Origin: Gloeobacterales cyanobacterium
GTDB taxonomy: Bacteria; Cyanobacteriota; Cyanobacteriia; Gloeobacterales; PMM-0068
DNA: 64,000 bases
NCBI GenBank assembly: GCA_038245785.1
Contig: JBBRSB010000023.1
Span: 1 to 64,000 of the forward strand
Reading direction: 5' to 3'
Program-made: the position numbers and the translations under genes
Part shown: one piece after another, positions 1-64,000 of the stretch
Numbering within the stretch: the stretch's first letter is position 1
How the letters are laid out: each line of letters begins with the position of its first letter
The notes under the pieces: model-generated
Database searches by the model: none
What the model was told of the DNA's origin: nothing
What the model saw: only the letters and a program-made list of their open reading frames with translations

Positions 1-16
1 ACCCCTTGTATGTTGA

Positions 17-175
17 GAGTGAGCGGTAAACCGATAACCCCTTGATACTGGATATCGTGGCTGAGCCTAGGTTGCCGCTTACTCGCTCTTGAACCCGAAC
101 AGTCGCTTGGGGCCATGACCCCGTATGAGCAAGGGCGGGTCTTGACCGGGACGGCCTGCTTACCGAGTTGGAGAT
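17..175 (+). ncRNA. IS110 bridge RNA (target-binding and donor-binding loops); ends approximate
   Basis: Stem 17-29/72-84 encloses guides ATAACCCCT (34-42) and GGCTGAG (59-65), which match the flanks; stem 93-97/136-140 encloses ACAGTCGCT (99-107) and GTATGAG (123-129), which match the element ends. Confidence 0.85.
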
Positions 176-181
176 CTAGCC

Positions 182-1135
182 ATGAGCCAAATTTGGGTCG
201 GGATTGACGTAGCTAAAGCTCATCTCGACGTTGCCTTTCGCCCTAGCGGAGCTGCCCTGCATTTTCCGAACAGCCCCTGCGGAATCGAGCAGTTGTTAAG
301 TCACCTGCGTTCCGTTGAGCCCACCTTGGTGGTTTTAGAAGCCACAGGCGGTCTACAGATTCCTGTTACCGCAGCCCTTGCCCAAGCGGGTATGGCCGTG
401 GCGGTAGTCAATCCCCGCCAAGTGCGTGCCTTTGCCCGTGCCACCGGCAAACTTGCCAAAACCGATACCCTAGATGCGGCTATCCTGGCCCACTTTGGCG
501 AGGCACTCAAGCCGGAAGTACGCCCTTTGCCCGATGTCCAACTTCAGGAATTAGGGGAATTGCTGGGTCGCAGACAGCAGGTAGTGGAAATGCTGGGGAT
601 GGAAAATAATCGTCTGGCCACCCTGCACTCTAAGCGAGCCCAACAGGATGTCAAAGAGCATATCCACTGGTTACAAAAGCGTATTAACACCCTGGAACAA
701 GAACTTAAGGAACAAGTGCGCAACAGTCCGGTGTGGCGAGAGCATGACCAGTTATTGCGTTCGTGTCCTGGGGTGGGTCCGATACTATCGCTGGCGTTGT
801 TGGCTGATTTGCCGCAGTTAGGTCAGTTATCAGGTAAACAAATAGCGGCCTTAGTGGGGGTAGCGCCATTCGCCTGTGAGAGTGGCAAGTGGCAGGGCAA
901 GCGCCGTATCTGGGGAGGTCGCGCCCAAGTGCGACGCGTGCTGTACATGGCAACGGTGGCGGCAACGCGGTGGAACCCTGCCCTTCGCGAGTTTTACCAA
1001 CGATTGGTAGCGAAGGGGAAGGCGAAGAAAGTAGCGATAGTGGCTTGCATGCGCAAGTTGCTGACAATACTCAATGCCATGGTCAAACAGGGAGCGTTGT
1101 GGAAGACAGCTGAGTTGGCAGAAGAGGGGATTTAA
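182..1135 (+). CDS. IS110 family transposase/recombinase
   Basis: GIDVAK, LEATG and KTDTLDA (RuvC-like DEDD); C-terminal Transposase_20-type domain with ESGK serine and GRAQVRRVLYM. Confidence 0.97.
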   Translation: MSQIWVGIDVAKAHLDVAFRPSGAALHFPNSPCGIEQLLSHLRSVEPTLVVLEATGGLQIPVTAALAQAGMAVAVVNPRQVRAFARATGKLAKTDTLDAAILAHFGEALKPEVRPLPDVQLQELGELLGRRQQVVEMLGMENNRLATLHSKRAQQDVKEHIHWLQKRINTLEQELKEQVRNSPVWREHDQLLRSCPGVGPILSLALLADLPQLGQLSGKQIAALVGVAPFACESGKWQGKRRIWGGRAQVRRVLYMATVAATRWNPALREFYQRLVAKGKAKKVAIVACMRKLLTILNAMVKQGALWKTAELAEEGI

Positions 1136-1173
1136 GGGTTCAGCCCTTGACTCTCAACACAGTCGCTCAGCCG

Positions 1174-1725
1174 TTAGCACCCCGGAGAGTCAGGGGCATC
1201 CAAAAGAATTTGACCATAGTTGCGAGCTTCTACCCACCCAGGATCTAATCCTAGAAAAGACTCCAGCGTTCTTAGGCGCTCTAAAGCATCAGCTTGGATT
1301 TCGGCAAGCACCTCTATTTCGGCATAGGTGCGGTCGGGAAAACGCTTAAGATTATCTACTACAATTTCGCTGTCTTCAGAGAGCTTCCAGACTTTGCGTT
1401 GGCGTTCCATCGTCGGTAACGGAAAAGTCGCCATCAGTTTTACCAATTCCATCGCAGAAGCTTGTTGCTCTTCTGCCAGAGGAATTGTCACTTCCTTTCG
1501 CTGTTTAAACCCATCTTCTGAGAGCTGCGAGGGTCCTTTAGCCACCAGTTGCAGCTTCTCCCCACTGCGTCTGAGCCGGAGATAGTGCGTCTTATCACTG
1601 TTGGTATATCCGTGTAGGTCCAATTCATCCAGCACTTGGGGGAGGCCATAGGTAGATTCCAGCAACGCCAGAAAGCGTTTCACCTGAGTTTGAGGAATCA
1701 AATATTTCTTTTCAATTTCAATCAT
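1174..1725 (-). CDS. CYTH domain protein (class IV adenylate cyclase/triphosphatase-like)
   Basis: N-terminal EIEKK (ExExK), YLRLR and AEIE motifs; start placed at MIEIE. Confidence 0.85.
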   Translation of the reverse strand: MIEIEKKYLIPQTQVKRFLALLESTYGLPQVLDELDLHGYTNSDKTHYLRLRRSGEKLQLVAKGPSQLSEDGFKQRKEVTIPLAEEQQASAMELVKLMATFPLPTMERQRKVWKLSEDSEIVVDNLKRFPDRTYAEIEVLAEIQADALERLRTLESFLGLDPGWVEARNYGQILLDAPDSPGC

Positions 1726-1729
1726 CCTT

Positions 1730-2182
1730 CTAGGATAAGGAGAAACAGGGACCACCACATGCCTTACACAGTGAAAATTGCCTAAAGGGCCGTGTGCACT
1801 CTTCGCAAACTCTAGCCTGGCAGCTCTGACACTGAAGATTTGCTTTCTGTTCTTTATGTTTTAGACAGTAAATATTGAACTGGTCCCCACTTCCTTGCGC
1901 ATGCGTCGCAGCCGCTTGCTTCACCGTAGCGAGTCCTTCACGAGCACACTTCACAAGGGGAGATGGGCACATTGAAGCCTGCAACATACTTTTATATATT
2001 TTCTCTGCTTCCTGATACTGCCCCAAACCTTGATGACAATAGGCTGTCATCAGCGGGAGGTTAAAGTCGTGGGGAGCACGTTTTAACTGAGTAGAAAAAT
2101 AAACTAAGGCTGCCTCAAAATCTTGGGCTTCGTACGCTGCTAAGCCCAGCTCATAATCATCCTTCACTTGTTCTGGCATCAC
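1730..2182 (-). CDS. TPR protein with C-terminal B-box-type zinc finger
   Basis: TPR-like helices, then CLKH...CQSC...CEEC...CKAC. Confidence 0.7.
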   Translation of the reverse strand: MMPEQVKDDYELGLAAYEAQDFEAALVYFSTQLKRAPHDFNLPLMTAYCHQGLGQYQEAEKIYKSMLQASMCPSPLVKCAREGLATVKQAAATHAQGSGDQFNIYCLKHKEQKANLQCQSCQARVCEECTRPFRQFSLCKACGGPCFSLS

Positions 2183-2229
2183 TTTCTCAGGCCCAACTGC
2201 GTAGTAACTGTCTGGTCGCTAATCGCTGA

Positions 2230-3881
<1,652 letters not shown>

Positions 3882-3903
3882 CTGTGCTTAGATGTACAGG
3901 TTT

Positions 3904-4302
3904 TTAGGATTTGCCAATGGCTCTGAGTTTAGCGTTGGCCCGTTGAATTTCTGTTTTGGCAGAAAGCTGGTCAGCGGGGTCTTGCGTACCCTCTAGCATT
4001 TTCTGCGCACGGGCTAGCTGTTCCCGAGTTTCTTGCTCATTGATCTGATCCGATTGGGCGGCCCCATTGGCCAGGATCGTAATCTCGTTATTTTCCACTT
4101 CTACAAATCCACCCATCACGGCCAATTTGGTGGTTTGACCTTTGCTCTTTACCTGCAGTACTCCAATGCCCAAGGCACTGACTAAAGGAGCGTGGTTCGA
4201 TAGGATTCCCAACTCTCCGGTCGCACTGGGAAGAATCACTTCATCGGCGGTGCCGTCCCAAACTACTTTGTCAGGAGCAATGATTTTTACCGTCAGAACC
4301 AT
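3904..4302 (-). CDS. atpC: F0F1 ATP synthase subunit epsilon
   Basis: LPSATGELGILSNHAPL and GGFVEV motifs; C-terminal helical hairpin. Confidence 0.97.
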   Translation of the reverse strand: MVLTVKIIAPDKVVWDGTADEVILPSATGELGILSNHAPLVSALGIGVLQVKSKGQTTKLAVMGGFVEVENNEITILANGAAQSDQINEQETREQLARAQKMLEGTQDPADQLSAKTEIQRANAKLRAIGKS

Positions 4303-4365
4303 GGAAATTCCCTACTGCGTCGCTCTTTAGATTACCGCAACAGTGCGCTTATTGAGGTTCTAATA

Positions 4366-4524
4366 TTGCCCACCCAACCCTTAGGAAATAATGGGACTAG
4401 GTGGAACGAAGAAGACCCCCTATAGTCTCCCTTGGCACTAGGCGTTCGCGTAGCGTCTCTGCAAGAGACAGCCTTCCCGGAGGGTGGGGAGCTGTCCCGC
4501 AGGGACTGAGGGGTTGGTGGGCAA
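4366..4524. repeat. REP/SDR-like composite palindromic element with imperfect terminal inverted repeats and three GNA-triloop hairpins
   Basis: TTGCCCACCCAACCCTTAG (4366-4384) vs CTGAGGGGTTGGTGGGCAA (4506-4524); hairpins GTCTCT-GCA-AGAGAC, CCC-GGA-GGG, GTCCC-GCA-GGGAC. Confidence 0.6.
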
Positions 4525-4545
4525 ATCTTCCTTTAAAGTTAGTAA

Positions 4546-5145
4546 ATGACGACAAACCAAAAAATTCTGGTCCTTGCCAGCGGCAACCCAGGCAAGCTTA
4601 AGGAACTTCAAAACTATCTAGAGCCAACGGGTTGGTCTATAGAAGCTAAACCAGCGGACCTCGATCCAGAGGAAACGGGTACAACCTTTGCAGAGAATGC
4701 TCGGATTAAGGCTCAAGCTGTTGCTGCGTTTTTAGGCAAACCTGCTTTGGCCGATGATTCCGGACTGGAAGTGTGGAGCTTAGGCAGTCGCCCTGGAGTC
4801 CATTCTGCCCGCTATGGCCCCGACGACCAGGGTCGGATTGCTCGACTTTTAGAAGAGTTGAAAGACCAAAGCGACCGCTCGGCCCGATTTGTCTGCGCTC
4901 TATGTATCGCAGACCCCGACGGTTCCATTTGGCTAGAAACGGAAGGAGTCTGTGCGGGAGAAATTCTCACCGAGTCCAGAGGCAGCGGAGGATTTGGCTA
5001 CGATCCCGTTTTTTATGTACCAGAACTGGATAAAACTTTTGCTCAGTTGAGCCCTGAAGAAAAACTCCAGTACAGCCATCGCGGCAAAGCACTCAACGCA
5101 CTCAAGGAGAAGTGGGACGTGCTATTGAGAAGTACGCCAGAGTAA
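4546..5145 (+). CDS. rdgB: non-canonical purine NTP pyrophosphatase (RdgB/HAM1)
   Basis: ASGNPGK, ADDSGL, GFGYDP, SHRGKA motifs. Confidence 0.97.
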   Translation: MTTNQKILVLASGNPGKLKELQNYLEPTGWSIEAKPADLDPEETGTTFAENARIKAQAVAAFLGKPALADDSGLEVWSLGSRPGVHSARYGPDDQGRIARLLEELKDQSDRSARFVCALCIADPDGSIWLETEGVCAGEILTESRGSGGFGYDPVFYVPELDKTFAQLSPEEKLQYSHRGKALNALKEKWDVLLRSTPE

Positions 5146-6315
5146 CAACCCACCCGCTCCTAAGGTGACGAGGTTAGGGATCCAGGCCGCTAGAATCGGT
5201 GGAAGACTGCCTGTCTGCCCTAAGGCTGCACAAACAGCCATCATCACGTAGAAGGCAAAGATAATTAGGACACTAAAGCCAACGCCCACAGCACCACTGG
5301 TTCTTTGGGGACGGATTCCCAGTAGGCTCCCAACAAAAGCAAAAGAGATACAGGTGAACGGAATCGAAAATTTCTGATAGAGCTCGACCAGCAGACCATC
5401 GACGGGTTGATGACTATCTCTTGTCAGTTGAATGAAGCGAGTCAACTCACCAGAAGTCATCTCTTTGGGTTTACGTTCCTCATTGGCAAAATCTAGAAAA
5501 GCATTAGCAATATAGACATTCTGTTCCTTAAAACGGAGAATATTGCGATAGGAGCCATCGGCAGCGACAAAATAGCTAGTCCCTTTCAGAAATTTCCAAA
5601 CTTGCTTTTCAGGAATCCATTCTGCTCGGTCCGCAGCAACAATTTGACTTAGCCCTTTTTCAGAGAAATCAACAACGGTTACCCCATTCATTACACCACC
5701 TTCGTAACTTTGGGTGTAAATGATACGCGTCACCCGAGAAACCAGTTGCCCATCTTCTCCCTTAACCTGCTCATACTGCGGATAGAAAAAGTTTTCTTTC
5801 CTGAAAGAAGGCTCCTGATTGCTCAAAGCACGGGCCAGCGTAATGGAAGCAGAGCGATTTGCTGAGGGCACAACAACTTCATTGAGGACCAGGGTTCCTG
5901 CGGCAACCAGAGTGCCAATGAGCAGGACAGGGGTAATTAAACGAGCAATACTAACGCCACAAGCTCTCAAGGCAATAACTTCAAAATCTCCAGATAAACG
6001 GCCAAAAGCCTGGAGGGTAGCCAGCAGCGTCGCCATCGGGAAAGTTAGCACAATCAAGTTCGGCATGCGCAGTACAAATATCTGGAAGGCGGTACCCAGC
6101 GGCATGCCATTTTCTACCATGTAGCGGACTAATTCAAAGAGTGAACCAATAGTCAGAATTAAGGCAGTAAAAACAGCAACCCCAAACGTAAAGGGGAGTA
6201 TCATCTCTGTGATTACATAGCGGTCCATAATCGATAAGCCAGGAATGCTAAATCCCCGTTTTGCTATAGGCGATTGGACTTTAGGAATAGAACTTCTTGT
6301 AGTAGGAGCAGTCAT
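5122..6315 (-). CDS. LptF/LptG family LPS export permease
   Basis: MDRY...E start, multiple TM helices, EVIALRACGVS, AAWIPN; operon with lptB. Confidence 0.93.
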   Translation of the reverse strand: MTAPTTRSSIPKVQSPIAKRGFSIPGLSIMDRYVITEMILPFTFGVAVFTALILTIGSLFELVRYMVENGMPLGTAFQIFVLRMPNLIVLTFPMATLLATLQAFGRLSGDFEVIALRACGVSIARLITPVLLIGTLVAAGTLVLNEVVVPSANRSASITLARALSNQEPSFRKENFFYPQYEQVKGEDGQLVSRVTRIIYTQSYEGGVMNGVTVVDFSEKGLSQIVAADRAEWIPEKQVWKFLKGTSYFVAADGSYRNILRFKEQNVYIANAFLDFANEERKPKEMTSGELTRFIQLTRDSHQPVDGLLVELYQKFSIPFTCISFAFVGSLLGIRPQRTSGAVGVGFSVLIIFAFYVMMAVCAALGQTGSLPPILAAWIPNLVTLGAGGLLLWRTSQ

Positions 6316-7055
6316 AATTTGAATGTCTCTCCCAGATAGTATTTGCGGACTTCTGGATTTCTGGCCAGCTCTTCGGGAACCCCATCCGCCAGAATTTCCC
6401 CTTCGTGCATGATATAGGCTCGATCGGTAATGGCAAGGGTAGCGCCGACACTATGGTCCGTTATAAAGATACCCATGCCTCTATCTCTGAGCTGCTTAAT
6501 CAACTTCTGTATATCGCCCACCGTGATTGGGTCCACACCTGCAAAGGGTTCATCCAAAAGGAGGAATCGCGGTTCTTCTATCCCTGCCGCTAAAGCACGT
6601 GCTAGCTCTACCCTACGCTTTTCTCCTCCAGAAAGCTGTATCCCCTTACTAGTTCTTACTCGATGCAGACCAAATTCATCCAATAAGTCCTCTGCCCGCT
6701 TGGCCTGTTGCCCATAGGGGACTTTGGACTGCTCCATCACAAGATAGAGGTTATCTTCTACGCTCAAGCCTCTAAAAACGCTATTTTCTTGAGGCAAATA
6801 GGCGATCCCTCGACGAGCACGCTTGTGAATGGGAAGGTGGGTAATCAGCTCATCATCCAGAAAAACTTCGCCACTGTCCGGCTTCTCTAAGCCGGTAATC
6901 ATATAAAACGTAGTCGTCTTGCCGGCCCCATTTCCACCCAAAAGACCGACAACTTCACCCTGAGCAAAGTTGAGGTCTACGCCTTTCACAATCCTGCGCT
7001 TGCCAAAACTCTTCGAAATTTGCTCAAGAGCAATCTTTTTAAGGGGCATTGACAC
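6312..7055 (-). CDS. lptB: LPS export ABC transporter ATP-binding protein
   Basis: GGNGAGKTT, LSGGEKRRVE, LLDEPFAGVDP motifs. Confidence 0.96.
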   Translation of the reverse strand: MSMPLKKIALEQISKSFGKRRIVKGVDLNFAQGEVVGLLGGNGAGKTTTFYMITGLEKPDSGEVFLDDELITHLPIHKRARRGIAYLPQENSVFRGLSVEDNLYLVMEQSKVPYGQQAKRAEDLLDEFGLHRVRTSKGIQLSGGEKRRVELARALAAGIEEPRFLLLDEPFAGVDPITVGDIQKLIKQLRDRGMGIFITDHSVGATLAITDRAYIMHEGEILADGVPEELARNPEVRKYYLGETFKL

Positions 7056-7461
7056 CGCTCCCAGGACGAGCGCGGCTTTCTTGATTTTCTTCTGGAGGCA
7101 CTGTATACACAGAAGTCACCTGTTTACCAGGTTGGGGTTCCGCCTTAAAGATACTTTCCTTGATAAAATAAGTCACTTTCTCTGAACGGATCGTATTCTC
7201 GCCCTTCTGAACAATGACAACGCCACCTGTCATCGTAATCGTCCGTTTTTTGGTGTTATAAACCGCTTGATTGGCCGTAGCCGTGACCTGTCGAGCAGGA
7301 TATTCAATCCGGACATTGCCTGTAGCCGTGACGATCCCTGTATTCGAATTGGCTTCTTGGGTATCGGCATTGATGGTTACAGAACTCCCTGATTTCCCTT
7401 GGGCTAAAGACACAGAAGCAAACAAGGCGACTAAAGTAAACGCCAAAGGAACAGATTTCAT
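7039..7461 (-). CDS. lptA: LptA/OstA family periplasmic protein
   Basis: signal peptide, beta-jellyroll pattern (ATGNV, TGGVVIVQ); directly upstream of lptB. Confidence 0.88.
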   Translation of the reverse strand: MKSVPLAFTLVALFASVSLAQGKSGSSVTINADTQEANSNTGIVTATGNVRIEYPARQVTATANQAVYNTKKRTITMTGGVVIVQKGENTIRSEKVTYFIKESIFKAEPQPGKQVTSVYTVPPEENQESRARPGSGVNAP

Positions 7462-7751
7462 AGAGGTAGGATAGGGCTGAAAGGGGTTAGCAGGGGCTTT
7501 AAAGCTCTAGTTCCATAGTGACATATTCCCTGCCCCGACCTTCTTCACAAAAGCGCAATCAATCAATTTAATATCATTCAAATAGAAATCGTGCCCTATC
7601 CCACCAGAGGGATGGGGCTTTCAGCTTCAACGGAAAGATAAATCGTTATGAATTATAAGTAAGAAGGCTCACACCCTAAAGACCCAGGGCACATAGGGTA
7701 TTGCAAGGACAAACGGTACACTGAAATTAAGTACTTATTAGTGGAGTGTTC

Positions 7752-8024
7752 ATGAGCGCGGCCCAACCTCTCATAGAAATTTATACTTGGCGGTCTTGTC
7801 CGTATTGTATTCAGGCCAAAGCCTTACTGGACAGCAAAAATGTTACTTATACCGAATACGCCATTGATGGCGATGAAGCAGCTCGAGACAAGATGTCCAA
7901 ACGGTCCATGGGCAGACGCTCAGTTCCGCAGATCTTTATCAATGATCAGCATGTGGGTGGCTGCGATGATATTCATGCCTTAGACCGTGCTGGGAAACTC
8001 GACCCTCTACTCCAGGCTGTGTAA
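7752..8024 (+). CDS. grxC: glutaredoxin 3
   Basis: CPYC active site, SVPQIFI, GGCDD. Confidence 0.96.
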   Translation: MSAAQPLIEIYTWRSCPYCIQAKALLDSKNVTYTEYAIDGDEAARDKMSKRSMGRRSVPQIFINDQHVGGCDDIHALDRAGKLDPLLQAV

Positions 8025-8027
8025 ATA

Positions 8028-8981
8028 ATGGCAGATTTGGTCTTTGTGCTGGACCCGCTAGCAACCCTGATCCCGCACCATGATTCCACCGTTGCCCTGA
8101 TGCAGGCAGCCCAGCAGCGGGGGCATACCCTCTGGACCTGTGGCATCGAAGACCTATCGATTGTAGATGGGATCGCTCATGCCAGAGCGATCCATACGCA
8201 TCTCCACCTCGATCAGTTACCCTACTACACCACCGAGGAAAGGGTCCTCCTGTCCTTAGATAGTGTGGATGCGGTGTTTATGCGCAAAGACCCGCCCGTT
8301 TCTGCCGAGTATCTTTTTGCTACTTATATTTTGGACCGCACCAAAACCCTGGTCGTGAATCGTCCCCAGGGCCTCCGCGATGCCAATGAAAAAGTCTATA
8401 CGCTGAACTTTCTGCCATACACCCCAGAAACCTTAGTCACTAGTCGACCGGCCCAGGTGCGGGAATTCTTAAAAACCTTCCAGAAAGCGATTCTTAAACC
8501 ACTGGATGGCAAGGGGGGCGAGGGCATCTTCTTGCTCACTCTAGAGGACAAAAATCTCAACTCGCTCGTGGAGACGATGACCCGTTTTGAGACCCGTCCC
8601 GTTGTCGTTCAGCGCTATCTGCCCGAAGCAAGTTTAGGGGACAAGCGCATTATTCTCCTGGATGGCGAACCCTTAGGTGCTATTTTGCGCGTTCCTCAAA
8701 GCCATGAAGTTCGGGGTAATATGCGGGTAGGAGGGCAAGTCGTGAAAGCTGAGATCACAGACCACGAGCGGGAAATCTGCGCCTATCTCGCTCCCAAGCT
8801 CAAAGCTGATGGACTCTACTTTGTGGGGATCGATATTATTGGTCCTTATTTAACGGAAGTTAATGTCACCAGTCCCACGGGTATACAAGAAGTTGACCAA
8901 CTGAATGGAAGTTCTATAGGCGCTACGATTATTGAATGGGTAGAAAACCAGCTACAAAAAACTAAACCAGTCAAAAAGTGA
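8028..8981 (+). CDS. gshB: glutathione synthetase
   Basis: MRKDPP, GDKRI, EVNVTSPTG motifs; follows grxC as is usual in cyanobacteria. Confidence 0.97.
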   Translation: MADLVFVLDPLATLIPHHDSTVALMQAAQQRGHTLWTCGIEDLSIVDGIAHARAIHTHLHLDQLPYYTTEERVLLSLDSVDAVFMRKDPPVSAEYLFATYILDRTKTLVVNRPQGLRDANEKVYTLNFLPYTPETLVTSRPAQVREFLKTFQKAILKPLDGKGGEGIFLLTLEDKNLNSLVETMTRFETRPVVVQRYLPEASLGDKRIILLDGEPLGAILRVPQSHEVRGNMRVGGQVVKAEITDHEREICAYLAPKLKADGLYFVGIDIIGPYLTEVNVTSPTGIQEVDQLNGSSIGATIIEWVENQLQKTKPVKK

Positions 8982-9019
8982 TGCTTTTAAAGCGAAAAAG
9001 TGGAGAGTAGGAAGTCGCT

Positions 9020-9568
9020 TTGAAAAAACCCCAATCCCTAGGCTCCGTCTTAAACACCCTGATCGACCGGGGTGCTTTTCAGCGTCAACATCAGCTTCTT
9101 CGGGCCCTAGACCATTGGCAAAATATTGTGGGAACGGACGTAGCTGCTCATGCCCAACCCTTAGAACTGAGAGATAAAACCCTCTTCGTAGCCGTTTCCA
9201 GTCCTACCTGGGCGCAACAATTAGCCTTTCAAAGACGTACGTTGCTGAACCGATTGAAAACGCTACTCGGAGAAAACGTGCTTCAGGACATCCGCTTCCA
9301 AACCACCGGCTGGGCAGAGCGCAACCTGAAACGCACCGCCAACCCAGAGAAGAAAGTAAAGAAGGTATCGAGAAAGACCTCTCACCGGCAACCCCCTGAC
9401 CTACCAGAAGCCCGCACCCTGGACGAAAGACTAGAACGGGTCAAAAAGCTAGCGCACTGGAGCATGAATCAGTGGCCTTGTTGTCCCCGCTGTGGGCTGG
9501 CTGCACCTTCTAGTGAATTGGAACGACATGGTTACTGTATCCATTGTTTTTTGAAATCAAAATTGTGA
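9020..9568 (+). CDS. DUF721/DciA family protein with C-terminal Zn ribbon
   Basis: WQNIVG...AHAQP...VSSPTWAQQL; CPRC...CIHC. Confidence 0.85.
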   Translation: MKKPQSLGSVLNTLIDRGAFQRQHQLLRALDHWQNIVGTDVAAHAQPLELRDKTLFVAVSSPTWAQQLAFQRRTLLNRLKTLLGENVLQDIRFQTTGWAERNLKRTANPEKKVKKVSRKTSHRQPPDLPEARTLDERLERVKKLAHWSMNQWPCCPRCGLAAPSSELERHGYCIHCFLKSKL

Positions 9569-11028
9569 AACTCCGCAGCTTACTAATCTATACATGGACC
9601 TTCCTGGTCGCCCTGCTCGTTCTTTTCACCTTGGGGCGCAGCTTTAGCGAACCTCAAGTCCAAGAAGATTTAAATTCATCCCAGGTGGATTTGACTCTCC
9701 AGGCCTCTTGGCTAGCCCAAGAATCAGAGGCCCTAAGGGACCCTGCAGCCAATCTAGCGCTGCAACTCGTCGGAAAAGAGAATCTCAAAGAAGCACCTCA
9801 ATCAGCTGAAGAAACCTACGAAAAGGCATATCAAAAATTTGCTAAGCCCTCCCCTGTGCGAGAAGGATTACCTCTAGGAGAAGCGACCAAGATCGTAGAA
9901 GCGCGCAGTCTAGCCAAAGCCAAACTACAGATTCGTTTGGGACTACTGAAGGCTGAAACGGAGGATGTCCAGGGAGCAATGACCCTGTGGCAGGAAGCCG
10001 GGAACGTTCCCAAGATGGCGCTGAGTGCAAAAGTCTTACGCGGACTGTACAGTTCTCCCGCCCGCATCTATCCAGAAAGTGAACAGATTCTATCCACAGA
10101 ACTGAAGGGTTGGTACAGGGATAGAGCCTTGCTCCAGCTCTATACGATTCAATCCAGAACTCGGGCACTCGAAAATCTCAAGGAACAAATTCAAACACAA
10201 GCAGAAAGCCAACTCAAACTCTTGGCCCTGGTTGGCTCTTTCCCTCTAGTCATGGCTCTGATTGGGATAGGAGTCTTAGGTCGTGAAGCTTTTCTGTGGC
10301 AGCGAAAGAGACTTCTGCCACGGACCTGGAACGTCCCTTGGGACTTGGAAACCACCTGTCTCATACTGGCTGGTTGGATCACCCTCTATAACTTCTTGGG
10401 GTTCTCGGTCAGCCAGAGTGTCCAGTCTCTCACCCAAAGCCTGCCCAAAGATACAGCCGTTGCCTTAGCTGCCTTTGCGAGCTATGGCGTGGGAGCCCTA
10501 GTCGGCATCCTGCTGATCAATTTCTTAATTTGGCGGCCTTTCAAAGGGCGACTTCAAGAACTGTTCAGATTTGATATCCGCGCCCTTCCTATTGGATTTG
10601 TGGCTTACTTTGCGGCGGTTCCCCTGGTGATCGCGGTAGCAGCCCTCAATGAAAAAATCATTCCTCAAGGCGGTGGCGGTAATCCCGTCCTCACGATTAT
10701 TACGAGCAGCGAAAACATTGAAGCCAAGGTTTTGCTTTTTATTACCGTGGCGGTCTTGGCTCCCCTATTTGAAGAAACCCTATTTCGGGGAATGCTCTAT
10801 CCCGCCTTAGCTAGCCGCATGAGCCCTTGGTTTGCGATTCCGTTGACAAGTTTTATCTTTGCGGCCTGCCACTTCAGTGCTGCCGAACTTCTTCCCCTCA
10901 CCTTACTGGGGCTCGTGATGACCTACACCTACCAGCGCACCAAAAACTTAGTCCCCAGCATGGTCCTCCATAGTCTTTGGAATGGTGGGTCTTTCCTAGC
11001 CCTGCTCGTACTCGGTGGCGGCACTTAA
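9565..11028 (+). CDS. CPBP family (Abi/CAAX) intramembrane protease
   Basis: [21 protein letters not shown] motifs; GTGA overlap with the upstream gene. Confidence 0.92.
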
Positions 11029-11558
11029 GCTTTGAGCAAAGAATCAGAAGCCAGGAAATGGGTCAGATGATAGGCCCGTTCCTCAGTCTTAAGCAAAATC
11101 TGCTCATAGAGATAACGGGTCCCTCGGTCTCCTAAACTTTCAGCTTGTCCGGCTTGCCGACGGAGAAGGCTAATCATTGCCTGTTCTGCTTCTAGATCGT
11201 GCATCACCATCTGACGACAGGAATAAACGCCATCGGCTTCTGGCGTAAAGCAGCAGAGTTCAGCAAGTTTGCTGAAACTAGCGGCAGGGACGCCCCCTAA
11301 ACCATTCAGGCGCTCTCCAAGATCATGGCCATGCCCTTGAGCCGCTTTGTAGCTCTCCTCAAAAAACTGATGAAGGGGATAAAAATCTGCTCCTTCTACG
11401 ACAAAATGATGCTTCTGATATTGGAGATAGAGAGCCTGAAAACTGGCTAACCCAATATTTAAGCCTTCGCATACAGGCGTAGTGACATTAGATTCTAGTA
11501 AAACTGGATTCTTCTCTACATGGCCAAAAGAACGTAACAACCCCTGAGTTTTAGCCAT
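11025..11558 (-). CDS. dps: Dps family ferritin-like protein
   Basis: [10 protein letters not shown]...LHQFFE...GERL motifs. Confidence 0.92.
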
Positions 11559-11770
11559 AGCCTCTCTCCAGTAATGTCTTGGAACATGATTACCTCAAAT
11601 CATAGCAGTGGCCTATGGACATGGCGCTCAGTATTCAAACAAAGACACAGTTGGGCTGGGACTTGCCCTGAAATCTTCTGTCAACAGGATTTCCAGGAGT
11701 TTAGAGATGAGAATCTTCTGTTATCTTTTGAAATAAGTTGCCAACGATACATTTATTCATGTTATTGTGT

Positions 11771-11790
11771 TATTGAGAATAGTTTTCAAC
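11771..11790. promoter_or_regulatory. candidate Fur/PerR-type box
   Basis: near-palindrome TATTGAGAATAGTTTTCAAC between divergent dps and Fe-S-related genes. Confidence 0.55.
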
Positions 11791-11832
11791 AGTACATCGG
11801 CCAAGCAAAATCCATTTGGGAGAAGGTGATTT

Positions 11833-12081
11833 ATGGTTCCAGACCCCTTGGTCACGGAATGCCCTGAAACAATCAGCGTTGCCCGACAGGATCGCTGGCA
11901 GGTTTATCAACGACTACAAGAATTAGACATTGCCTGTTCTTGCACCTCGGAACAGCCTCTACAAACGCAAATTCAAAGTCCGACAGACGCTCTGCAGGTC
12001 TGGAGTGTGGTCCAACAGATCACTGCTCCTCGTCAGGATTTGGTGCTTTGGCTCAAGCGTTGTTGGAATGTGAGTATTTGA
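11833..12081 (+). CDS. Asr1405/Asl0597 family cyanobacterial protein
   Basis: DRWQVYQRLQELDIAC...QVWSV...LKRCW signature; typical neighbour of dps. Confidence 0.8.
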   Translation: MVPDPLVTECPETISVARQDRWQVYQRLQELDIACSCTSEQPLQTQIQSPTDALQVWSVVQQITAPRQDLVLWLKRCWNVSI

Positions 12082-12082
12082 A

Positions 12083-12613
12083 ATGGACGCTGCAGAATTC
12101 ACGGTAGAAGGGCAATTCATTGGTTTTGTCGAAGATGGCCCCAAGCTCAAATATTTGAAGCTGATGCGTTCTCAGCAAGAATACTGGTTTAAACTCCCCA
12201 AAGACCTGCGCTCTGCTGAAGACTGGGATCTAAAGCCTCAGGATTGGCTTAGTATCTCTGGAGAAGCCAAACAAGACCGCAAGACAGGCACCCTCAAGCT
12301 CAAAGCCCATAGTATTCATAAAGCGACCACAGCAGTAAGCTCTGTGGCTAGACCCCAGGCAAAGATTTTGGTTTGTGGTAAGTCTGACTGTTGGAAACGA
12401 GGCGGGAGAGAAGTTTGCCAGGCTCTGCAAGAGACTCTTCAAAAGCAAGGACTAGACCAACAGGTCACGATAGTAAAAACAGGCTGCATGGATCGCTGCA
12501 AAGCTGGTCCAAATGTGGTGCTCATGCCCAACAAAACCCGGCATACTCGAGTTAAGCCATCTGATGTGCCTGCTTTGGTCAATGAATGTTCCGCTTCCAA
12601 GCCTCTTGTTTAA
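12083..12613 (+). CDS. thioredoxin-like (2Fe-2S) ferredoxin domain protein
   Basis: VCGKSDC...GCMDRCKAGPN Cys pattern. Confidence 0.88.
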   Translation: MDAAEFTVEGQFIGFVEDGPKLKYLKLMRSQQEYWFKLPKDLRSAEDWDLKPQDWLSISGEAKQDRKTGTLKLKAHSIHKATTAVSSVARPQAKILVCGKSDCWKRGGREVCQALQETLQKQGLDQQVTIVKTGCMDRCKAGPNVVLMPNKTRHTRVKPSDVPALVNECSASKPLV

Positions 12614-12774
12614 GGCCATAACTTGATCCGGTGTAGGCTAGGGTGGAACATGAGAACTATCTCTATAGCCGATAAGGGGTTCTCGATACTTTGAGGGACC
12701 CAGTTGCTTAATCCTGTCCGTACGTGCTCTTTATCCCAGTCCTGTTATCATTCCAGTTTTTCTCTTCTATTTCT

Positions 12775-14043
12775 ATGACGCATTTTGGGATTATCTGCCC
12801 TGCAGCGACAGGCCACCTGAACCCGATGCTCGCCTTGGGGTACGAACTTCAAAGACGGGGCCATCGTGTTACCTTATTTGGCATTCATGATGCTCAAACC
12901 AAGACTTTAGCGGCGGGGCTGGGCTTCCAGGCGATCGGCAAGTCAGAAGTTCCTGCCGGAGCAACTGCGGCCGCCTTTGCTAAACTAGGTAACCTCAGTG
13001 GTTTTGCAGCTTTCCAATACACACTCAGTTGGATGCAACAGGAGGCAAAGATAGTCTTGCGTGATGCTCCAGACTTGATGAAAGCAGCCCATGTAGAAGC
13101 CTTACTAGTAGACCAAGTTTCACCGGCCGGGGGAACAGTGGCAGACTATTTGAAAATTCCTTTTATCAGTGTGTGTAATGCGCTGCTCCTTAATCGAGAG
13201 GAAGGAGTCCCACCAGCTTTCACTCCTTGGGGTTATACTCCAGCCTGGTGGGCACAGCTACGCAACCGTACGGGGTACGCACTTTTAAACCGAGTTGTTC
13301 GACCATTGCGAGCCGTAGTCGTTGACTATCGTCAACGCTGGAAACTCCCTCTGTTTTCTGAGCCAGATGAAATTTATTCCTCCCTCGCCCAGATCAGTCA
13401 ACAGCCTGCAGCATTTGACTTTCCTCGAACCCAGTTACCCCGATGCTTTCATTACACAGGCCCCTATGCAGATGTCGCCAGCCGGGAACCAGTCTCTTTC
13501 CCCTTTGAAAAATTGACCGGACAGCCCTTAATTTATGCGTCCATGGGCACGATCCAAAATCGGAAGCAAGAGATCTTTCGCTGCATTGCTGAATCTTGTA
13601 TGGGATTGGATGTTCAATTAGTCATTTCTCAAGGAAACGACAGCGGCACCTTGCTGACAGAGCTACCTGGTTCACCTCTGGTCGTCCGTTATGCTCCTCA
13701 GCTAGAACTCCTGAAAAAGGCTACTCTGACTATCACCCATGCAGGCATGAATACCACCCTCGAGTCCTTAAGCAATGGAGTACCGATGGTAGCGATTCCT
13801 ATTACCAATGACCAACCAGCCGTAGGATCTCGTTTAGCTTGGACAGGAGCCGGTGAAGTGGTGTCGCTCAAGAGCCTGAATACTCCTAAGCTGCAACAAG
13901 CTATCAGACAAGTACTCAACGAAAATTCTTACAAGAAAAATGCCTCAAGGCTACAACAAGCCATTCATCAAGCTGGTGGAGTACGTCAAGCTATTGATAT
14001 TGTTGAGCAAGTTATTTCTACGGGAAAACCTGTTTTAAGGTAG
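12775..14043 (+). CDS. MGT/GT1 family glycosyltransferase (CrtX-like)
   Basis: GHLNP, APQLELL, THAGMNTTLE, NDQP motifs. Confidence 0.92.
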   Translation: MTHFGIICPAATGHLNPMLALGYELQRRGHRVTLFGIHDAQTKTLAAGLGFQAIGKSEVPAGATAAAFAKLGNLSGFAAFQYTLSWMQQEAKIVLRDAPDLMKAAHVEALLVDQVSPAGGTVADYLKIPFISVCNALLLNREEGVPPAFTPWGYTPAWWAQLRNRTGYALLNRVVRPLRAVVVDYRQRWKLPLFSEPDEIYSSLAQISQQPAAFDFPRTQLPRCFHYTGPYADVASREPVSFPFEKLTGQPLIYASMGTIQNRKQEIFRCIAESCMGLDVQLVISQGNDSGTLLTELPGSPLVVRYAPQLELLKKATLTITHAGMNTTLESLSNGVPMVAIPITNDQPAVGSRLAWTGAGEVVSLKSLNTPKLQQAIRQVLNENSYKKNASRLQQAIHQAGGVRQAIDIVEQVISTGKPVLR

Positions 14044-14853
14044 CGCGAGGTTATTCCTGGATAACTTATGGCAGTAATTTATGGACTGTTGATGAAGCAA
14101 ACCTTTAACCGTAGCTTCTAGTTCTTGGGTGAGATTGAAGGTCACCGACCGAGCTTTTCCGTGCTCATAATTCCACTGTTCTTCTAGCGAGAGATACCTC
14201 GGTTTACCCACCACAAGTTCTACTTCTCGGTAGACCACATAGGGGTGCCAGCCCTGTTCTTGAAATAACGGTTCCTGTGGATCTAGCAGCGAAAAAAAAC
14301 GCATGGGAACCAGATCACCACTGAATTCACGGATAGAGCGTAGCCCCACAGGCAGAATACATAAATCTTTCTGTTTGCTTCTAAAAGCTAGGTGAGAAAA
14401 ACCACGCTGAAATGGATAAAGCTTATTCGGGGCCAACCGTTGGGTCATTGGTTTAGCACCCTCTGGGAAAATCCCTAGCCACTGCCCTTCTTTTAAATAG
14501 GCGCCTGCGTGCTCAAAAAACTGTGAATACTTGTCATAGCCAAGATGGATCCCCCCCGATTGGCGAATCAGTTCATTTACCCCTGGCACCCGAGCTAAAA
14601 AGGGATGACAGATAAAGTGAATCGGACGGTCTAAACCCGCTAAGAGTAAAAACATATCCGCAACGCTGCGATGATTGCTGACGACAAGGCAAGGACTATG
14701 GGTAGGAATATATTCAGCGCCCACCACCCGTATTTTGATGTTCAGCAGACGCGCAAGAAAGCGCGCTAAAAAAATAGGACGAGTGCTTTCCTTTGAAGCA
14801 GCGTCCAATAAGCTCTTTAGAAGAGCAGTCTGTAAAGAACTAGGCATATTCAA
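14035..14853 (-). CDS. lysophospholipid acyltransferase (PlsC-like)
   Basis: NHRSVAD (HX4D) and FPEG motifs. Confidence 0.9.
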   Translation of the reverse strand: MNMPSSLQTALLKSLLDAASKESTRPIFLARFLARLLNIKIRVVGAEYIPTHSPCLVVSNHRSVADMFLLLAGLDRPIHFICHPFLARVPGVNELIRQSGGIHLGYDKYSQFFEHAGAYLKEGQWLGIFPEGAKPMTQRLAPNKLYPFQRGFSHLAFRSKQKDLCILPVGLRSIREFSGDLVPMRFFSLLDPQEPLFQEQGWHPYVVYREVELVVGKPRYLSLEEQWNYEHGKARSVTFNLTQELEATVKGLLHQQSINYCHKLSRNNLALP

Positions 14854-14972
14854 CTTATTTTAGCGACTGAACGGGATATTTTTTTACAAACTGCTCTGTC
14901 CAAACGTGTCTGAACCGAGCTGGCTGCTTAAAATTCAGAAACAGCTAGTCCTTCACGCTCCCTTTTGTGCCG

Positions 14973-16310
14973 TTACAGGCTGATATCCAAACGAACCTGA
15001 ATGAACTCGTTATTGTCTAGTTGGCCTAGGGTGCGCCCTTCACTATATAGGCGAGAAGGATAGTTATTATCGTTCACAATCAGCACTGTTGTTGGATTCA
15101 CCAGCAAGACACTCTCAATCGTAAAGAAGGGGAAGGTGAAGACCCCATTGGTAGTTCCATTTCCGCCCAGGTTATTGGGATCAGGAATATTCAGCAGGTC
15201 CGCCAAAAGTTCCTTCTGGACAAAGCCCTGGCTATCCAGACGATTGATATTGATGCGATAAAGCCGCTTGAACCGAGCCGGATTGGTAAACGAGGGATTA
15301 TTGGGATCGCCTTGGAGACTATCACGCTCAATCACTAAAAATTCCGAATCATTAATGGCCGTCAAGTCTCCAATGGATTGTCCACTCCAGGTAGTATTTT
15401 CCATACGATAGGAGAAGACTTGACCTGTAAATTTTTTTGTAGCGATGTCAAATTCATGAATGAGTAGCCGAGAGGGGTTTTCTAAATCAAAGAGATTCGG
15501 TCCTTCGAGCATCGCATATAGCTTAGTTCCACTAGCGTTGAGGGCAAGTCCCTCAAGTCCCCGAGACCTGGCTAAGTTTGCCGTATTGGTGCCCAAGAAA
15601 GGATTATCAAGGGATTGGATCAGCGCAGCTCCGCCGAACCCAAGGAAGTTAGGGATAGGAATAGGGGGTTCCAGCAAAGCCCCACTGGCAGAAGTGTGAA
15701 GCAAGAAAGGACCAAATTCCTCGCCAAACCAATAGGTGCCATCGGGCACACGGCGGAAGGATTCAATGTCGTAATCTGCTCCCGTCAAGAGCCGCTGGTT
15801 TGTGATCTGTGAAGCCACGGCAATGGCGCTGCCAGGGTAAACCATTTGATTTGAAATCGTGGTGAAGCCTGATTGCCTGTTCGGGTCGCTCAACTCTAAA
15901 ATGCTTTTCCCGCTAAAGGAACCCTGGGTTTTGCCCGATCCAATATTGATGGGGAAGACCTGTCCTGAACCTCCAGAACGAGTCTTAAAATCAGGGCGAA
16001 CGCCATATACCCGCAGTAAGGCATCTGGAGAGTTCGCTTTGTTTCCAAAACCGTTATCCTTCATGATCAGGAAAGTTCCTGCTTTTGGTCCGGTCAAGAT
16101 AGAAGAAAAACCTTGGACTGCGTCTTGGCTCAAAAAAGGTACGGTCCGGCCATTTGTATCATCAGTAATAAACTGTCCTGAGGTAGGACCAGAAGCAAAT
16201 GTATCCGCAGGCAGAACAGCCCGCCCTACTAATTCAATAGCTTTAGATGGACTACTTAAAAGCAATAGGGAACCAGCTAGCGCAGTAGCTAGGGAAAGAA
16301 AGTATTTCAC
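14973..16310 (-). CDS. secreted esterase-like phytase family protein
   Basis: signal peptide; DNGFG, DIESF, EEFGP, RGLEG, NDNNYP motifs. Confidence 0.88.
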   Translation of the reverse strand: MKYFLSLATALAGSLLLLSSPSKAIELVGRAVLPADTFASGPTSGQFITDDTNGRTVPFLSQDAVQGFSSILTGPKAGTFLIMKDNGFGNKANSPDALLRVYGVRPDFKTRSGGSGQVFPINIGSGKTQGSFSGKSILELSDPNRQSGFTTISNQMVYPGSAIAVASQITNQRLLTGADYDIESFRRVPDGTYWFGEEFGPFLLHTSASGALLEPPIPIPNFLGFGGAALIQSLDNPFLGTNTANLARSRGLEGLALNASGTKLYAMLEGPNLFDLENPSRLLIHEFDIATKKFTGQVFSYRMENTTWSGQSIGDLTAINDSEFLVIERDSLQGDPNNPSFTNPARFKRLYRININRLDSQGFVQKELLADLLNIPDPNNLGGNGTTNGVFTFPFFTIESVLLVNPTTVLIVNDNNYPSRLYSEGRTLGQLDNNEFIQVRLDISL

Positions 16311-16420
16311 GTAAAACCCAAGATTGGCTCAAATTATAGAGCCAGACTTACGTAAAAGGCACAGGCATTCTGGATCAAGGAATCTAAAAGACGCCCAAGG
16401 CAGCCCAAATTGTGCCATCT

Positions 16421-17344
16421 CTACAAGAACTCATCAGAACTTCTCAAGGTCTTAGAAGATTGGTGAATGCGCCGCCAGGCCTGTGGAGTTTTCCTCATCT
16501 CACGATTAAATTGCCGGATAAAATGTCCTGTGTCCAAATAGCCTACGGCTTCAGCAATCCTCTGTATCGGGTGATCCGTTTGCACTAGCAGACGACGGGC
16601 CTCTCTCAGCCGATATTGGATAATCCAGTTCAGGATGGTATGACCTGTTTCACGACGCACGAGATCAGTAAGGTAAGACGGAGAACGCCCAAGCGATTTA
16701 GCCACATCACAAAGGCTAATTTGGCGATGATAGTTTGTTCTGATGAAGTGAAAGATCTTATCGAGTAAAAGCTCAGCCTGAGAGGAATATCTTTTTACCT
16801 GTGGAATGGATATTGGTGCAGGAAGAACAGATGAAACAGGAGTCATTCTCGCGATATCAATAAGGCACAATAGAAGCAGATTGTGGGCCACTTCTATAAA
16901 TTCAGAAGAATGCTCCTTAGATTCATTTTCTAAGTATACAAGTCTATTTTCCCAACGTAGATAGTCAATTGGGCTAATTTGAAAGTGTTGAATTCGTCTA
17001 TCCAGTAAATCGAAGAAGGTAGCTACTTTTGGAGATAGACTAAACAGATTTTCTCCCCTTAAGGCCGGTGAGTCAAAATCTACAATCCAGCCCTTTGCAT
17101 TCTTGACATTCTCTAAATCAAACATCGATTGAGGGGGAACTACTAAGAGATCTCCAGGCGCAGCCGTCACTCTGCCATAGTCTAAGTCATACCAGCCTTC
17201 CGCCTTTTCAATGAGAAAAATTTTGGTATGCGTAAATTTACAATCCAAAAATAGGGCCCCATCCATACGTTCTATGCCTACGTTTAGTAACATGGGAGAG
17301 AGTTGAGTATCAGCAGTAGTGTTAATAGGATTGAATAAAGACAT
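16421..17344 (-). CDS. AraC family transcriptional regulator
   Basis: C-terminal double HTH (IAEAVGY...FIRQF...TPQAWR). Confidence 0.92.
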   Translation of the reverse strand: MSLFNPINTTADTQLSPMLLNVGIERMDGALFLDCKFTHTKIFLIEKAEGWYDLDYGRVTAAPGDLLVVPPQSMFDLENVKNAKGWIVDFDSPALRGENLFSLSPKVATFFDLLDRRIQHFQISPIDYLRWENRLVYLENESKEHSSEFIEVAHNLLLLCLIDIARMTPVSSVLPAPISIPQVKRYSSQAELLLDKIFHFIRTNYHRQISLCDVAKSLGRSPSYLTDLVRRETGHTILNWIIQYRLREARRLLVQTDHPIQRIAEAVGYLDTGHFIRQFNREMRKTPQAWRRIHQSSKTLRSSDEFL

Positions 17345-17478
17345 CTCAGTATCTCCAGCAACGTAGAAATCTAATTAGGTACAGAGCGAATAAGGGTAGA
17401 CGTTCAGCTTTCCCCATGTTCTGCACTCTGACCTATCTGACCGCAAGGTTATCTCTATTCGCGTGATAATTAAACCTA

Positions 17479-17547
17479 TAAAACTCATACAAAATCTCAT
17501 CAAAATTTCACACAGAAAATCATCTAAAAACTCATATTAAATCTCAT
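17479..17547. repeat. six phased direct repeats of about 12 bp (consensus AAAATCTCAT)
   Basis: TCA cores start at 17485, 17497, 17508, 17520, 17532 and 17544. Confidence 0.8.
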
Positions 17548-17808
17548 GCATACCCCATAGGTGTCTCAGCATGAAATGAGAAAATAAAGCTGTGGACATT
17601 AAGCTGGGATGTCCGTCATGCGAGAAAGTGATACCCTGATTGGGTGTAAATCATTTCAAGGGCCGTCTGTTCCAAATACAGGTGCAAAGTGGTCTTTTAC
17701 CCCTGTAGACTTCTAATTTTAGGCAAAGTAAGTAAGAATACGTACGTAGAACGACATAGCTAGTAGCTTTGTAGGTACAATCTGCACGTAAGAGGAGCGT
17801 TGAGCAAG

Positions 17809-19164
17809 ATGTCCCCAATAGCCTCTATCAACCTTGATACACTCCTTGAGATTGTTAACCACAAGCTGATTGAAGGTCAAAATCGTCCTCTCAACAGTAT
17901 AGAAGTTCTTATGCTGCGAGGCATCTGGCAATATCAGACCTATGGCCAAATTGCCCAAGCTGCTGGATACAGTCCTGGCTATCTAACGAATGTCGTTGCT
18001 CCAGAGATGTGCCAGAGACTCTCCCATCTCGTAGGAGAACGGGTTACCAAGAAAAACTGTCGGATGCTGCTAGAGTCCTACGCTGCTGTCCGAGCATCCC
18101 CTAACCCATCCCTACCCAAGAACCAAGTTTCACGCAAGACTGACCAAAATAGTTTTCCCTGCTATCCCAGCGGCGCAGTCCCTCTTGGCTCCCCTTTTTA
18201 CATTGAACGTGTGCCTTTGGAGGAGCAAATTGCTCAAGAAATTCATAAGCCAGGAGCGCTCGTAAGAATTAAAGGGCCTCAGGAAATGGGCAAAACCTCC
18301 TTACTCCTGAGAGTGCTGGATGATGCCGAACGTCGAGGATATCGCACCGTCAGCCTAAACCTGGAACAAATCGACCAAGATATTTTGAGCGATCTGAATC
18401 GACTCTTGCGTTGGCTTTGCGTTACGGTTTCCCGCCAGCTAAAACTCGACCCCCTTTTGGACGAATACTGGGATGAGGATATAGGCAGTAAAGTCAGCTG
18501 CAGCTTCTACTTCCGCAGCTACCTCTTAGAACTCATAGAAGCTCCTATCGTCTTAGCTTTGGACGAGGTGAACCAAATTTTTGAGTATCCCCATGTAGCG
18601 AAGGACTTTTTACCACTTCTGCGCTCTTGGTATGAAGAATCCAAACGACTCCCCATTTGGCAAAAGCTTCGGCTGATCGTGGTCCACTCGACGGAAATTT
18701 ACGTTCCTCTCCAGTTGAATCAGTCCCCGTTCAACGTTGGACTACCGATTCAGCTATCTGGTATTGCTCTAGGGGAAGTCCAGCAGTTGGCCCAACGCTA
18801 CGGTCTTGATTGGACCAGTAATCAGGCCCAGCAACTGATGGCTCTGTTAGAAGGACATCCCGCCTTAGTGCATATTGCCCTCTATCATCTCAGCCACGGG
18901 GAAATAACCTTTGAACAACTCCTAGAAACGGCTCCTACCTCCTCTGGAATTTATAACCATCATCTACAGCGTCATTCTGCAGCTCTGGAGCAACAGCCAG
19001 AATTAGCCCATGCTCTTCATACCGTCATGAACGCCGCAGAACCCGTAGCCTTAGAACCGATCTTGGCCTATAAGCTGAGCAGTATGGGGCTGATCAAGCC
19101 GCTCGGAAATAAAGTAGTTCCAGGTTGTGAGCTGCATCGCCAGTATTTTAAGAATCATGAATAA
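17809..19164 (+). CDS. N-terminal HTH + AAA_35 (AAA-like) ATPase, putative regulator
   Basis: TYGQIAQAAGYSPGYL HTH; YPSGAVPLGSPFYIER, GPQEMGKT, LALDEV, SPFNVG motifs. Confidence 0.88.
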   Translation: MSPIASINLDTLLEIVNHKLIEGQNRPLNSIEVLMLRGIWQYQTYGQIAQAAGYSPGYLTNVVAPEMCQRLSHLVGERVTKKNCRMLLESYAAVRASPNPSLPKNQVSRKTDQNSFPCYPSGAVPLGSPFYIERVPLEEQIAQEIHKPGALVRIKGPQEMGKTSLLLRVLDDAERRGYRTVSLNLEQIDQDILSDLNRLLRWLCVTVSRQLKLDPLLDEYWDEDIGSKVSCSFYFRSYLLELIEAPIVLALDEVNQIFEYPHVAKDFLPLLRSWYEESKRLPIWQKLRLIVVHSTEIYVPLQLNQSPFNVGLPIQLSGIALGEVQQLAQRYGLDWTSNQAQQLMALLEGHPALVHIALYHLSHGEITFEQLLETAPTSSGIYNHHLQRHSAALEQQPELAHALHTVMNAAEPVALEPILAYKLSSMGLIKPLGNKVVPGCELHRQYFKNHE

Positions 19165-19706
19165 GACTTAGGGGACCGTTGATTGTCTTCATGTCGAAAT
19201 AGCTACTTAAAAGAAAGGCTAGAAACCTTGTTCATGGCGTGAGAAGAAAAATACAACTAAAAGTTAATACCTTTACCGAAAGATCGTTCAATTGACTTTC
19301 TAGTTGTTCTAGTGAATATTTAGTTGTGCGTAGTTTCTTCTCACAGACTAGAATTCTATATCGTATCCATTCCGACTAGCGTGCACTGTATTAGAAGGCT
19401 AAATGCAGATTTTGCCTAACTAGAGATAGGGAATCTTCATCAGGAATTGGTACTATAGGGTCGTTTAATAATAGCAAAGTTAAAGTTTTAATTTAATGTT
19501 TGCTGTTTGCCAAAGCCAAAGAGCATGCCCCCGACATCAAGGCAAATCATTGTTTTGCATAGCGTTTTAGTAGAAAATTACCCAGCGGATCTAATGCTTT
19601 ATAGGATTTTAGTTTTTATTAAGTCATCCTAGATAGTGAAAATTGAAATCCTTAGAAATTACTCCAAAAGTCAAGCTGTACATCATTATTCTAGGAGAAC
19701 TGAACT

Positions 19707-20342
19707 ATGGTAGAAACAAATTCACTAGATCGTATTCTCGATATTTTGGGAACCGAAGACAAGTTTGAGGCTCAGACGAAGCTAAAGGAGAAGTTTGGTG
19801 AAGAAAAGATAGAACATGCAGTAAATCAATGGTCAGTATTGTGTGCGTGGTCTTGGCTTGAGCCTGCTGATTATCCACCAAACGAACAACAAGATGGTGA
19901 CCAGGAAAAGCTGCGCCGTGCCTTTATCAAGGCAATTAAAGCGACAGCATTGACCTTGATTAAGGAACATTACAAGCCGGGTGCTTTTATGAAGGAGATT
20001 ACAGCAAGAAGTAACGACCTGTCTAATATTTTGAATGGAACAGAACCGAAGGACTGTAAAATCAAATTGCCTGAGCTCTATAAAAAGCTCACAAGCAAGA
20101 AGGACTATATTTTTACCAAGGAGCTTACTGATAGCTTCTTATGGTTAACTAGTGTTGATCGATTTAATGGTATGTGTGCAGGCTATCTTCCTGAAAAAAA
20201 TAAGATTGTACAAATATTGGCTTATCCACCCCGTCCCACTACATCAGCTCTACCTAAGGAAGAATTGTTGAGCTGGTGTGAACAGAGTAAGAAAGACGAA
20301 TACTATCCTCCTACTCCTTATATTCCCACCTGCAATTGCTGA
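19707..20342 (+). CDS. putative large NHLP/nitrile-hydratase-like RiPP precursor with C-terminal core ...YIPTCNC
   Basis: RBS AGGAG; WSVLCAWSW and LAYPPRP...EEL leader-like motifs; Cys/Thr C-terminus; directly upstream of YcaO. Confidence 0.65.
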   Translation: MVETNSLDRILDILGTEDKFEAQTKLKEKFGEEKIEHAVNQWSVLCAWSWLEPADYPPNEQQDGDQEKLRRAFIKAIKATALTLIKEHYKPGAFMKEITARSNDLSNILNGTEPKDCKIKLPELYKKLTSKKDYIFTKELTDSFLWLTSVDRFNGMCAGYLPEKNKIVQILAYPPRPTTSALPKEELLSWCEQSKKDEYYPPTPYIPTCNC

Positions 20343-20366
20343 GAATTGTAAATTAGTACATTATGA

Positions 20367-20406
20367 AATGGGTATCTTTACCATTTAAGAGGGCAAGATA
20401 CTCATT
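20367..20406 (+). terminator. stem-loop after the precursor gene (attenuator or mRNA-stabilising hairpin)
   Basis: AATGGGTATCTT ... AAGATACTCATT inverted repeat. Confidence 0.45.
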
Positions 20407-20521
20407 CCACTAGAATTGTAGTTTATTGTGTTTTAATTATTAAGTTCTTATTTGCTCAACAGGTTGGCTAGCAGATCAGCTCACGCTCAATCAGGCGCGA
20501 TTTACCTTACTTGATTGCAAC

Positions 20522-22804
20522 ATGCATCAGCATAATAAACCAAAACTTAAGGAATATTTTCGACTGGCAACTGAAGCGCCAGAGAATGTGTTTCTTATGT
20601 CTGAGAGGAAAACCATATTACTTTGCGATCGTCTTTATGTTCAGTTGATTCCTTTACTCGACGGTTGTCATAGTGTTGATGAAATTATAGAACAGTTGCA
20701 AGATCAAATTCCTCCTGCTTATATCTATTACGGGCTGGCTCATCTAGAGAACCAAGGCTATTTGAGAAACAGTGACGAGCTTATCTCTCCATCATTAGCC
20801 ATCTTTTGCGATCACTTGAATATTAATGCCAAGACTGCTTACCATCAGTTGCAAAATACTAAGGTGACCGTCAGGGCAGTCGGCTCTGTTTCTACTTCAG
20901 AATTCGTTAAAATTCTCAAACTGCACCAAATCCAGGTCACTGAAGATAAGGATTTGGAGACTGAACATGCTGATTTAAAGGTTGTGGTATGCGATGACTA
21001 CTTACAAGTAGAGCTAGCAGCCCTAAATCAGGCAGCACTCGATCATTCGTGTCCTTGGCTTCTGGTTAAGCCCATCGGAACTGTGATTTGGCTTGGTCCA
21101 CTATTTTATCCAAGAAAAACAGGCTGTTGGGAGTGTTTAGGGCAACGCTTAAAATGCAACCGCCCCGTTGAAGGATATCTAGCGCGACATACAGACACTG
21201 TAATACCTCTAACACCCTATCTCAATACCATACCTGCAGTTTTGCACACAGCTTGGGGAATGGCAGCAACTGAGATCTTGAAATGGATTGTCCAAGATCG
21301 GCAAAATAAAAGGCTGGAAGGCACCTTAGTCACCCATGATACGCTAACGCTGGAAACTCAGAGCCATACGCTCATTAGGCGTCCTCAATGCCCTAGTTGT
21401 GGACTCATGAAAGGCAGCCGCGCAAACCCAGTTCCTTTGATTCTTGGCAATCGCAAGAAAACTTTTACTGCTGATGGTGGGCATCGTTGCAGTTCGCCGG
21501 AAGCAACTTTGAAAAAATATCAGCACCACATAAGTCCTATCACAGGAATTGTTCGAGAATTACAGAAGTTACCCTATAGCCTGGATGGTTTGCAGCATAC
21601 CTATGTGGCAAAACACCATTTCATCTCAATGTTTGATGATCTTAAAATGCTGACTCAAAACATTGGAGGCAGAAGTGGAGGAAAAGGAAGAACGGACACA
21701 CAAGCACGGGTTAGTGCTTTTGGAGAAGCTATAGAAAGATATTCTGGAGTTTTCCAGGGCGATGAAATCAGAATCAAAGGGAGCTACCAGCAACTCGCTG
21801 AATCGGCTATTCATCCCAATTCTTGTATGAATTTTAGTCAAGCTCAATACACAAACCGCAAACAATGGAATGACAGTTGTCAAAGTCCTTTTCAAAGCGT
21901 TCCCGAACCTTTTGATGAATTAAGAGAGATCGAGTGGACGCCCGTTTGGTCTTTGACCCAGCAACAGTTTAAGTATCTGCCAACTGCTTACTGCTACTTT
22001 GGCTATCCCAAACCGTTAAAACCTGATTGTTGGGCAGATACAAACGGTTGTGCAGCGGGGAATACCTTAGAAGAAGCTATCCTGCAAGGTTTCATGGAAT
22101 TGGTTGAGCGCGATAGTGTTGCTCTGTGGTGGTACAACAGGATTAAAAGACCTCACGTCAATTTAGACAGTTTCGATGACCCTTATTTCTCAGCTCTACA
22201 ACGTTCCTATCAATCGATTAATCGGGAACTGTGGGTTCTTGATATCATCAGTGATCTGAATATTCCAACCTTTGTTGCTGTTAGCCGCTGTTACGATCGA
22301 AAAACAGAAGATATCCTTTTAGGTTTCGGTGCACATTTTGATCCTAAGATCGCTCTTGGAAGAGCATTGACCGAAATTAATCAGCTCCTGCCTGCGGTTT
22401 TAGAAACGAATGCTGATGGTGCGTCTCGGTATGCTTCTTCAGCTGAACATTTAGCACTCAGTTGGTGGAAGACAGCAACAGTGCAAAATCAGCCCTATCT
22501 AAATCCTGATAAAAGTAGTGTGCCCAAAGTATATTCTGACTATGAGCACGTATGGAGTGATGATTTGCTTGATGACATTCGTAGATGCCAGCAATTGGTG
22601 GAGCAAAGGGGAATGAAAATGCTAGTGCTAGATCAAACCCGGAGTGATATTGGATTGAAAGTAGTTAAAGTTATTGTGCCAGGAATGCGCCACTCTTGGA
22701 AACGTCTAGGACCAGGACGACTTTATGACATTCCGGTGCAATTAGGATGGCTACAAGAACCAATGCCAGAAGAGAGCCTTAACCTCTTGCCAATGTGTCT
22801 ATAA
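20522..22804 (+). CDS. fused TOMM cyclodehydratase (RRE + E1-like + YcaO)
   Basis: WLLVKP...GP, CWEC/CPSC, SGGKG...EAIERYS, TNGCAAGNTLEEAILQGFMELVERD. Confidence 0.95.
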   Translation: MHQHNKPKLKEYFRLATEAPENVFLMSERKTILLCDRLYVQLIPLLDGCHSVDEIIEQLQDQIPPAYIYYGLAHLENQGYLRNSDELISPSLAIFCDHLNINAKTAYHQLQNTKVTVRAVGSVSTSEFVKILKLHQIQVTEDKDLETEHADLKVVVCDDYLQVELAALNQAALDHSCPWLLVKPIGTVIWLGPLFYPRKTGCWECLGQRLKCNRPVEGYLARHTDTVIPLTPYLNTIPAVLHTAWGMAATEILKWIVQDRQNKRLEGTLVTHDTLTLETQSHTLIRRPQCPSCGLMKGSRANPVPLILGNRKKTFTADGGHRCSSPEATLKKYQHHISPITGIVRELQKLPYSLDGLQHTYVAKHHFISMFDDLKMLTQNIGGRSGGKGRTDTQARVSAFGEAIERYSGVFQGDEIRIKGSYQQLAESAIHPNSCMNFSQAQYTNRKQWNDSCQSPFQSVPEPFDELREIEWTPVWSLTQQQFKYLPTAYCYFGYPKPLKPDCWADTNGCAAGNTLEEAILQGFMELVERDSVALWWYNRIKRPHVNLDSFDDPYFSALQRSYQSINRELWVLDIISDLNIPTFVAVSRCYDRKTEDILLGFGAHFDPKIALGRALTEINQLLPAVLETNADGASRYASSAEHLALSWWKTATVQNQPYLNPDKSSVPKVYSDYEHVWSDDLLDDIRRCQQLVEQRGMKMLVLDQTRSDIGLKVVKVIVPGMRHSWKRLGPGRLYDIPVQLGWLQEPMPEESLNLLPMCL

Positions 22805-22863
22805 TTCTCTGAATATTTTGGTTATTACTGAGTCTCCTATCCCAGCAAACGGTTTTGTATTTT

Positions 22864-23937
22864 ATGTTAAAGGGTTATCGAATCATTGATGCTGATGCTC
22901 ACGTCCATGAACCTCACACTATGTGGGCGGATTACCTTGAGCCTTCCTTTAGACACTTTGCCCCTTCATCGGATCTAAAGATCGGAGGGGAAGCAGTCAT
23001 TAATCAGCTCTCTGAGCAGTATTTGCGTCAATGGACAAATCCAATTTTGCAAGTTGAGCCATTAGCAGGTTCTGACCCCCAAATCCAGGTGCAAGCCATA
23101 ATGCAGATGGGTATTGACATTGCATTTATTTATCCAACATCACTTTTGTTTATAAGTGCTGTAGATACTATGGCACCTCAGCTAGCAGGTGCTTTTATTC
23201 GTGCTTATAACAATTGGTTGCACGATTTTTGCAGTTTTAACCCTCAAATCCTTAAAGGTGTGGGGGGTATAAACCTTCATGCTCCAGAAGAAATGGTCCC
23301 TGAATTGTTGCGGGTTGTTGGATTTGGCTGGAAATCAATCTTTATACGCCCTAATCCTGTTAAGGGTCGCATCTTGAGTGATCCAGCTTATGAACCTTTC
23401 TGGCAAACCTGTGAGGAGCTAGAGGTCGCAATCTGTCTTCATGAAGGAACTCCCAGTCGTCTTCCTACTGTCGGAGCCGATCGCTTTAAAAGCCGCTTCG
23501 CTTTGCGCTCCTGTTCACACCCCATGGAACAAATGATGGCATTACTTACCTTAATAGAAGGAGGTGTCCTTGAACGCCATCCTACACTCAAAATTGGTTT
23601 TCTAGAGTCAGGAGGGGGTTGGTTACCCTATTGGTTATGGCGACTCGATCAAGAGTACGAGAATTCACGCTGGGAGCTCGCAAACAATGTGAAGATTAAG
23701 CCTTCAGAATATTTTCATCGTCAGTGTTTTATTTCTATTGAACCTTCAGAGCCATATCTTGCCCAAATCCTTGATTATATTGGCTTAGATAATATTCTCT
23801 TTGGTTCTGATTATCCTCACGGAGAGTATCAACCAGATATTGTTGATCAAGTTGTTGCCCTCGAAGAACAACTGTCACGAAAAACTATACAAAAGATTTT
23901 ATGGGATAATCCTGCTCGCTTTTATGGGTTAGTGTAA
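22864..23937 (+). CDS. amidohydrolase family protein (Amidohydro_2)
   Basis: IIDADAHVHE, LHEG, FLESGGGW, FGSDYPH, NPARFY motifs. Confidence 0.92.
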   Translation: MLKGYRIIDADAHVHEPHTMWADYLEPSFRHFAPSSDLKIGGEAVINQLSEQYLRQWTNPILQVEPLAGSDPQIQVQAIMQMGIDIAFIYPTSLLFISAVDTMAPQLAGAFIRAYNNWLHDFCSFNPQILKGVGGINLHAPEEMVPELLRVVGFGWKSIFIRPNPVKGRILSDPAYEPFWQTCEELEVAICLHEGTPSRLPTVGADRFKSRFALRSCSHPMEQMMALLTLIEGGVLERHPTLKIGFLESGGGWLPYWLWRLDQEYENSRWELANNVKIKPSEYFHRQCFISIEPSEPYLAQILDYIGLDNILFGSDYPHGEYQPDIVDQVVALEEQLSRKTIQKILWDNPARFYGLV

Positions 23938-23981
23938 AATTGTAAGACTGATTTCAAATCAAGACGAGAGGGGGGACTGAT

Positions 23982-24992
23982 ATGGCTAGCGAGCAGTTTC
24001 CGGTTGCAGGAGTTGATGAACAGATACTATTTGACTTGAGCTGCTCCAGAGTTATAGGTCCTGTAATAACATTAGCGCAAGAGATCAACCTATTTGAACT
24101 CTTTAATCAAACACCTCAAACGATTGATAGCGTCGTCAAGAATCTTAAAGTTACACCTTTAGTCTCTGAAGCTTTCATCGCTGTTCTTGCTGCATTTGGG
24201 TTACTTCAAAGACAAAACGATAAGCAGTTTAAGCTAACAGAAATTGCAAAAACGTATATGCTGCCAGAAAGCCCCTTTTTTTATACAGGGTTTTGTCCTC
24301 CGCAAGAATGGTATCTGGATCTGCTTCGCATGAAAGTTTTAAGTGGCGGTCAACCACCTATGCCACTAGCTGTTGGGATGAAACACCATAGAGTTGAGGT
24401 AATACGAAGTTTCATCGAGCGGATGCATATGATGACACTTCCAGCAGCAGCAAGTTTGGCTAAACAACCCGTTTTCGGAAGAATATCTCACCTCCTTGAT
24501 GTTGGAGGTGGATCAGGTTCACTTGCGATAGCTATTGCAGCAATCAACCCACAGATTCGATGCACAATTATGGATCTCGAACCTGTTTGTCAAATTGCAC
24601 ACGAAAACATTGAGAAGTATGGTTTGCAAGAACGGGTTACTACTGTTTCAAAAGACATGTTTGAAGATCCCTGGGGAGAAGAACCTGATGGCATTCTATT
24701 CGGCAATATCTTTCACGACTGGGATTTGGAGCGCTGTTATTTCTTAGCTAAACGAGCATTCGATGTACTCAAATCTGGCGGAAGTATCTTGATGCATGAA
24801 ATGCCTTTAAATGAAACAAAAGATGGCCCACTGACAGTAGCATGTCTATCTGCTATATTGCTGATGTATGAGAATGGTAAGCAATATACATTGAGTGAAC
24901 TAGAAAAGATAATGTCCTCAGTAGGTTTTATTAACTTTAAATCTACACCTACCTTTGTTTATTATCATCTAATCACTGCTTCAAAGCCATAA
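23982..24992 (+). CDS. SAM-dependent O-methyltransferase (dimerisation + Methyltransf_2)
   Basis: LLDVGGGSG and GNIFHDW motifs. Confidence 0.92.
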   Translation: MASEQFPVAGVDEQILFDLSCSRVIGPVITLAQEINLFELFNQTPQTIDSVVKNLKVTPLVSEAFIAVLAAFGLLQRQNDKQFKLTEIAKTYMLPESPFFYTGFCPPQEWYLDLLRMKVLSGGQPPMPLAVGMKHHRVEVIRSFIERMHMMTLPAAASLAKQPVFGRISHLLDVGGGSGSLAIAIAAINPQIRCTIMDLEPVCQIAHENIEKYGLQERVTTVSKDMFEDPWGEEPDGILFGNIFHDWDLERCYFLAKRAFDVLKSGGSILMHEMPLNETKDGPLTVACLSAILLMYENGKQYTLSELEKIMSSVGFINFKSTPTFVYYHLITASKP

Positions 24993-25028
24993 TGTTTTTT
25001 AGCAGCTTTAGGCAGAGGGAGAATCATA

Positions 25029-28000
25029 ATGAGAAGCCTTAATGATTACCAAATTACTACTCAAATCTATGAAAGCTTCAACTCGTTAGTTTATAGGGCG
25101 GTTCTTAAAACTAATAATCAATCTGTTATTTTGAAGATTCTCAAAGAGGATTACCCCTCCCCCTCAAAACTAACAAACTATAAACAGGAGTATGAAATCA
25201 CTCGCTCTTTAAATGCAACTGGAGTGATCAAGGTTTATGGTTTGCAAAGATATCGTAATACGCTTGCAATAATTGAGGAAGATTTTGGAGGTATATCTTT
25301 AGATATTTTATTAAACTCTAGAGGTCTTGCATTATCAGAATTCCTTACTATCGCCATTAAAATTACTGAGGGTCTGGGTGAGATTCATACTGCTAACGTT
25401 ATTCACAAAGATATTAATCCCTCCAACATTGTTTGGAATGCAAAAACAAATCAGCTTAAAATTATTGACTTTGGTATTTCCACAGTGTTAACGCGTGAAA
25501 ATCCATCAATCAAAAATCCGAGTGTTCTAGAAGGAACCCTGGCCTATATGTCACCCGAGCAAACGGGGAGAATGAATCGGGTACTTGACTACACTACGGA
25601 TTTTTACTCCCTTGGTGTGACCTTTTACCAAATGCTAACCGGTTACTTGCCCTTTGAAGCGAATGAAGCCTTAGAACTAGTGCATTGTCATATTGCTAAG
25701 CACCCCGTTGCGCCTTATGAACTTAAGTCAGATATTCCTAAGGTAGTTTCTAGTCTGATTATGAAATTGTTGGCAAAAACATCAGAAGAGCGATACTTAA
25801 GTGCTTTTGGAATAAAAGCTGATCTCGAAGAATGTTTTAGACAGTTACAAACAACTAGAAAAATTCTAGATTTCCCTCTTGCACAACAAGACACTTCTAA
25901 TAGATTCAGCATCCCACAAAAACTTTATGGCAGAGAACAGGAAATTGAAAAATTATTATCAACGTTTAAACGTGTTACTCAGACCAAGGAAGAGCAAGTA
26001 CGAAAACATGTCGAAATGATACTAATTCGTGGCTATTCCGGCATTGGAAAATCTGTACTGGTACGAGAACTCTATAAACCAATTACTGCTGAGCAGGGCT
26101 ATTTTATTTCTGGAAAGTTTGAACAGTTTCAGCGTAATATTCCTTATTCTGCAATTACCTCTGCCTTTCGTTCTCTCATACAGCAACTCTTAGCTGAAAA
26201 TGATATACAGTTATCACAGTGGCGTGAGAAACTCCTAGCAGCACTTGGTTCTAATGGACAAGTAATTGCTGATGTTATACCTGAGATAGAACAAATTGTT
26301 GGACCTCAATCTCCTGTACAGCAACTGGAACCAATAGAGGCACAGAATCGATTTAGCCTCGTCTTTCAAAAGTTTGTCCAAGTGTTTTGTCAGCAATCAC
26401 ATCCACTGGTTATCTTTTTGGATGACTTACAGTGGGCAGACTCAGCCAGTTTAAAGGTCATTGATTTGATGATGACTGATGACCAGATGCAATATTTGCT
26501 ATTAATTGGAGCTTACAGAGATAATGAAGTTGATCTAAGTCACCCTTTGTCAATAACTCTTAAGGGTTTAGAAAAAGGTGGAGCTATTTTACAATGGATG
26601 ACCCTGGTTCCCCTAGCTCTTCCTCATGTTACCCAGTTGATTGCTGACACTCTCCACAACGAACTGGAATCGGTTGAACTGCTAGCAAAATTGATTCACC
26701 AAAAAACATCAGGCAATCCTTTCTTTGTCAATGAATTTCTTAAAACTCTCTACCAGGAAAACCTTTTACAGTTTTCGTGGCAACAGCGTCGCTGGCAATG
26801 GGATATTGCTCAAATTCAGGCTTTAGGTATTACAGAATATGTAGTTGATCTGCTGATTAGTAATTTAAGAAAAATTCCAGAGAAATCTCAACAAGTTTTG
26901 TATCTAGCTGCTTGTATTGGCAATAGTTTTGATCTCCATACTCTCTCAACTATTTACGAAGAACCTGTTGTAAAAACATTTTCAGATCTATTACCTGCTA
27001 TCCAATCTGGACTCATTCAACCTACTTCAAATCTAGAAATTTCTTCAGACGAAACCATCGATTCCTCACTAATTATTCTTAACTTTAATTTTTTACACGA
27101 TCGGGTGCAGCAGGCAGCCTATGCCCTAATCGATGATGAGCTAAAGAAAGCTATTCATCTGCAAATTGGACAACTGATATTATCCAATGCTTCATTAAAT
27201 GAACTAGATGAAAAAATATTTAAGCTAGTCGATCACCTTAATAAGGGAAAAAACTTAATTGAGCATGAAGAAAAAAAAGTTGAATTGGCTAAATTGAATC
27301 TAAAAGCAGGTAACAAAGCGAAGGAAGCCACAGCTTATGTAGCGGCTAGAGAGTATCTGCTCTCAGCCACCGAAACTTTTCCTGGAAATATTTGGGAAGA
27401 CAATTATGAACTGGCTGTAGAGCTGTATAAAGAACTAGGACAGGTTGAATATCTTAACGGCAACTTTCAGGAATCGGAATTGTTGATTAAATCTAATCTG
27501 GATAAAGTCAATTCAGCAATCGAGCGCTCTGAATTCTATTATCTTTTAGTCGAGCAGTACACCATGCTTGGCAAGTATTCCGAGGCAATTCAGTCAGGAC
27601 GCATTGCACTTGAAGATCTGGGTATTATCTTACCTGATCAGGATTTTGACCAAGCTCTTGAAGCTGAGCTAATTAGATTTAGTGATAATTTAGGCGTTCG
27701 AGAAGTAAGTTCTCTTATTGATAATTTAAAAATGGCAGATCCAGCGAAGCGTTCTGCTTTAGATTTATTGATAAAATTACAACCTCCAACTTATTTGAGT
27801 GGTTCAGAGCTTGCAGGCATCGTAATGGCTAAATCAGCGAATTTGAGTGTTGAACATGGTCATACATCCAAATCTGCGATTAGTTACGGAATATTTGGTA
27901 TGCTGCATTCAATGCTAGGCAACTATCAACTTAGTTACCAACTTACACTGTTAGGATATCAGCTTAGTATAAAATTTGACGACTATTATTCTATAAGCCA

Positions 28001-31000
28001 AACAGCCAATTACCTTGCTAATTTCTCTCTTTTATGGGTTAGGCACATCAAAGAAACTGAAAGTTTTAATGCTGAATCAATTAATTCTGGATTGCAGTCA
28101 GGAATGCTCCAGTTTACTGGTTTTAGTATGACTCACATATTGTTAAATAGAATTTATCAAGGCAAAAATATATCTCCTTTTCTTGATGAAGCATTTAATA
28201 TTTTAGCTTTCTCCAGAAAAACGAAAAATCAATGGTCTACTGATTGCATCTTAGGGCAGGCAATAATATTAGCAAATCTACTGGCTCAGACACAGGACAA
28301 ACTATATTTTGGTTGTAATGAGGTTGATGAATCTCAGTACCTAGATGAAGAGGGAACTAGCCGAACCTCAAATGCCATCTGCTATTATCACATTTTCAAG
28401 GCTCAAGTTTTATACTTATATAACAAGCTAGATCTAGCATTAGTCTCAATTGCCAAAGCTCAAAAACTGTTAGCTTTCATCCCTGGTACTATTCATGCTT
28501 CTACTTATAACTTCTACTATTCTCTAATTTTAATTGCTCTTTATCCAACTGTCTCTCTAGAGAAACAGCGAGAGTATTGGAGGCAGATTGAGGCTAACCA
28601 AGAGCAGATTAAAAATTGGGTAAATCAATGCCCTGACAATTTTCTCCATAAGTATCTTCTGGTTGAGGCAGAAATGGCTCGTGTATTAGGTAAATGGTAT
28701 GAAGCAGAGGGTCTGTACGACCAATCCATTGAGTCAGCAAGAAAATATGACTTTTCCCAAAACGAAGCTTTATCAAATGAACTCGCAGCCAAGTTTTGGC
28801 TAGCTAGAGGTAAAGAAGAATTTGCCCAAATCTACATGAAAAAAGCTTACCAAGGCTATCAAATGTGGGGAGCTAAGCGCAAGGTAAAGGATTTAGATGT
28901 GAGATATCCTGAGTGGTTTAATTCAAAATCATCTTTAAGTCAAGATACTTCTCTCAATCTTTTAAAAACTTCTAAAACTTTCACTGAAGTATTGGATTTA
29001 GCCACAGTAATAAAAGCCTCACAGGCAATTTCGGGTGAGATAGTTGAAATCGATCTATTAGAAAAGCTGATGAAAATTATGATTGAGAATGCTGGCGCTC
29101 AAGTTGGTTTTCTCATCTTAGAAAAGAAAGGTCAACTAGTAATTGAGGCCCAAGATTCTGTCGAACAAAATGCGGTGATAGTGTGTCAATCAATCCCGGT
29201 TGAAACTAGCCAGCAGTTGCCCCTATCTCTAGTTAATTATGTAGTAAGAACCAGAGAAGATGTTGTCTTGGCAGATGCAACTCGTGAAGGCAGATTCACC
29301 GCAGATCCTTATGTTTCTCAAAATCGATCTAAATCTATTCTGTGTATGCCGATCGTCCATCAAGGAAAACTTATCGGTTTACTATATCTAGAAAATAATT
29401 TAACGACAGATGCTTTCACCCCAGACCGATTAGAAGTACTAAAGCTTTTGTCCTCTCAGGCAGCCATTTCTTTGCAAAATGCCCAACTTTATATCGCATT
29501 GCGTGAAAGTGAAAGAAAGCTCGCTCAAATTTTAGAAGCAGTGCCAGTGGGCGTGTTCGTGATTGATGCTAAAGGCAACCCTTACTATGTTAATCGAACT
29601 GCCCAACAGATACTTGGGAAGGGCGTCGTACCCGAAGCCACGACTGCTCAATTGCCTGAAACCTATCAAGCTTATCTGGCGGGGACGGAGCAGTTGTACC
29701 CCACCGAGCAGCAGCCCATCATGCGAGCCTTGAAGGGAGAAAGGACAACCATCGACGATCTTGAGATTCACCAAGTTGATAAGATTATTCCCTTAGAAGT
29801 GTCAGCCACACCAGTCTTCGATGAGAAGGGTCAAATTGTCTATGCTATAGCCGCTTTTGCTGACATCACTCAACGAAGACAAGCAGAAGCCGAGCGCATT
29901 CAATTCACTCAAGAGCTAGCACTCAAAAATGAAGCTTTGCAGGAAGTAACCGATGAATTAGAAGAGTACAGCCGTACTTTGGAGCGAAAAGTTCAGGAGC
30001 GTACCCAAGAGTTGACACAGACTCTGGAAATTCTTAAAGCCACGCAATCTGAACTTCTCTTTGAAAACGATCTCCTAAGAAGTGCTGAGCAAACCTCCAA
30101 CTTTGACTATCAAGTAGGGGGGAGTTTGCCCATGGATGCTCCTACCTATGTGGTACGTGCCGCAGACCGTTATCTCTACAAAGCATTGATGCGTGGAGAG
30201 TTTTGCTATGTCCTCAATGCGCGTCAAATGGGCAAGTCAAGTCTTATGGTCCGTATGATCTATCACCTCCAACATGAAGGTCTTAGCTGTGCTGCCATTG
30301 ATATGACTCGTATTGGCAGTGAAAACGTCACGGTGGACCAATGGTACAAGGGATTGGCGATGGAGTTGTGGCAGAACTTTGATCTAATGAGAAAAGTTAA
30401 TTTGAGGACGTGGTGGAATGAGCGACTTGATGTTTCTCCTGTCCAGCGGTTGAGTCAATTTATTGAAGAAGTTCTTCTCGTTCATGTCGGAGTAGAAGAT
30501 GGTCTTCGCAAACAAGTAATCATTTTTATTGATGAAATTGATAGTCTTTTGAGCTTAAATTTTCCGGTTAACGATTTTTTCACTCTGATTCGCTCTTGTT
30601 ATAACCAGCGCAGTCTCAATCCAGCCTATCAACGGCTAAACTTTGCTTTCTTTGGCACAGCAACCCCTTCGGATTTAATTACGGACTCCCAGAGAACGCC
30701 TTTTAATCTTGGTCAGGCCATCCGTCTAGAAGGCTTTAAAGAACATGAGGCCCAGCCACTGCTTCAAGGATTGGCGGAGAAAGTCAGTAACCCACAGGTA
30801 ATTCTCAAAGAGGTATTAGCTTGGACCAATGGTCAACCTTTCTTAACACAGAAATTATGTAGGCTTATACGTACTGCTGCTTCCCCTATTCCTGGCAACA
30901 ATGAGGCTGAGTGGATTGAGCATTTAGTCCAAACGCAAATAATAGACCACTGGGAATCACAGGACGAACCAGAACATTTGAGAACCATTCGGGATCGCTT

Positions 31001-31244
31001 ACTCAGTAATGACCAACAGAAGAGACCCTTGTTGAGACTTTACCAAAGAATTTTGCAACAAGATGAAATCCCTGCTGATGATAGCCCTGAGCAAAGAGAA
31101 TTAGTACTATCAGGATTGGTTTCTAAACACAAGGGCAAGGACCAAACAGATATGCCCAAACTTATAGCCAATAACCGCATTTACAAGACTATTTTCAATC
31201 TGTCTTGGGTTGAACAGCAGTTGGCTCATCCTGACTCGCGTTGA
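25029..31244 (+). CDS. multidomain sensor: Ser/Thr kinase - AAA ATPase - TPR-like - GAF - PAS - coiled coil - AAA_35
   Basis: [46 protein letters not shown]...[12 protein letters not shown]_35. Confidence 0.92.
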
Positions 31245-31253
31245 CTCGGATGT

Positions 31254-31871
31254 CTAACCATAATTTCGACGGGCAGCGACAGAATAGAACTGAAACTCCG
31301 GCATGACCAGGGCCGTGAGTCTTCCGCCATAGACACATCCCGTATCTAAACCTATAGCAACCGGCTGCCCTTTCCATTGTTGAATCAGCGGTTGTTTCAT
31401 CACTCGATGGCCGAATAGCACCAGTCGTTCTTCCTGATAGTTTTTGTACCAGGGCGTACGCATTTCTGTTAATGCTTCTGGCTGTTGCTCTTCCAGTGCT
31501 ACCCCAAGCTTTAAGCCAGCATGGACTATATCGCCGTGTTGGGTACGGCGATAGAAAGGTAGATTGCGGAGATAGGCCAAAGCTTGCGGATTTTTTTTCA
31601 AAAGTTTTGCAGTAAGGGCTGCCACATGAGGGAGCGATTTTTTCCCTTCAAAATGGCGAACCATAGCCCAGTCATGATTTCCCATCACCGCCTCAGCCTG
31701 AACTTCTTGGATCAGCTCAAGGAGCCCCAAAAAGTCTGGCCCCCGATTGCAGAGATCCCCGGTTAGGTAAACGCGGTCAGTCCGTGTTAGCCCTACCTTA
31801 TCAAGAAGACGACCAAGCTCACTTGCGCAAGCATGGACATCGCCAATAAAGATTTCACGGGATTGGGTCAT
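31254..31871 (-). CDS. metallophosphoesterase (ApaH/PrpE-like)
   Basis: GDVHA, GDLCNRG, GNHD, FGH, DTGCVYGG motifs. Confidence 0.92.
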   Translation of the reverse strand: MTQSREIFIGDVHACASELGRLLDKVGLTRTDRVYLTGDLCNRGPDFLGLLELIQEVQAEAVMGNHDWAMVRHFEGKKSLPHVAALTAKLLKKNPQALAYLRNLPFYRRTQHGDIVHAGLKLGVALEEQQPEALTEMRTPWYKNYQEERLVLFGHRVMKQPLIQQWKGQPVAIGLDTGCVYGGRLTALVMPEFQFYSVAARRNYG

Positions 31872-32000
31872 GTGAAAATAGCACCAACGAAGGAAATACG
31901 ATCCGCTCGTTGGTGTTAGTAAACCGCATAACAGCACCCCAGGTCTAGGGTTTGCATTCAGAAAAGTTCTAAATACGGGGTTAGCAGCGATGACTAAGTC

Positions 32001-32468
32001 CTAATATTTAAATTCTTCTCCTCCTCTTCTGCGCTCTTTCCGTTCTGCCTTTAACTGATCCAGCTTAGTACGTTGCTCGGGAGTCAAAATCGCATTCAGT
32101 TTTTGTTTGTAGTCATCACGGGCCTGTTGGAGCTGAGGTTTCAGCGTTTGCATTTGGTTGCGAATACTCTGCAATTTCGCTTGGTCCCCTGATTCTCGGG
32201 CGGCTTTAGCTTGAGAGCGCAGGTCTTTCGCTTGAGTCATGAGGGGGCCATTCTTTTGTTTCTCTTGCTCCTTGAGCGCACGAATTTGGTCTTTTTGTTG
32301 GGTGGAAAGATTCAATTGATCCAGCTTACGCATGCCTCGCTCACCCCTTTCTCCTCGTTCACCTCTTTCTTGGGGAGGAGCTTCAGGAGCAGGAGATGGT
32401 TGTGCATAGGCAACTACGGGAGATAAAGAAAGAACAGCCATGAGGAGGGCGGGAATCCAACGTTTCAT
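32001..32468 (-). CDS. Spy/CpxP family periplasmic chaperone
   Basis: signal peptide; LSTQQ and LTPEQ (LTXXQ) motifs. Confidence 0.88.
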   Translation of the reverse strand: MKRWIPALLMAVLSLSPVVAYAQPSPAPEAPPQERGERGERGERGMRKLDQLNLSTQQKDQIRALKEQEKQKNGPLMTQAKDLRSQAKAARESGDQAKLQSIRNQMQTLKPQLQQARDDYKQKLNAILTPEQRTKLDQLKAERKERRRGGEEFKY

Positions 32469-32602
32469 AGGAATAGGTACATGAGAGACAGTACTTTATT
32501 GGACGCAGTGTCCTAATCCAGGGTTCATCGGTTTGAGAATGAACAGTCTAGGTCTTTGTGGAACTTTACAATGGTTGGAGAACGATTTATCCCAAGCTCG
32601 CT

Positions 32603-33784
32603 ATGCAGTACCGTCGATTTGGACGTACCGAATTATCCATGCCTGTTTTTTCCTGTGGCGGCATGCGCTATCAGCAGCAGTGGCAGGACTGTGCGCTCTC
32701 CCAGATTCAAAAAGAGAATCAGGAGAACCTAGAAGCAGCGATCCATCGTTCGCTAGAACTCGGTATCAACCATATTGAGACAGCCCGAGGCTATGGAACC
32801 TCTGAGATGCAATTGGGTCAATTATTGCCCAAACTGCGCCGTGAAAAGTTAATCATCCAAACTAAGGTTTCTCCGACCCAAAATGCCAAAGATTTTGTGT
32901 CGGCTTTTAATCAGTCGATGAAGTATCTCAACCTGGAGTATGTGGATTTATTAGGCTTACATGGCATCAATACTCCAGAGTTGCTGGATTACAGTCTGGG
33001 ACCGAAGGGCTGTGTCGCCGCAGCCAGGCAGCTCGTCAAGGAAGGGAGAGTTCGTCACATTGGATTCTCTACCCACGGCCCAACAGAGGTTATCGTCAAA
33101 GCCATTGATACAGGGCTTTTTGACTATGTAAATCTCCACTGGTACTACATCAATCAGCGGAACTGGCCAGCGATTGAACATGCGACCCAGCAGGATATGG
33201 GCGTTTTTATCATTAGTCCTTCCGATAAGGGAGGCAAATTATATGACCCGCCTCAACGTTTGGTAGACCTCTGCCATCCCCTTAGCCCGATGGTGTTCAA
33301 TGATCTTTTTTGCCTAAGCCATCTGCAAGTTCATACCCTCAGCCTGGGTGCTTCCCGCCCCAGTGATTTTAATGAACATATAAAAGCGCTTGCTCTGCTA
33401 GACCAGGCAGACAACATTCTGCCCCCGATTATCGATCGCTTGGAACAGGCTATGGTCAAGGTGCTTGGAGAATCTTGGGTCGAGACCTGGGAACAAGGAC
33501 TGCCTCCCCACGAAGAAACTCCTGGCAATATCAATATTCCGGTACTGCTCTGGCTCAGAAATCTGGCTCTGGCCTATGACTTGGTGGAATACGGAAAGAT
33601 GCGCTACAACCTCCTTGGCAATGGCGGTCATTGGTTTCCCGGTCGCAATGCCATCAAACTCCAGGAAGTAGACCTAAGAGACTGCTTGAAGCGAAGTCCG
33701 CACCGTGAAGTGATTTCCCAACTTTTAGCTGAAACCCATGAATTGCTGGGAGCTTCCGAAGTGAAGAGGTTATCTCAGGAATGA
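32603..33784 (+). CDS. aldo/keto reductase (cyanobacterial type)
   Basis: MQYRRFGRT, HIETARGYG, IGFSTH motifs. Confidence 0.92.
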   Translation: MQYRRFGRTELSMPVFSCGGMRYQQQWQDCALSQIQKENQENLEAAIHRSLELGINHIETARGYGTSEMQLGQLLPKLRREKLIIQTKVSPTQNAKDFVSAFNQSMKYLNLEYVDLLGLHGINTPELLDYSLGPKGCVAAARQLVKEGRVRHIGFSTHGPTEVIVKAIDTGLFDYVNLHWYYINQRNWPAIEHATQQDMGVFIISPSDKGGKLYDPPQRLVDLCHPLSPMVFNDLFCLSHLQVHTLSLGASRPSDFNEHIKALALLDQADNILPPIIDRLEQAMVKVLGESWVETWEQGLPPHEETPGNINIPVLLWLRNLALAYDLVEYGKMRYNLLGNGGHWFPGRNAIKLQEVDLRDCLKRSPHREVISQLLAETHELLGASEVKRLSQE

Positions 33785-33831
33785 GGGAGATTGCTATGGG
33801 CCTACCCAGACCCTCTATTCTCCAACAAGAG

Positions 33832-34101
33832 CTAAAGCATCTTTCTATCCACTTCACTGGCTAGTTCTTCCTGAGTCACTGTGTCATCAAAAGGAGAGAT
33901 CCCGTAGGTAGACATCAGGTCAGATAGTTGCCACCGATTCACACCCAACAATTCTGCCGCACGTCCAGCACTGATATCGCCTTACTGAAGAAGAGTAAGA
34001 ACAAAAGCTTCTCGTGCCTTGCGTTCAGCCTTTGCCCTATGTTCGACTGGCACCTCAGCAATAGGAATAAAAAAATTAACTTCTATCTGAGAATGGGGCA
34101 T
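33832..34101 (-). pseudogene. UPF0175-family HTH antitoxin with in-frame TAA (not in ORF track)
   Basis: translates as MPHSQIEVNFFIPIAEVPVEHRAKAERKAREAFVLTLLQ*GDISAGRAAELLGVNRWQLSDLMSTYGISPFDDTVTQEELASEVDRKML; stop at 33982-33984. Confidence 0.78.
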
Positions 34102-34271
34102 GTCTTTCACCTGGGTGACTAAATTCTAGCCACTATTACAGTTAGGTCACAATGATCTGATATAGGAATCATGTTCTGCTGTCTTCTAAGAGCTTCATGC
34201 CACAGTTATGGCTTACATTCTGAGTTAGAAATTCTGCTACACTCGTAAAGCCGTAAAATTTGTCTCCCGCC

Positions 34272-34457
34272 ATGGCTCAGCCTAAAAAGAAAACGTCCAA
34301 GATGAAAGGCCGCTCCCGTTGTGCTCATTGGAGCCGCAAAACCACTATCCAGGCTGAAAAAGCACTGGCTTTGGGTAACTCCATTTTGAGTGGCCGCAAT
34401 ACCGGATTCATTTATCCTGCTCAAGAAGAAGCGGCTGAAGAAGATTCTGAGGGCTAG
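34272..34457 (+). CDS. rpmF: 50S ribosomal protein L32
   Basis: MAQPKKKTSK...W...AEKALALG, cyanobacterial/plastid-type L32. Confidence 0.93.
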   Translation: MAQPKKKTSKMKGRSRCAHWSRKTTIQAEKALALGNSILSGRNTGFIYPAQEEAAEEDSEG

Positions 34458-34963
34458 TGTTCTCCCTTCAATTGCCGGACTAGATGGACAATCTCTGGAA
34501 CGATTAGTTTGTCCATAGCCAGAGCCACGGCTTTGTGGGAACCCGGCAAGGAAAACACCAATTTTCCCTTAAAAATCCCGCAGGTAGCTCGTGAAGCCAT
34601 AGCCCGTGAGCCCACTTGGTCCCAGGAAAGCATTCTAAAAAGCTCCCCAAATCCAGGGAGTTCCTTTTCGAGTAAAGTTTGCAAAGCATCGAAGGTAGTA
34701 TCTCTGGGGGCAATGCCCGTACCGCCATTGCAAATCAAGACTTCTAAATCTTCCTTTTGGGCTAATTCCAAAAGCAAAGCTCTGAGGTGGTCCGGCTCAT
34801 CGGGAAGAATTTTGTAGAATCCTACGGGGTGGTCTGCTTCTTGAAGGCGCTGCTGGATGATTTGACCACTTTTGTCATCTGCTTCGGTGCGGGTATCACT
34901 CAAGGTAATCACCGCACAGCGGACTGTGCGCTGTGGGGGATCGGGACAGGGATTTTCAGCCAT
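34454..34963 (-). CDS. moaB: molybdenum cofactor biosynthesis protein MoaB/MogA
   Basis: TLSDTR, GGTGIAPRD, LPGFGELFR, LPGS motifs. Confidence 0.92.
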   Translation of the reverse strand: MAENPCPDPPQRTVRCAVITLSDTRTEADDKSGQIIQQRLQEADHPVGFYKILPDEPDHLRALLLELAQKEDLEVLICNGGTGIAPRDTTFDALQTLLEKELPGFGELFRMLSWDQVGSRAMASRATCGIFKGKLVFSLPGSHKAVALAMDKLIVPEIVHLVRQLKGEH

Positions 34964-35195
34964 GGAAGTAAGAGGTTCGGAATTTTACCTCTCTAGCTTA
35001 GATGCTTATTTCGCGTACGGTCTGAACTAGGCAGCCACTAACGAGGAAGCGAATGATTTTGGGCACCCTATCATTTAGAAAAACACTTAATTTTGATCCC
35101 GCGTCAAATACAACTCCCTAGGCTGAGTGTTAAACTAGCCTAGCATCAGTCGAGCTGTTCCATAAGATGGAAGATGTTATCTCCAAGCGTTTTGT

Positions 35196-36599
35196 GTGAA
35201 TTCTAACTCTTTCAAGAAAAATCTTTTCTGGCTGGGAGTGCAGAGGGAACTGCTCTCTATTTTGGGGTCTTTACCGCTTGCGATCTCGCTTTTTCTTGTG
35301 ATTGCTCTATTTAGCACCATAGGCACGGTCCTTCCACAACAGGAAGGAACACAGTTTTACCAAGAAAAATATCCAGACCAAGGCAAAGTTCTTTTTGGCT
35401 TCTTGAGCTGGAAAGTGATCTTGGCTTTGGGCCTGAATGATGTTTACCGCGCGTGGTGGTTCTTAGCAATTTTGATTCTTTTTGGCACAAGTCTGGCGAC
35501 CTGTTCATTTTTGCGCCAGATTCCGATGCTGAAATCTGCCCGTAAGTGGCGCTTTTATGACAATCCCAAGCGGCTTAAGAAATTTGCGCTATTTACTGAA
35601 GTCCCTGCGACCTTAGAACAGCTGATGGGCGAGCTGAAGCAGAAAGGATTCCAAGTCCAAACAGAAGGCCAGAAGGTTTATGCCCATAAGGGATTGCTTG
35701 GTCGAGTCGGGCCAATTATTGTCCATGTATCGATTATTTTGATTCTGCTTGGAGGCATGTTGGGTGCTCTTACCGGTTTCAAGACCCAAAGTATGACCCC
35801 TGAAGGAGAGCAGTTTGATTTCCATCAATTAACGAGCCCCGGTCCGTGGACGGAGGCTCCAAAATGGCAGGTCAAGGTCAACCGTTTTTGGATTGACTAT
35901 CGGCCGGATGGGTCGATTAAGCAGTTTTATTCTAATCTTTCGATCATTGATACCGATGGCAAGGAGAAAGCCCGGAAAACTATCTCTGTCAATGACCCGA
36001 TGACCTATGACGGCGTGAGCATGTATCAGGCTAGTTGGGCCGTGGATTCTGTTTTATTTCGGGTAAACAATACGCCTTGGGTAAAAATTCCGATGCGTCC
36101 GCTAGAACAGGTGATCAATGGCAAAGAGACTTGGGGCGCGATCATTCCTTTAGACCAAGAGAATAAGGCGAGGATGGTCCTGGCTACCAATGGCCTCCAG
36201 GGAACGGTCCAGGCTATTTTGTTTGGGGGAGAAAAACCGATTCCCATTTCTTTAAAGCCTGGAGTCCCAGCAGAACTGGCGCCTTCTCTCCGCTTAGAAG
36301 TCAAAGGAGTTACCGGATCTACAGGTGTTCAATCTAAGAAAGATCCAGGGACGGTCCTGGTTTATACCGGCTTTGGACTACTGATGATTGGGGTAATGAT
36401 GAGCTACCTAAGCCATAGTCAGATGTGGGCCTTTGCCAAAGATGGGGTAGTCTATGTGGCAGGTAGAACCAACCGTGCTCAGATTACTTTTGAACGAGAG
36501 TTCATGAGTATAGTGTCTAATTTACAGAACAGATTGCCAGGCCCTTCGGATGCTGAAATGGCCGAGCCGTCCACCGTCTCTAAGGAAACCCTCAGATGA
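35196..36599 (+). CDS. ccs1: cytochrome c biogenesis protein Ccs1/ResB
   Basis: [31 protein letters not shown] motifs. Confidence 0.93.
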
Positions 36600-37612
36600 A
36601 TCTTGTCGGCATTCAAAACGTTTTAGACAACGCTTCTTTCGCCATCCTTGGGGTAACCACCTTAAGCTACTGGGTCCACGCCGCCTTCAAGAAACCAAAA
36701 TGGCTCTCTGATATAGCTTCTGCCGGGATGAGTCTCGCGGCATTGACCACTACAGGACTTTTGGTCGCCCGCTGGATCGAGTCAGGGCATCCTTTCCCCG
36801 TTAGCAACTTATACGAATCTCTATTTTTCTTGTGTTGGTGTGTCTGTGCGGTGCATGTGGGCGCAGAATGGTTTAGCCGAGAGCGTTTAATTGGAGTCTT
36901 TACTGCTCCGGTGGCCACGCTCTTAGCTGCTTTTGCCTCCCTCGTTTTACCCGCGAACATGCAAACCAGTGCGCCCCTGGTTCCTGCCCTCCAGTCCAAC
37001 TGGCTCATGCTTCATGTAAGTGTAATGATTTTGAGCTATGGCACCCTTTTAGTCGGTTCCCTCGTGTCCATTGCTTATCTCTGGGTGACGCGTAAGGCAA
37101 AGGATTTAGAGCTTCGGGGCTCTTCTATTGGGACAGGGGGCTACCGCACTGTGGATAAGACAACCATGGGAACGGCAACCTCAGAAGCTAAAACAAGTTA
37201 TGCATTTCAATCCAATGCTGAGGGAGACGCGCTGACGGGAAACACCTTAACAATAGAGCAAGAGGCTCCTGTCGCCACGGCACTCCAAACGTTGAACCTG
37301 GCTGACCTTCTGGATAACACGAGCTATCGACTAATTGGTTTGGGCTTTCCCCTGTTGACCATTGGCATCATTGCTGGTGCCGTTTGGGCCAACGAAGCCT
37401 GGGGCTCTTACTGGAGCTGGGACCCGAAAGAGACCTGGAGTTTGATTACCTGGCTCGTTTTTGCCGCCTATCTACATTCCCGTCTTACCATCGGCTGGCA
37501 GGGTAGAAGACCTGCATTCCTAGCCTCGTTGGGTTTTGTGGTAGTGTGGATAACCTATCTTGGAGTTAACCTGCTTGGCACAGGACTCCACAGTTATGGT
37601 TGGTTTTTCTAG
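36596..37612 (+). CDS. ccsA: cytochrome c biogenesis protein CcsA (WWD domain)
   Basis: [21 protein letters not shown] and GLHSYG motifs. Confidence 0.97.
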
Positions 37613-38530
37613 ATGAACAAACTTTGGGCATGGGTTAAAAACCAGCGCGAAAATATCCAAACCATTTTAATAGCGATCTTCCTCGCTTTTTTTATCCGAA
37701 CCTTTGTTGCGGAAGCACGCTATATTCCTTCAGAGTCTATGTTGCCAACTTTGATTGGTTCTCAGGACCCGTGGCAATCCGACCGCATCATTGTCGAGAA
37801 ACTTACCTACGACTTTTCTAAGCCTCAACGTACCAATGTCATTGTTTTTGTGCCTCCAGCATGCTTTCAAGACAATGCAGGCTCTGTCTCTGTAACAGAT
37901 ACTTCGGTGGCCTATATAAAGAGGATTATTGGTCTTCCGGGAGACCGCATTGAAGTACAGGGAGGCAAAGTTCAACTAGGCTCTGTGGTCTTAGACCATG
38001 AGCGCTTCCGCGTCCAGTTATTTGAGCGCACCGTTGGACTCTCTGGCGAATTCAATGGTTTTAGCGAACGGCCTTTAGCCTATCAGAAACGCCTAAAGCT
38101 AGAAAAAGATGGTGTCCAGTTTGGAGATGAAAGACTTTCCATTGCTGAAATTGCTCAGAAATTTGGTCTTGCTCCAGACCAAGTCAGCATTAAACCGGGT
38201 GTAGTGCTTATCAACAATAAAGCCTTGGACGAGTCCTATACCTATGAAGATCCCAGCTATGACATGAAAGACTTGAGTGACATTCCTTGCTATCAGGGAC
38301 AAAAGGCAGGACCTGTTATTGTTCCAGAAGGTCACTATTTTGCGATGGGCGATAACCGCAATAACTCACAAGATTCGCATATTTGGGGATTCTTGCCGGC
38401 TCATGCCTGTCGCAAAGAACAATCAGTAGTGGATACCGTACTTTCCAGTACGGGTATCACCCCTTGCACAGGACTGATTGGTAAAGCAGCTTTCCGTTTC
38501 TTTCCCTTGAATCGTTTGGGAACTATCTAA
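37613..38530 (+). CDS. lepB: signal peptidase I, copy 1
   Basis: IPSESMLPTL (catalytic Ser), YIKRIIGLPGD (Lys), MGDNRNNSQDSH. Confidence 0.95.
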   Translation: MNKLWAWVKNQRENIQTILIAIFLAFFIRTFVAEARYIPSESMLPTLIGSQDPWQSDRIIVEKLTYDFSKPQRTNVIVFVPPACFQDNAGSVSVTDTSVAYIKRIIGLPGDRIEVQGGKVQLGSVVLDHERFRVQLFERTVGLSGEFNGFSERPLAYQKRLKLEKDGVQFGDERLSIAEIAQKFGLAPDQVSIKPGVVLINNKALDESYTYEDPSYDMKDLSDIPCYQGQKAGPVIVPEGHYFAMGDNRNNSQDSHIWGFLPAHACRKEQSVVDTVLSSTGITPCTGLIGKAAFRFFPLNRLGTI

Positions 38531-38708
38531 TCAGTCTGGAAATTCTCAACTTCGGATTATTTTCATTACCCTTAGACTTACTTGAGGCACTTTCCCTGAG
38601 TTTCTGGAGTCTTCTTCCTTGAGGATAGTAGTCAAAAGAATTAGCTATCCAGTGAACCTTGGATTGGTGCTTTACGTCTAATTTGAGTTAGTATTACCGG
38701 TTTTCTGG

Positions 38709-39611
38709 ATGAATAATCTCTGGATCTGGATTAAGAGTCAGAGGGAAAATATACAAACCCTCGTTCTATCGATTCTTATTGCTTTTTCTGCCCGTGCTGT
38801 GGTAGCTGAACCGCGTTATATCCCTTCAGAGTCTATGTTGCCGACCTTAATCGGCTCTGAGAACCCTTTAAAATCTGACCGGATCATTGTCGATAAATTG
38901 ACCTACGACTTTTCCAAACCCCAGCGTTCTAACATTATTGTTTTTGCACCTCCAGTCTGTGCCCAGGCTCCCACGGGTTCTCCTTTCTCTACCAATACGT
39001 CTGAGGCCTACATTAAACGGATGATTGGTCTTCCAGGAGATCGGATCGAAGTGCAGGGCGGTAGCGTCAAACTAGGCTCTATGGTGTTAGACCATGAGCA
39101 ATTCCGCGCCCAGTTATTGGAGCGTACTCTTGGAGATGCTAACGAATTCAGTGGCTTTCATAATCAAACGCGCTTGAAGCTGGAAAAAGATGGTGTCCAG
39201 CTTGGAGACAAAAAACTTTCTACTGCTGAAATTGCTCAGAAGTTTGGACTCAATCCAGACCAAGTCAGTATTAAACCGGGTGTAGTGCTTATCAATAACA
39301 AAGCCTTGGACGAGTCCTATACCTATGAAGATCCCAGCTATTACATGAAAGACTTGAGTGACATTCCTTGCTATCAGGGACAAAAGGCAGGACCTGTTAT
39401 TGTTCCAGAAGGTCACTATTTTGCAATGGGCGATAACCGCAATAACTCACAAGATTCGCATATTTGGGGATTCTTGCCAGCTCATGCCTGCCCTAAAGAT
39501 CAGTCTGTAATCGACCGCGTACTTTCTAGTACAGGAATTGCCCCTTGCACAGGACTGATTGGCAAAGCAGCCTTTCGTTACTTCCCCTTAGATCGTTTGG
39601 GAACCATCTGA
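38709..39611 (+). CDS. lepB: signal peptidase I, copy 2 (tandem paralog)
   Basis: same motifs intact; 3' part nearly identical to copy 1. Confidence 0.95.
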   Translation: MNNLWIWIKSQRENIQTLVLSILIAFSARAVVAEPRYIPSESMLPTLIGSENPLKSDRIIVDKLTYDFSKPQRSNIIVFAPPVCAQAPTGSPFSTNTSEAYIKRMIGLPGDRIEVQGGSVKLGSMVLDHEQFRAQLLERTLGDANEFSGFHNQTRLKLEKDGVQLGDKKLSTAEIAQKFGLNPDQVSIKPGVVLINNKALDESYTYEDPSYYMKDLSDIPCYQGQKAGPVIVPEGHYFAMGDNRNNSQDSHIWGFLPAHACPKDQSVIDRVLSSTGIAPCTGLIGKAAFRYFPLDRLGTI

Positions 39612-39616
39612 AAAAT

Positions 39617-40456
39617 TTACAGACCAAACTTTCCAAGGAATTCTGTCTTCTCTCGTTCGCTCAGACCTACGTGAGCTTCGCTTACAGCTTCTGCCTTCTG
39701 CAAGAGAGAACGAACCACTTCAGCTTCTTTGCGCGATAGCCTAACTGCATGCAGAATATATTCTTCAAAGGCAGCATAGGCCATAGGAGCCACGGCTTGT
39801 GCCATGGTCGCCATTACTTTAGCGTAGGCCCTTATCTCTTCTTGGGCATGCCAGTCCATCCGCAAGCGTAGAAAGTGAAACAGATTGTGGAGATCCTGTT
39901 TCCAGTAGAACTGTGTGTAGAGATTCTGAGGCAATACCATCCGGGCCTGTTCTCGGCACACACTATCTTCTAACAAGGTTTCATAGGTACTGTAGGCATG
40001 TGCAGAATCTGCTGTTATCTGCTCAAAAGCTTTTTGCGCCATTTCTAACTCTAAGATTCCTTCTCCTACTTGCTTATTCTTATTGCTTTGACTTCTAATT
40101 TGTTCTGGAGTTGGCAAGTAGAACTCATCTTCCATGACTGAATAACGAGCGGACATAGAATTGATTGAAGCCATCCTGTGCCTAACCCATTGCGCTACGA
40201 CAAACAGAGGAGCTTTGATATGAAAAGTAAGCTCTACTTGTTCTAGCGGAGAAGTGTGTAAGTTCTTAATCAAATAGTTGATAAGTCCCTGGTCTTCCCG
40301 GACTGTTTTTGTTCCTGAGCCATAGCTAACGCGGGCAGACTGTACGATTCGGGCATCACTGCCCATATAGTCCACTAAGCGGACAAAGCCTTTATCCAAG
40401 ACAGGAAATTCTTTGTCTAAGAGTTCTTCTGCTTCAGGAACAGTGATACGGGCCAT
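39617..40456 (-). CDS. thyX: FAD-dependent thymidylate synthase
   Basis: RHRMASINSMSARY ThyX motif; HAQEEIR. Confidence 0.96.
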   Translation of the reverse strand: MARITVPEAEELLDKEFPVLDKGFVRLVDYMGSDARIVQSARVSYGSGTKTVREDQGLINYLIKNLHTSPLEQVELTFHIKAPLFVVAQWVRHRMASINSMSARYSVMEDEFYLPTPEQIRSQSNKNKQVGEGILELEMAQKAFEQITADSAHAYSTYETLLEDSVCREQARMVLPQNLYTQFYWKQDLHNLFHFLRLRMDWHAQEEIRAYAKVMATMAQAVAPMAYAAFEEYILHAVRLSRKEAEVVRSLLQKAEAVSEAHVGLSEREKTEFLGKFGL

Positions 40457-40501
40457 AGGTGCTTCTTTGGATTCGTCGGTCCCTATGATAGTTGACTTTG
40501 C

Positions 40502-41530
40502 TTAGACAAAGACAAGCTCTTTCCCTGTAATTACCTGGCCCACCTGCCAAGCATCGATGCCTTGAGCCTGGAAATAGGCTTGAGCTTCTTCCAACTGAGT
40601 TTCAGGAAGGGCCAGCACCATCCCTAAACCCTGATTAAACGTGTTATCCAAAGTTTCTTGAGAAAGATTGCCCATCTGCGTAAGCCACGGAAATATTTCT
40701 GGAACCTTCCAGGAACCCCGCTGAATTTGAGCGGTTAATATTCTTTCAGCAGCAAACATGCGCGGGACATTTTCGACCAAACCACCTCCGGTGATATGGG
40801 CTACGCCCCCCAGATCGAAGCGCTCTAAGGCTTCTAGAACGACTTTGGCATAAATGCGGGTCGGCGTTAAAAAGGCTTCTCCCAGAGATTTTTCCCAGCC
40901 TTCAGGCGTATGGTCCCAGGCAAGATTAGAAACTTCGATCACTTTGCGGACCAAACTAAAACCGTTGCTGTGAATACCAGAACTGGCTAGACCCAGAAGA
41001 GCATCGCCTTCAGCGATTCGCTGGCCATTGATAATCTTGCTGCGCTCTACGATACCAACGCAAAATCCAGCAATATCGTATTCCCCTGCTTGGTAGAAAC
41101 CAGGCATCTCTGCTGTTTCACCGCCTACCAACGCACAGCCGCTCTGTCGGCAACCTTCTGCTAAACCAGCTACAACTTCTTCCAGCTGTTCGACAGAGAG
41201 CTTACCCGTGGCTAAGTAATCCAGAAAAAATAGAGGTTCAGCGCCCTGACAGAGCACATCGTTCACGCACATGGCCACGCAGTCGATGCCGATGGTATCG
41301 TGCTTGTTCAAAGCAATCGCCAGCTTAAGCTTGGTCCCTACGCCATCAGTACCACTGACCATGACTGGTTCTTGATATTTCGTGGGCATCGTACAAAGCG
41401 CAGCAAAACTGCCAATATTCGACAAGACCTCAGCGCGCATAGTGCTCTGGGTATGGCGACGAATACGCTGGACAAACCGTTGCCCTGCCTCTACGTCCAC
41501 TCCACTGGTTTTGTAGTCTATGGAGTCCAC
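40502..41530 (-). CDS. purM: phosphoribosylformylglycinamidine cyclo-ligase
   Basis: GTDGVGTK, GGETAEMPG, HSNGFSL, HITGGG motifs; GTG start with upstream AGGA. Confidence 0.97.
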   Translation of the reverse strand: MDSIDYKTSGVDVEAGQRFVQRIRRHTQSTMRAEVLSNIGSFAALCTMPTKYQEPVMVSGTDGVGTKLKLAIALNKHDTIGIDCVAMCVNDVLCQGAEPLFFLDYLATGKLSVEQLEEVVAGLAEGCRQSGCALVGGETAEMPGFYQAGEYDIAGFCVGIVERSKIINGQRIAEGDALLGLASSGIHSNGFSLVRKVIEVSNLAWDHTPEGWEKSLGEAFLTPTRIYAKVVLEALERFDLGGVAHITGGGLVENVPRMFAAERILTAQIQRGSWKVPEIFPWLTQMGNLSQETLDNTFNQGLGMVLALPETQLEEAQAYFQAQGIDAWQVGQVITGKELVFV

Positions 41531-41621
41531 CACAACATCCTTCCTTTGGCAGATGACAAGATCGTTTCGAAGAGTTGTCAAGAGGTAATAACACTTAACG
41601 TATCAGGGTTTGGGCAATTGA

Positions 41622-42683
41622 GTGGGGATCACTGTGCTATCCTTCCCAAAAAACAAGGCGTTAAGGAGAAGGAAGTTGCACAAAGTCCTTTCAAAAACTC
41701 TTATGGTAAGTATTTCAGGCATTTTATATGTTTCGTTAAACTTTTACCTTCCGGCGCAGGCTCAAGAAGCAGAAAATATTAAGAGCTCATTCCCCATAGC
41801 CCAAGCTACTTCTCAAGAAATCTACGATCTGCAAGCACCGGTAGTTTCCACTTCCACCAATGCTCCACTCAAAATAGGCATCCAAATCCCCGAACGTTCT
41901 ACGCCCCAAGCTTCTATGTTTGTGGATGAGAAGAAAAATCAAGTTATTGTCTACTTTGACCAACTCCCCCTGCTGACCATCAATCCAAGCAAGAAAGAGA
42001 CGACGGCCCAAGGCCTGGAAGCAGCCGAATATAAAGCTTTAGAAATTACCAAGCAACTCAACCTCTTAGCCTGGAAGCCAGTAGAAGTGAGCTCTCTAAG
42101 AGTCGTCCAAGATGATGAAGGGACCCGTCTAGTCGCCCGCAACACAGCTTTAGCGGCCTCCACAGAAAGTCGTGAACGCACTTTGTGGACCCTAGACAAA
42201 ACCATGACCGTGGCATCCGCTGCCAGATCCGGCCAGGACCAAGACTTAGAGGCAACGGCTATCGCGATTACCAACCGCGTTCGCAGTCGCTTCGGATTAG
42301 CTCCCATCGCAAGCGTTGAGAAGCTCAATCCTATAGCCTCTGCGGGTAAAGCAGCTAAGAAAGTAGCCATTTCTGTGCTGAATAGCTTTCAGGGAGGGGC
42401 TTCCTGGTATGGAGGCAATGGCGACGGCTTCCATGGACGGCGGACCGCTAGCGGCGTAACCTTCAATACCTATTCGATGATGGCCGCTCACAAATCGCTC
42501 CCCTTTGGCACTCGTGTACGCGTAACCAACGTATCGAATGGCAAGCAGGTCATCGTCAAAATTCTGGACCGTGGCCCCTATATTGGGGGACGGGTCATTG
42601 ACCTCTCGAAAGCCGCAGCTCAATTGCTAGGAATGATGGGTACAGGAGTAGCTCGTGTACGGGTAGATGTCCTAAGACGTTGA
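41622..42683 (+). CDS. rlpA: septal ring lytic transglycosylase RlpA family protein (start uncertain)
   Basis: ASWYG...GRRTASG...AAHKSLPFGT...DRGPY...IDLS DPBB domain. Confidence 0.92.
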   Translation: MGITVLSFPKNKALRRRKLHKVLSKTLMVSISGILYVSLNFYLPAQAQEAENIKSSFPIAQATSQEIYDLQAPVVSTSTNAPLKIGIQIPERSTPQASMFVDEKKNQVIVYFDQLPLLTINPSKKETTAQGLEAAEYKALEITKQLNLLAWKPVEVSSLRVVQDDEGTRLVARNTALAASTESRERTLWTLDKTMTVASAARSGQDQDLEATAIAITNRVRSRFGLAPIASVEKLNPIASAGKAAKKVAISVLNSFQGGASWYGGNGDGFHGRRTASGVTFNTYSMMAAHKSLPFGTRVRVTNVSNGKQVIVKILDRGPYIGGRVIDLSKAAAQLLGMMGTGVARVRVDVLRR

Positions 42684-42697
42684 GTCCCAAGCACTAT

Positions 42698-43294
42698 CTA
42701 GAATTTCTCTCCACTGAGTAGAAAAACGGGGTCTAGGGCCGCAAAAACTTGCTGCATTCCCCGTTTTTCCAGTCTATGGATACCGGGTTGTACCACTTCA
42801 ATCTGGCGTGCCTGTAACCGCGCCAAAGACTCTGAGATTTGGTAGAGCCCTTCCAGGGAAGAAGTCACACACACTACTCTTCCGGCACTGGGGAGAACCT
42901 CCCATACTGCTTCCAGAATCTCCTGGTAGGACTTTCCCCCCTCGACGCACACTCGGTCGGGCCTTGGGGAAAGCTGAAACAAACATTCTGGAGCACTGCC
43001 TAAAAGCACTTTGACGTTACTCACCTGAAAGCGGTCACAGTTGCGCTGAATGAGTTCAGCCACTTCTTCATCTCGCTCAATAGCAATTACCTGGGACCGG
43101 GGAGAGCATAGGGCTGCCTCAATGGTCAAGGTCCCCGTCCCTGCACCGATATCCCAAAAGACAGAATCGGGTTTCAGTCTCAACTGTGCTAAAAGTTGCA
43201 CCCGGACTTCAAGCGGACTCATCGGGATACCGGGTATGCCATCAAAAAGAGTATCGGTAATACCGGGGGTAGCGTAAGGCCAAAGTGTAGACAT
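42698..43294 (-). CDS. cbiT: precorrin-6Y C5,15-methyltransferase subunit CbiT
   Basis: WPYATPGI...EVR...WDIGAGTG motifs. Confidence 0.92.
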   Translation of the reverse strand: MSTLWPYATPGITDTLFDGIPGIPMSPLEVRVQLLAQLRLKPDSVFWDIGAGTGTLTIEAALCSPRSQVIAIERDEEVAELIQRNCDRFQVSNVKVLLGSAPECLFQLSPRPDRVCVEGGKSYQEILEAVWEVLPSAGRVVCVTSSLEGLYQISESLARLQARQIEVVQPGIHRLEKRGMQQVFAALDPVFLLSGEKF

Positions 43295-43407
43295 GGCCCT
43301 ATCATCGCAAGCCCTATTTCCCAATCAAGCTTATTTTTGTGTACAATTGTAAAATATTGTAAATAAGTCCAAAAAAGTTCTTCGCATATCTCGTCTAGGA
43401 GTTAGAC

Positions 43408-43572
43408 ATGAGCAGATCTACCGTACGTCAAGAGCGGTTAGCCCATCCCCAAAGTCACAACAGAGACCAAACTTTAACGAGTAAGGTAGACTGGCTCTTC
43501 ACCCTTGGTCTCGTAAGCTTTGGTATTGCTAGCTTAGTGATCACCCCGATGCTCTTTCTTTCAGGATTGTAG
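43408..43572 (+). CDS. small single-TM protein, 54 aa (below ORF-track cutoff)
   Basis: AGGAG RBS; MSRSTVRQERLAHPQSHNRDQTLTSKVDWLFTLGLVSFGIASLVITPMLFLSGL. Confidence 0.55.
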   Translation: MSRSTVRQERLAHPQSHNRDQTLTSKVDWLFTLGLVSFGIASLVITPMLFLSGL

Positions 43573-43645
43573 TGCTCCACTTTAAGAACCTGTGTTAGGT
43601 TGTTATCCAGTCGTTTATACCGAACAGGTCACGGAGGTGATGCCC

Positions 43646-43699
43646 ATGAGTAGTAGTCAACCGATTCAGGGCCACCGGAACGTTCTCCGGCAACTGTAG
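43646..43699 (+). other. micro-ORF MSSSQPIQGHRNVLRQL, or an sRNA carrying a strong SD motif
   Basis: GGAGGTGA at 43633-43640 upstream of ATG; terminator downstream. Confidence 0.4.
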
Positions 43700-43804
43700 G
43701 CCAAGATTGTTTCTTGTGAAATTTCCTTAAACGCAGCAAGTCTGTGATTTTAGAAATGAATATAGATTCTTTTGGCAGTTAGACCGGCCTTTCCAAAAGG
43801 CTCG

Positions 43805-43845
43805 ACCAGACCGCTCCTAGACCTTCTAGGAGCGGATGGTTTTTT
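43805..43845 (+). terminator. rho-independent terminator
   Basis: CCGCTCCTAGA-CCT-TCTAGGAGCGG followed by a T run. Confidence 0.85.
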
Positions 43846-43856
43846 GGGGGTATACC

Positions 43857-43954
43857 AAAAAAATAGGTCGCGCACACGACCTACCTTAGGGAGAACCACA
43901 AATAACTAAAGAACTGTCGCTCTAACTTGCCATTAAGCGTGAGAACATCAGATA
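43857..43954 (-). ncRNA. candidate sRNA of about 95-100 nt
   Basis: minus-strand extended -10 TGCTAATCT (43968-43960), CU-rich TTCTCCCT, terminator TAGGTCG..CGACCTA plus T run; no coding gene explains this terminator. Confidence 0.5.
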
Positions 43955-44090
43955 TCTGTAGATTAGCAATAAGTTGCATAAGAAATGTTCATTTTAAACA
44001 TTTCTTTCTTCACCAGATAACTTTTACCTCCAGAAACCTTTCCTGGGCATCCCTGAAGAACTAGGCTAAAGCAAAACGGAGATAAAAACG

Positions 44091-45146
44091 GTGCATCGCC
44101 ATATCCTCGTGGGTTCCACCACTGCCTATAGTGGAAAATCTTCACTCCTTCTAAGCTTGGGTTTGCAGCTCCAGCGCCAAGAGTTTAAATTGGGCTATCT
44201 CAAACCTTTGAGCCAGGGAGAACCTCCTGTCGATGAAGATACTCAGTTTCTAGCGCAGCAATGGAATATTGTGGTTCCGGATCCGCTGGTGTTCATATCT
44301 CCTCAAGCTTTGCTCAAACGGCTTAGTGGAGATGACCACAGCAATTATCAGCAGCAGCTGCAAGAACAGCTAGACCACGTAGGAGCAGGTGCTGACTTTG
44401 TATTTATTGAGGGTGGAGGCACTCCTACCGAAGGTAAGTTATTTGGCCTCAGCTTAAAGCAGATGGCTACCTTGCTCAACGCCCCTGTCATTTTGGTCGT
44501 CCGCTATCAGGCAGGCAAAACGATTGAAGGGGTACTCGATGTACAAGAACAACTTCGTGGCCATCCGATCAGCGTCATCTTTAATGAGGTGCCCGTGGCC
44601 CAGCATAGCTATGTTCAGGATCAATTGGCACCTCTTTTTGAAGCCCGAGGAATGCCTGTGTTGGGTGTTCTTCCCCTTGACCCCATTCTTCATAGTGTCA
44701 GTGTCGCTGAACTGGTAGACCGACTGGGTGCTGAGGTCCTCTGCTGTGAAGGCAGCTTGGACCTTCTGGTAGAACAGGTCAATATCGGAGCGATGAATGT
44801 TAGCAGTGCACTGAAATACTTCCGCAAACACAACCAGAAGGTTGTAGTTACGGGAGGAGACCGTACGGATATTCAACTGGCGGCGCTACAAACCGCTACC
44901 AATTGTCTAGTCCTAACAGGTCAACTGCGTCCGGCTCCCCTGATCTTAGCGAGAGCACAACAGATGCAGGTTCCGATCCTATGTGTAGCTCATGACACCC
45001 TAACTACCGTGCAGATCATCAACCAAGCCTTTGAGTATGCTCGTTTTCAGCAGGAAGCTAAGACCGAGTGCATGGTGACCATGATGGAAAAGTATTTCAA
45101 CTTTGCGGCGTTTTACGCATTTTGTGGCCTAAAGCAACCTGTTTAG
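44091..45146 (+). CDS. phosphotransacetylase N-terminal-like (BioD-like + DRTGG) protein
   Basis: YSGKS, LGYLKP, VTGGDRTDIQLAAL motifs. Confidence 0.9.
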   Translation: MHRHILVGSTTAYSGKSSLLLSLGLQLQRQEFKLGYLKPLSQGEPPVDEDTQFLAQQWNIVVPDPLVFISPQALLKRLSGDDHSNYQQQLQEQLDHVGAGADFVFIEGGGTPTEGKLFGLSLKQMATLLNAPVILVVRYQAGKTIEGVLDVQEQLRGHPISVIFNEVPVAQHSYVQDQLAPLFEARGMPVLGVLPLDPILHSVSVAELVDRLGAEVLCCEGSLDLLVEQVNIGAMNVSSALKYFRKHNQKVVVTGGDRTDIQLAALQTATNCLVLTGQLRPAPLILARAQQMQVPILCVAHDTLTTVQIINQAFEYARFQQEAKTECMVTMMEKYFNFAAFYAFCGLKQPV

Positions 45147-46228
45147 TCCTTAAATCGAGCGTCCCTTGCCTGCTGGATAATTTTAAGGGCCTGAGAGACT
45201 ACGGCTTCCCTCCAGCCCTGATCAGCTGGCGCAAAAGCCTCTACTAGTTGTGCCTTTGCCCATTCATAGGAAGTGTCAGGATGTCCCCAAAAATGGGCAC
45301 GATTCTCAGCTCGCAAGGCTTTGAGGATTTGAATAGGTGAGCAGGTGCCAAACTCGGCGGTGAGAAAATGGTAGTTAAGCTGGGGGAATTTTGCTTTGCA
45401 CCATTGAGCCCAGCTCCCTCTTGGTTTGTAGGCTGTGTTGCCCGTATCCACTGTTTCCACCACCTCAGCTTCAAATTGAGCTGCTAACCAGCGGGCCTCT
45501 GCTGAATCATTGGGTTCTTCGGTCAGGAGTTTGTACGTCGCTCTAGGGCCGAGCCCTGTATGAAGGTCAATATGCACCACTTCCGTGGCCGACCCTAACC
45601 AGCGGGGAAGGTGAAGTTCGAGAATTTGATGCGTCTCCGCTGGACCCTGGCCCCCGAAGAATAACCCCTTTGGGAAATCATACTGTCCAACAGCGATCGT
45701 GTTCTTTAGTGTTTTCATCCCAGAGCGCAAAATCTGAAAGGCGGCCTCTAAGATAAATGGTTCAAAAGGAGAAGGGGGCGAAGCAGGATTTAGAAAAGCA
45801 TCTAAGTCCTTATACTTAGGTGGACTGCCTGCATATAGCGCACCAGGCAGTAGGAAGTTACGGTTTAAATCGATATTGTATTCGTTCCCTCTCCGTCGCC
45901 AAGCCATTCCGTAGGGATTTAGAGCATGTACAAGCACCAGGGCATTCCCTGGGAGCGGCTTCCAGCTCTGAAGATGGGATTCTAATAAGCAGCACTGAAC
46001 CGCAGAGCCAAAAAACCCTTCCACCCCATGCAACCCGCTGGAAACTACAACCACGTGCTGAGCAGAAAAGTCTCCAAACCTCGCCACATCAATAAACAAA
46101 AGCTCCCCGTCAGGCCCCTTTTGATCCAATGCATAAGCTTTAAGTCGGCACTCCAAAGCCCGTGCAGCGGTCAAGAAGCGAGTACGTGACAGCGCGTAGG
46201 TTGGTTCAAAGGTTATACCGTAGGACAT
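45143..46228 (-). CDS. DUF2817 / M14-type metallocarboxypeptidase
   Basis: SGLHGVEG, LNPYG, DLNRNF, DLHTGLG, EFGT motifs. Confidence 0.88.
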   Translation of the reverse strand: MSYGITFEPTYALSRTRFLTAARALECRLKAYALDQKGPDGELLFIDVARFGDFSAQHVVVVSSGLHGVEGFFGSAVQCCLLESHLQSWKPLPGNALVLVHALNPYGMAWRRRGNEYNIDLNRNFLLPGALYAGSPPKYKDLDAFLNPASPPSPFEPFILEAAFQILRSGMKTLKNTIAVGQYDFPKGLFFGGQGPAETHQILELHLPRWLGSATEVVHIDLHTGLGPRATYKLLTEEPNDSAEARWLAAQFEAEVVETVDTGNTAYKPRGSWAQWCKAKFPQLNYHFLTAEFGTCSPIQILKALRAENRAHFWGHPDTSYEWAKAQLVEAFAPADQGWREAVVSQALKIIQQARDARFKD

Positions 46229-46422
46229 GGCATATCTATAAAGTTCAGAATATTAGGCAGCGTGGCGATAAACGCATGTTTCCCAATTTACGTATATCAC
46301 CCGATTTTGATGAATTATTTAGGGGTATGGACGCCACAAATGGCGTTGGGTCTGTTATCATGCACTGGATATGGATTGGTGTTCTCCATTCTGGGGAATT
46401 TCATTGACTTCACTGAAAACAC

Positions 46423-46452
46423 TTGACAGGCCAGAATGTTGTGGTTTATAGT
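46423..46452 (+). promoter_or_regulatory. sigma70-type promoter, probably giving a leaderless mRNA
   Basis: TTGACA (46423-46428), 18-nt spacer, TATAGT (46447-46452); ATG at 46462; flanked by TTCATT/AATGAA-type repeats. Confidence 0.65.
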
Positions 46453-46461
46453 TTCATTGAA

Positions 46462-47001
46462 ATGAATGAAGAGTTGGTTATGCAAGTTGGCCAAGCGGGA
46501 GAGTTTCTCTGGGGTCGTGACCGAGGTTGTGAAATCCGGGTCACGATGGAAGAACTGCTAAGAAAGCTCCCTACCAACCGGACTTTTGTGGCGGACCTCA
46601 GCGCTGTGGCTGCTATGAACTATTCCGTGGCGTTAGAGCTTTTTGTAAAGCTTCTCTCCGCTTGGGAAAATCTCTATCCCGAACGAGGTTTTCTGATCCG
46701 CAAACCAACAATCGAAGTCTCAGAAGAGATTGGCGTTGCCTTAGAACATCATGGTCTCTTGGCGCTGTGTGAATCTCCCAATGGGGGGCTCAGACTTGTA
46801 GGCAAGGTATCGCAATCCGATGTGGAAACAGTTCAGTGGGCAGAGAATCAGGGTGATTTTTCCGCTCCTGACCTCGCTGCCGCCCTCGGACTTAACCTGA
46901 CTACAGCCAATCAGCGTCTTAAAAAGCTAGAAGCCAATGGCATTTGCATTCGCTATGCCGTAGGTTCTCGCCAGTATCGCTATCGCCTTGCAGGTCGCTA
47001 A
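46462..47001 (+). CDS. STAS-like domain + C-terminal winged-HTH regulator
   Basis: GRDRG...VADLSAVAAMNYSVALELF (STAS/DUF4325-like); SAPDLAAALGLNLTTANQRLKKLEANG wHTH. Confidence 0.7.
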   Translation: MNEELVMQVGQAGEFLWGRDRGCEIRVTMEELLRKLPTNRTFVADLSAVAAMNYSVALELFVKLLSAWENLYPERGFLIRKPTIEVSEEIGVALEHHGLLALCESPNGGLRLVGKVSQSDVETVQWAENQGDFSAPDLAAALGLNLTTANQRLKKLEANGICIRYAVGSRQYRYRLAGR

Positions 47002-47089
47002 CCTCTTTTTTTACCTCAAGTTTCATTTAGTCCAATGAAGTCATTAGCTTCAATTCAAAATTACCTGTTGATCTCTCAAGGAGTTTCCC

Positions 47090-47725
47090 ATGGACCGTCG
47101 CTATCCCCTACTCAACAAAGTTATGTTCATCGGCCGTTTGGTCCGTGACTGTGAAGTCAAGTATCTCGAATCTGGCACCCAGATTACTCATTTTTCTATC
47201 GCAATCGATGGATCAGGCAATCGGGGTACCGAAGCTGCATTCATCGACTTTAGCAAAATTGGCGAATTCAATGTGGCCGAGTATCTCAAAAAAGGGACTC
47301 AAGTCTTTGTTGAAGGCCATATTGACCAAACCCGCAAAGAAGTGGACGGACAAAAACGAACTTTTACGAATTTCCTTTGTGACCGTCTCCAGCTATTGAG
47401 TGCAGCCCGCAGTTCCGATGACCCCACCATGAGTGGAGTCTTAGAAGACGATGACTTTGACCCTTTCGAGACTGAGCCCGTCAAGACCAATCAAACCCAA
47501 CACGCCGACAAACTTTTCAACCTTTTAGTAGACCACTATGGAGATCCAAAGACGTGGAACCGTAAGCAGTTTACTTCTCTTACCCGATGGGTAGAAGAAC
47601 GGACCGGAACTCCTGCTGTTTCCGTTTCTTTAGAAGGTCTAAAAGCGCAGCTAGCTGCTATTCCCAAGGCGGAAGCTCAGACCCTGGCAGAAAAAATGCA
47701 GCAAGCTTTTGCCCGTTCTGCTTAA
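47090..47725 (+). CDS. ssb: single-stranded DNA-binding protein paralog with extra C-terminal domain
   Basis: NKVMFIGRLVRD...AEYLKKGTQVFVEG OB fold; internal DDDFDPF; AAGGAG RBS. Confidence 0.85.
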   Translation: MDRRYPLLNKVMFIGRLVRDCEVKYLESGTQITHFSIAIDGSGNRGTEAAFIDFSKIGEFNVAEYLKKGTQVFVEGHIDQTRKEVDGQKRTFTNFLCDRLQLLSAARSSDDPTMSGVLEDDDFDPFETEPVKTNQTQHADKLFNLLVDHYGDPKTWNRKQFTSLTRWVEERTGTPAVSVSLEGLKAQLAAIPKAEAQTLAEKMQQAFARSA

Positions 47726-47835
47726 TCGGCGGCAACTGATCCACTCCAGCCTCTTGAAGGACGCAATCTTTGCGTCCTCAATTGCTCTTCAAACAAATAA
47801 TTGTCCTCCATGGAATCGATAAGGATTGCACTCCC

Positions 47836-48750
47836 ATGTATGCCAAGACTTTTGATACTCCTCTTGCTCCAAGCTCCGTCCAGCTAAATACGAAAGCCGA
47901 TTGTGTCGGTCTCTATTTCAAGCATGTCCGCCGTCAACCGCTCTTAGATCACCCAACAGAACTCCGGTTAGCACGACTTGTCCAACAGGGTCTCCAAGCC
48001 GCTATGGAATCTGGATGGGCTCGAGACCGTAAACTCGCTCAAGCGAGAGAAGCTAGAACCCGATTGATGAAGGGTAATCTGCGTCTTGTGATTTCTATTG
48101 CTAAAAAGTACCAAGGTCGTGGATTGCCTCTAGAAGATCTTATTCAAGAGGGCAACCTTGGTCTAGTTAAGGCCATAGATAAATTCGATCCCAGCCGTGG
48201 TTTCCGTTTCAGCACCTATGCCACCTGGTGGATTCGCCAGGGTGTCGTTCAAGCGGTAGACCAACAAAGCCGCTGTGTTCGGCTCCCAAAGCACCTTCAC
48301 GAAAAGAAGCGACAGCTTCGGCGTACGGCAGTAGAACTATCCCAAAATCTCGGTCGTTGGCCCAAGCGTTCTGAACTTTGTGCAAAAGGGAACTTGAAGT
48401 TAGCAGCGGTAGAACAACTACAGCAAGACTTCTTACCCGTACGTTCCTTGGATGCGCCCACTGCTCAAGACCAAACTACCCCGTTAGGATGCCTTCTCCC
48501 CAGCCCAGAGACACCGTTGGACGAAACGCTGACTCAAAAAGAGTTGCAGAGACAGCTTCAAGACGCCGTAGCATCCTTAGAACCGCTCACGCGACAGGTA
48601 GTGGCTCTGCGTTTTGGTTTTAAGGGTCCAGAGCAAACCGTAGCTGCCACCGCGCGCATCTTGAGCTTGCCTCGGAAGAAAGTGCGTTCTTTGGAAGAAT
48701 CTGCTATTCAACAGCTCAAGCAAGTACTTAAGGAAAATCAGCCATGCTGA
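47836..48750 (+). CDS. RpoD-like (group 2-type) sigma70 factor, divergent
   Basis: region 1.2; NLRLVISIAKKY, DLIQEGNLGL, FSTYATWWIRQ; region 4 HTH. Confidence 0.92.
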   Translation: MYAKTFDTPLAPSSVQLNTKADCVGLYFKHVRRQPLLDHPTELRLARLVQQGLQAAMESGWARDRKLAQAREARTRLMKGNLRLVISIAKKYQGRGLPLEDLIQEGNLGLVKAIDKFDPSRGFRFSTYATWWIRQGVVQAVDQQSRCVRLPKHLHEKKRQLRRTAVELSQNLGRWPKRSELCAKGNLKLAAVEQLQQDFLPVRSLDAPTAQDQTTPLGCLLPSPETPLDETLTQKELQRQLQDAVASLEPLTRQVVALRFGFKGPEQTVAATARILSLPRKKVRSLEESAIQQLKQVLKENQPC

Positions 48751-49100
48751 AAGAGCGATGGGATACCTTTGTCTCAGCGTTAAATCATCCGATTGCCCAA
48801 GGATTGGCTCGGACTGTCACCGAAATTCAGGAACGTCCCCCGAAAGGAGGAAGCAACGGCGCCGTTTATCTCCTGTTTCCCAATCGACGGCTTCAGGCTA
48901 AAGCTGCCCAATACCGTCCTTGTTTTGTGGAATGCGCTACGAGATTGCTGAGCCATCCGATCAGTATTGAGTTTGTTGTAGTACCTTTTTCGATACCTGT
49001 TCAGGAAGAATCGAAAGGCATTGATGACATCGACGCTATTGCTCAATCCCTAGCTCAAGCTATGGATGGGGAAGTGTTGGAGGGCGATTTATGGAATTAA
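48744..49100 (+). CDS. small protein resembling the C-terminal domain of cyanobacterial DnaX (DNA Pol III tau)
   Basis: ERWDTFVSAL... start and AIAQSLAQAMDGEVL end recall cyanobacterial DnaX tails; overlaps the sigma stop. Confidence 0.5.
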   Translation: MLKERWDTFVSALNHPIAQGLARTVTEIQERPPKGGSNGAVYLLFPNRRLQAKAAQYRPCFVECATRLLSHPISIEFVVVPFSIPVQEESKGIDDIDAIAQSLAQAMDGEVLEGDLWN

Positions 49101-49156
49101 AAATCCTAGTTAATTAGAGGAAGGATCTGACCCAAACGTACTCAACCCTGTGAGCG

Positions 49157-49208
49157 AATTTGCCTATCTTTGCCGAGACTTGGGTCTTCGGCGACGATAG
49201 GCGGATTC
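49157..49208. terminator. long imperfect hairpin between convergent genes
   Basis: GAATTTGCCTATC...GCCGA / TCGGC...GATAGGCGGATTC. Confidence 0.55.
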
Positions 49209-50208
49209 AGAGCGTCCTTTCAAGCAACTTAGAGTCTGCAACATCCATTTGATTACCATAATCATTTAGAGTAAATTGAAGTAACAAAACTAGGCGGTCT
49301 TTGATAGTAGGGATCGTCGCTTTATGAAAACAAAATGTATCCTCGGCAAATCCAAAACCAGGTTTTCCACAAATAGTTATTATGTTTTGAGAATTATAGA
49401 ATTCTTCAATAGCTTCATCAGGGCATCGCCTAAATAGAGAGTAAAGATGAGAAATTTTCTTTCTCTTATGACTCTCCTTCACAAACATGTGAGGACCGGC
49501 GGATGAATCTACTTCTGTAAGATAAAAGAAAAACTTTAAACAGCGATAATCATCTAAATCATAATGAAAGAAGTAGCTACCATTTCTTGCTTCTTTGCGA
49601 AGAGAAAGAAATGTTATATCGCTCAAGAGTAATTTTTTTTCTTCCTCTCTTTTCGCAAATAGCCACCATAGACGACTCCCTGTGTAGAGTGGTTTTCCTC
49701 CTAGATACTGAGCAGCGATATACAGTAGTTTTGGATCGTGAACAAGCTTTCGAATAGCTGGACAAAGCAGTGTTGTATTGAAGTAATCAGCTCCAACAAA
49801 TACTTTTCCGTATTTCTTTTCTGCTTCTTGTTTTTGAGCATAGTTAAATCCAAGCTCATGAGAACTATCAGCATAGCAATCATGGGTAGCAGTATAGTCT
49901 AAGAGTTCATGTAAGGTTTCGCTGGGTAAATTAATGCCCAAATAAGCTCTATCTCTTCTCAAGGAGTCAACAGCACTATCAATATCAAGCTCTTTAAAGA
50001 TAGATTGCTTAACATTGTAATGACTAGAACTCCTATGGAAAGAAGTCATTATAGAGCGAAATAGCTTAAATCGACCCAAGATAAACATTAATATCCATTT
50101 TGGATTCCCTCTTCCTCGTCGACTACTTATCTTAAAATTTTGATAGCATCTTGATAAAAAAAATGGATATGTTCTCATAGGTAATAAATCCTTAGGGTAA
50201 TAGGTCAA
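49207..50208 (-). CDS. PhyH-like Fe(II)/2-oxoglutarate dioxygenase (start uncertain)
   Basis: FHYDLD...KFFFYLTEV...GPH...DTFCFHK (HxD...H); AT-rich. Confidence 0.78.
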   Translation of the reverse strand: MTYYPKDLLPMRTYPFFLSRCYQNFKISSRRGRGNPKWILMFILGRFKLFRSIMTSFHRSSSHYNVKQSIFKELDIDSAVDSLRRDRAYLGINLPSETLHELLDYTATHDCYADSSHELGFNYAQKQEAEKKYGKVFVGADYFNTTLLCPAIRKLVHDPKLLYIAAQYLGGKPLYTGSRLWWLFAKREEEKKLLLSDITFLSLRKEARNGSYFFHYDLDDYRCLKFFFYLTEVDSSAGPHMFVKESHKRKKISHLYSLFRRCPDEAIEEFYNSQNIITICGKPGFGFAEDTFCFHKATIPTIKDRLVLLLQFTLNDYGNQMDVADSKLLERTL

Positions 50209-51047
50209 ATCATAGAGTTTTTAACTTTTAAAAACTCTATATATGGGGTCGTTTGAAGTGAAGAACAATGAAAGAAGATAGCCAAATACGGGTGGCGGTA
50301 CAGCCAAAAATTATATAAAAACTGGGCTCTTTCGTTTTGTACTTTCTGTGGCATTGTTGTCTAGTGAAAGTTTTTGAAAAAGATTCATATCAAACAATTC
50401 TATCAAGCGGAAGTATTTTTCCGTCAGGAGTTCTACCAATCGTTTGGGGATAGGGGTTTTACTTGCGGATTGGGTGATCGAGCAAAGACAAAAGGGTTCC
50501 AAAACCTCTGGCATCCTCCTGACACGAGTATATATAGCAGGAGTGCCTCAAGCAAGCGATTCAGGTAGTATTAGTTCAAGTTTTCTAAACCTGGGCTATG
50601 AACTACAGTTAAGTCAATAGCTTGGTAGGCAATCGGCAACCCTTCGTCCGTCGAGTAAAAAGCCTACGAAGTTAACATCGTTCTTTTAATATCAAACTCC
50701 CTTACCTTTCGCTCAAAATTTTTTCGGAGAGGCTTTTCCCAACGATTGCCACAGACCAAAACCTAAGCTTTGACCAGTTCTAGCTCAATCGGGATTTCAT
50801 CTAGTCCTATGCGCTGGACGAGACGCCAAGGTATAAACAAGCTCGTTCAGTCTAAAGGCCAGCTAAGTAGGTTACGAACTTCTCGCCTTAACTGTAGATG
50901 CGTTTTGCCAGGAACAGGGTTCTGCCTAGAGCGTCTTTTAGTAAAAGTATTGGTTTTTACCACTGCACGTTCCTGGTTTAATGTAAGTATTTCAGGTCAC
51001 ATCGTGCTGGTATGCCAGTACACCTATGGTTATGACTAAGGTCGGCT

Positions 51048-53258
51048 ATGGTCAAGGAAGTGAGTCAACAAACCATGAGCAATCAGCTAAGCAACAAAAT
51101 AATTGGTAAAAATCTTAATGGGCGATACCGTGTAATCTCTGCTCTGGGGACGGGTAGATTCGGCACAACCTATTTAGCCGAAGATCAGCACCGCCCGGGC
51201 CGTCCTCGCTGCGTAATCAAGCAATTACAGCTCAATAGCAACAACACTCAATTGGTGGAAGTTACCCGTCGGCTCTTCAATACAGAGGCCGAAACTTTGC
51301 AAAAAATTAGCCATCATGAACAAATTCCCGAACTATTGGCCTCTTTTGAGGAGAAAGGACAGTTTTTTCTAGTACAGGAATTTATCCCTGGTCCCTCTCT
51401 GATATCGGAAATCCTTACAGATCAGGCGTTACCTGAGCCACGGGTAAATAAACTCCTTAAAGAAATTCTCCAAGTATTGGAGTTTGTCCATGCGCAGGGC
51501 GTGGTTCACCGTAATCTCAAAGCAGACAATATCATTCATCATGAGCAGCTCGATAAGTGGGTATTGATCAACTTTGGCTCGGAAAAAGCGCTAAAGGAGA
51601 TTAGCGACCAACTGATGGGCCAAAAGAAAGATGCGGCAGAGACGTTCTCCCCGCCTGGGTATGCTCAGGAAAAATCAACTATCAGCAATGGTCCTTCAGC
51701 CAGCTCAGATATCTACGCCTTGGGGATGATTTGCCTACAAGCACTCACAGGGATAGCACCCAGTGACATTGAGCGAGATTTGAAAACGGGAGAAATTCGC
51801 TGGCCTGCCGAGATAACATCCCGAGTGAGTCCAAAACTCAGAAATATTATCTCCAAAATGGTATTTCATGACTCCAGCCAACGATACTCATCAGCAACGG
51901 AAGTATTACAAGCTCTCAATACCTCTCCAGGATTCCCTCTCCCTAAACATTTGAAGCCTGTACAGGCTGAACAAACTCCTGAGGCAGTGCCACAGGTGCT
52001 CAGACCGGAAGTGTCCAGACCTGTAACTTCTGCTTTTAATGCTTCTTCCCAGGGCAATCCATTTCCTCTTCCTCCCGATACCCCACAGATGCCAAACAGA
52101 CCAAGCATACCGAGGCCTAGAACCGTCCCTGAACGTTCGGATGCGGACTCGGTTTTCGCTCAGCCTGTAGTTGTGGAAACTCCTGCATCTCCATTACCCT
52201 TGTGGATGAGCGGTGTTGGAGTCTTTACCGCTTTTATTGCCGCTGGATTTTTTCTTTGGATCAGCGTTAAATCAGACAGCAATAATGCACTCATAACGAG
52301 TAAGCCTCCGGCTCAAGAATCAACCAAGGAATCAACCACAGCACAGGACCAATTAAATGCTGAGCAGCGAGCCCTTCTGCAAGAGGCGGATACACCAATC
52401 AAATCGCAGTCAGAGCGCAAAGCTTTCAGCCAGCAACAGCTAGCAGCCAAAACTCCTGTGCCTGCATTTAAAGAAGAGGTCCCTGTACCCGTTCCTCCAC
52501 CTCCTCAACTAAAAATCCCTGCTGTCTCAGCTCCTCCAACCCAATCAACAGCCAAAGCTTCTGCAAACCAGTCAGCAACGCTCAACAGTTCTACCCAAAA
52601 CCAGGCATCGACCAAATCAAATCTGGCGGTTCCCTCTGTAAAGAGTACGGTAGCTCCTAGTGCAAAGACTGAAGCGAGCACCACAGGCAGTACAACAAAG
52701 GCATCAGAACCTGCTCCTACGCCCTCAAACGTGGAAGATAAGGCCATCCAAGAAGCTAAACCAACAGAACCAGATAAATCTCCTGTAGCTATCCCAGGTC
52801 CAATCGTCAAGAACACTCCAGAGCTAAGCCCAATCCCTAGCAAACAAGAGGCTCCTGCAACTCCTACGCCTCTCCTTTCTGTTAATAAAACTTCAGAACC
52901 AAGTTCTTCTCCTCAGCCTGTAAATAAAAGCGGAGACCGCGATGTTGTTGCGACAGCAAGTCCGGTCAGTAGTCGCGTTGATATTTCTTTAGTCAACGCA
53001 ACGGGTACGCTTGTGTCCTATCAAGTCCTTGGAAATACAGACGAGCGTTATCTCTATGCTGATATGAGGTCCAACCTGCGTGGGTTACCCGCACCCGCTA
53101 ATGTGAGTTTTTACCGTCCTGACCGTGGGCCGATTGAAATTATTACCAAGACTATCGCACCAGGAAAAGTACAAGTAACGCTCAGACGTGGTAGCGGTCC
53201 TGACAACGACCATAGCTTTTTGACGGTTCAAGATTCTGGCAAAGTTACGTTGGACTAA
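51048..53258 (+). CDS. membrane Ser/Thr kinase-like protein (probable pseudokinase) with Pro/Ser/Thr-rich extracytoplasmic tail
   Basis: GTGRFG and CVIK present, but HRN and NFG replace HRD and DFG; one TM helix. Confidence 0.88.
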   Translation: MVKEVSQQTMSNQLSNKIIGKNLNGRYRVISALGTGRFGTTYLAEDQHRPGRPRCVIKQLQLNSNNTQLVEVTRRLFNTEAETLQKISHHEQIPELLASFEEKGQFFLVQEFIPGPSLISEILTDQALPEPRVNKLLKEILQVLEFVHAQGVVHRNLKADNIIHHEQLDKWVLINFGSEKALKEISDQLMGQKKDAAETFSPPGYAQEKSTISNGPSASSDIYALGMICLQALTGIAPSDIERDLKTGEIRWPAEITSRVSPKLRNIISKMVFHDSSQRYSSATEVLQALNTSPGFPLPKHLKPVQAEQTPEAVPQVLRPEVSRPVTSAFNASSQGNPFPLPPDTPQMPNRPSIPRPRTVPERSDADSVFAQPVVVETPASPLPLWMSGVGVFTAFIAAGFFLWISVKSDSNNALITSKPPAQESTKESTTAQDQLNAEQRALLQEADTPIKSQSERKAFSQQQLAAKTPVPAFKEEVPVPVPPPPQLKIPAVSAPPTQSTAKASANQSATLNSSTQNQASTKSNLAVPSVKSTVAPSAKTEASTTGSTTKASEPAPTPSNVEDKAIQEAKPTEPDKSPVAIPGPIVKNTPELSPIPSKQEAPATPTPLLSVNKTSEPSSSPQPVNKSGDRDVVATASPVSSRVDISLVNATGTLVSYQVLGNTDERYLYADMRSNLRGLPAPANVSFYRPDRGPIEIITKTIAPGKVQVTLRRGSGPDNDHSFLTVQDSGKVTLD

Positions 53259-53464
53259 CTTGCCCTCATTGAGCTTAAGAGTCTTTGCCCGTGGGGCTTA
53301 GTCGCGGTTTCAACCGTTAGAGTTTAGTCTTCTACTAATCGCTCCTGCAATAGTTTGCTCGAGCTAGTTCTGCCTGCGGATATAGGTTTAGTCGCCATAG
53401 TTTGGCTATATTCGGAACGAAAGCAATTAGTAAAAAAAATATTATTGGCCAATAGGGGTTAAAG

Positions 53465-53929
53465 ATGGCAACACTAAAGCGGACAGCAGAAGCAGTTTGG
53501 ACGGGAAATTTAGCCAAAGGTGCAGGCGAAATCACAACGGCAAGCAATACGCTGAGTCACACCCCTTACAGCTTTAAAACTCGGTTTGAGCAGACTCCAG
53601 GCACAAATCCCGAAGAGCTGATAGCAGCGGCCCATGCAGCCTGCTATAGCATGGCATTTGCCCATACATTGAGCGAAAAAGGCTACTCGCCAGAACAAAT
53701 TGAGACTCAAGCCATTTGCTCGTTGGAATCACAACCAGAAGGCGGTTTTAAGATTACTACCATGCAGCTAAGGACTGAGGGAACCGTTCCTGATCTAGAT
53801 GAAGCAACATTCAAGAGCATTGCAGAACAAGCGGAAGCGGCCTGTCCCGTGTCGAATGCATTGCGTGGCAGCGTCAAGATTGAGTTAGAAGCAAAGTTGC
53901 TTGTTCAGCAGAATGCAGGAGCCTCCTAA
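53465..53929 (+). CDS. osmC: OsmC family peroxiredoxin
   Basis: TNPEELIAAAHAACYSM and CPVS motifs. Confidence 0.93.
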   Translation: MATLKRTAEAVWTGNLAKGAGEITTASNTLSHTPYSFKTRFEQTPGTNPEELIAAAHAACYSMAFAHTLSEKGYSPEQIETQAICSLESQPEGGFKITTMQLRTEGTVPDLDEATFKSIAEQAEAACPVSNALRGSVKIELEAKLLVQQNAGAS

Positions 53930-54429
53930 TGAAACATTGGATCATTATTCCGAGTGTGACCTTTCTGGTATCCCTCAGTAGTTTTCTGATTGATCCTCAG
54001 GAAGATCTACGCTGGGCTAAAAGGCTTAAGCTTCCTCGATGGCTGGCAATCATTGAACCTCTGATTCCTGTAATTTGGACAATAATTTTTATCTGTGGTG
54101 CAGCATCTGCTGTTTTGGTGTGGAAGCAGGATCCAGGTAGTCTCAAAACATGGTTGATCATGGGATTCTATTTACTGGTTGAAGGGGTGACTGTTTCCTA
54201 TATTCCTCTTACCTTGAGGCTCCGTAGTCTTACGCTTGGCACCTTAATCGGTGGGCTTGGTGGGATTCTTGGTCTACTGTTGGCAGCTATAGTATTCCCT
54301 ATTTCTACACTTGCAACCCTGCTGCTCCTGCCTTATTTGCTGTGGAGTCCAATCGGAACCTATGCCACTCATGAACTGATTGATTTCAATTCAGGAGCCG
54401 CATCGGCTAAACCAAGCAGTTTGTCTTAG
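53929..54429 (+). CDS. TspO/MBR family protein
   Basis: W..RLKLPRW, IPVIW, LLLPYLLW motifs; about five TM helices. Confidence 0.85.
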   Translation: MKHWIIIPSVTFLVSLSSFLIDPQEDLRWAKRLKLPRWLAIIEPLIPVIWTIIFICGAASAVLVWKQDPGSLKTWLIMGFYLLVEGVTVSYIPLTLRLRSLTLGTLIGGLGGILGLLLAAIVFPISTLATLLLLPYLLWSPIGTYATHELIDFNSGAASAKPSSLS

Positions 54430-54484
54430 CAAATATGCTGTTTAAAGCATTACCGAGGACTATTCAAAAGAGAGGTATTGGAGG

Positions 54485-54946
54485 ATGGATAAGTTTCTTG
54501 GTAACTACTCTCCCCACATCTACGCGATTTTACGAATCGTAGCGGGATTAACGTTTGCACTGCATGGTAGCCAGAAAGTATTTGGCCTTCCGGGCGACGA
54601 ACCGCCGGTATCTATCGTTTCGTTAATGGGGTTCGGCGGACTGATTGAGCTCGTTTGCGGATTGATGATTGCGTTGGGACTGTTGGCTAGCTATGCCGCT
54701 TTTATCGCTAGCGGTCAAATGGCAGTTGCTTATTTCATGCTGCATTTTCCAAAGGGTTTTCTACCGATTGTTAATCAAGGGGATTTAGCAGTGCTCTACT
54801 GTTTCCTCTTCCTTTATGTAGCAGCACGAGGTTCAGGTCCCTGGAGTGTAGACGCACTTATCGGGAGGGTGACAGGGAGCTCATTGTCTTCTTTAGATAT
54901 GAGCGCTGATAGAAATTCTGTAACATCACAAAGCAATAAGGTTTGA
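54485..54946 (+). CDS. DoxX family membrane protein
   Basis: LRIVAG...HGSQK, ASGQMAVAYF, GSGPWSVD motifs. Confidence 0.9.
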   Translation: MDKFLGNYSPHIYAILRIVAGLTFALHGSQKVFGLPGDEPPVSIVSLMGFGGLIELVCGLMIALGLLASYAAFIASGQMAVAYFMLHFPKGFLPIVNQGDLAVLYCFLFLYVAARGSGPWSVDALIGRVTGSSLSSLDMSADRNSVTSQSNKV

Positions 54947-55000
54947 TTCTTAAAAGTGATGCGCAATCACATCCTTAGACATTCAATGGAGACATACATC

Positions 55001-55960
55001 ATGAAATATCGACAGCTTGGCAATAGTGATCTGAATGTTTCAGAAATCGGTTTAGGCTCCTGGTTGACCTACGGAGGTGGAGTTGAGCAACAACAAGCTG
55101 AAGCATGTGTTCACCAAGCCTTTGATATCGGCATTAACTTTATCGATACCGCCAATGTCTATGGACGGGGTGCAGCAGAATCTTTGTTAGGGGAAGTATT
55201 GCAGGGATTCGATCGCTCTTCCTACATTCTGGCAACCAAAGTTTACTTTCCCATGTCGTCGACCGATCAGGGATTATCGACGGTTCAAATTCGTAAACAA
55301 ATTGATGCCTCACTCCAACGTCTCCGCACTGATTATGTTGATCTCTACCAGTGCCACCGCTATGACAGCAATACTCCCCTAGAAGAGACGATGGCAGCCT
55401 TGACAGAGGTGGTGCAGCAAGGAAAAGCTCGATACATCGGCTTTAGTGAGTGGAGCCCAGCACAGATTCAAGCTGCCTTGAATCTTCCTAACGTAGAGCA
55501 GTTTGTATCCAGCCAACCACAATACTCGATGCTATGGCGCAAACCGGAAGTGGAAGTGTTTCCCTTGTGTACAGATAACGGTATTGGTCAAATTGTTTGG
55601 TCTCCTCTAGCACAAGGAGTTCTTACCGGAAAATACAAACCAGGCGAAGCTCCTCCTCAAGATTCTCGTGCAGCCAATGAAAAAATGAATGCGTTTATGC
55701 AAGATGTGCGGAGCGACCGTGTTCTAAGCGCAGTTCAAAACCTTAAGCCGATTGCCCAACGCTTAAACCTTTCGATGACGCAACTTGCTTTATCGTGGAT
55801 ATTACGAGATGAACGAGTATCGTCTGCCATTACTGGCGCAAGTCGTCCTGCTCAGGTGGTAGAGAATGCAGCTGCATCCGGTGTGCGTTTAAGCGAAGAG
55901 GTCTTGCTAGAGATCGATCAGGCACTGGCGCCTGCCTTGTCTTACGCAACAGCTAAGTGA
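55001..55960 (+). CDS. aldo/keto reductase (Kv-beta/Tas-like)
   Basis: GLGSW, DTANVY, LYQCHR, WSPLAQGVLTGKY motifs. Confidence 0.93.
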   Translation: MKYRQLGNSDLNVSEIGLGSWLTYGGGVEQQQAEACVHQAFDIGINFIDTANVYGRGAAESLLGEVLQGFDRSSYILATKVYFPMSSTDQGLSTVQIRKQIDASLQRLRTDYVDLYQCHRYDSNTPLEETMAALTEVVQQGKARYIGFSEWSPAQIQAALNLPNVEQFVSSQPQYSMLWRKPEVEVFPLCTDNGIGQIVWSPLAQGVLTGKYKPGEAPPQDSRAANEKMNAFMQDVRSDRVLSAVQNLKPIAQRLNLSMTQLALSWILRDERVSSAITGASRPAQVVENAAASGVRLSEEVLLEIDQALAPALSYATAK

Positions 55961-56044
55961 CGCATATTTATTAATCCGTCTTAGTTAATCACAGAATTAG
56001 CGTTAAAGCTCCCGCTACAGGCAAAGCCTTAGCGATTGAGCTAC

Positions 56045-57067
56045 TTACTTCTTTGTGGGAGCCTTTCCAACTTGAACGACTAACTTGCCAAAGTTTTCCC
56101 CTTGCAGTAGCCCGATGAAGGCGCGAGGTGCATTTTCCAGACCCTCTACTACGTCTTCTCTATACTTGAGTTTGCCTGCCTGTAGCCATTGACCTACATC
56201 ATCAAGAAACTCTGCCTGACGCTCCTGGTAATCGCCCACTAGAAAACCCTTGATCAGCGCGCGTTTAGCTAATAGGGGCATCAAATTAGGGCCGGGAGGC
56301 AAATCTTCGGCATTGTACTGGGAGATCAAACCTACTAAGGGAATTCTTGCTCCCAGATTGATGAGTTGCAACACTGCTTCCAGAATGGGACCTGCTGTAT
56401 GGTCGACATAAATATCGATTCCATTTGGGCAAGCAGCTTTCAAAGCTGAACTCAGCTCTTGGGTTTTGCGGTTAATACAGGCATCAAACCCTAATTCCTT
56501 CATGACGTAATCGCATTTAGCCTCACTTCCAGCTATTCCTACTGCCCGGCAACCCTTGATTTTGGCGATTTGACCGACAACCGCACCCACCGCACCGGAG
56601 GCAGCAGAAACCACAACCGTCTCGCCTGCTTTGGGTTTCCCAATATCCAGTAATGCGAAATAGGCTGTCATGCCAGGCATGCCTGTAATGCCCAACGCAT
56701 AGGAGATAGGTGATTGGTAGGGGTCAAGTTTTCTCAATGTTTCGCCTTTAGCAATCCCATAGGTCTGCCAACCGTCGTACCCCAGTACGAACTCTCCCTC
56801 TGAGAATTGGGAATGGTTTGATTTGATCACCTGACTTACCGTGCTACCCACCATGACTTTGCCTAACTCTGCTGGAGCCGCATAGGACTCACGATCGCTC
56901 ATTCGACCTCGCATATATGGGTCAAGGGACAGATAAACGGTTCGGTTGAGCACCTCTCCCTGGCTCGGTTCTGGAATAGCCGTTTCGACAAAGGCAAAAT
57001 CGCTCTCTTTGGGTTCTCCTGTCGGTCGACTTTTGAGCAGGATTTGTCGGTTCGTTGACTCAGACAT
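56045..57067 (-). CDS. NADP-dependent oxidoreductase (CurA/YncB-like MDR)
   Basis: SLDPYMRGRM, SAASGAVG, GENFGK motifs. Confidence 0.93.
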   Translation of the reverse strand: MSESTNRQILLKSRPTGEPKESDFAFVETAIPEPSQGEVLNRTVYLSLDPYMRGRMSDRESYAAPAELGKVMVGSTVSQVIKSNHSQFSEGEFVLGYDGWQTYGIAKGETLRKLDPYQSPISYALGITGMPGMTAYFALLDIGKPKAGETVVVSAASGAVGAVVGQIAKIKGCRAVGIAGSEAKCDYVMKELGFDACINRKTQELSSALKAACPNGIDIYVDHTAGPILEAVLQLINLGARIPLVGLISQYNAEDLPPGPNLMPLLAKRALIKGFLVGDYQERQAEFLDDVGQWLQAGKLKYREDVVEGLENAPRAFIGLLQGENFGKLVVQVGKAPTKK

Positions 57068-57175
57068 AGAGACTCCTAACTATAAGATTGGCGGAGATAG
57101 ATTTGTGAATATCGTAGCCCTCCGATTGAAAAAGAGAAATCGCGTGTGAACCTGAGCGAAACGATCTACTTCCCA

Positions 57176-58138
57176 TTACACTGACATCAATTGTTGAAGG
57201 CGTTGTGGTTCCTCTCCAAGCCAATTTGGATGTTGGGCAGTGCCGTCAAAAATGGATGAGGTTTTGAAAGGTTCAAACTCACCGCGTGCTCCCGCTTTTG
57301 CCGTTTTGGCCAACAACACTTGCACTTGCTCGTCCGTCATTGGTCGGAATGTCTGTACAGCTTCAATCGCCTGATTGAGAATCTCCATACGGTCTATGCC
57401 TGTAATCACAACGGAGGTAGGCAGATTCAACGCATAGTGGAGACATTCAATCGGCGTTACCGTATTGGATCGAAGAAGAATTCCATTGGCCAGGCTTTTC
57501 ATGCCCAAAACGCCGATCTTTCGTTTGACCAGCTCTGGCACCACTAGCTTTGCGAAGCTCCGGTAGTGCGCGTCCATCACATTCAGCGGCATCTGAGCTG
57601 TATCGAACTTGAAGCCGTGATTGTCTGCTACTTCCAGCATGTGCAGATGAATATATGGGTCTTTGTGACCCGTGAAGCCAATGTAGCGTAGTTTCCCCGC
57701 TTTTTGCGCATCCAACAAGGCAGCATGGGCTCCTTCCTGATCAAAGATGCGATGCGGGTCTTCAAACCGCAGAACTTCGTGATGTTGCACCAAGTCAATA
57801 TGATCGACTTGCAAGCGTTGCAAGGATTCATCTAACTGTTTGGCAGCCTCCTTTCTGGAGCGACCGTCAATTTTTGTCATTAGGAACACTTTGTCTCGAT
57901 AGCCATCGCAGAGCGCTTTGCCCATACGAATCTCGCTAACTCCACTGTTATAGTCCCAACAGTTATCCATGAAGGTGATGCCCCGATCGATCGCCGTGCG
58001 GACAATCCGAATTGCCAGTGGCTCATCCACGTGCTTCAAGCTGAGATGCCATCCCCCTAGTCCAATCGCAGAAACCCTCTCTCCCGTGCTACCGAGTTCT
58101 CGATACAGCATCTCTGAATGTGACATGTTTCCTGTCAT
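57176..58138 (-). CDS. aldo/keto reductase
   Basis: GLGGWH, DNCWDY, IGFTGHK motifs. Confidence 0.9.
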   Translation of the reverse strand: MTGNMSHSEMLYRELGSTGERVSAIGLGGWHLSLKHVDEPLAIRIVRTAIDRGITFMDNCWDYNSGVSEIRMGKALCDGYRDKVFLMTKIDGRSRKEAAKQLDESLQRLQVDHIDLVQHHEVLRFEDPHRIFDQEGAHAALLDAQKAGKLRYIGFTGHKDPYIHLHMLEVADNHGFKFDTAQMPLNVMDAHYRSFAKLVVPELVKRKIGVLGMKSLANGILLRSNTVTPIECLHYALNLPTSVVITGIDRMEILNQAIEAVQTFRPMTDEQVQVLLAKTAKAGARGEFEPFKTSSIFDGTAQHPNWLGEEPQRLQQLMSV

Positions 58139-58165
58139 CTTTTCTCCTTATAAAACAGCTCTCTT

Positions 58166-59299
58166 TTATGGTTTGAGAATGACCTTTGTCCAGCCATTCT
58201 CACGAGCATCGAAGTGTTTATAAGCATCTGGTGCTTCATGCAGCGACAGCCTATGGGATACCACAAATGATGGCTTAGCTTTCCCAACTGCAATCAAGTC
58301 CCGCAGGTAGCGATTGTAGGCTTTCACGTTTGCCTGACCTGAACCCATGCGTAACCCTTTTTGAAAGAATAGCCCAAAGTCAAAGGCAATCTGTCCCTGC
58401 TTGCTCATCTCATCAGGACCTTGCGGATCTTGGGGGACGAAGACTCCAATAACCCCGATCCCGCCCGTTGGTCGGACCGACTGCACAAGATTATTCATCG
58501 TTATGTTGGGCTGTTCGTGTCCTTGGGGATCGTGCGCTTGCCAGCCTACGCATTCACAACCTCTGTCAACTCCTTCGCCATTAGTTAGTTTCATGACTTG
58601 CTCAACGGGGTCACCTTTTGAATCATCAATTGGAATAGCACCAATTTTTTCAGCAAGCTTCAATCGGTCGGGATGGCGATCGACCACCATCACCTCTTTC
58701 GCGCCTTTCAAAATCGCAGAGTAGGCTGCCATCAGTCCAACCGGACCTGCTCCATAGACAACAACAGATTCACCTGGCAGTACACCCGCCAATTCGGTTG
58801 CGTGCCAACCCGTAGGCCATATGTCTGCCAGCATTACATAGTCATCCTCTTTCTCCTCAGCGTCAGGAGGTAACTGCAAGCAGTTAAAGTCAGCATAAGG
58901 AACACGCAGATATTCGGCTTGCCCACCGTTATAAGGCCCCATCTCCGCGTAGCCGTAGGCAGCGCCCGCAGATCCCGGATTGGTGGTCAGGCAAAAACCT
59001 GTCAAACCGCGCTCGCAGTTTTTGCAGAAGCCGCAGCCGATGTTGAAAGGTAAGCAGACACGATCGCCGCGTTTAATCCGATCAACGGCATTCCCGACTT
59101 CAATTACCTCGCCTAGGTTCTCATGGCCAAGGACCTTGCCGCATTCGACGCTCGTGCGTCCTTCATACATGTGTAGGTCAGAGCCACAGATATTTGTACT
59201 CGTAATTCTCACCAAGACATCAGTTGGTCTCTCAATTTTTGGATCTGGCACTTCCTGGATTCTGACATCATGAGCTCCGTTATAGACAAGTGCTTTCAT
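58166..59299 (-). CDS. glutathione-independent formaldehyde dehydrogenase (Zn-MDR)
   Basis: ICGSDLH, GHE, CGFCKNC...C, GAGPVG motifs. Confidence 0.92.
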   Translation of the reverse strand: MKALVYNGAHDVRIQEVPDPKIERPTDVLVRITSTNICGSDLHMYEGRTSVECGKVLGHENLGEVIEVGNAVDRIKRGDRVCLPFNIGCGFCKNCERGLTGFCLTTNPGSAGAAYGYAEMGPYNGGQAEYLRVPYADFNCLQLPPDAEEKEDDYVMLADIWPTGWHATELAGVLPGESVVVYGAGPVGLMAAYSAILKGAKEVMVVDRHPDRLKLAEKIGAIPIDDSKGDPVEQVMKLTNGEGVDRGCECVGWQAHDPQGHEQPNITMNNLVQSVRPTGGIGVIGVFVPQDPQGPDEMSKQGQIAFDFGLFFQKGLRMGSGQANVKAYNRYLRDLIAVGKAKPSFVVSHRLSLHEAPDAYKHFDARENGWTKVILKP

Positions 59300-59444
59300 T
59301 AGAATTCCCCTGTATATAGTTGTCACAAATGCGTCTGCAATAGTTCAAAATCCAAAATCATGGCTCAACACTCAACATCCTGCCCATACTGGACGAGCAG
59401 GATGCTGGTTGGATTTGCGTGCTTACGATCCGAGTCCGGATTAA

Positions 59445-61568
59445 TTAGGCGGGCACTTTCTCTGTATGTACACGACTCCAGTGACGATGTTGAGCGATTG
59501 CGTCAATAAACGATTTTGCGATCTCATTTGCATCAGCACTACGGGTAGTGACAATGCCGTGATCGTCCTGCAGAGATGAATCTAGCAGCACTACTCTTTG
59601 AATATCAGAAGCTTTTTGGATATCAGAGGCTTTGAGTAACTCAACACCTTCTCCGGTTGCCGCGATCGGCTTGCAGTGCATATAGGCTTCATTAATGAAG
59701 TGCACCGCTTCGCCATTCGCCTTTAAGGCTTCGACACTTTGTGCGCCACCCGGCACATAAACCGCATCAAACATTACAGAAGCACCCGTCAAAAAGGTTT
59801 TATCAACCTTAATTTCTTCACCGTCCGCACTTTTAATCATTCCCATGAACTTTGATATGACTTCGGCCACGGCACCAACAGACTTCAAGGCTTGCTTAAT
59901 CGTCAAAATCTGGGCTGCATCCACTCCATCTACTGCCAAAATTGCCACTTTCCGACCTTTAGCCGTTTTCGTCGTATTGCTTTGGCTTAGCGCCTCTGAG
60001 CGTTGCCCATGATTTTCCATCACAGGCTCTTTTGGTAGAGCAACTCCTATGCCCTCTGCAATCCGTCTGGCTAATTCGTGATCAACATGGTTGAAGCGAT
60101 CGACCATTCTTTCTCGTACTCCTTGATCACTGACTTTGCCGAGCTCAAAATGAGCAGCAGAAACCAGATGCTCCTTCTCGACAGTCGAAAGACTATTCCA
60201 GAACAAGGTCGCTTGACTGAAATGTTCCTGGAAGCTAGGGCTACGTTCACGGATTTTGTGCCCTTCTACACGCTCTGGATAATGTATATAGGCACCCTCT
60301 GCCTCAGAACTCACTGCTGGTAAATTCTCACCCAAAGAATTTGGCGAGTAGTTCACGCGGCTAGTCTTGATTTCCATCTGCATCCGTCCGTCTTGTAGGT
60401 TGTTGTGGAACGGACAGACTGGACGGTTGATCGGCAGGTTAGCAAAGTTGGGACTGCCTAATCTATGCTCTTGGGTGTCGTGATAAGACATAAGACGACC
60501 TTGCAATAGTGGATCATCGCTAAAGTCAATGCCTGACACGACGTTTGAAGGTTGAAATGCCACCTGCTCAGTTTCTGCAAAGAAATTGTCTGGGTTCCGA
60601 TTGAGCACCATCTTTCCGATTGGACGGACAGGAACCAATTCTTCAGGAATCAGCTTAGTAGAGTCCAAAATATCAAAATCGAATCTGTGTTCGTCTTCTT
60701 CCTCGATGATTTGCACACCGAGTTCATACTCTGGGTAATTGCCCATCTCGATGGAGTCCCACAAATCCCGTCGTTGAAAATCAGGGTCCTTGCCAGCAAG
60801 CTTCTGCGCTTCATCAAATACGTTCGAGTGAACGCCTGCGATCGGCTTCCAATGGTATTTCACAAAGCGAGATTTGCCTTCTGCATTTACCCAGCGGAAT
60901 GTATGAACTCCAAATCCTTGCATTGTGCGGAAGTTTCTAGGAACTGTGCGGTCGCTCAGAAGCCACATGATCATGTGGGTTGATTCAGGTACCAGCGAGA
61001 TGAAATCCCAAAAGCTCGGATGTGCGGTTGAGGCCTGCGGCATCTCGTGATCGGGTTCAGGCTTGATCGCATGCACAATGTCAGGAAATTTGATCGCATC
61101 CTGGATAAAGAAAACGGGAATATTATTGCCCACTAGATCGTAGTTACCTTCTTCGGTATAGAACTTCACGGAGAAGCCACGCACGTCTCTCACCGCATCG
61201 CCTGACCCCCGCGATCCACCAACCGTCGAGAAGCGAACAAAGACAGGCGTTTTCCCGGATGGATCTTGTAAGAATTTTGCTTTGGTGAACTCTACCATCG
61301 ATTCATAAGGCTGGAAATAGCCATGAGCGCCTGAACCCCGTGCGTGAACGACCCGTTCTGGAATGCGCTCTCGATCAAAGTGCGTTAGCTTCTCTTGAAA
61401 TTGGAAATCTTCGTGTAGTGAAGGTCCGCGTGTTCCTGCCTTCAGTGAATTGTCGGTATCGTTGATCTTGACGCCTTGGTTAGTCGTAAGTTGATCACCT
61501 GCGCCTTCACGATAAGATTCTAACTTTTCATTTTTAGTGTTTTCGCCAACGCGATCTTGCTCAGTCAT
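59445..61568 (-). CDS. katE: large-subunit catalase HPII
   Basis: FDRERIPERVVHARG, RLMSYHDTQ; C-terminal DJ-1-like domain. Confidence 0.97.
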   Translation of the reverse strand: MTEQDRVGENTKNEKLESYREGAGDQLTTNQGVKINDTDNSLKAGTRGPSLHEDFQFQEKLTHFDRERIPERVVHARGSGAHGYFQPYESMVEFTKAKFLQDPSGKTPVFVRFSTVGGSRGSGDAVRDVRGFSVKFYTEEGNYDLVGNNIPVFFIQDAIKFPDIVHAIKPEPDHEMPQASTAHPSFWDFISLVPESTHMIMWLLSDRTVPRNFRTMQGFGVHTFRWVNAEGKSRFVKYHWKPIAGVHSNVFDEAQKLAGKDPDFQRRDLWDSIEMGNYPEYELGVQIIEEEDEHRFDFDILDSTKLIPEELVPVRPIGKMVLNRNPDNFFAETEQVAFQPSNVVSGIDFSDDPLLQGRLMSYHDTQEHRLGSPNFANLPINRPVCPFHNNLQDGRMQMEIKTSRVNYSPNSLGENLPAVSSEAEGAYIHYPERVEGHKIRERSPSFQEHFSQATLFWNSLSTVEKEHLVSAAHFELGKVSDQGVRERMVDRFNHVDHELARRIAEGIGVALPKEPVMENHGQRSEALSQSNTTKTAKGRKVAILAVDGVDAAQILTIKQALKSVGAVAEVISKFMGMIKSADGEEIKVDKTFLTGASVMFDAVYVPGGAQSVEALKANGEAVHFINEAYMHCKPIAATGEGVELLKASDIQKASDIQRVVLLDSSLQDDHGIVTTRSADANEIAKSFIDAIAQHRHWSRVHTEKVPA

Positions 61569-61988
61569 GAGATGTTACCGCCTATTTAATCGAAATACTT
61601 TGCCTTAGGACGAACGAGTCGTCTTACCCGCTTGCTTATTGCCCATTCAACTGAATGACACTCCTTAGTCTAGGGGAGGGATTTTCAGGTGTCCTATGTC
61701 TTCTGACAGATTTGTTTTTGTATGACGCAGGCCATTTAATCCAATGGTTGATTTATAGCTCGAAGCATATTCAAAGGGACGAGCGACCTTCGTAGATACA
61801 GCAATTTAGTTAACTTCTATGTCAATTTGGTGTATGGATTAATCGTTTATGATTCTGAACTTAAGAGGCCTTATCCGGCTCTTTATGACGCTTTGCCTTC
61901 TGCGATTATGGATAATAAGTCACAGTAATATTCCTGACTCAAGGAATAGTAGGGGGTTAGGCTCCAGATTCTGCTTTTGGAAAGATTT

Positions 61989-62006
61989 AGAGGCTTCAAA
62001 GCCTCT
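61989..62006 (-). terminator. hairpin downstream of tRNA-Tyr
   Basis: AGAGGCTT-CA-AAGCCTCT. Confidence 0.55.
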
Positions 62007-62007
62007 C

Positions 62008-62091
62008 TGGTGGGCCGGGTTGGATTTGAACCAACGTAGCTTGCGCAGCGGATTTACAGTCCGCCCCCATTAACCACTCGGGCACCGACCC
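62008..62091 (-). tRNA. tRNA-Tyr(GTA) with encoded CCA
   Basis: GGGTCGGTGCCCGAGTGGTTAATGGGGGCGGACTGTAAATCCGCTGCGCAAGCTACGTTGGTTCAAATCCAACCCGGCCCACCA. Confidence 0.97.
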
Positions 62092-62170
62092 CCGAAACAC
62101 GCGTTATCGCGTTATTTAGAATACCTATGCGGAGGGTGCTTTAGCAAGAAAATTTTCGTAAAGTGAGATG

Positions 62171-62920
62171 TCACAGTTTACCCTGTGCCCAATAGCCAAG
62201 TAGGCCAAAATACTCATTGAGGGTGCCTTGGAGGAGTTGAGCACGCTCCCAAGCAGGAGCCAAATTCCAATCCATCTGAAATGGTTGCTGCTCTGCTGGT
62301 ATGGGGATCACCTTCATGCCTTGTTTCCGGAAGATCAAGGTGGAACGCAGCAGATGAATGCGTGAAGTGACAAGAAGAATCTGCTGGACATTGCGTTTCG
62401 ATAGAAGTTTCTGACTTTCCACGGCATTGTCGAAGGTGTTAAGCGAACTGCTTTCAAGAATGAGCGCTTTTGAAGGAACGCCTAGCCCTCGCAGAATAAT
62501 GGCCATGCTTTCAGCTTCCGAGCGTGGCCCGATAACGGTATATCCCCCGCTTATCAATACCAAAGGGGCATAGCCTGCTTTCCAAAGCTCCGCCGCCCTC
62601 TGGGCTCTCTCCGCTGAAGGCCTCACGGGGATACCTTCAGGACTTACACCACCTCCAAGGACTACAATCGCTCCAGCCTTGGCGGGCTGGGACTGGGGAG
62701 TGGCCTGCACCAAAGCCCAGGTCAGGACTTCTCTCAAGGGAGGCATAGTGCAGACTAAGGGATAGACCAAGGCTGCGGTCCAAAACCGTTTCTGCCAAGA
62801 TTTATAGCCATAGCGAGCTGCCCCGAAGCCCAAAACCAGAAAAATCAGAGCCCACCCTGGACCAATTAATAAAGTTTTCCAAAATCGGGTAACTTCTAAA
62901 AGAAATAAGTTGAGGTTCAC
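62171..62920 (-). CDS. YdcF/DUF218 family protein
   Basis: IVVLGGG, ISGG, SEA, NTFDNA, LVTSRIHLLR motifs. Confidence 0.9.
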   Translation of the reverse strand: MNLNLFLLEVTRFWKTLLIGPGWALIFLVLGFGAARYGYKSWQKRFWTAALVYPLVCTMPPLREVLTWALVQATPQSQPAKAGAIVVLGGGVSPEGIPVRPSAERAQRAAELWKAGYAPLVLISGGYTVIGPRSEAESMAIILRGLGVPSKALILESSSLNTFDNAVESQKLLSKRNVQQILLVTSRIHLLRSTLIFRKQGMKVIPIPAEQQPFQMDWNLAPAWERAQLLQGTLNEYFGLLGYWAQGKL

Positions 62921-62924
62921 CAGA

Positions 62925-64000
62925 CTATCTCCACCAAGATTCCAACTGGGCCATATCGAGATGGGTTTCTACCAGGACAGCTAGTTGATCAAACAGAGCA
63001 TCTCGCTCTACACGGTAATGTCCAGACAGCGGAGGAAGAGGAGCAAGTTTTTTCTGGCTGCGTAGGTCATTGAGCCAGGTTCTGCGCCAAGTGTGATTGT
63101 CTAGAAGACCATGCAGATAGGTTCCTGTAATGTTGCCCATCTTGGAGCCAAGCACAGGGTCTATGAATAAAGGTTTTGCCGAGCTGTATAAGGAAGAAAG
63201 TCCTTGATGTATCTCATACCCTTCGATGGGATCACCCTCTAGGGTCTCCGTCTGGACTTGACGAGTAATCTTTTGGTCTTCAAATACCGTATCCATAGAG
63301 ATTAAATTGAGTCCTTCAAAAATGCCGGGCATCCCTTCTAAACCTTCACTATCTTGAATCCGCCGACCCAACATTTGCCAGCCGCCACAAATACCCAACA
63401 CCGGACCTCCAGCCTGCACAAAATCCTGTAGCTGTTGGGCTAAACCATTACTCTTCATTGCCTCCAGGTCACTGATGGTGGCTTTTGACCCTGGCAGTAT
63501 TACGGCATCAGGAGTACCCAAAACGCCCTGGACTGGCACGTACCGCACCCGTACAGAAGGCTCTGCTTCTAAAGCGTCAAAATCTGTGAAATTGCTAATC
63601 CTGGGGTAACGGATGATAGCGATCTCCAGTTCAGCCTGACGTTTAGACGCTCTGGTGTCTAATAAGCTGACCGAATCCTCCGCAGGGAGGGCCGATTCAA
63701 ACCAGGGGATCACACCTACTACTGGAACTCCTGTGTACTCCTCCAGCCAATCGAGACCGGGCTGCAACAGGTCCAAGCTGCCCCTGAATTTATTGATCAC
63801 CAAACCCTTTACCAAAGCCCGCTCTTCAGGCTCTAGGAGTTGGAGCGTTCCCACTACATGGGCCAAGGCTCCTCCCCGATCAATATCAGCAATCAAAATC
63901 GCCGGACAGTTTAGATGTGTGGCCAGACGCATATTCGTCAGGTCCCGATGCTTAAGATTGACCTCTGCTGGAGAGCCAGCCCCTTCGAGTACGATGACCT
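62925..64000 (-). CDS. cobQ: cobyric acid synthase (5' part outside the window)
   Basis: EGAGSPAE region, DIDRGG, ISNFTDFD, GICGG, GTYLHG motifs. Confidence 0.96.
   Translation of the reverse strand, partial: VIVLEGAGSPAEVNLKHRDLTNMRLATHLNCPAILIADIDRGGALAHVVGTLQLLEPEERALVKGLVINKFRGSLDLLQPGLDWLEEYTGVPVVGVIPWFESALPAEDSVSLLDTRASKRQAELEIAIIRYPRISNFTDFDALEAEPSVRVRYVPVQGVLGTPDAVILPGSKATISDLEAMKSNGLAQQLQDFVQAGGPVLGICGGWQMLGRRIQDSEGLEGMPGIFEGLNLISMDTVFEDQKITRQVQTETLEGDPIEGYEIHQGLSSLYSSAKPLFIDPVLGSKMGNITGTYLHGLLDNHTWRRTWLNDLRSQKKLAPLPPLSGHYRVERDALFDQLAVLVETHLDMAQLESWWR

Follow-up and report, generated by a model that had tools for sequence, protein, structure and literature searches.

The IS621 element of Escherichia coli pairs a recombinase, made of a DEDD RuvC domain and a Tnp domain with a catalytic serine, with a CT core, a long left and a short right end, a promoter formed at the circle junction, and a two-loop bridge RNA that has A/G landmark bases, a discontinuous right donor guide and handshake guides (PMC11208160, PMC11208158). 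Most of its insertions lie in REP elements, and its commonest site contains an rG:dT pair (PMC11208160). ISCro4 (IS622; 10.1101/2025.05.14.653916; PDB 9t56), 88% identical to IS621, has been tested in human cells, and split IS622 RNAs were functional in a test whether or not they had the 5′ stem-loop. Earlier reports also describe orthologues with longer right guides, and bridge RNAs of varied structure. REP-like insertion sites are described for other IS110-family elements, which we liken to the present one from their descriptions: IS1594 of the cyanobacterium Anabaena (PMC3184786) and ISPpu9 and ISPpu10 of Pseudomonas putida. Another family member, IS4321/IS5075 of the IS1111 group, is aimed at the terminal inverted repeats of a different mobile element. 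The IS1111 group has sub-terminal inverted repeats and a bridge RNA in the right end, whereas in the IS110 group the longer left end holds the RNA (PMC11208160).

We analyzed a stretch of 64,000 nucleotides (the window) from the genome of a Gloeobacterales cyanobacterium (G000), beginning at base 1 of contig C23. A first-pass annotation, made from the letters alone, had described an IS110 element with a bridge RNA at the start of the window and had named a cyanobacterium as its host. Both statements were borne out, the host being a cyanobacterium because its genome carries genes for PsaA and PsaB. The element shares with IS621 all of the traits listed above, including a palindromic repeat as natural target with an rG:dT wobble at the commonest site; its target and donor sequences differ from those of IS621, and its repeat caps DUF559 cassettes. 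Every testable feature of the IS110 group was found, and this is very likely an IS110-group insertion sequence that is autonomous, has spread recently and operates as IS621 does. As such it is an ordinary, slightly more compact representative of a known RNA-guided class. Its features outside the bridge RNA are as follows.

1 to 4, + strand: left target positions 4-7 (ACCC), host DNA common to all copies.
5 to 6, + strand: left CT core; one core at the rebuilt empty site, aligned to loci of G001 and G002 (same genus).
7 to 11, + strand: right donor half TGTAT, the start of the left end; the motif is also present in homologues, where it was used as an anchor.
9 to 14, + strand: -10-like hexamer TATGTT of a promoter formed at the joined ends, with a function suggested by IS621.
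182 to 1135, + strand: IS110 recombinase, 317 aa, with PF01548 and PF02371.
1147 to 1152, + strand: -35-like hexamer TTGACT, within the short right end.
1159 to 1167, + strand: left donor half ACAGTCG plus right CT core, identical at five of six true right ends.
1168 to 1172, + strand: right target CAGCC, host DNA that matches the guide perfectly and lies outside the palindromic repeat.
1174 to 1758, − strand: flanking CYTH-domain host gene, outside the element, with its stop codon 7 nt from the core.

The recombinase matched PF01548 (E = 3.7e-24) and PF02371 (E = 6e-20), and both the DEDD RuvC-like N-terminal domain and the C-terminal Tnp domain with its catalytic serine are present in the 317-aa protein translated from the window. 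The only two matches in the PDB were ISCro4 (E = 3.5e-41) and IS621 (E = 8.4e-41); the IS621 protein is distant, and the element is a distant orthologue of ISCro4. In the alignment, D9, E53, D95, D98 and S234 correspond to the catalytic residues D11, E60, D102, D105 and S241 named for IS621 (PMC11208158), and they were invariant across seven aligned proteins. The nearest proteins were metagenome sequences with 93, 86, 86, 77 and 74% identity. Scanning contigs of other genomes for homologues yielded four distant loci only (45 to 51%), and there was no close relative among the plasmid matches listed (n = 15, 48 to 52%; 9 further records fell in the 60 to 80% band). The recombinase had been called compact, which is nothing special for the protein (the median of the 120 best homologues is 316 aa); the RNA is predicted at about 120 nt. 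The left end spans 175 nt and the right end 30 nt, with the bridge RNA in the left end, as in the IS110 and not the IS1111 group. The sequence strings quoted in the first-pass annotation were all found where it had placed them, including the ORF at 182-1135.

The left flank reads ACCC-CT-TGTAT (1-11) and the right end ACAGTCG-CT-CAGCC (1159-1172). The proposed CT core was present at all 10 left junctions outside the window (each ACCC-CT) and at all 6 true right junctions, with a single core and no extra duplication at the empty site. The proposed donor, ACAGTCG-CT-TGTAT, also stood; its right-end half, with the core, has one change, in a derivative on C28. Joining the ends would place the two hexamers 17 nt apart, giving a putative sigma70-type promoter (TTGACT-17-TATGTT) across the junction, whose function we assign by analogy with IS621. 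The minus strand of the ORF contains one promoter-like match, which is at chance level (1 found versus 0.4 expected). The 17 runs listed included no RNA run holding the element, and the joined right end-left end sequence was not found in the contigs of four DNA runs, which are presence data; neither result has a bearing on circles or expression.

An identical left end occurs on seven contigs including that of the window, over 124 nt, and an identical right end on three, and the copy number is about six. The body of the element was assembled once. In run X1, possibly the source sample, unitig depth was 375 over the element and 57 to 60 beside it, and the unitigs ended at 1 and 1170; unitig depth is no copy number, yet it agrees with six copies. 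Three right ends were assembled versus six left ends, and one full-length pair could be joined. Among the true right junctions we did not count a match on C8 (four mismatches, chance-like) or one on C15 (a remnant without donor half and core). We also observed variant ends and internally deleted, non-autonomous derivatives (C28:54512-54952, C15:39397-39576 and ends on C20, C37, C27 and C45), which were probably moved in trans. In four derivative left ends, A replaces G at window position 60, and three derivatives hold another palindromic insert in the remnant ORF.

Because the window starts at the start of its contig, its left flank is an assembly branch point. Orthologous loci in G001 and G002 link the right flank to contig C19, where this copy's own left flank ends in TCT, and the rebuilt empty site aligns with those loci with one core and no added duplication. 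From this synteny and the rebuilt site, the window copy entered TCTACCC-CT-CAGCC. The first-pass annotation had expected ATA before position 1, as part of a 14-bp target, ATAACCCCTCAGCC. The bases that precede ACCC at the 10 other left junctions are TAC, TCG, TCT, AAA, TCA, GCA, TCA, CCA, AGA and TTG; positions 1-3 of the proposed target were thus wrong. Its implied usual right target, CAGCC, occurs only in the window, the other five right junctions reading CT-CAGTC. Aligning the flanks of other copies, a check it had suggested, gave a fit of positions 4-14 to the guides at all junctions seen. The site in the window lies between the stop of the CYTH gene and the next minus-strand ORF (242 aa; C19:86084-86812), about 20 nt before the start of that ORF, on which the insertion could be polar.

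The bridge RNA predicted in the left end has the following parts.

21 to 141, + strand: predicted bridge RNA, about 120 nt, both ends estimated; no space for a 5′ stem-loop.
21 to 80, + strand: target-binding loop, with stem 21-27/74-80, A28 unpaired, 29-32/70-73, and inner hairpin 44-47/53-56.
35 to 42, + strand: left target guide, effectively 8 nt (TAACCCCT); A34 is a linker after the conserved G33.
59 to 65, + strand: 7-nt right target guide GGCTGAG, in which G60 recognizes C, or T through a wobble.
66 to 67, + strand: target-loop handshake guide; C66 can pair donor G7 after exchange, and C67 cannot pair donor C6.
99 to 107, + strand: left donor guide ACAGTCGC plus T107, after landmarks A92/G97; tracks the donor in homologues.
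109 to 122, + strand: donor-loop hairpin 109-112/119-122 with A118 unpaired; G123, which follows it, is a structural G.
125 to 133, + strand: discontinuous right donor guide, consisting of A125-T126, bulged G127-A128, wobble G129, and C130-A131-A132-G133.
134 to 135, + strand: donor-loop handshake guide GG, complementary to target C7 and C6.

The two-loop, IS621-type architecture that had been proposed is supported by the landmarks, guides and handshake bases. IS621 has four landmark pairs, each of a flipped-out A and a syn G, at A43/G48, A67/G72, A116/G121 and A150/G155 (PMC11208158). All four have counterparts here with identical spacings, namely A28/G33 and A52/G57 in the target loop (corresponding to A43/G48 and A67/G72) and A92/G97 and A118/G123; six of these bases, A118 and G123 among them, were invariant in a 10-sequence alignment, and A52 and G97 were kept in 9 of 10. 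The right donor guide of IS621 consists of A157-U158, two flipped-out bases, the G161 wobble and C162-G165, followed by the handshake bases 166-167 (PMC11208158), and the discontinuous guide at 125-133 has the same layout. Under the handshake rule (PMC11208158), three of four pairs are possible after exchange versus one of four before it. The left target guide is one base shorter than the nine of IS621, and the right target guide is naturally 7 nt, compared with 4 nt in IS621 (7 when engineered). IS621 has a 5′ stem-loop, which is also the consensus among its close orthologues; the present element seems to have no room for one. The left donor guide lies 92 nt into the left end, the shortest such distance of 54 (median, 122), and the target-loop stem begins 7 to 9 nt past the -10 hexamer, from which the start site is predicted.

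We next compared the guides with chance in 100,000 dinucleotide shuffles of positions 7-181. A 6-nt left-target match, as in the string quoted earlier for 34-42 (ATAACCCCT), arose in 12.5% of shuffles, GGCTGAG in 3.9%, and ACAGTCGCT, the 9-mer at 99-107 that exactly copies 1159-1167, in 0.013% (13 of 100,000); the three together arose in none of the 100,000. The motif AT-N2/3-R-CAAG, that is, the right donor guide in the IS621 register, arose in 0.8%. Three of the four guides in the first-pass annotation hold: the left target guide agrees with the 10 other left junctions, GGCTGAG fits all six true right junctions by C or wobble T, and the left donor guide copies its donor half, a match rare in shuffles. 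The element was thus correctly recognized and partly misdecoded; the annotation missed the promoter at the junction, the handshake bases, the number of copies and the repeat as target.

The 13-bp stem described earlier (17-29/72-84) can form, with two of its 13 pairs being G-T, but the conserved register differs. Pair 28-73 is broken in 6 of 10 rows of the alignment, whereas the register 21-27/74-80 with A28 unpaired and 29-32/70-73 has 95.4% of cells paired and four compensated pairs; the outer part, 17-20/81-84, is at 62.5%. In the donor loop, 95% of cells are paired in the hairpin, and the outer stem is weak (59%). Folding the left end had been suggested as a check; the fold of 7-200 was no more stable than shuffles (z = −0.35). 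We did not use this minimum-energy fold for the RNA model for that reason and because it pairs both donor guides with each other. An Rfam scan of 1-1300 returned no match up to an E value of 1.

To follow guides and sites across relatives, we took the best 80 of 386 confirmed metagenome loci and 9 others. Both ends were present in 59 of these 89 loci (30 lacked one end), and removal of 5 duplicates left 54 distinct homologues; 4 had no full left target, leaving 50, and 19 of the 50 were not position-anchored, leaving 31. The ends were located with the -35 and TGTAT motifs as anchors, so these are conserved by construction. CAAG, or the covariant CGAG where the donor has CTCG, followed the left donor guide in all 54 homologues, and in 52 of them AT preceded the wobble base by two or three positions. 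Where the target has C7, the first handshake base of the donor loop was G in 33 of 40 homologues; where it has T7, that base was A in all 7. Among the 50 homologues, the guides matched their own targets better than those of others (13.1 versus 10.0; 0 of 20,000 permutations, a figure that overstates significance because kin are not independent), and the own target was best or tied in 25, one of which (L051) is an empty tie in which no guide was found. In the 31 anchored homologues, Watson-Crick pairing was seen in 8 at position 1, in 15 at position 2 (plus 10 wobbles), in 25 to 28 at positions 3-7, and in 22 to 28 at positions 10-14. Landmark G and core T are 9 apart in the window and in 26 of the 31, compared with 10 in IS621. 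We infer from these alignments that the clade uses an 8-nt left guide, which would leave target position 1 unread.

Guide and site had changed together in close relatives, on the left in G006 (left guide TTTATCCCT, flank AATATCC) and on the right in G002 (right guide GGATTAG, with a right flank CT-AATCC on another contig). The relatives' predicted targets gave no support for abundant repeats in G002 (6 versus 6 in the control) or G006 (2 versus 0). As a separate observation, G008, from the same order, had 17 equal-scoring matches (e.g., L011) to an IS110 with donor CTCG and right donor guide CGAG, which reads as a clean compensatory change. A distant homologue, L064 (57% identity), has as its left guide the same nine bases as 34-42, and its site differs at positions 1-4.

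Guides and junctions together give ACCC-CT-CAG(T/C)C as the working target, which includes an rG:dT wobble; position 1 is apparently unread and positions 2 and 3 are loose. A was found at position 1 in one of eight sites; position 3 matched the guide in three of six identical copies and in five of eight with variants included, versus 25 of 31 homologues. Guide matches at positions 2 and 3 were not in excess over unoccupied sites (P = 0.62 and 0.31). One form of the target, ACCCCTCAGTC, has 62 genome copies compared with 1.8 expected from a fifth-order Markov model, and ACCCCTCAGCC has 2 compared with 2.4 expected. The abundant form opens a palindromic unit, and five of the six right flanks belong to this palindrome; the window site, a perfect guide match outside it, is the exception. 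G60 pairs C directly and T by wobble, and many sites are open to the element since this wobble fits the tip of an abundant intergenic palindrome; the A60 of the derivatives is a direct match to the repeat. A related repeat subfamily (eight units; C6, C24, C28, C35, C38 and C55) carries the same target to position 12 and G at position 13, and none of the six right flanks derives from it.

Among 68 units with at most two mismatches, 42 form 21 convergent pairs that enclose 27 to 483 bp. DUF559 genes lie within two pairs on C59 and beside a third unit on C4, and other interiors are related; palindrome-capped examples with intact or decayed DUF559 genes are C59:2878-3331, C59:8565-9047 and C1:389256-389496. 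One element copy lies within the end of a DUF559 cassette on C59. The exact 20-mer pattern gave 45 hits in G000, 2 in G002 and none in the 19 other genomes searched, G001 included. At one orthologous locus of three tested, the interval was shorter by 220 bp in G002 and 158 bp in G001, and the cassette is apparently absent from this one comparable site in both. We found no description of palindrome-capped DUF559 cassettes in the literature, as covered by titles and listings, with subscription papers mostly outside this scope. Other full DUF559 genes (C4:66227-66538, C12:89589-89903 and C13:65821-66141) are each flanked by their own, different pair of inverted hairpin repeats, so that DUF559 and palindromic repeats may be linked more generally. 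We also noted in G000 a second element with a 20-bp terminal inverted repeat. Its six ends (four of one type, two of another) all fall in the palindromic repeat that the IS110 element targets, within the loop of its second hairpin (C6:155797, C15:98801, C15 near 270 on the minus strand, C63:7108, C14:102599 and C34:52630), and its body was not found.

One rival reading is the exact decoding of the first-pass annotation, with GTATGAG at 123-129 as right donor guide and the full 14-bp target ATAACCCCTCAGCC. GTATGAG can indeed pair CTTGTAT with three wobbles, and GGCTGAG matches the right flank of this copy in 7 of 7 positions. However, a 7-mer able to pair CTTGTAT with free G-T wobbles arises in 33% of shuffles, so the pattern is at chance level, and G123, its first base, is the conserved structural G. 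An orthologue in G006 with 85% identity (L034) has TT at 127-128 despite the same left-end donor half. We rejected this register, as its core-pairing AG is kept in only 2 of 54 homologues, this element included, and we place the guide at 125-133. With ATA at none of the 10 left junctions and no copy of the 14-mer in the genome, we give the exact decoding almost no credence. It is also very improbable that the element is now inactive or that the window copy is an assembly composite of decayed copies. A single assembled body for about six copies and the several internally deleted derivatives would fit such a history, but one 955-nt unitig of X1 covers 216-1170 without other letters, a 1,287-nt contig of run X2 contains 1-1170 with zero differences, the ORF and catalytic residues are intact, and the left end is shared letter for letter by seven contigs.

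A more serious alternative accepts guide pairing as necessary and adds a need for the repeat hairpin beside the target, making the palindrome the effective target. ISPpu10 reportedly needs a stem-loop at its target, matched in sequence and structure (10.64898/2026.03.19.712850), the right flanks derived from the repeat (five of six) are capable of forming hairpins, and many homologues, judged by eye, also lie in hairpin-like repeats. The window site, however, seems to be without a stem-loop: it stands outside the repeat and has the weakest fold of the six (−12.3 compared with −19.9 to −33.9 kcal/mol, RNA parameters), which argues against a strict hairpin need. Furthermore, 62 of the 64 free 11-bp target matches come from the repeat, so that its abundance alone explains the site bias. 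We therefore regard a hairpin requirement as unlikely.

By homology with IS621, the element would be released as a circle in which the right end is joined to the left end over the CT core. The joined ends would build the TTGACT-17-TATGTT promoter, from which a bridge RNA of about 120 nt could be made. Its donor loop would pair the circle junction through the left guide (99-106) and the discontinuous right guide (125-133), and its target loop would pair host DNA through the guides at 35-42 and 59-65. A recombinase tetramer would then swap strands at CT, with C66 and G134-G135 favoring exchange. The guide fits the tip of the repeat via the G60 wobble, and a perfect match outside the repeat can serve too, as in the window. 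Excision reportedly lags behind insertion in efficiency (PMC13626964) and might set free a single-stranded circle, amounting to copy-and-paste (10.64898/2026.08.31.748434); either fits several identical copies. Anatomy, copies, sites and covariation are thus read from DNA, and expression, circles and reprogramming are projected from relatives; homology and natural covariation suggest that the guides are programmable.

Bridge recombinases are mined as genome-editing tools, and the activity of orthologues varies much: in human cells, 18 of 72 gave detectable product, and a quantitative assay placed one above its limit. Since its guides are decoded, it has about six natural sites and its RNA is short, the element is a reasonable screening candidate, and it offers a ready test of the 8-nt left guide in its clade. 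It changes no concept, as bridge RNAs are common in IS110 elements (predicted in 85.7% of those catalogued) and repeat targeting is known, a cyanobacterium included. The clade and its short RNA may already be catalogued in the supplements of PMC11208160; in titles and listings, with subscription papers mostly outside this scope, we found no study of a cyanobacterial bridge RNA element. The repeats it targets, as a family, may have been explored less. Tentatively, and with considerable doubt, the element can be viewed as a minimal bridge system of natural origin (about 120 nt of RNA lacking the 5′ stem-loop, 8-nt left and 7-nt right target guides, and preset handshake bases) with a guide retuned to the tips of apparently undescribed, lineage-expanded, mobile palindrome-capped DUF559 endonuclease cassettes; one mobile family would then have two parasites, an RNA-guided family and a second insertion sequence.

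Two further observations concern related elements. At L037:1466-1570 (G002:C140), the left end has its first 36 bp in duplicate, and the second copy begins within the first one's left target guide; this is either an element inserted in its own guide or a short tandem duplication. The genome G000 holds three further IS110 elements, on C224, C226 and C7:26247-27227 (50, 50 and 36% identity), and C224 and C226 are each a stand-alone contig that has a CT core at either end and guides of its own.

What the first reader, a model, noticed from the sequence alone, without database searches (positions are those of the whole stretch)
46399..49100. Cassette of repurposed replication/transcription parts: STAS-wHTH, SSB+, divergent sigma70, free tau-CTD-like protein
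Seen: four co-directional genes behind a consensus promoter, with no integrase, primase or phage structural genes in the window. Inference: an inducible module pairing an alternative sigma factor with two replisome-interacting paralogs. A free tau C-terminal domain could titrate Pol III alpha or DnaB, and the SSB variant could recruit different partners. It could be a replication checkpoint, dormancy or anti-phage switch, or a domesticated early region of a phage or plasmid. I do not recognise this combination as a described system.
Basis: inference. Interest (0 to 1): 0.72.

Follow-up and report, generated by a model that had tools for sequence, protein, structure and literature searches.

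The report
Split CapK/CapS switch controlling sigma operon
In early-branching cyanobacteria, a relative of the repressor CapS heads an inherited operon for a spare single-stranded-DNA-binding protein and an unusual sigma factor, while the kinase that likely switches it off, predicted to respond to DNA damage, lies far away in the genome, so an immune-type switch has likely been turned into a general stress response.

Summary
The four genes and the promoter are real. Gene A is a homolog of CapS, the STAS-wHTH repressor described in 2026 (PMC13373217), and keeps its phospho-acceptor serine. No capK is adjacent. A single CapK-type kinase sits elsewhere among housekeeping genes, in the same 7 of 14 genomes of the order. 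capS-ssb-sigma is conserved in that order and under purifying selection, so it is not a decayed prophage. The 118-aa protein matches the DnaX C-terminal domain plus tail (profile probability 94%) but occurs only in one genus. Likely mechanism (0.6): ssDNA activates the distant kinase, CapS is released, and an SSB paralog and a sigma factor with altered promoter-reading residues are made. Nothing was tested at the bench. Earlier AI notes of this scan report adjacent CapK/CapS pairs on other DNA, one before a sigma operon in Rubrobacter; none I saw reports a split pair. Verdict: new variant of a known kind.

The parts
46399..46418 (.). Operator O1, two tandem 9-bp units, just upstream of the -35 box; only in family f1 (3 of 7 genomes)
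   Evidence: Top hit in the 5.0-Mb genome (30.4 bits) with a matrix trained on six relatives only; best score in five shuffled genomes 21.1
46423..46452 (+). Sigma70-type promoter, -35 TTGACA (46423-46428), -10 TATAGT (46447-46452)
   Evidence: 11 of 12; same boxes and spacing in 7 of 7 genomes; activity untested
46452..46471 (.). Operator O2, covering the predicted transcription start and the ATG at 46462
   Evidence: 29.5 bits; its 18-bp core is identical in 7 of 7 genomes; partly coding, so protein constraint may add to its conservation
46462..47001 (+). Gene A: CapS-family STAS-wHTH repressor, 179 aa (173 aa if it starts at 46480); Ser55 matches CapS Ser54
   Evidence: Family profile hits PDB 9Z71/9Z72 at E 3e-23/3e-22; hhalign 99% to E. 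roggenkampii CapS; A alone against 9Z71 E 0.004; dN/dS 0.008
47006..47012 (+). T-run after the capS stop codon, present in 7 of 7 genomes; preceding hairpins weak, terminator role unproven
   Evidence: -4 to -8.5 kcal/mol
47021..47057 (.). Operator O3 between capS and ssb (47021-47040) plus a further 9-bp unit 27 bp from its start (47049-47057)
   Evidence: Non-coding; present in 7 of 7 genomes, the TTCA of the extra unit in 6 of 7; degenerate in this genome (16.1 bits, within the shuffled range)
47090..47725 (+). Gene B: extra SSB paralog; OB fold (8-103), acidic linker, and a four-helix C-terminal domain (135-210) in place of the acidic tip
   Evidence: two other chromosomal SSBs end in acidic tips
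47770..48750 (+). Gene C: divergent group-2-like sigma70 (start 47770 or 47836) with changed region 2.4 and 4.2 residues
   Evidence: dN/dS 0.072
48744..49100 (+). Gene D: free DnaX (tau) C-terminal-like protein, KH-like domain plus tail helix without the proline-rich linker; overlaps C by 7 nt; only in genus g1
   Evidence: dN/dS 0.056

Best explanation
Gene A is a CapS-family protein that likely represses its own promoter and the ssb-sigma(-tau-like) genes behind it through three operators, and a lone CapK-type kinase encoded elsewhere in the genome is predicted to phosphorylate and release it when single-stranded DNA accumulates. Shown here: homology of A to CapS with the serine kept; operators with CapS's spacings; a single CapK-type kinase (G000:C2:91277-92113, minus strand) with the catalytic Asn and the tryptophan and lysine of the ssDNA site; the same distribution of both. 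Inferred from the published CapK/CapS mechanism: binding, phosphorylation, dimer break-up and the ssDNA signal. Inferred outputs: the SSB would coat ssDNA and so also damp the kinase (negative feedback); the sigma factor would redirect RNA polymerase to a wider set of genes, which would explain why so few operators exist; in one genus the tau-like protein would compete for or remodel Pol III alpha. Rough odds: autorepressor 0.9, cognate kinase 0.8, ssDNA as the signal 0.8.
For: CapS homology. The operator is two tandem TTCA-n-TGAA units, giving half-sites 1 bp and 10 bp apart; CapS binds TTAA-n-TTAA and TTAA-n10-TTAA, one site before capS and one after it (PMC13373217). A profile of six plasmid kinases that lie directly before capS picks one ORF of 24,897 in this genome at E 3e-25, the next at 0.005; the CapS profile picks only A. 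Kinase orthologs: 7 of 14 genomes of the order, the same seven that hold A, one copy each. No STAS partner lies within 1.5 kb of the kinase in those 7, whereas 5 of 6 such kinases in 400 other genomes of the phylum have one adjacent or fused, and 6 of 6 plasmid capS loci fetched have the kinase directly upstream. Purifying selection on all five genes. Gene order capS-ssb-sigma in 7 of 7.
Against: No binding, phosphorylation or induction was measured. The 7-versus-7 match follows family lines and may be a single gain or loss, so it is about one event. The genome holds two ordinary STAS proteins that the kinase could serve instead. A has Thr where CapS has the DNA-contacting Asn145, and a shorter wing with one glycine instead of two. 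The tryptophan match is read by eye from an alignment whose N-termini align poorly, and the hhalign match to CapK starts only at kinase residue 65; the second lysine (K239) is not kept. The kinase lacks CapK's N-terminal HTH, which the paper found dispensable. No second sigma70 promoter was found before ssb. Family f1 still has LexA, so a second damage switch is not obviously needed there.
Confidence: 0.6

Rival explanations
1. Same repressor and same distant kinase, but the kinase now answers another signal (for example redox, metal, light or desiccation) and the operon is a dormancy or general stress switch.
For: The kinase follows a CobW-like gene in f1 and a gene I read as psbN (name recalled from its sequence) in f2; K239 and the HTH are missing; f1 keeps LexA.
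Against: An invariant N-terminal tryptophan and the lysine or arginine at the K237 position are kept in 7 of 7 kinases; the first regulated gene is an SSB; the neighbours differ between families, so they say little about the signal.
Confidence: 0.15
2. A is an autorepressor released by another route (another kinase, a ligand, proteolysis, or a protein of an invading element); the CapK-type kinase acts on other STAS proteins and merely shares the lineage.
For: Two ordinary STAS proteins and an RsbW-like kinase exist in the genome; lineage-limited genes co-occur by descent; an earlier unchecked note (e1-3032054) reports CapS beside a non-CapK kinase.
Against: One CapK-type and one CapS-type gene per genome; such kinases elsewhere nearly always carry their STAS partner with them; Ser55 is invariant.
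Confidence: 0.13
3. The operon is an anti-phage or anti-plasmid response: on infection the variant SSB, sigma factor and tau-like protein would jam replication and transcription.
For: Published CapK/CapS loci mostly head immune operons (348 of 443). An MZA anti-phage sigma model is among the NCBIfam matches of C, far below its cut-off. B lacks the acidic tip and D lacks the clamp-loader domains, as decoys would.
Against: Stable inheritance among housekeeping genes in two families and absence from 400 other genomes of the phylum sampled is not the patchy pattern usual for defence genes (general knowledge); no known effector is present. This reading is compatible with the regulatory model above.
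Confidence: 0.1
4. Ordinary remnant of a prophage or integrative element.
For: A second copy of the SSB lies in a mobile-looking region on contig C25; D is not a recent duplicate of the host dnaX; the parts probably came from mobile DNA long ago.
Against: dN/dS 0.008-0.072, as low as housekeeping neighbours (0.02-0.11); GC and GC3 like the host; order and operators kept at 66% protein identity; no close viral relative of B among 12 viral loci (28-38% identity, OB fold only).
Confidence: 0.02

Closest known systems
CapK + CapS (Chambers, Rani, Min, Villa, Corbett, EMBO J 2026, PMC13373217; PDB 9Z71-9Z73)
   Same: STAS-wHTH repressor with the acceptor serine; sites before and after capS; half-site spacings of 1 and 10 bp; STAS-GHKL kinase with the catalytic Asn.
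   Different: capK is not adjacent (in the one-contig genome G003 it is at 0.33 Mb and capS at 3.89 Mb of 4.19 Mb), whereas all 443 published capK genes are immediately followed by capS; the half-site is TTCA/TGAA and both spacings are combined in one site; the kinase has no HTH; the cargo is SSB, sigma factor and a tau-like protein instead of an immune operon; inheritance follows family lines.
VapK/VapS/VapC (same paper)
   Same: HTH-less STAS-GHKL kinase.
   Different: No VapS or VapC beside the kinase; the only CapS/VapS-type protein in the genome is a full STAS-wHTH.
PprI/DdrO of Deinococcus (PMC10904395, search listing and start of abstract only; the rest recalled)
   Same: Works alike in outline: a sensor of ssDNA removes a repressor and so turns on a damage response.
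   Different: Protease instead of kinase; many operators across the genome (recalled), against one operon relayed through a sigma factor here.
DnaX (tau) C-terminal domain, Pfam PF20964 / PF23007; E. coli domain V binds Pol III alpha (PMC11470591, start of abstract only)
   Same: D aligns with both the KH-like domain (91%) and the tail helix (78%) of cyanobacterial DnaX, in order.
   Different: Free 118-aa protein with no AAA+ or collar domain and no proline-rich linker; about 20% identity; alpha binding untested; that the cyanobacterial domain equals E. coli domain V rests on a weak Pfam hit (1 of 12, E 0.026) and recall.

Membership tests
CapS | STAS domain followed by wHTH, homologous over the whole length | tested here: met
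CapS | Conserved acceptor serine (Ser54) | tested here: met
   Ser55 aligns with Ser54, invariant in 7 of 7 orthologs, at least 90% in the 64-row family
CapS | wHTH DNA-contact residues N145, K151, G169-G170 | tested here: inconclusive
   K kept (K154), one G kept (G168), N145 is Thr148, wing about four residues shorter
CapS | Palindromic sites before and after capS with 1-bp and 10-bp half-site spacing | tested here: met
   sequence pattern only, binding not measured
CapS | Dimer that represses and is released by phosphorylation | not testable with these tools
   Needs bench work
CapK/CapS locus as published | capK immediately upstream of capS | tested here: not met
   No kinase hit in the six relatives' capS loci or on contig C23; the kinase lies on another contig, or 0.63 Mb or more away in G003
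CapK/CapS locus as published | Known or predicted immune operon downstream (348 of 443 loci) | tested here: not met
   SSB, sigma70 and DnaX-like genes; PADLOC was not scanned
CapK | STAS plus GHKL kinase with catalytic Asn (N218) | tested here: met
   N144 aligns with N218; E 3e-25 against a six-sequence CapK profile
CapK | ssDNA-site residues W68, K237, K239 | tested here: inconclusive
   Invariant W7 at a matching place by eye; K237 position K or R; K239 not kept
CapK | N-terminal HTH | tested here: not met
   Absent; also absent from four of the six plasmid kinases next to capS, and dispensable in the paper
CapK | ssDNA-stimulated phosphorylation of CapS | not testable with these tools
   Needs bench work
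DnaX C-terminal domain | KH-like domain followed by the tail helix | tested here: met
   hhalign 94% on uncut C-termini; 60 column shuffles against the linker-free profile reached at most 8.7%; no direct Pfam hit and the reverse HMM search failed
DnaX C-terminal domain | Binds Pol III alpha | not testable with these tools
   Not examined
Typical bacterial SSB | OB fold plus C-terminal acidic tip | tested here: not met
   OB fold met; the C-terminus is a helical domain without an acidic tip
Prophage remnant | Decay, phage neighbours, patchy distribution | tested here: not met

The most novel reading that the evidence does not exclude
Kinase, CapS and sigma factor form a complete LexA-independent SOS-like cascade in two families of Gloeobacterales, and in family f2, where no full-length LexA was found in 4 of 4 genomes, it has replaced LexA. 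The 9-bp operator arrays would be the natural footprint of the CapS filament that the crystal packing predicted, and the free tau fragment a damage-induced brake on the replisome.
Probability: 0.3. Interest if true: 0.85.

Novelty: new variant of a known kind. Interest (0 to 1): 0.68.

Why it matters
It would show an immune-operon switch domesticated into the core genome, with the sensor acting in trans and a sigma factor turning one operon into a wider response, in an early-branching order of cyanobacteria. It predicts that other orphan capS and capK genes are working pairs that neighbourhood searches miss. It offers a candidate for how LexA-less members of the order answer DNA damage. The operator gives a ready test of the paper's open model of two CapS dimer interfaces, since both spacings sit in one site with a 9-bp period.

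Tried and rejected
The single-sequence model of D was poor (pLDDT 51.5); its fold search gave best Z 4.5, with DciA and DnaA domain I at Z 3.0-3.6 among unrelated folds: uninformative. Pairwise D versus host DnaX was not significant (55 of 1000 shuffles reached the score); single-sequence hhalign against host DnaA, DnaX and a Cmr6-like N-terminus gave at most 3.6%. A wider operator regulon was not found: no site outside this locus beat the shuffled genomes, an exact pattern over 14 genomes gave one site outside these loci and missed this genome's own sites, and none lies directly before the kinase genes (best 12.1 bits). No LexA box (patterns recalled) in the cassette's promoter regions. The SSB C-terminal domain has no family: nothing in PDB sequences, plasmids or 300 other genomes of the phylum; fold searches were filled by the OB fold. 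A likeness to NblA (2 of 7 rows, best E 0.001; hhalign 35% over 29 columns) is kept as a lead only. RNA: one run held a 773-nt contig across capS, the gap and ssb at about 96% identity, but another contig covered DNA upstream of the promoter, and contigs cannot show transcription. Two locus scans with broad CapS alignments could not run for lack of a conserved word, so contexts of distant CapS come from six plasmids only. D was not found in four f2 genomes and G004 with its alignment (no positive control in that call). The sigma tree does not place the cassette clade (long branches). Literature searches that found nothing; one search gave only the CapK/CapS paper, its preprint and a CapP preprint; nothing on this system.
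Full report
Observation. The window is contig C23 of a 5.0-Mb draft genome; NCBI calls a close relative's D protein a Gloeobacterales cyanobacterium protein. Four co-directional ORFs lie between 46423 and 49100. The promoter scores 11 of 12 and is kept in 7 of 7 genomes that hold the operon. The TTG listed as the start of A is the -35 box, so A likely starts at ATG 46462, a few bases after the predicted transcription start, or at 46480.

Distribution. A was found in 7 of 61 genomes: family f1 (3 of 3) and f2 (4 of 4), none of 7 in f3 and none of 47 elsewhere in the class. In all seven the order is A, SSB, sigma (in G001 the sigma gene is split over two contig ends). D was found in 3 of 61, all genus g1. 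Three metagenome loci repeat the arrangement but closely resemble G001 and G007 and add no independent support. Flanking genes are housekeeping and differ between the families. Against G002, dN/dS is 0.008 (A), 0.058 (B), 0.072 (C) and 0.056 (D), beside 0.02-0.11 for five neighbours (one pair, simple counting, high dS). This is not a decayed prophage.

Gene A is a CapS homolog. A profile search found 296 representatives at E up to 0.001. A 64-row alignment of A and its best full-length hits matches PDB 9Z71 and 9Z72 at E 3e-23 and 3e-22, and E. roggenkampii CapS at 99%; A alone gives E 0.004. I read parts 1-6 of 12 of PMC13373217 (abstract, introduction, results, discussion, start of methods), the supplement list and part 1 of 4 of Dataset EV2. 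There CapS is a dimeric repressor that binds one palindrome before and one after its gene, with TTAA half-sites 1 or 10 bp apart; CapK, activated by ssDNA, phosphorylates Ser54 and breaks the dimer; all 443 capK genes are immediately followed by capS. A word search of EV2 for cyano, Gloeo, Anthocero, sigma, Nostoc and Synecho found nothing. A keeps the serine (S55) and K151, has Thr for N145 and a shorter wing.

Operators. A repeat family appeared at 46397, 46450 and 47019. The only two perfect TTCATT-N6-AATGAA sites in the genome are here (0.4 expected). A matrix trained on 14 sites from six relatives ranks O1 (30.4 bits) and O2 (29.5) first in the genome; five shuffled genomes reach at most 21.1; O3 scores 16.1 here, is third, and counts only by its position. 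Each site is two tandem TTCA-n-TGAA units, so it holds half-sites 1 bp apart within a unit and 10 bp apart across the pair, the two spacings measured for CapS. O3 has a further TTCA 27 bp on in 6 of 7 genomes. A 9-bp period is what the two spacings give together (14 minus 5); that link to the paper's filament model is my inference. O2 and O3 occur in 7 of 7 genomes, O1 in f1 only.

The kinase. No capK lies beside A. Among 20 GHKL hits in the genome, one on contig C2 has a STAS-like N-terminus. Six plasmid capS loci all have a kinase directly upstream, one pair being the paper's own proteins. A profile of these six kinases picks the C2 ORF at E 3e-25 among 24,897 ORFs, the next at 0.005; the CapS profile picks only A. 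Orthologs occur once each in 7 of 14 genomes of the order, the same seven, with no STAS gene within 1.5 kb. In G003 the two genes are at 0.33 and 3.89 Mb. In 400 other genomes of the phylum no match covered both CapS domains (80 had half matches), and six had such a kinase, five with a STAS partner adjacent or fused; these wide searches scored only 6-8 candidates per genome, and a Nostoc plasmid does carry an adjacent pair. Against a clean pattern: G004 in f3 has a self-contained kinase-STAS pair that one search missed, and G003, G006 and G009 have fused kinase-STAS proteins. So f3 lacks this ortholog, not the whole class. The kinase keeps the catalytic Asn, an invariant N-terminal Trp and a basic residue at K237, but not K239 or the HTH. 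Because presence follows families, the co-occurrence is about one event.

Cargo. B is an SSB beyond two chromosomal ones that end in acidic tips; its tip is replaced by a four-helix domain (block pLDDT 78-86) with no family found. C carries regions 1.2 to 4. The seven cassette sigmas group together (96/77, below the starred level) apart from the ordinary group 1/2 clades; all replace the Thr of region 2.4 by Val or Ile and the RER of region 4.2 by RKx or RHA, which suggests other promoter preferences (the role of these residues is recalled). D has no Pfam hit; the Atlas listed free 103-110-aa proteins, one set with DnaX_C in 14% of members. A profile from the DnaX C-termini of 30 cyanobacterial loci, with the linker left out, ranks D third in the genome after DnaX and DnaA (E 7e-4). 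Uncut C-termini of 12 of those 30 give 94%; domain and tail match separately at 91% and 78%. The tail helix was looked for only in DnaX, so it favours a DnaX origin without excluding DnaA- or DciA-like folds for the domain. The reverse search and the pairwise comparison with host DnaX fail, so D is a distant homolog, not a recent duplicate.

Mechanism. Shown: the parts, their residues, the sites and the distribution. Inferred: A binds the operators and represses; the distant kinase senses ssDNA and phosphorylates S55; SSB, sigma factor and, in one genus, the tau-like protein are made; SSB removes the signal; the sigma factor spreads the response. I put this at 0.6. Full-length LexA was found in 3 of 3 f1 and 7 of 7 f3 genomes but 0 of 4 f2 genomes (one has a peptidase-only match; completeness 91-99%), which motivates the novel case.

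Novelty. The switch is known; its separation in the genome, its composite operator and this cargo were not found in print. This scan had no note on these loci, but its earlier unchecked notes list eight CapK/CapS-like cases on other DNA, among them a pair before a sigma operon in Rubrobacter and a CapS beside another kinase. I saw them after forming this reading and tested none. Other papers cited (PMC11470591, PMC10904395) were seen only as search listings with the start of the abstract. Verdict: new variant of a known kind, interest 0.68.

Noticed in passing
G000:C25:19-684 (L084): A second copy of the cassette SSB in a mobile-looking region; its OB-fold part is 87% identical in DNA over 333 nt and carries residues specific to this genome's copy, while the C-terminal domain is about 36% identical, which suggests recent exchange between chromosome and mobile element. 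The first 141 nt of C25 equal those of C107, where IS21-like genes follow.
   Followed up: partly
G000:C25:4106-8597: Three co-directional ORFs that look like a metallo-beta-lactamase-fold protein, an E2-ThiF-JAB fusion and a patatin, resembling a ubiquitin-like defence operon (read by eye).
   Followed up: no
G000:C20:21693-23717 (-): A Cmr6-like RAMP protein (by eye) with an N-terminal KH-like domain that scores weakly against the DnaX C-terminal profile (E 0.018).
   Followed up: partly
G000, G003, G004, G005, G009 (whole genomes): No NblA over the Pfam cut-off in 5 of 5 Gloeobacterales genomes searched, against 5 of 5 other cyanobacteria; the only weak hit is the C-terminal helix pair of the cassette SSB in G009.
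   Followed up: partly
G003, G005, G007, G009 (family f2): No full-length LexA found in 4 of 4 genomes.
   Followed up: partly
L130:4017-5537 (Nostoc linckia plasmid AP018224): An adjacent capK-capS pair, annotated as hypothetical proteins, on a cyanobacterial plasmid before uncharacterised genes; no Nostoc entry was found in the paper's Dataset EV2.
   Followed up: partly
L086, L087, L088, L090, L192, L193, L199: Kinase plus small STAS gene pairs of VapK/VapS type in other genomes of the phylum; no VapC was seen in the short flanks printed for the first four.
   Followed up: no
G000:C11:56271-57359: Another long-branch sigma70 with altered regions 2.4 and 4.2.
   Followed up: no
window 37613-39611: Two tandem paralogous genes, 77-90% identical to one signal-peptidase-like gene of G002 (name read by eye).
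   Followed up: no
window 49207-50208: Low-GC gene after the cassette with a weak PhyH hit (E 0.1); the genes after D differ in G001, G002 and L144, so this spot is a variable insertion site.
   Followed up: no
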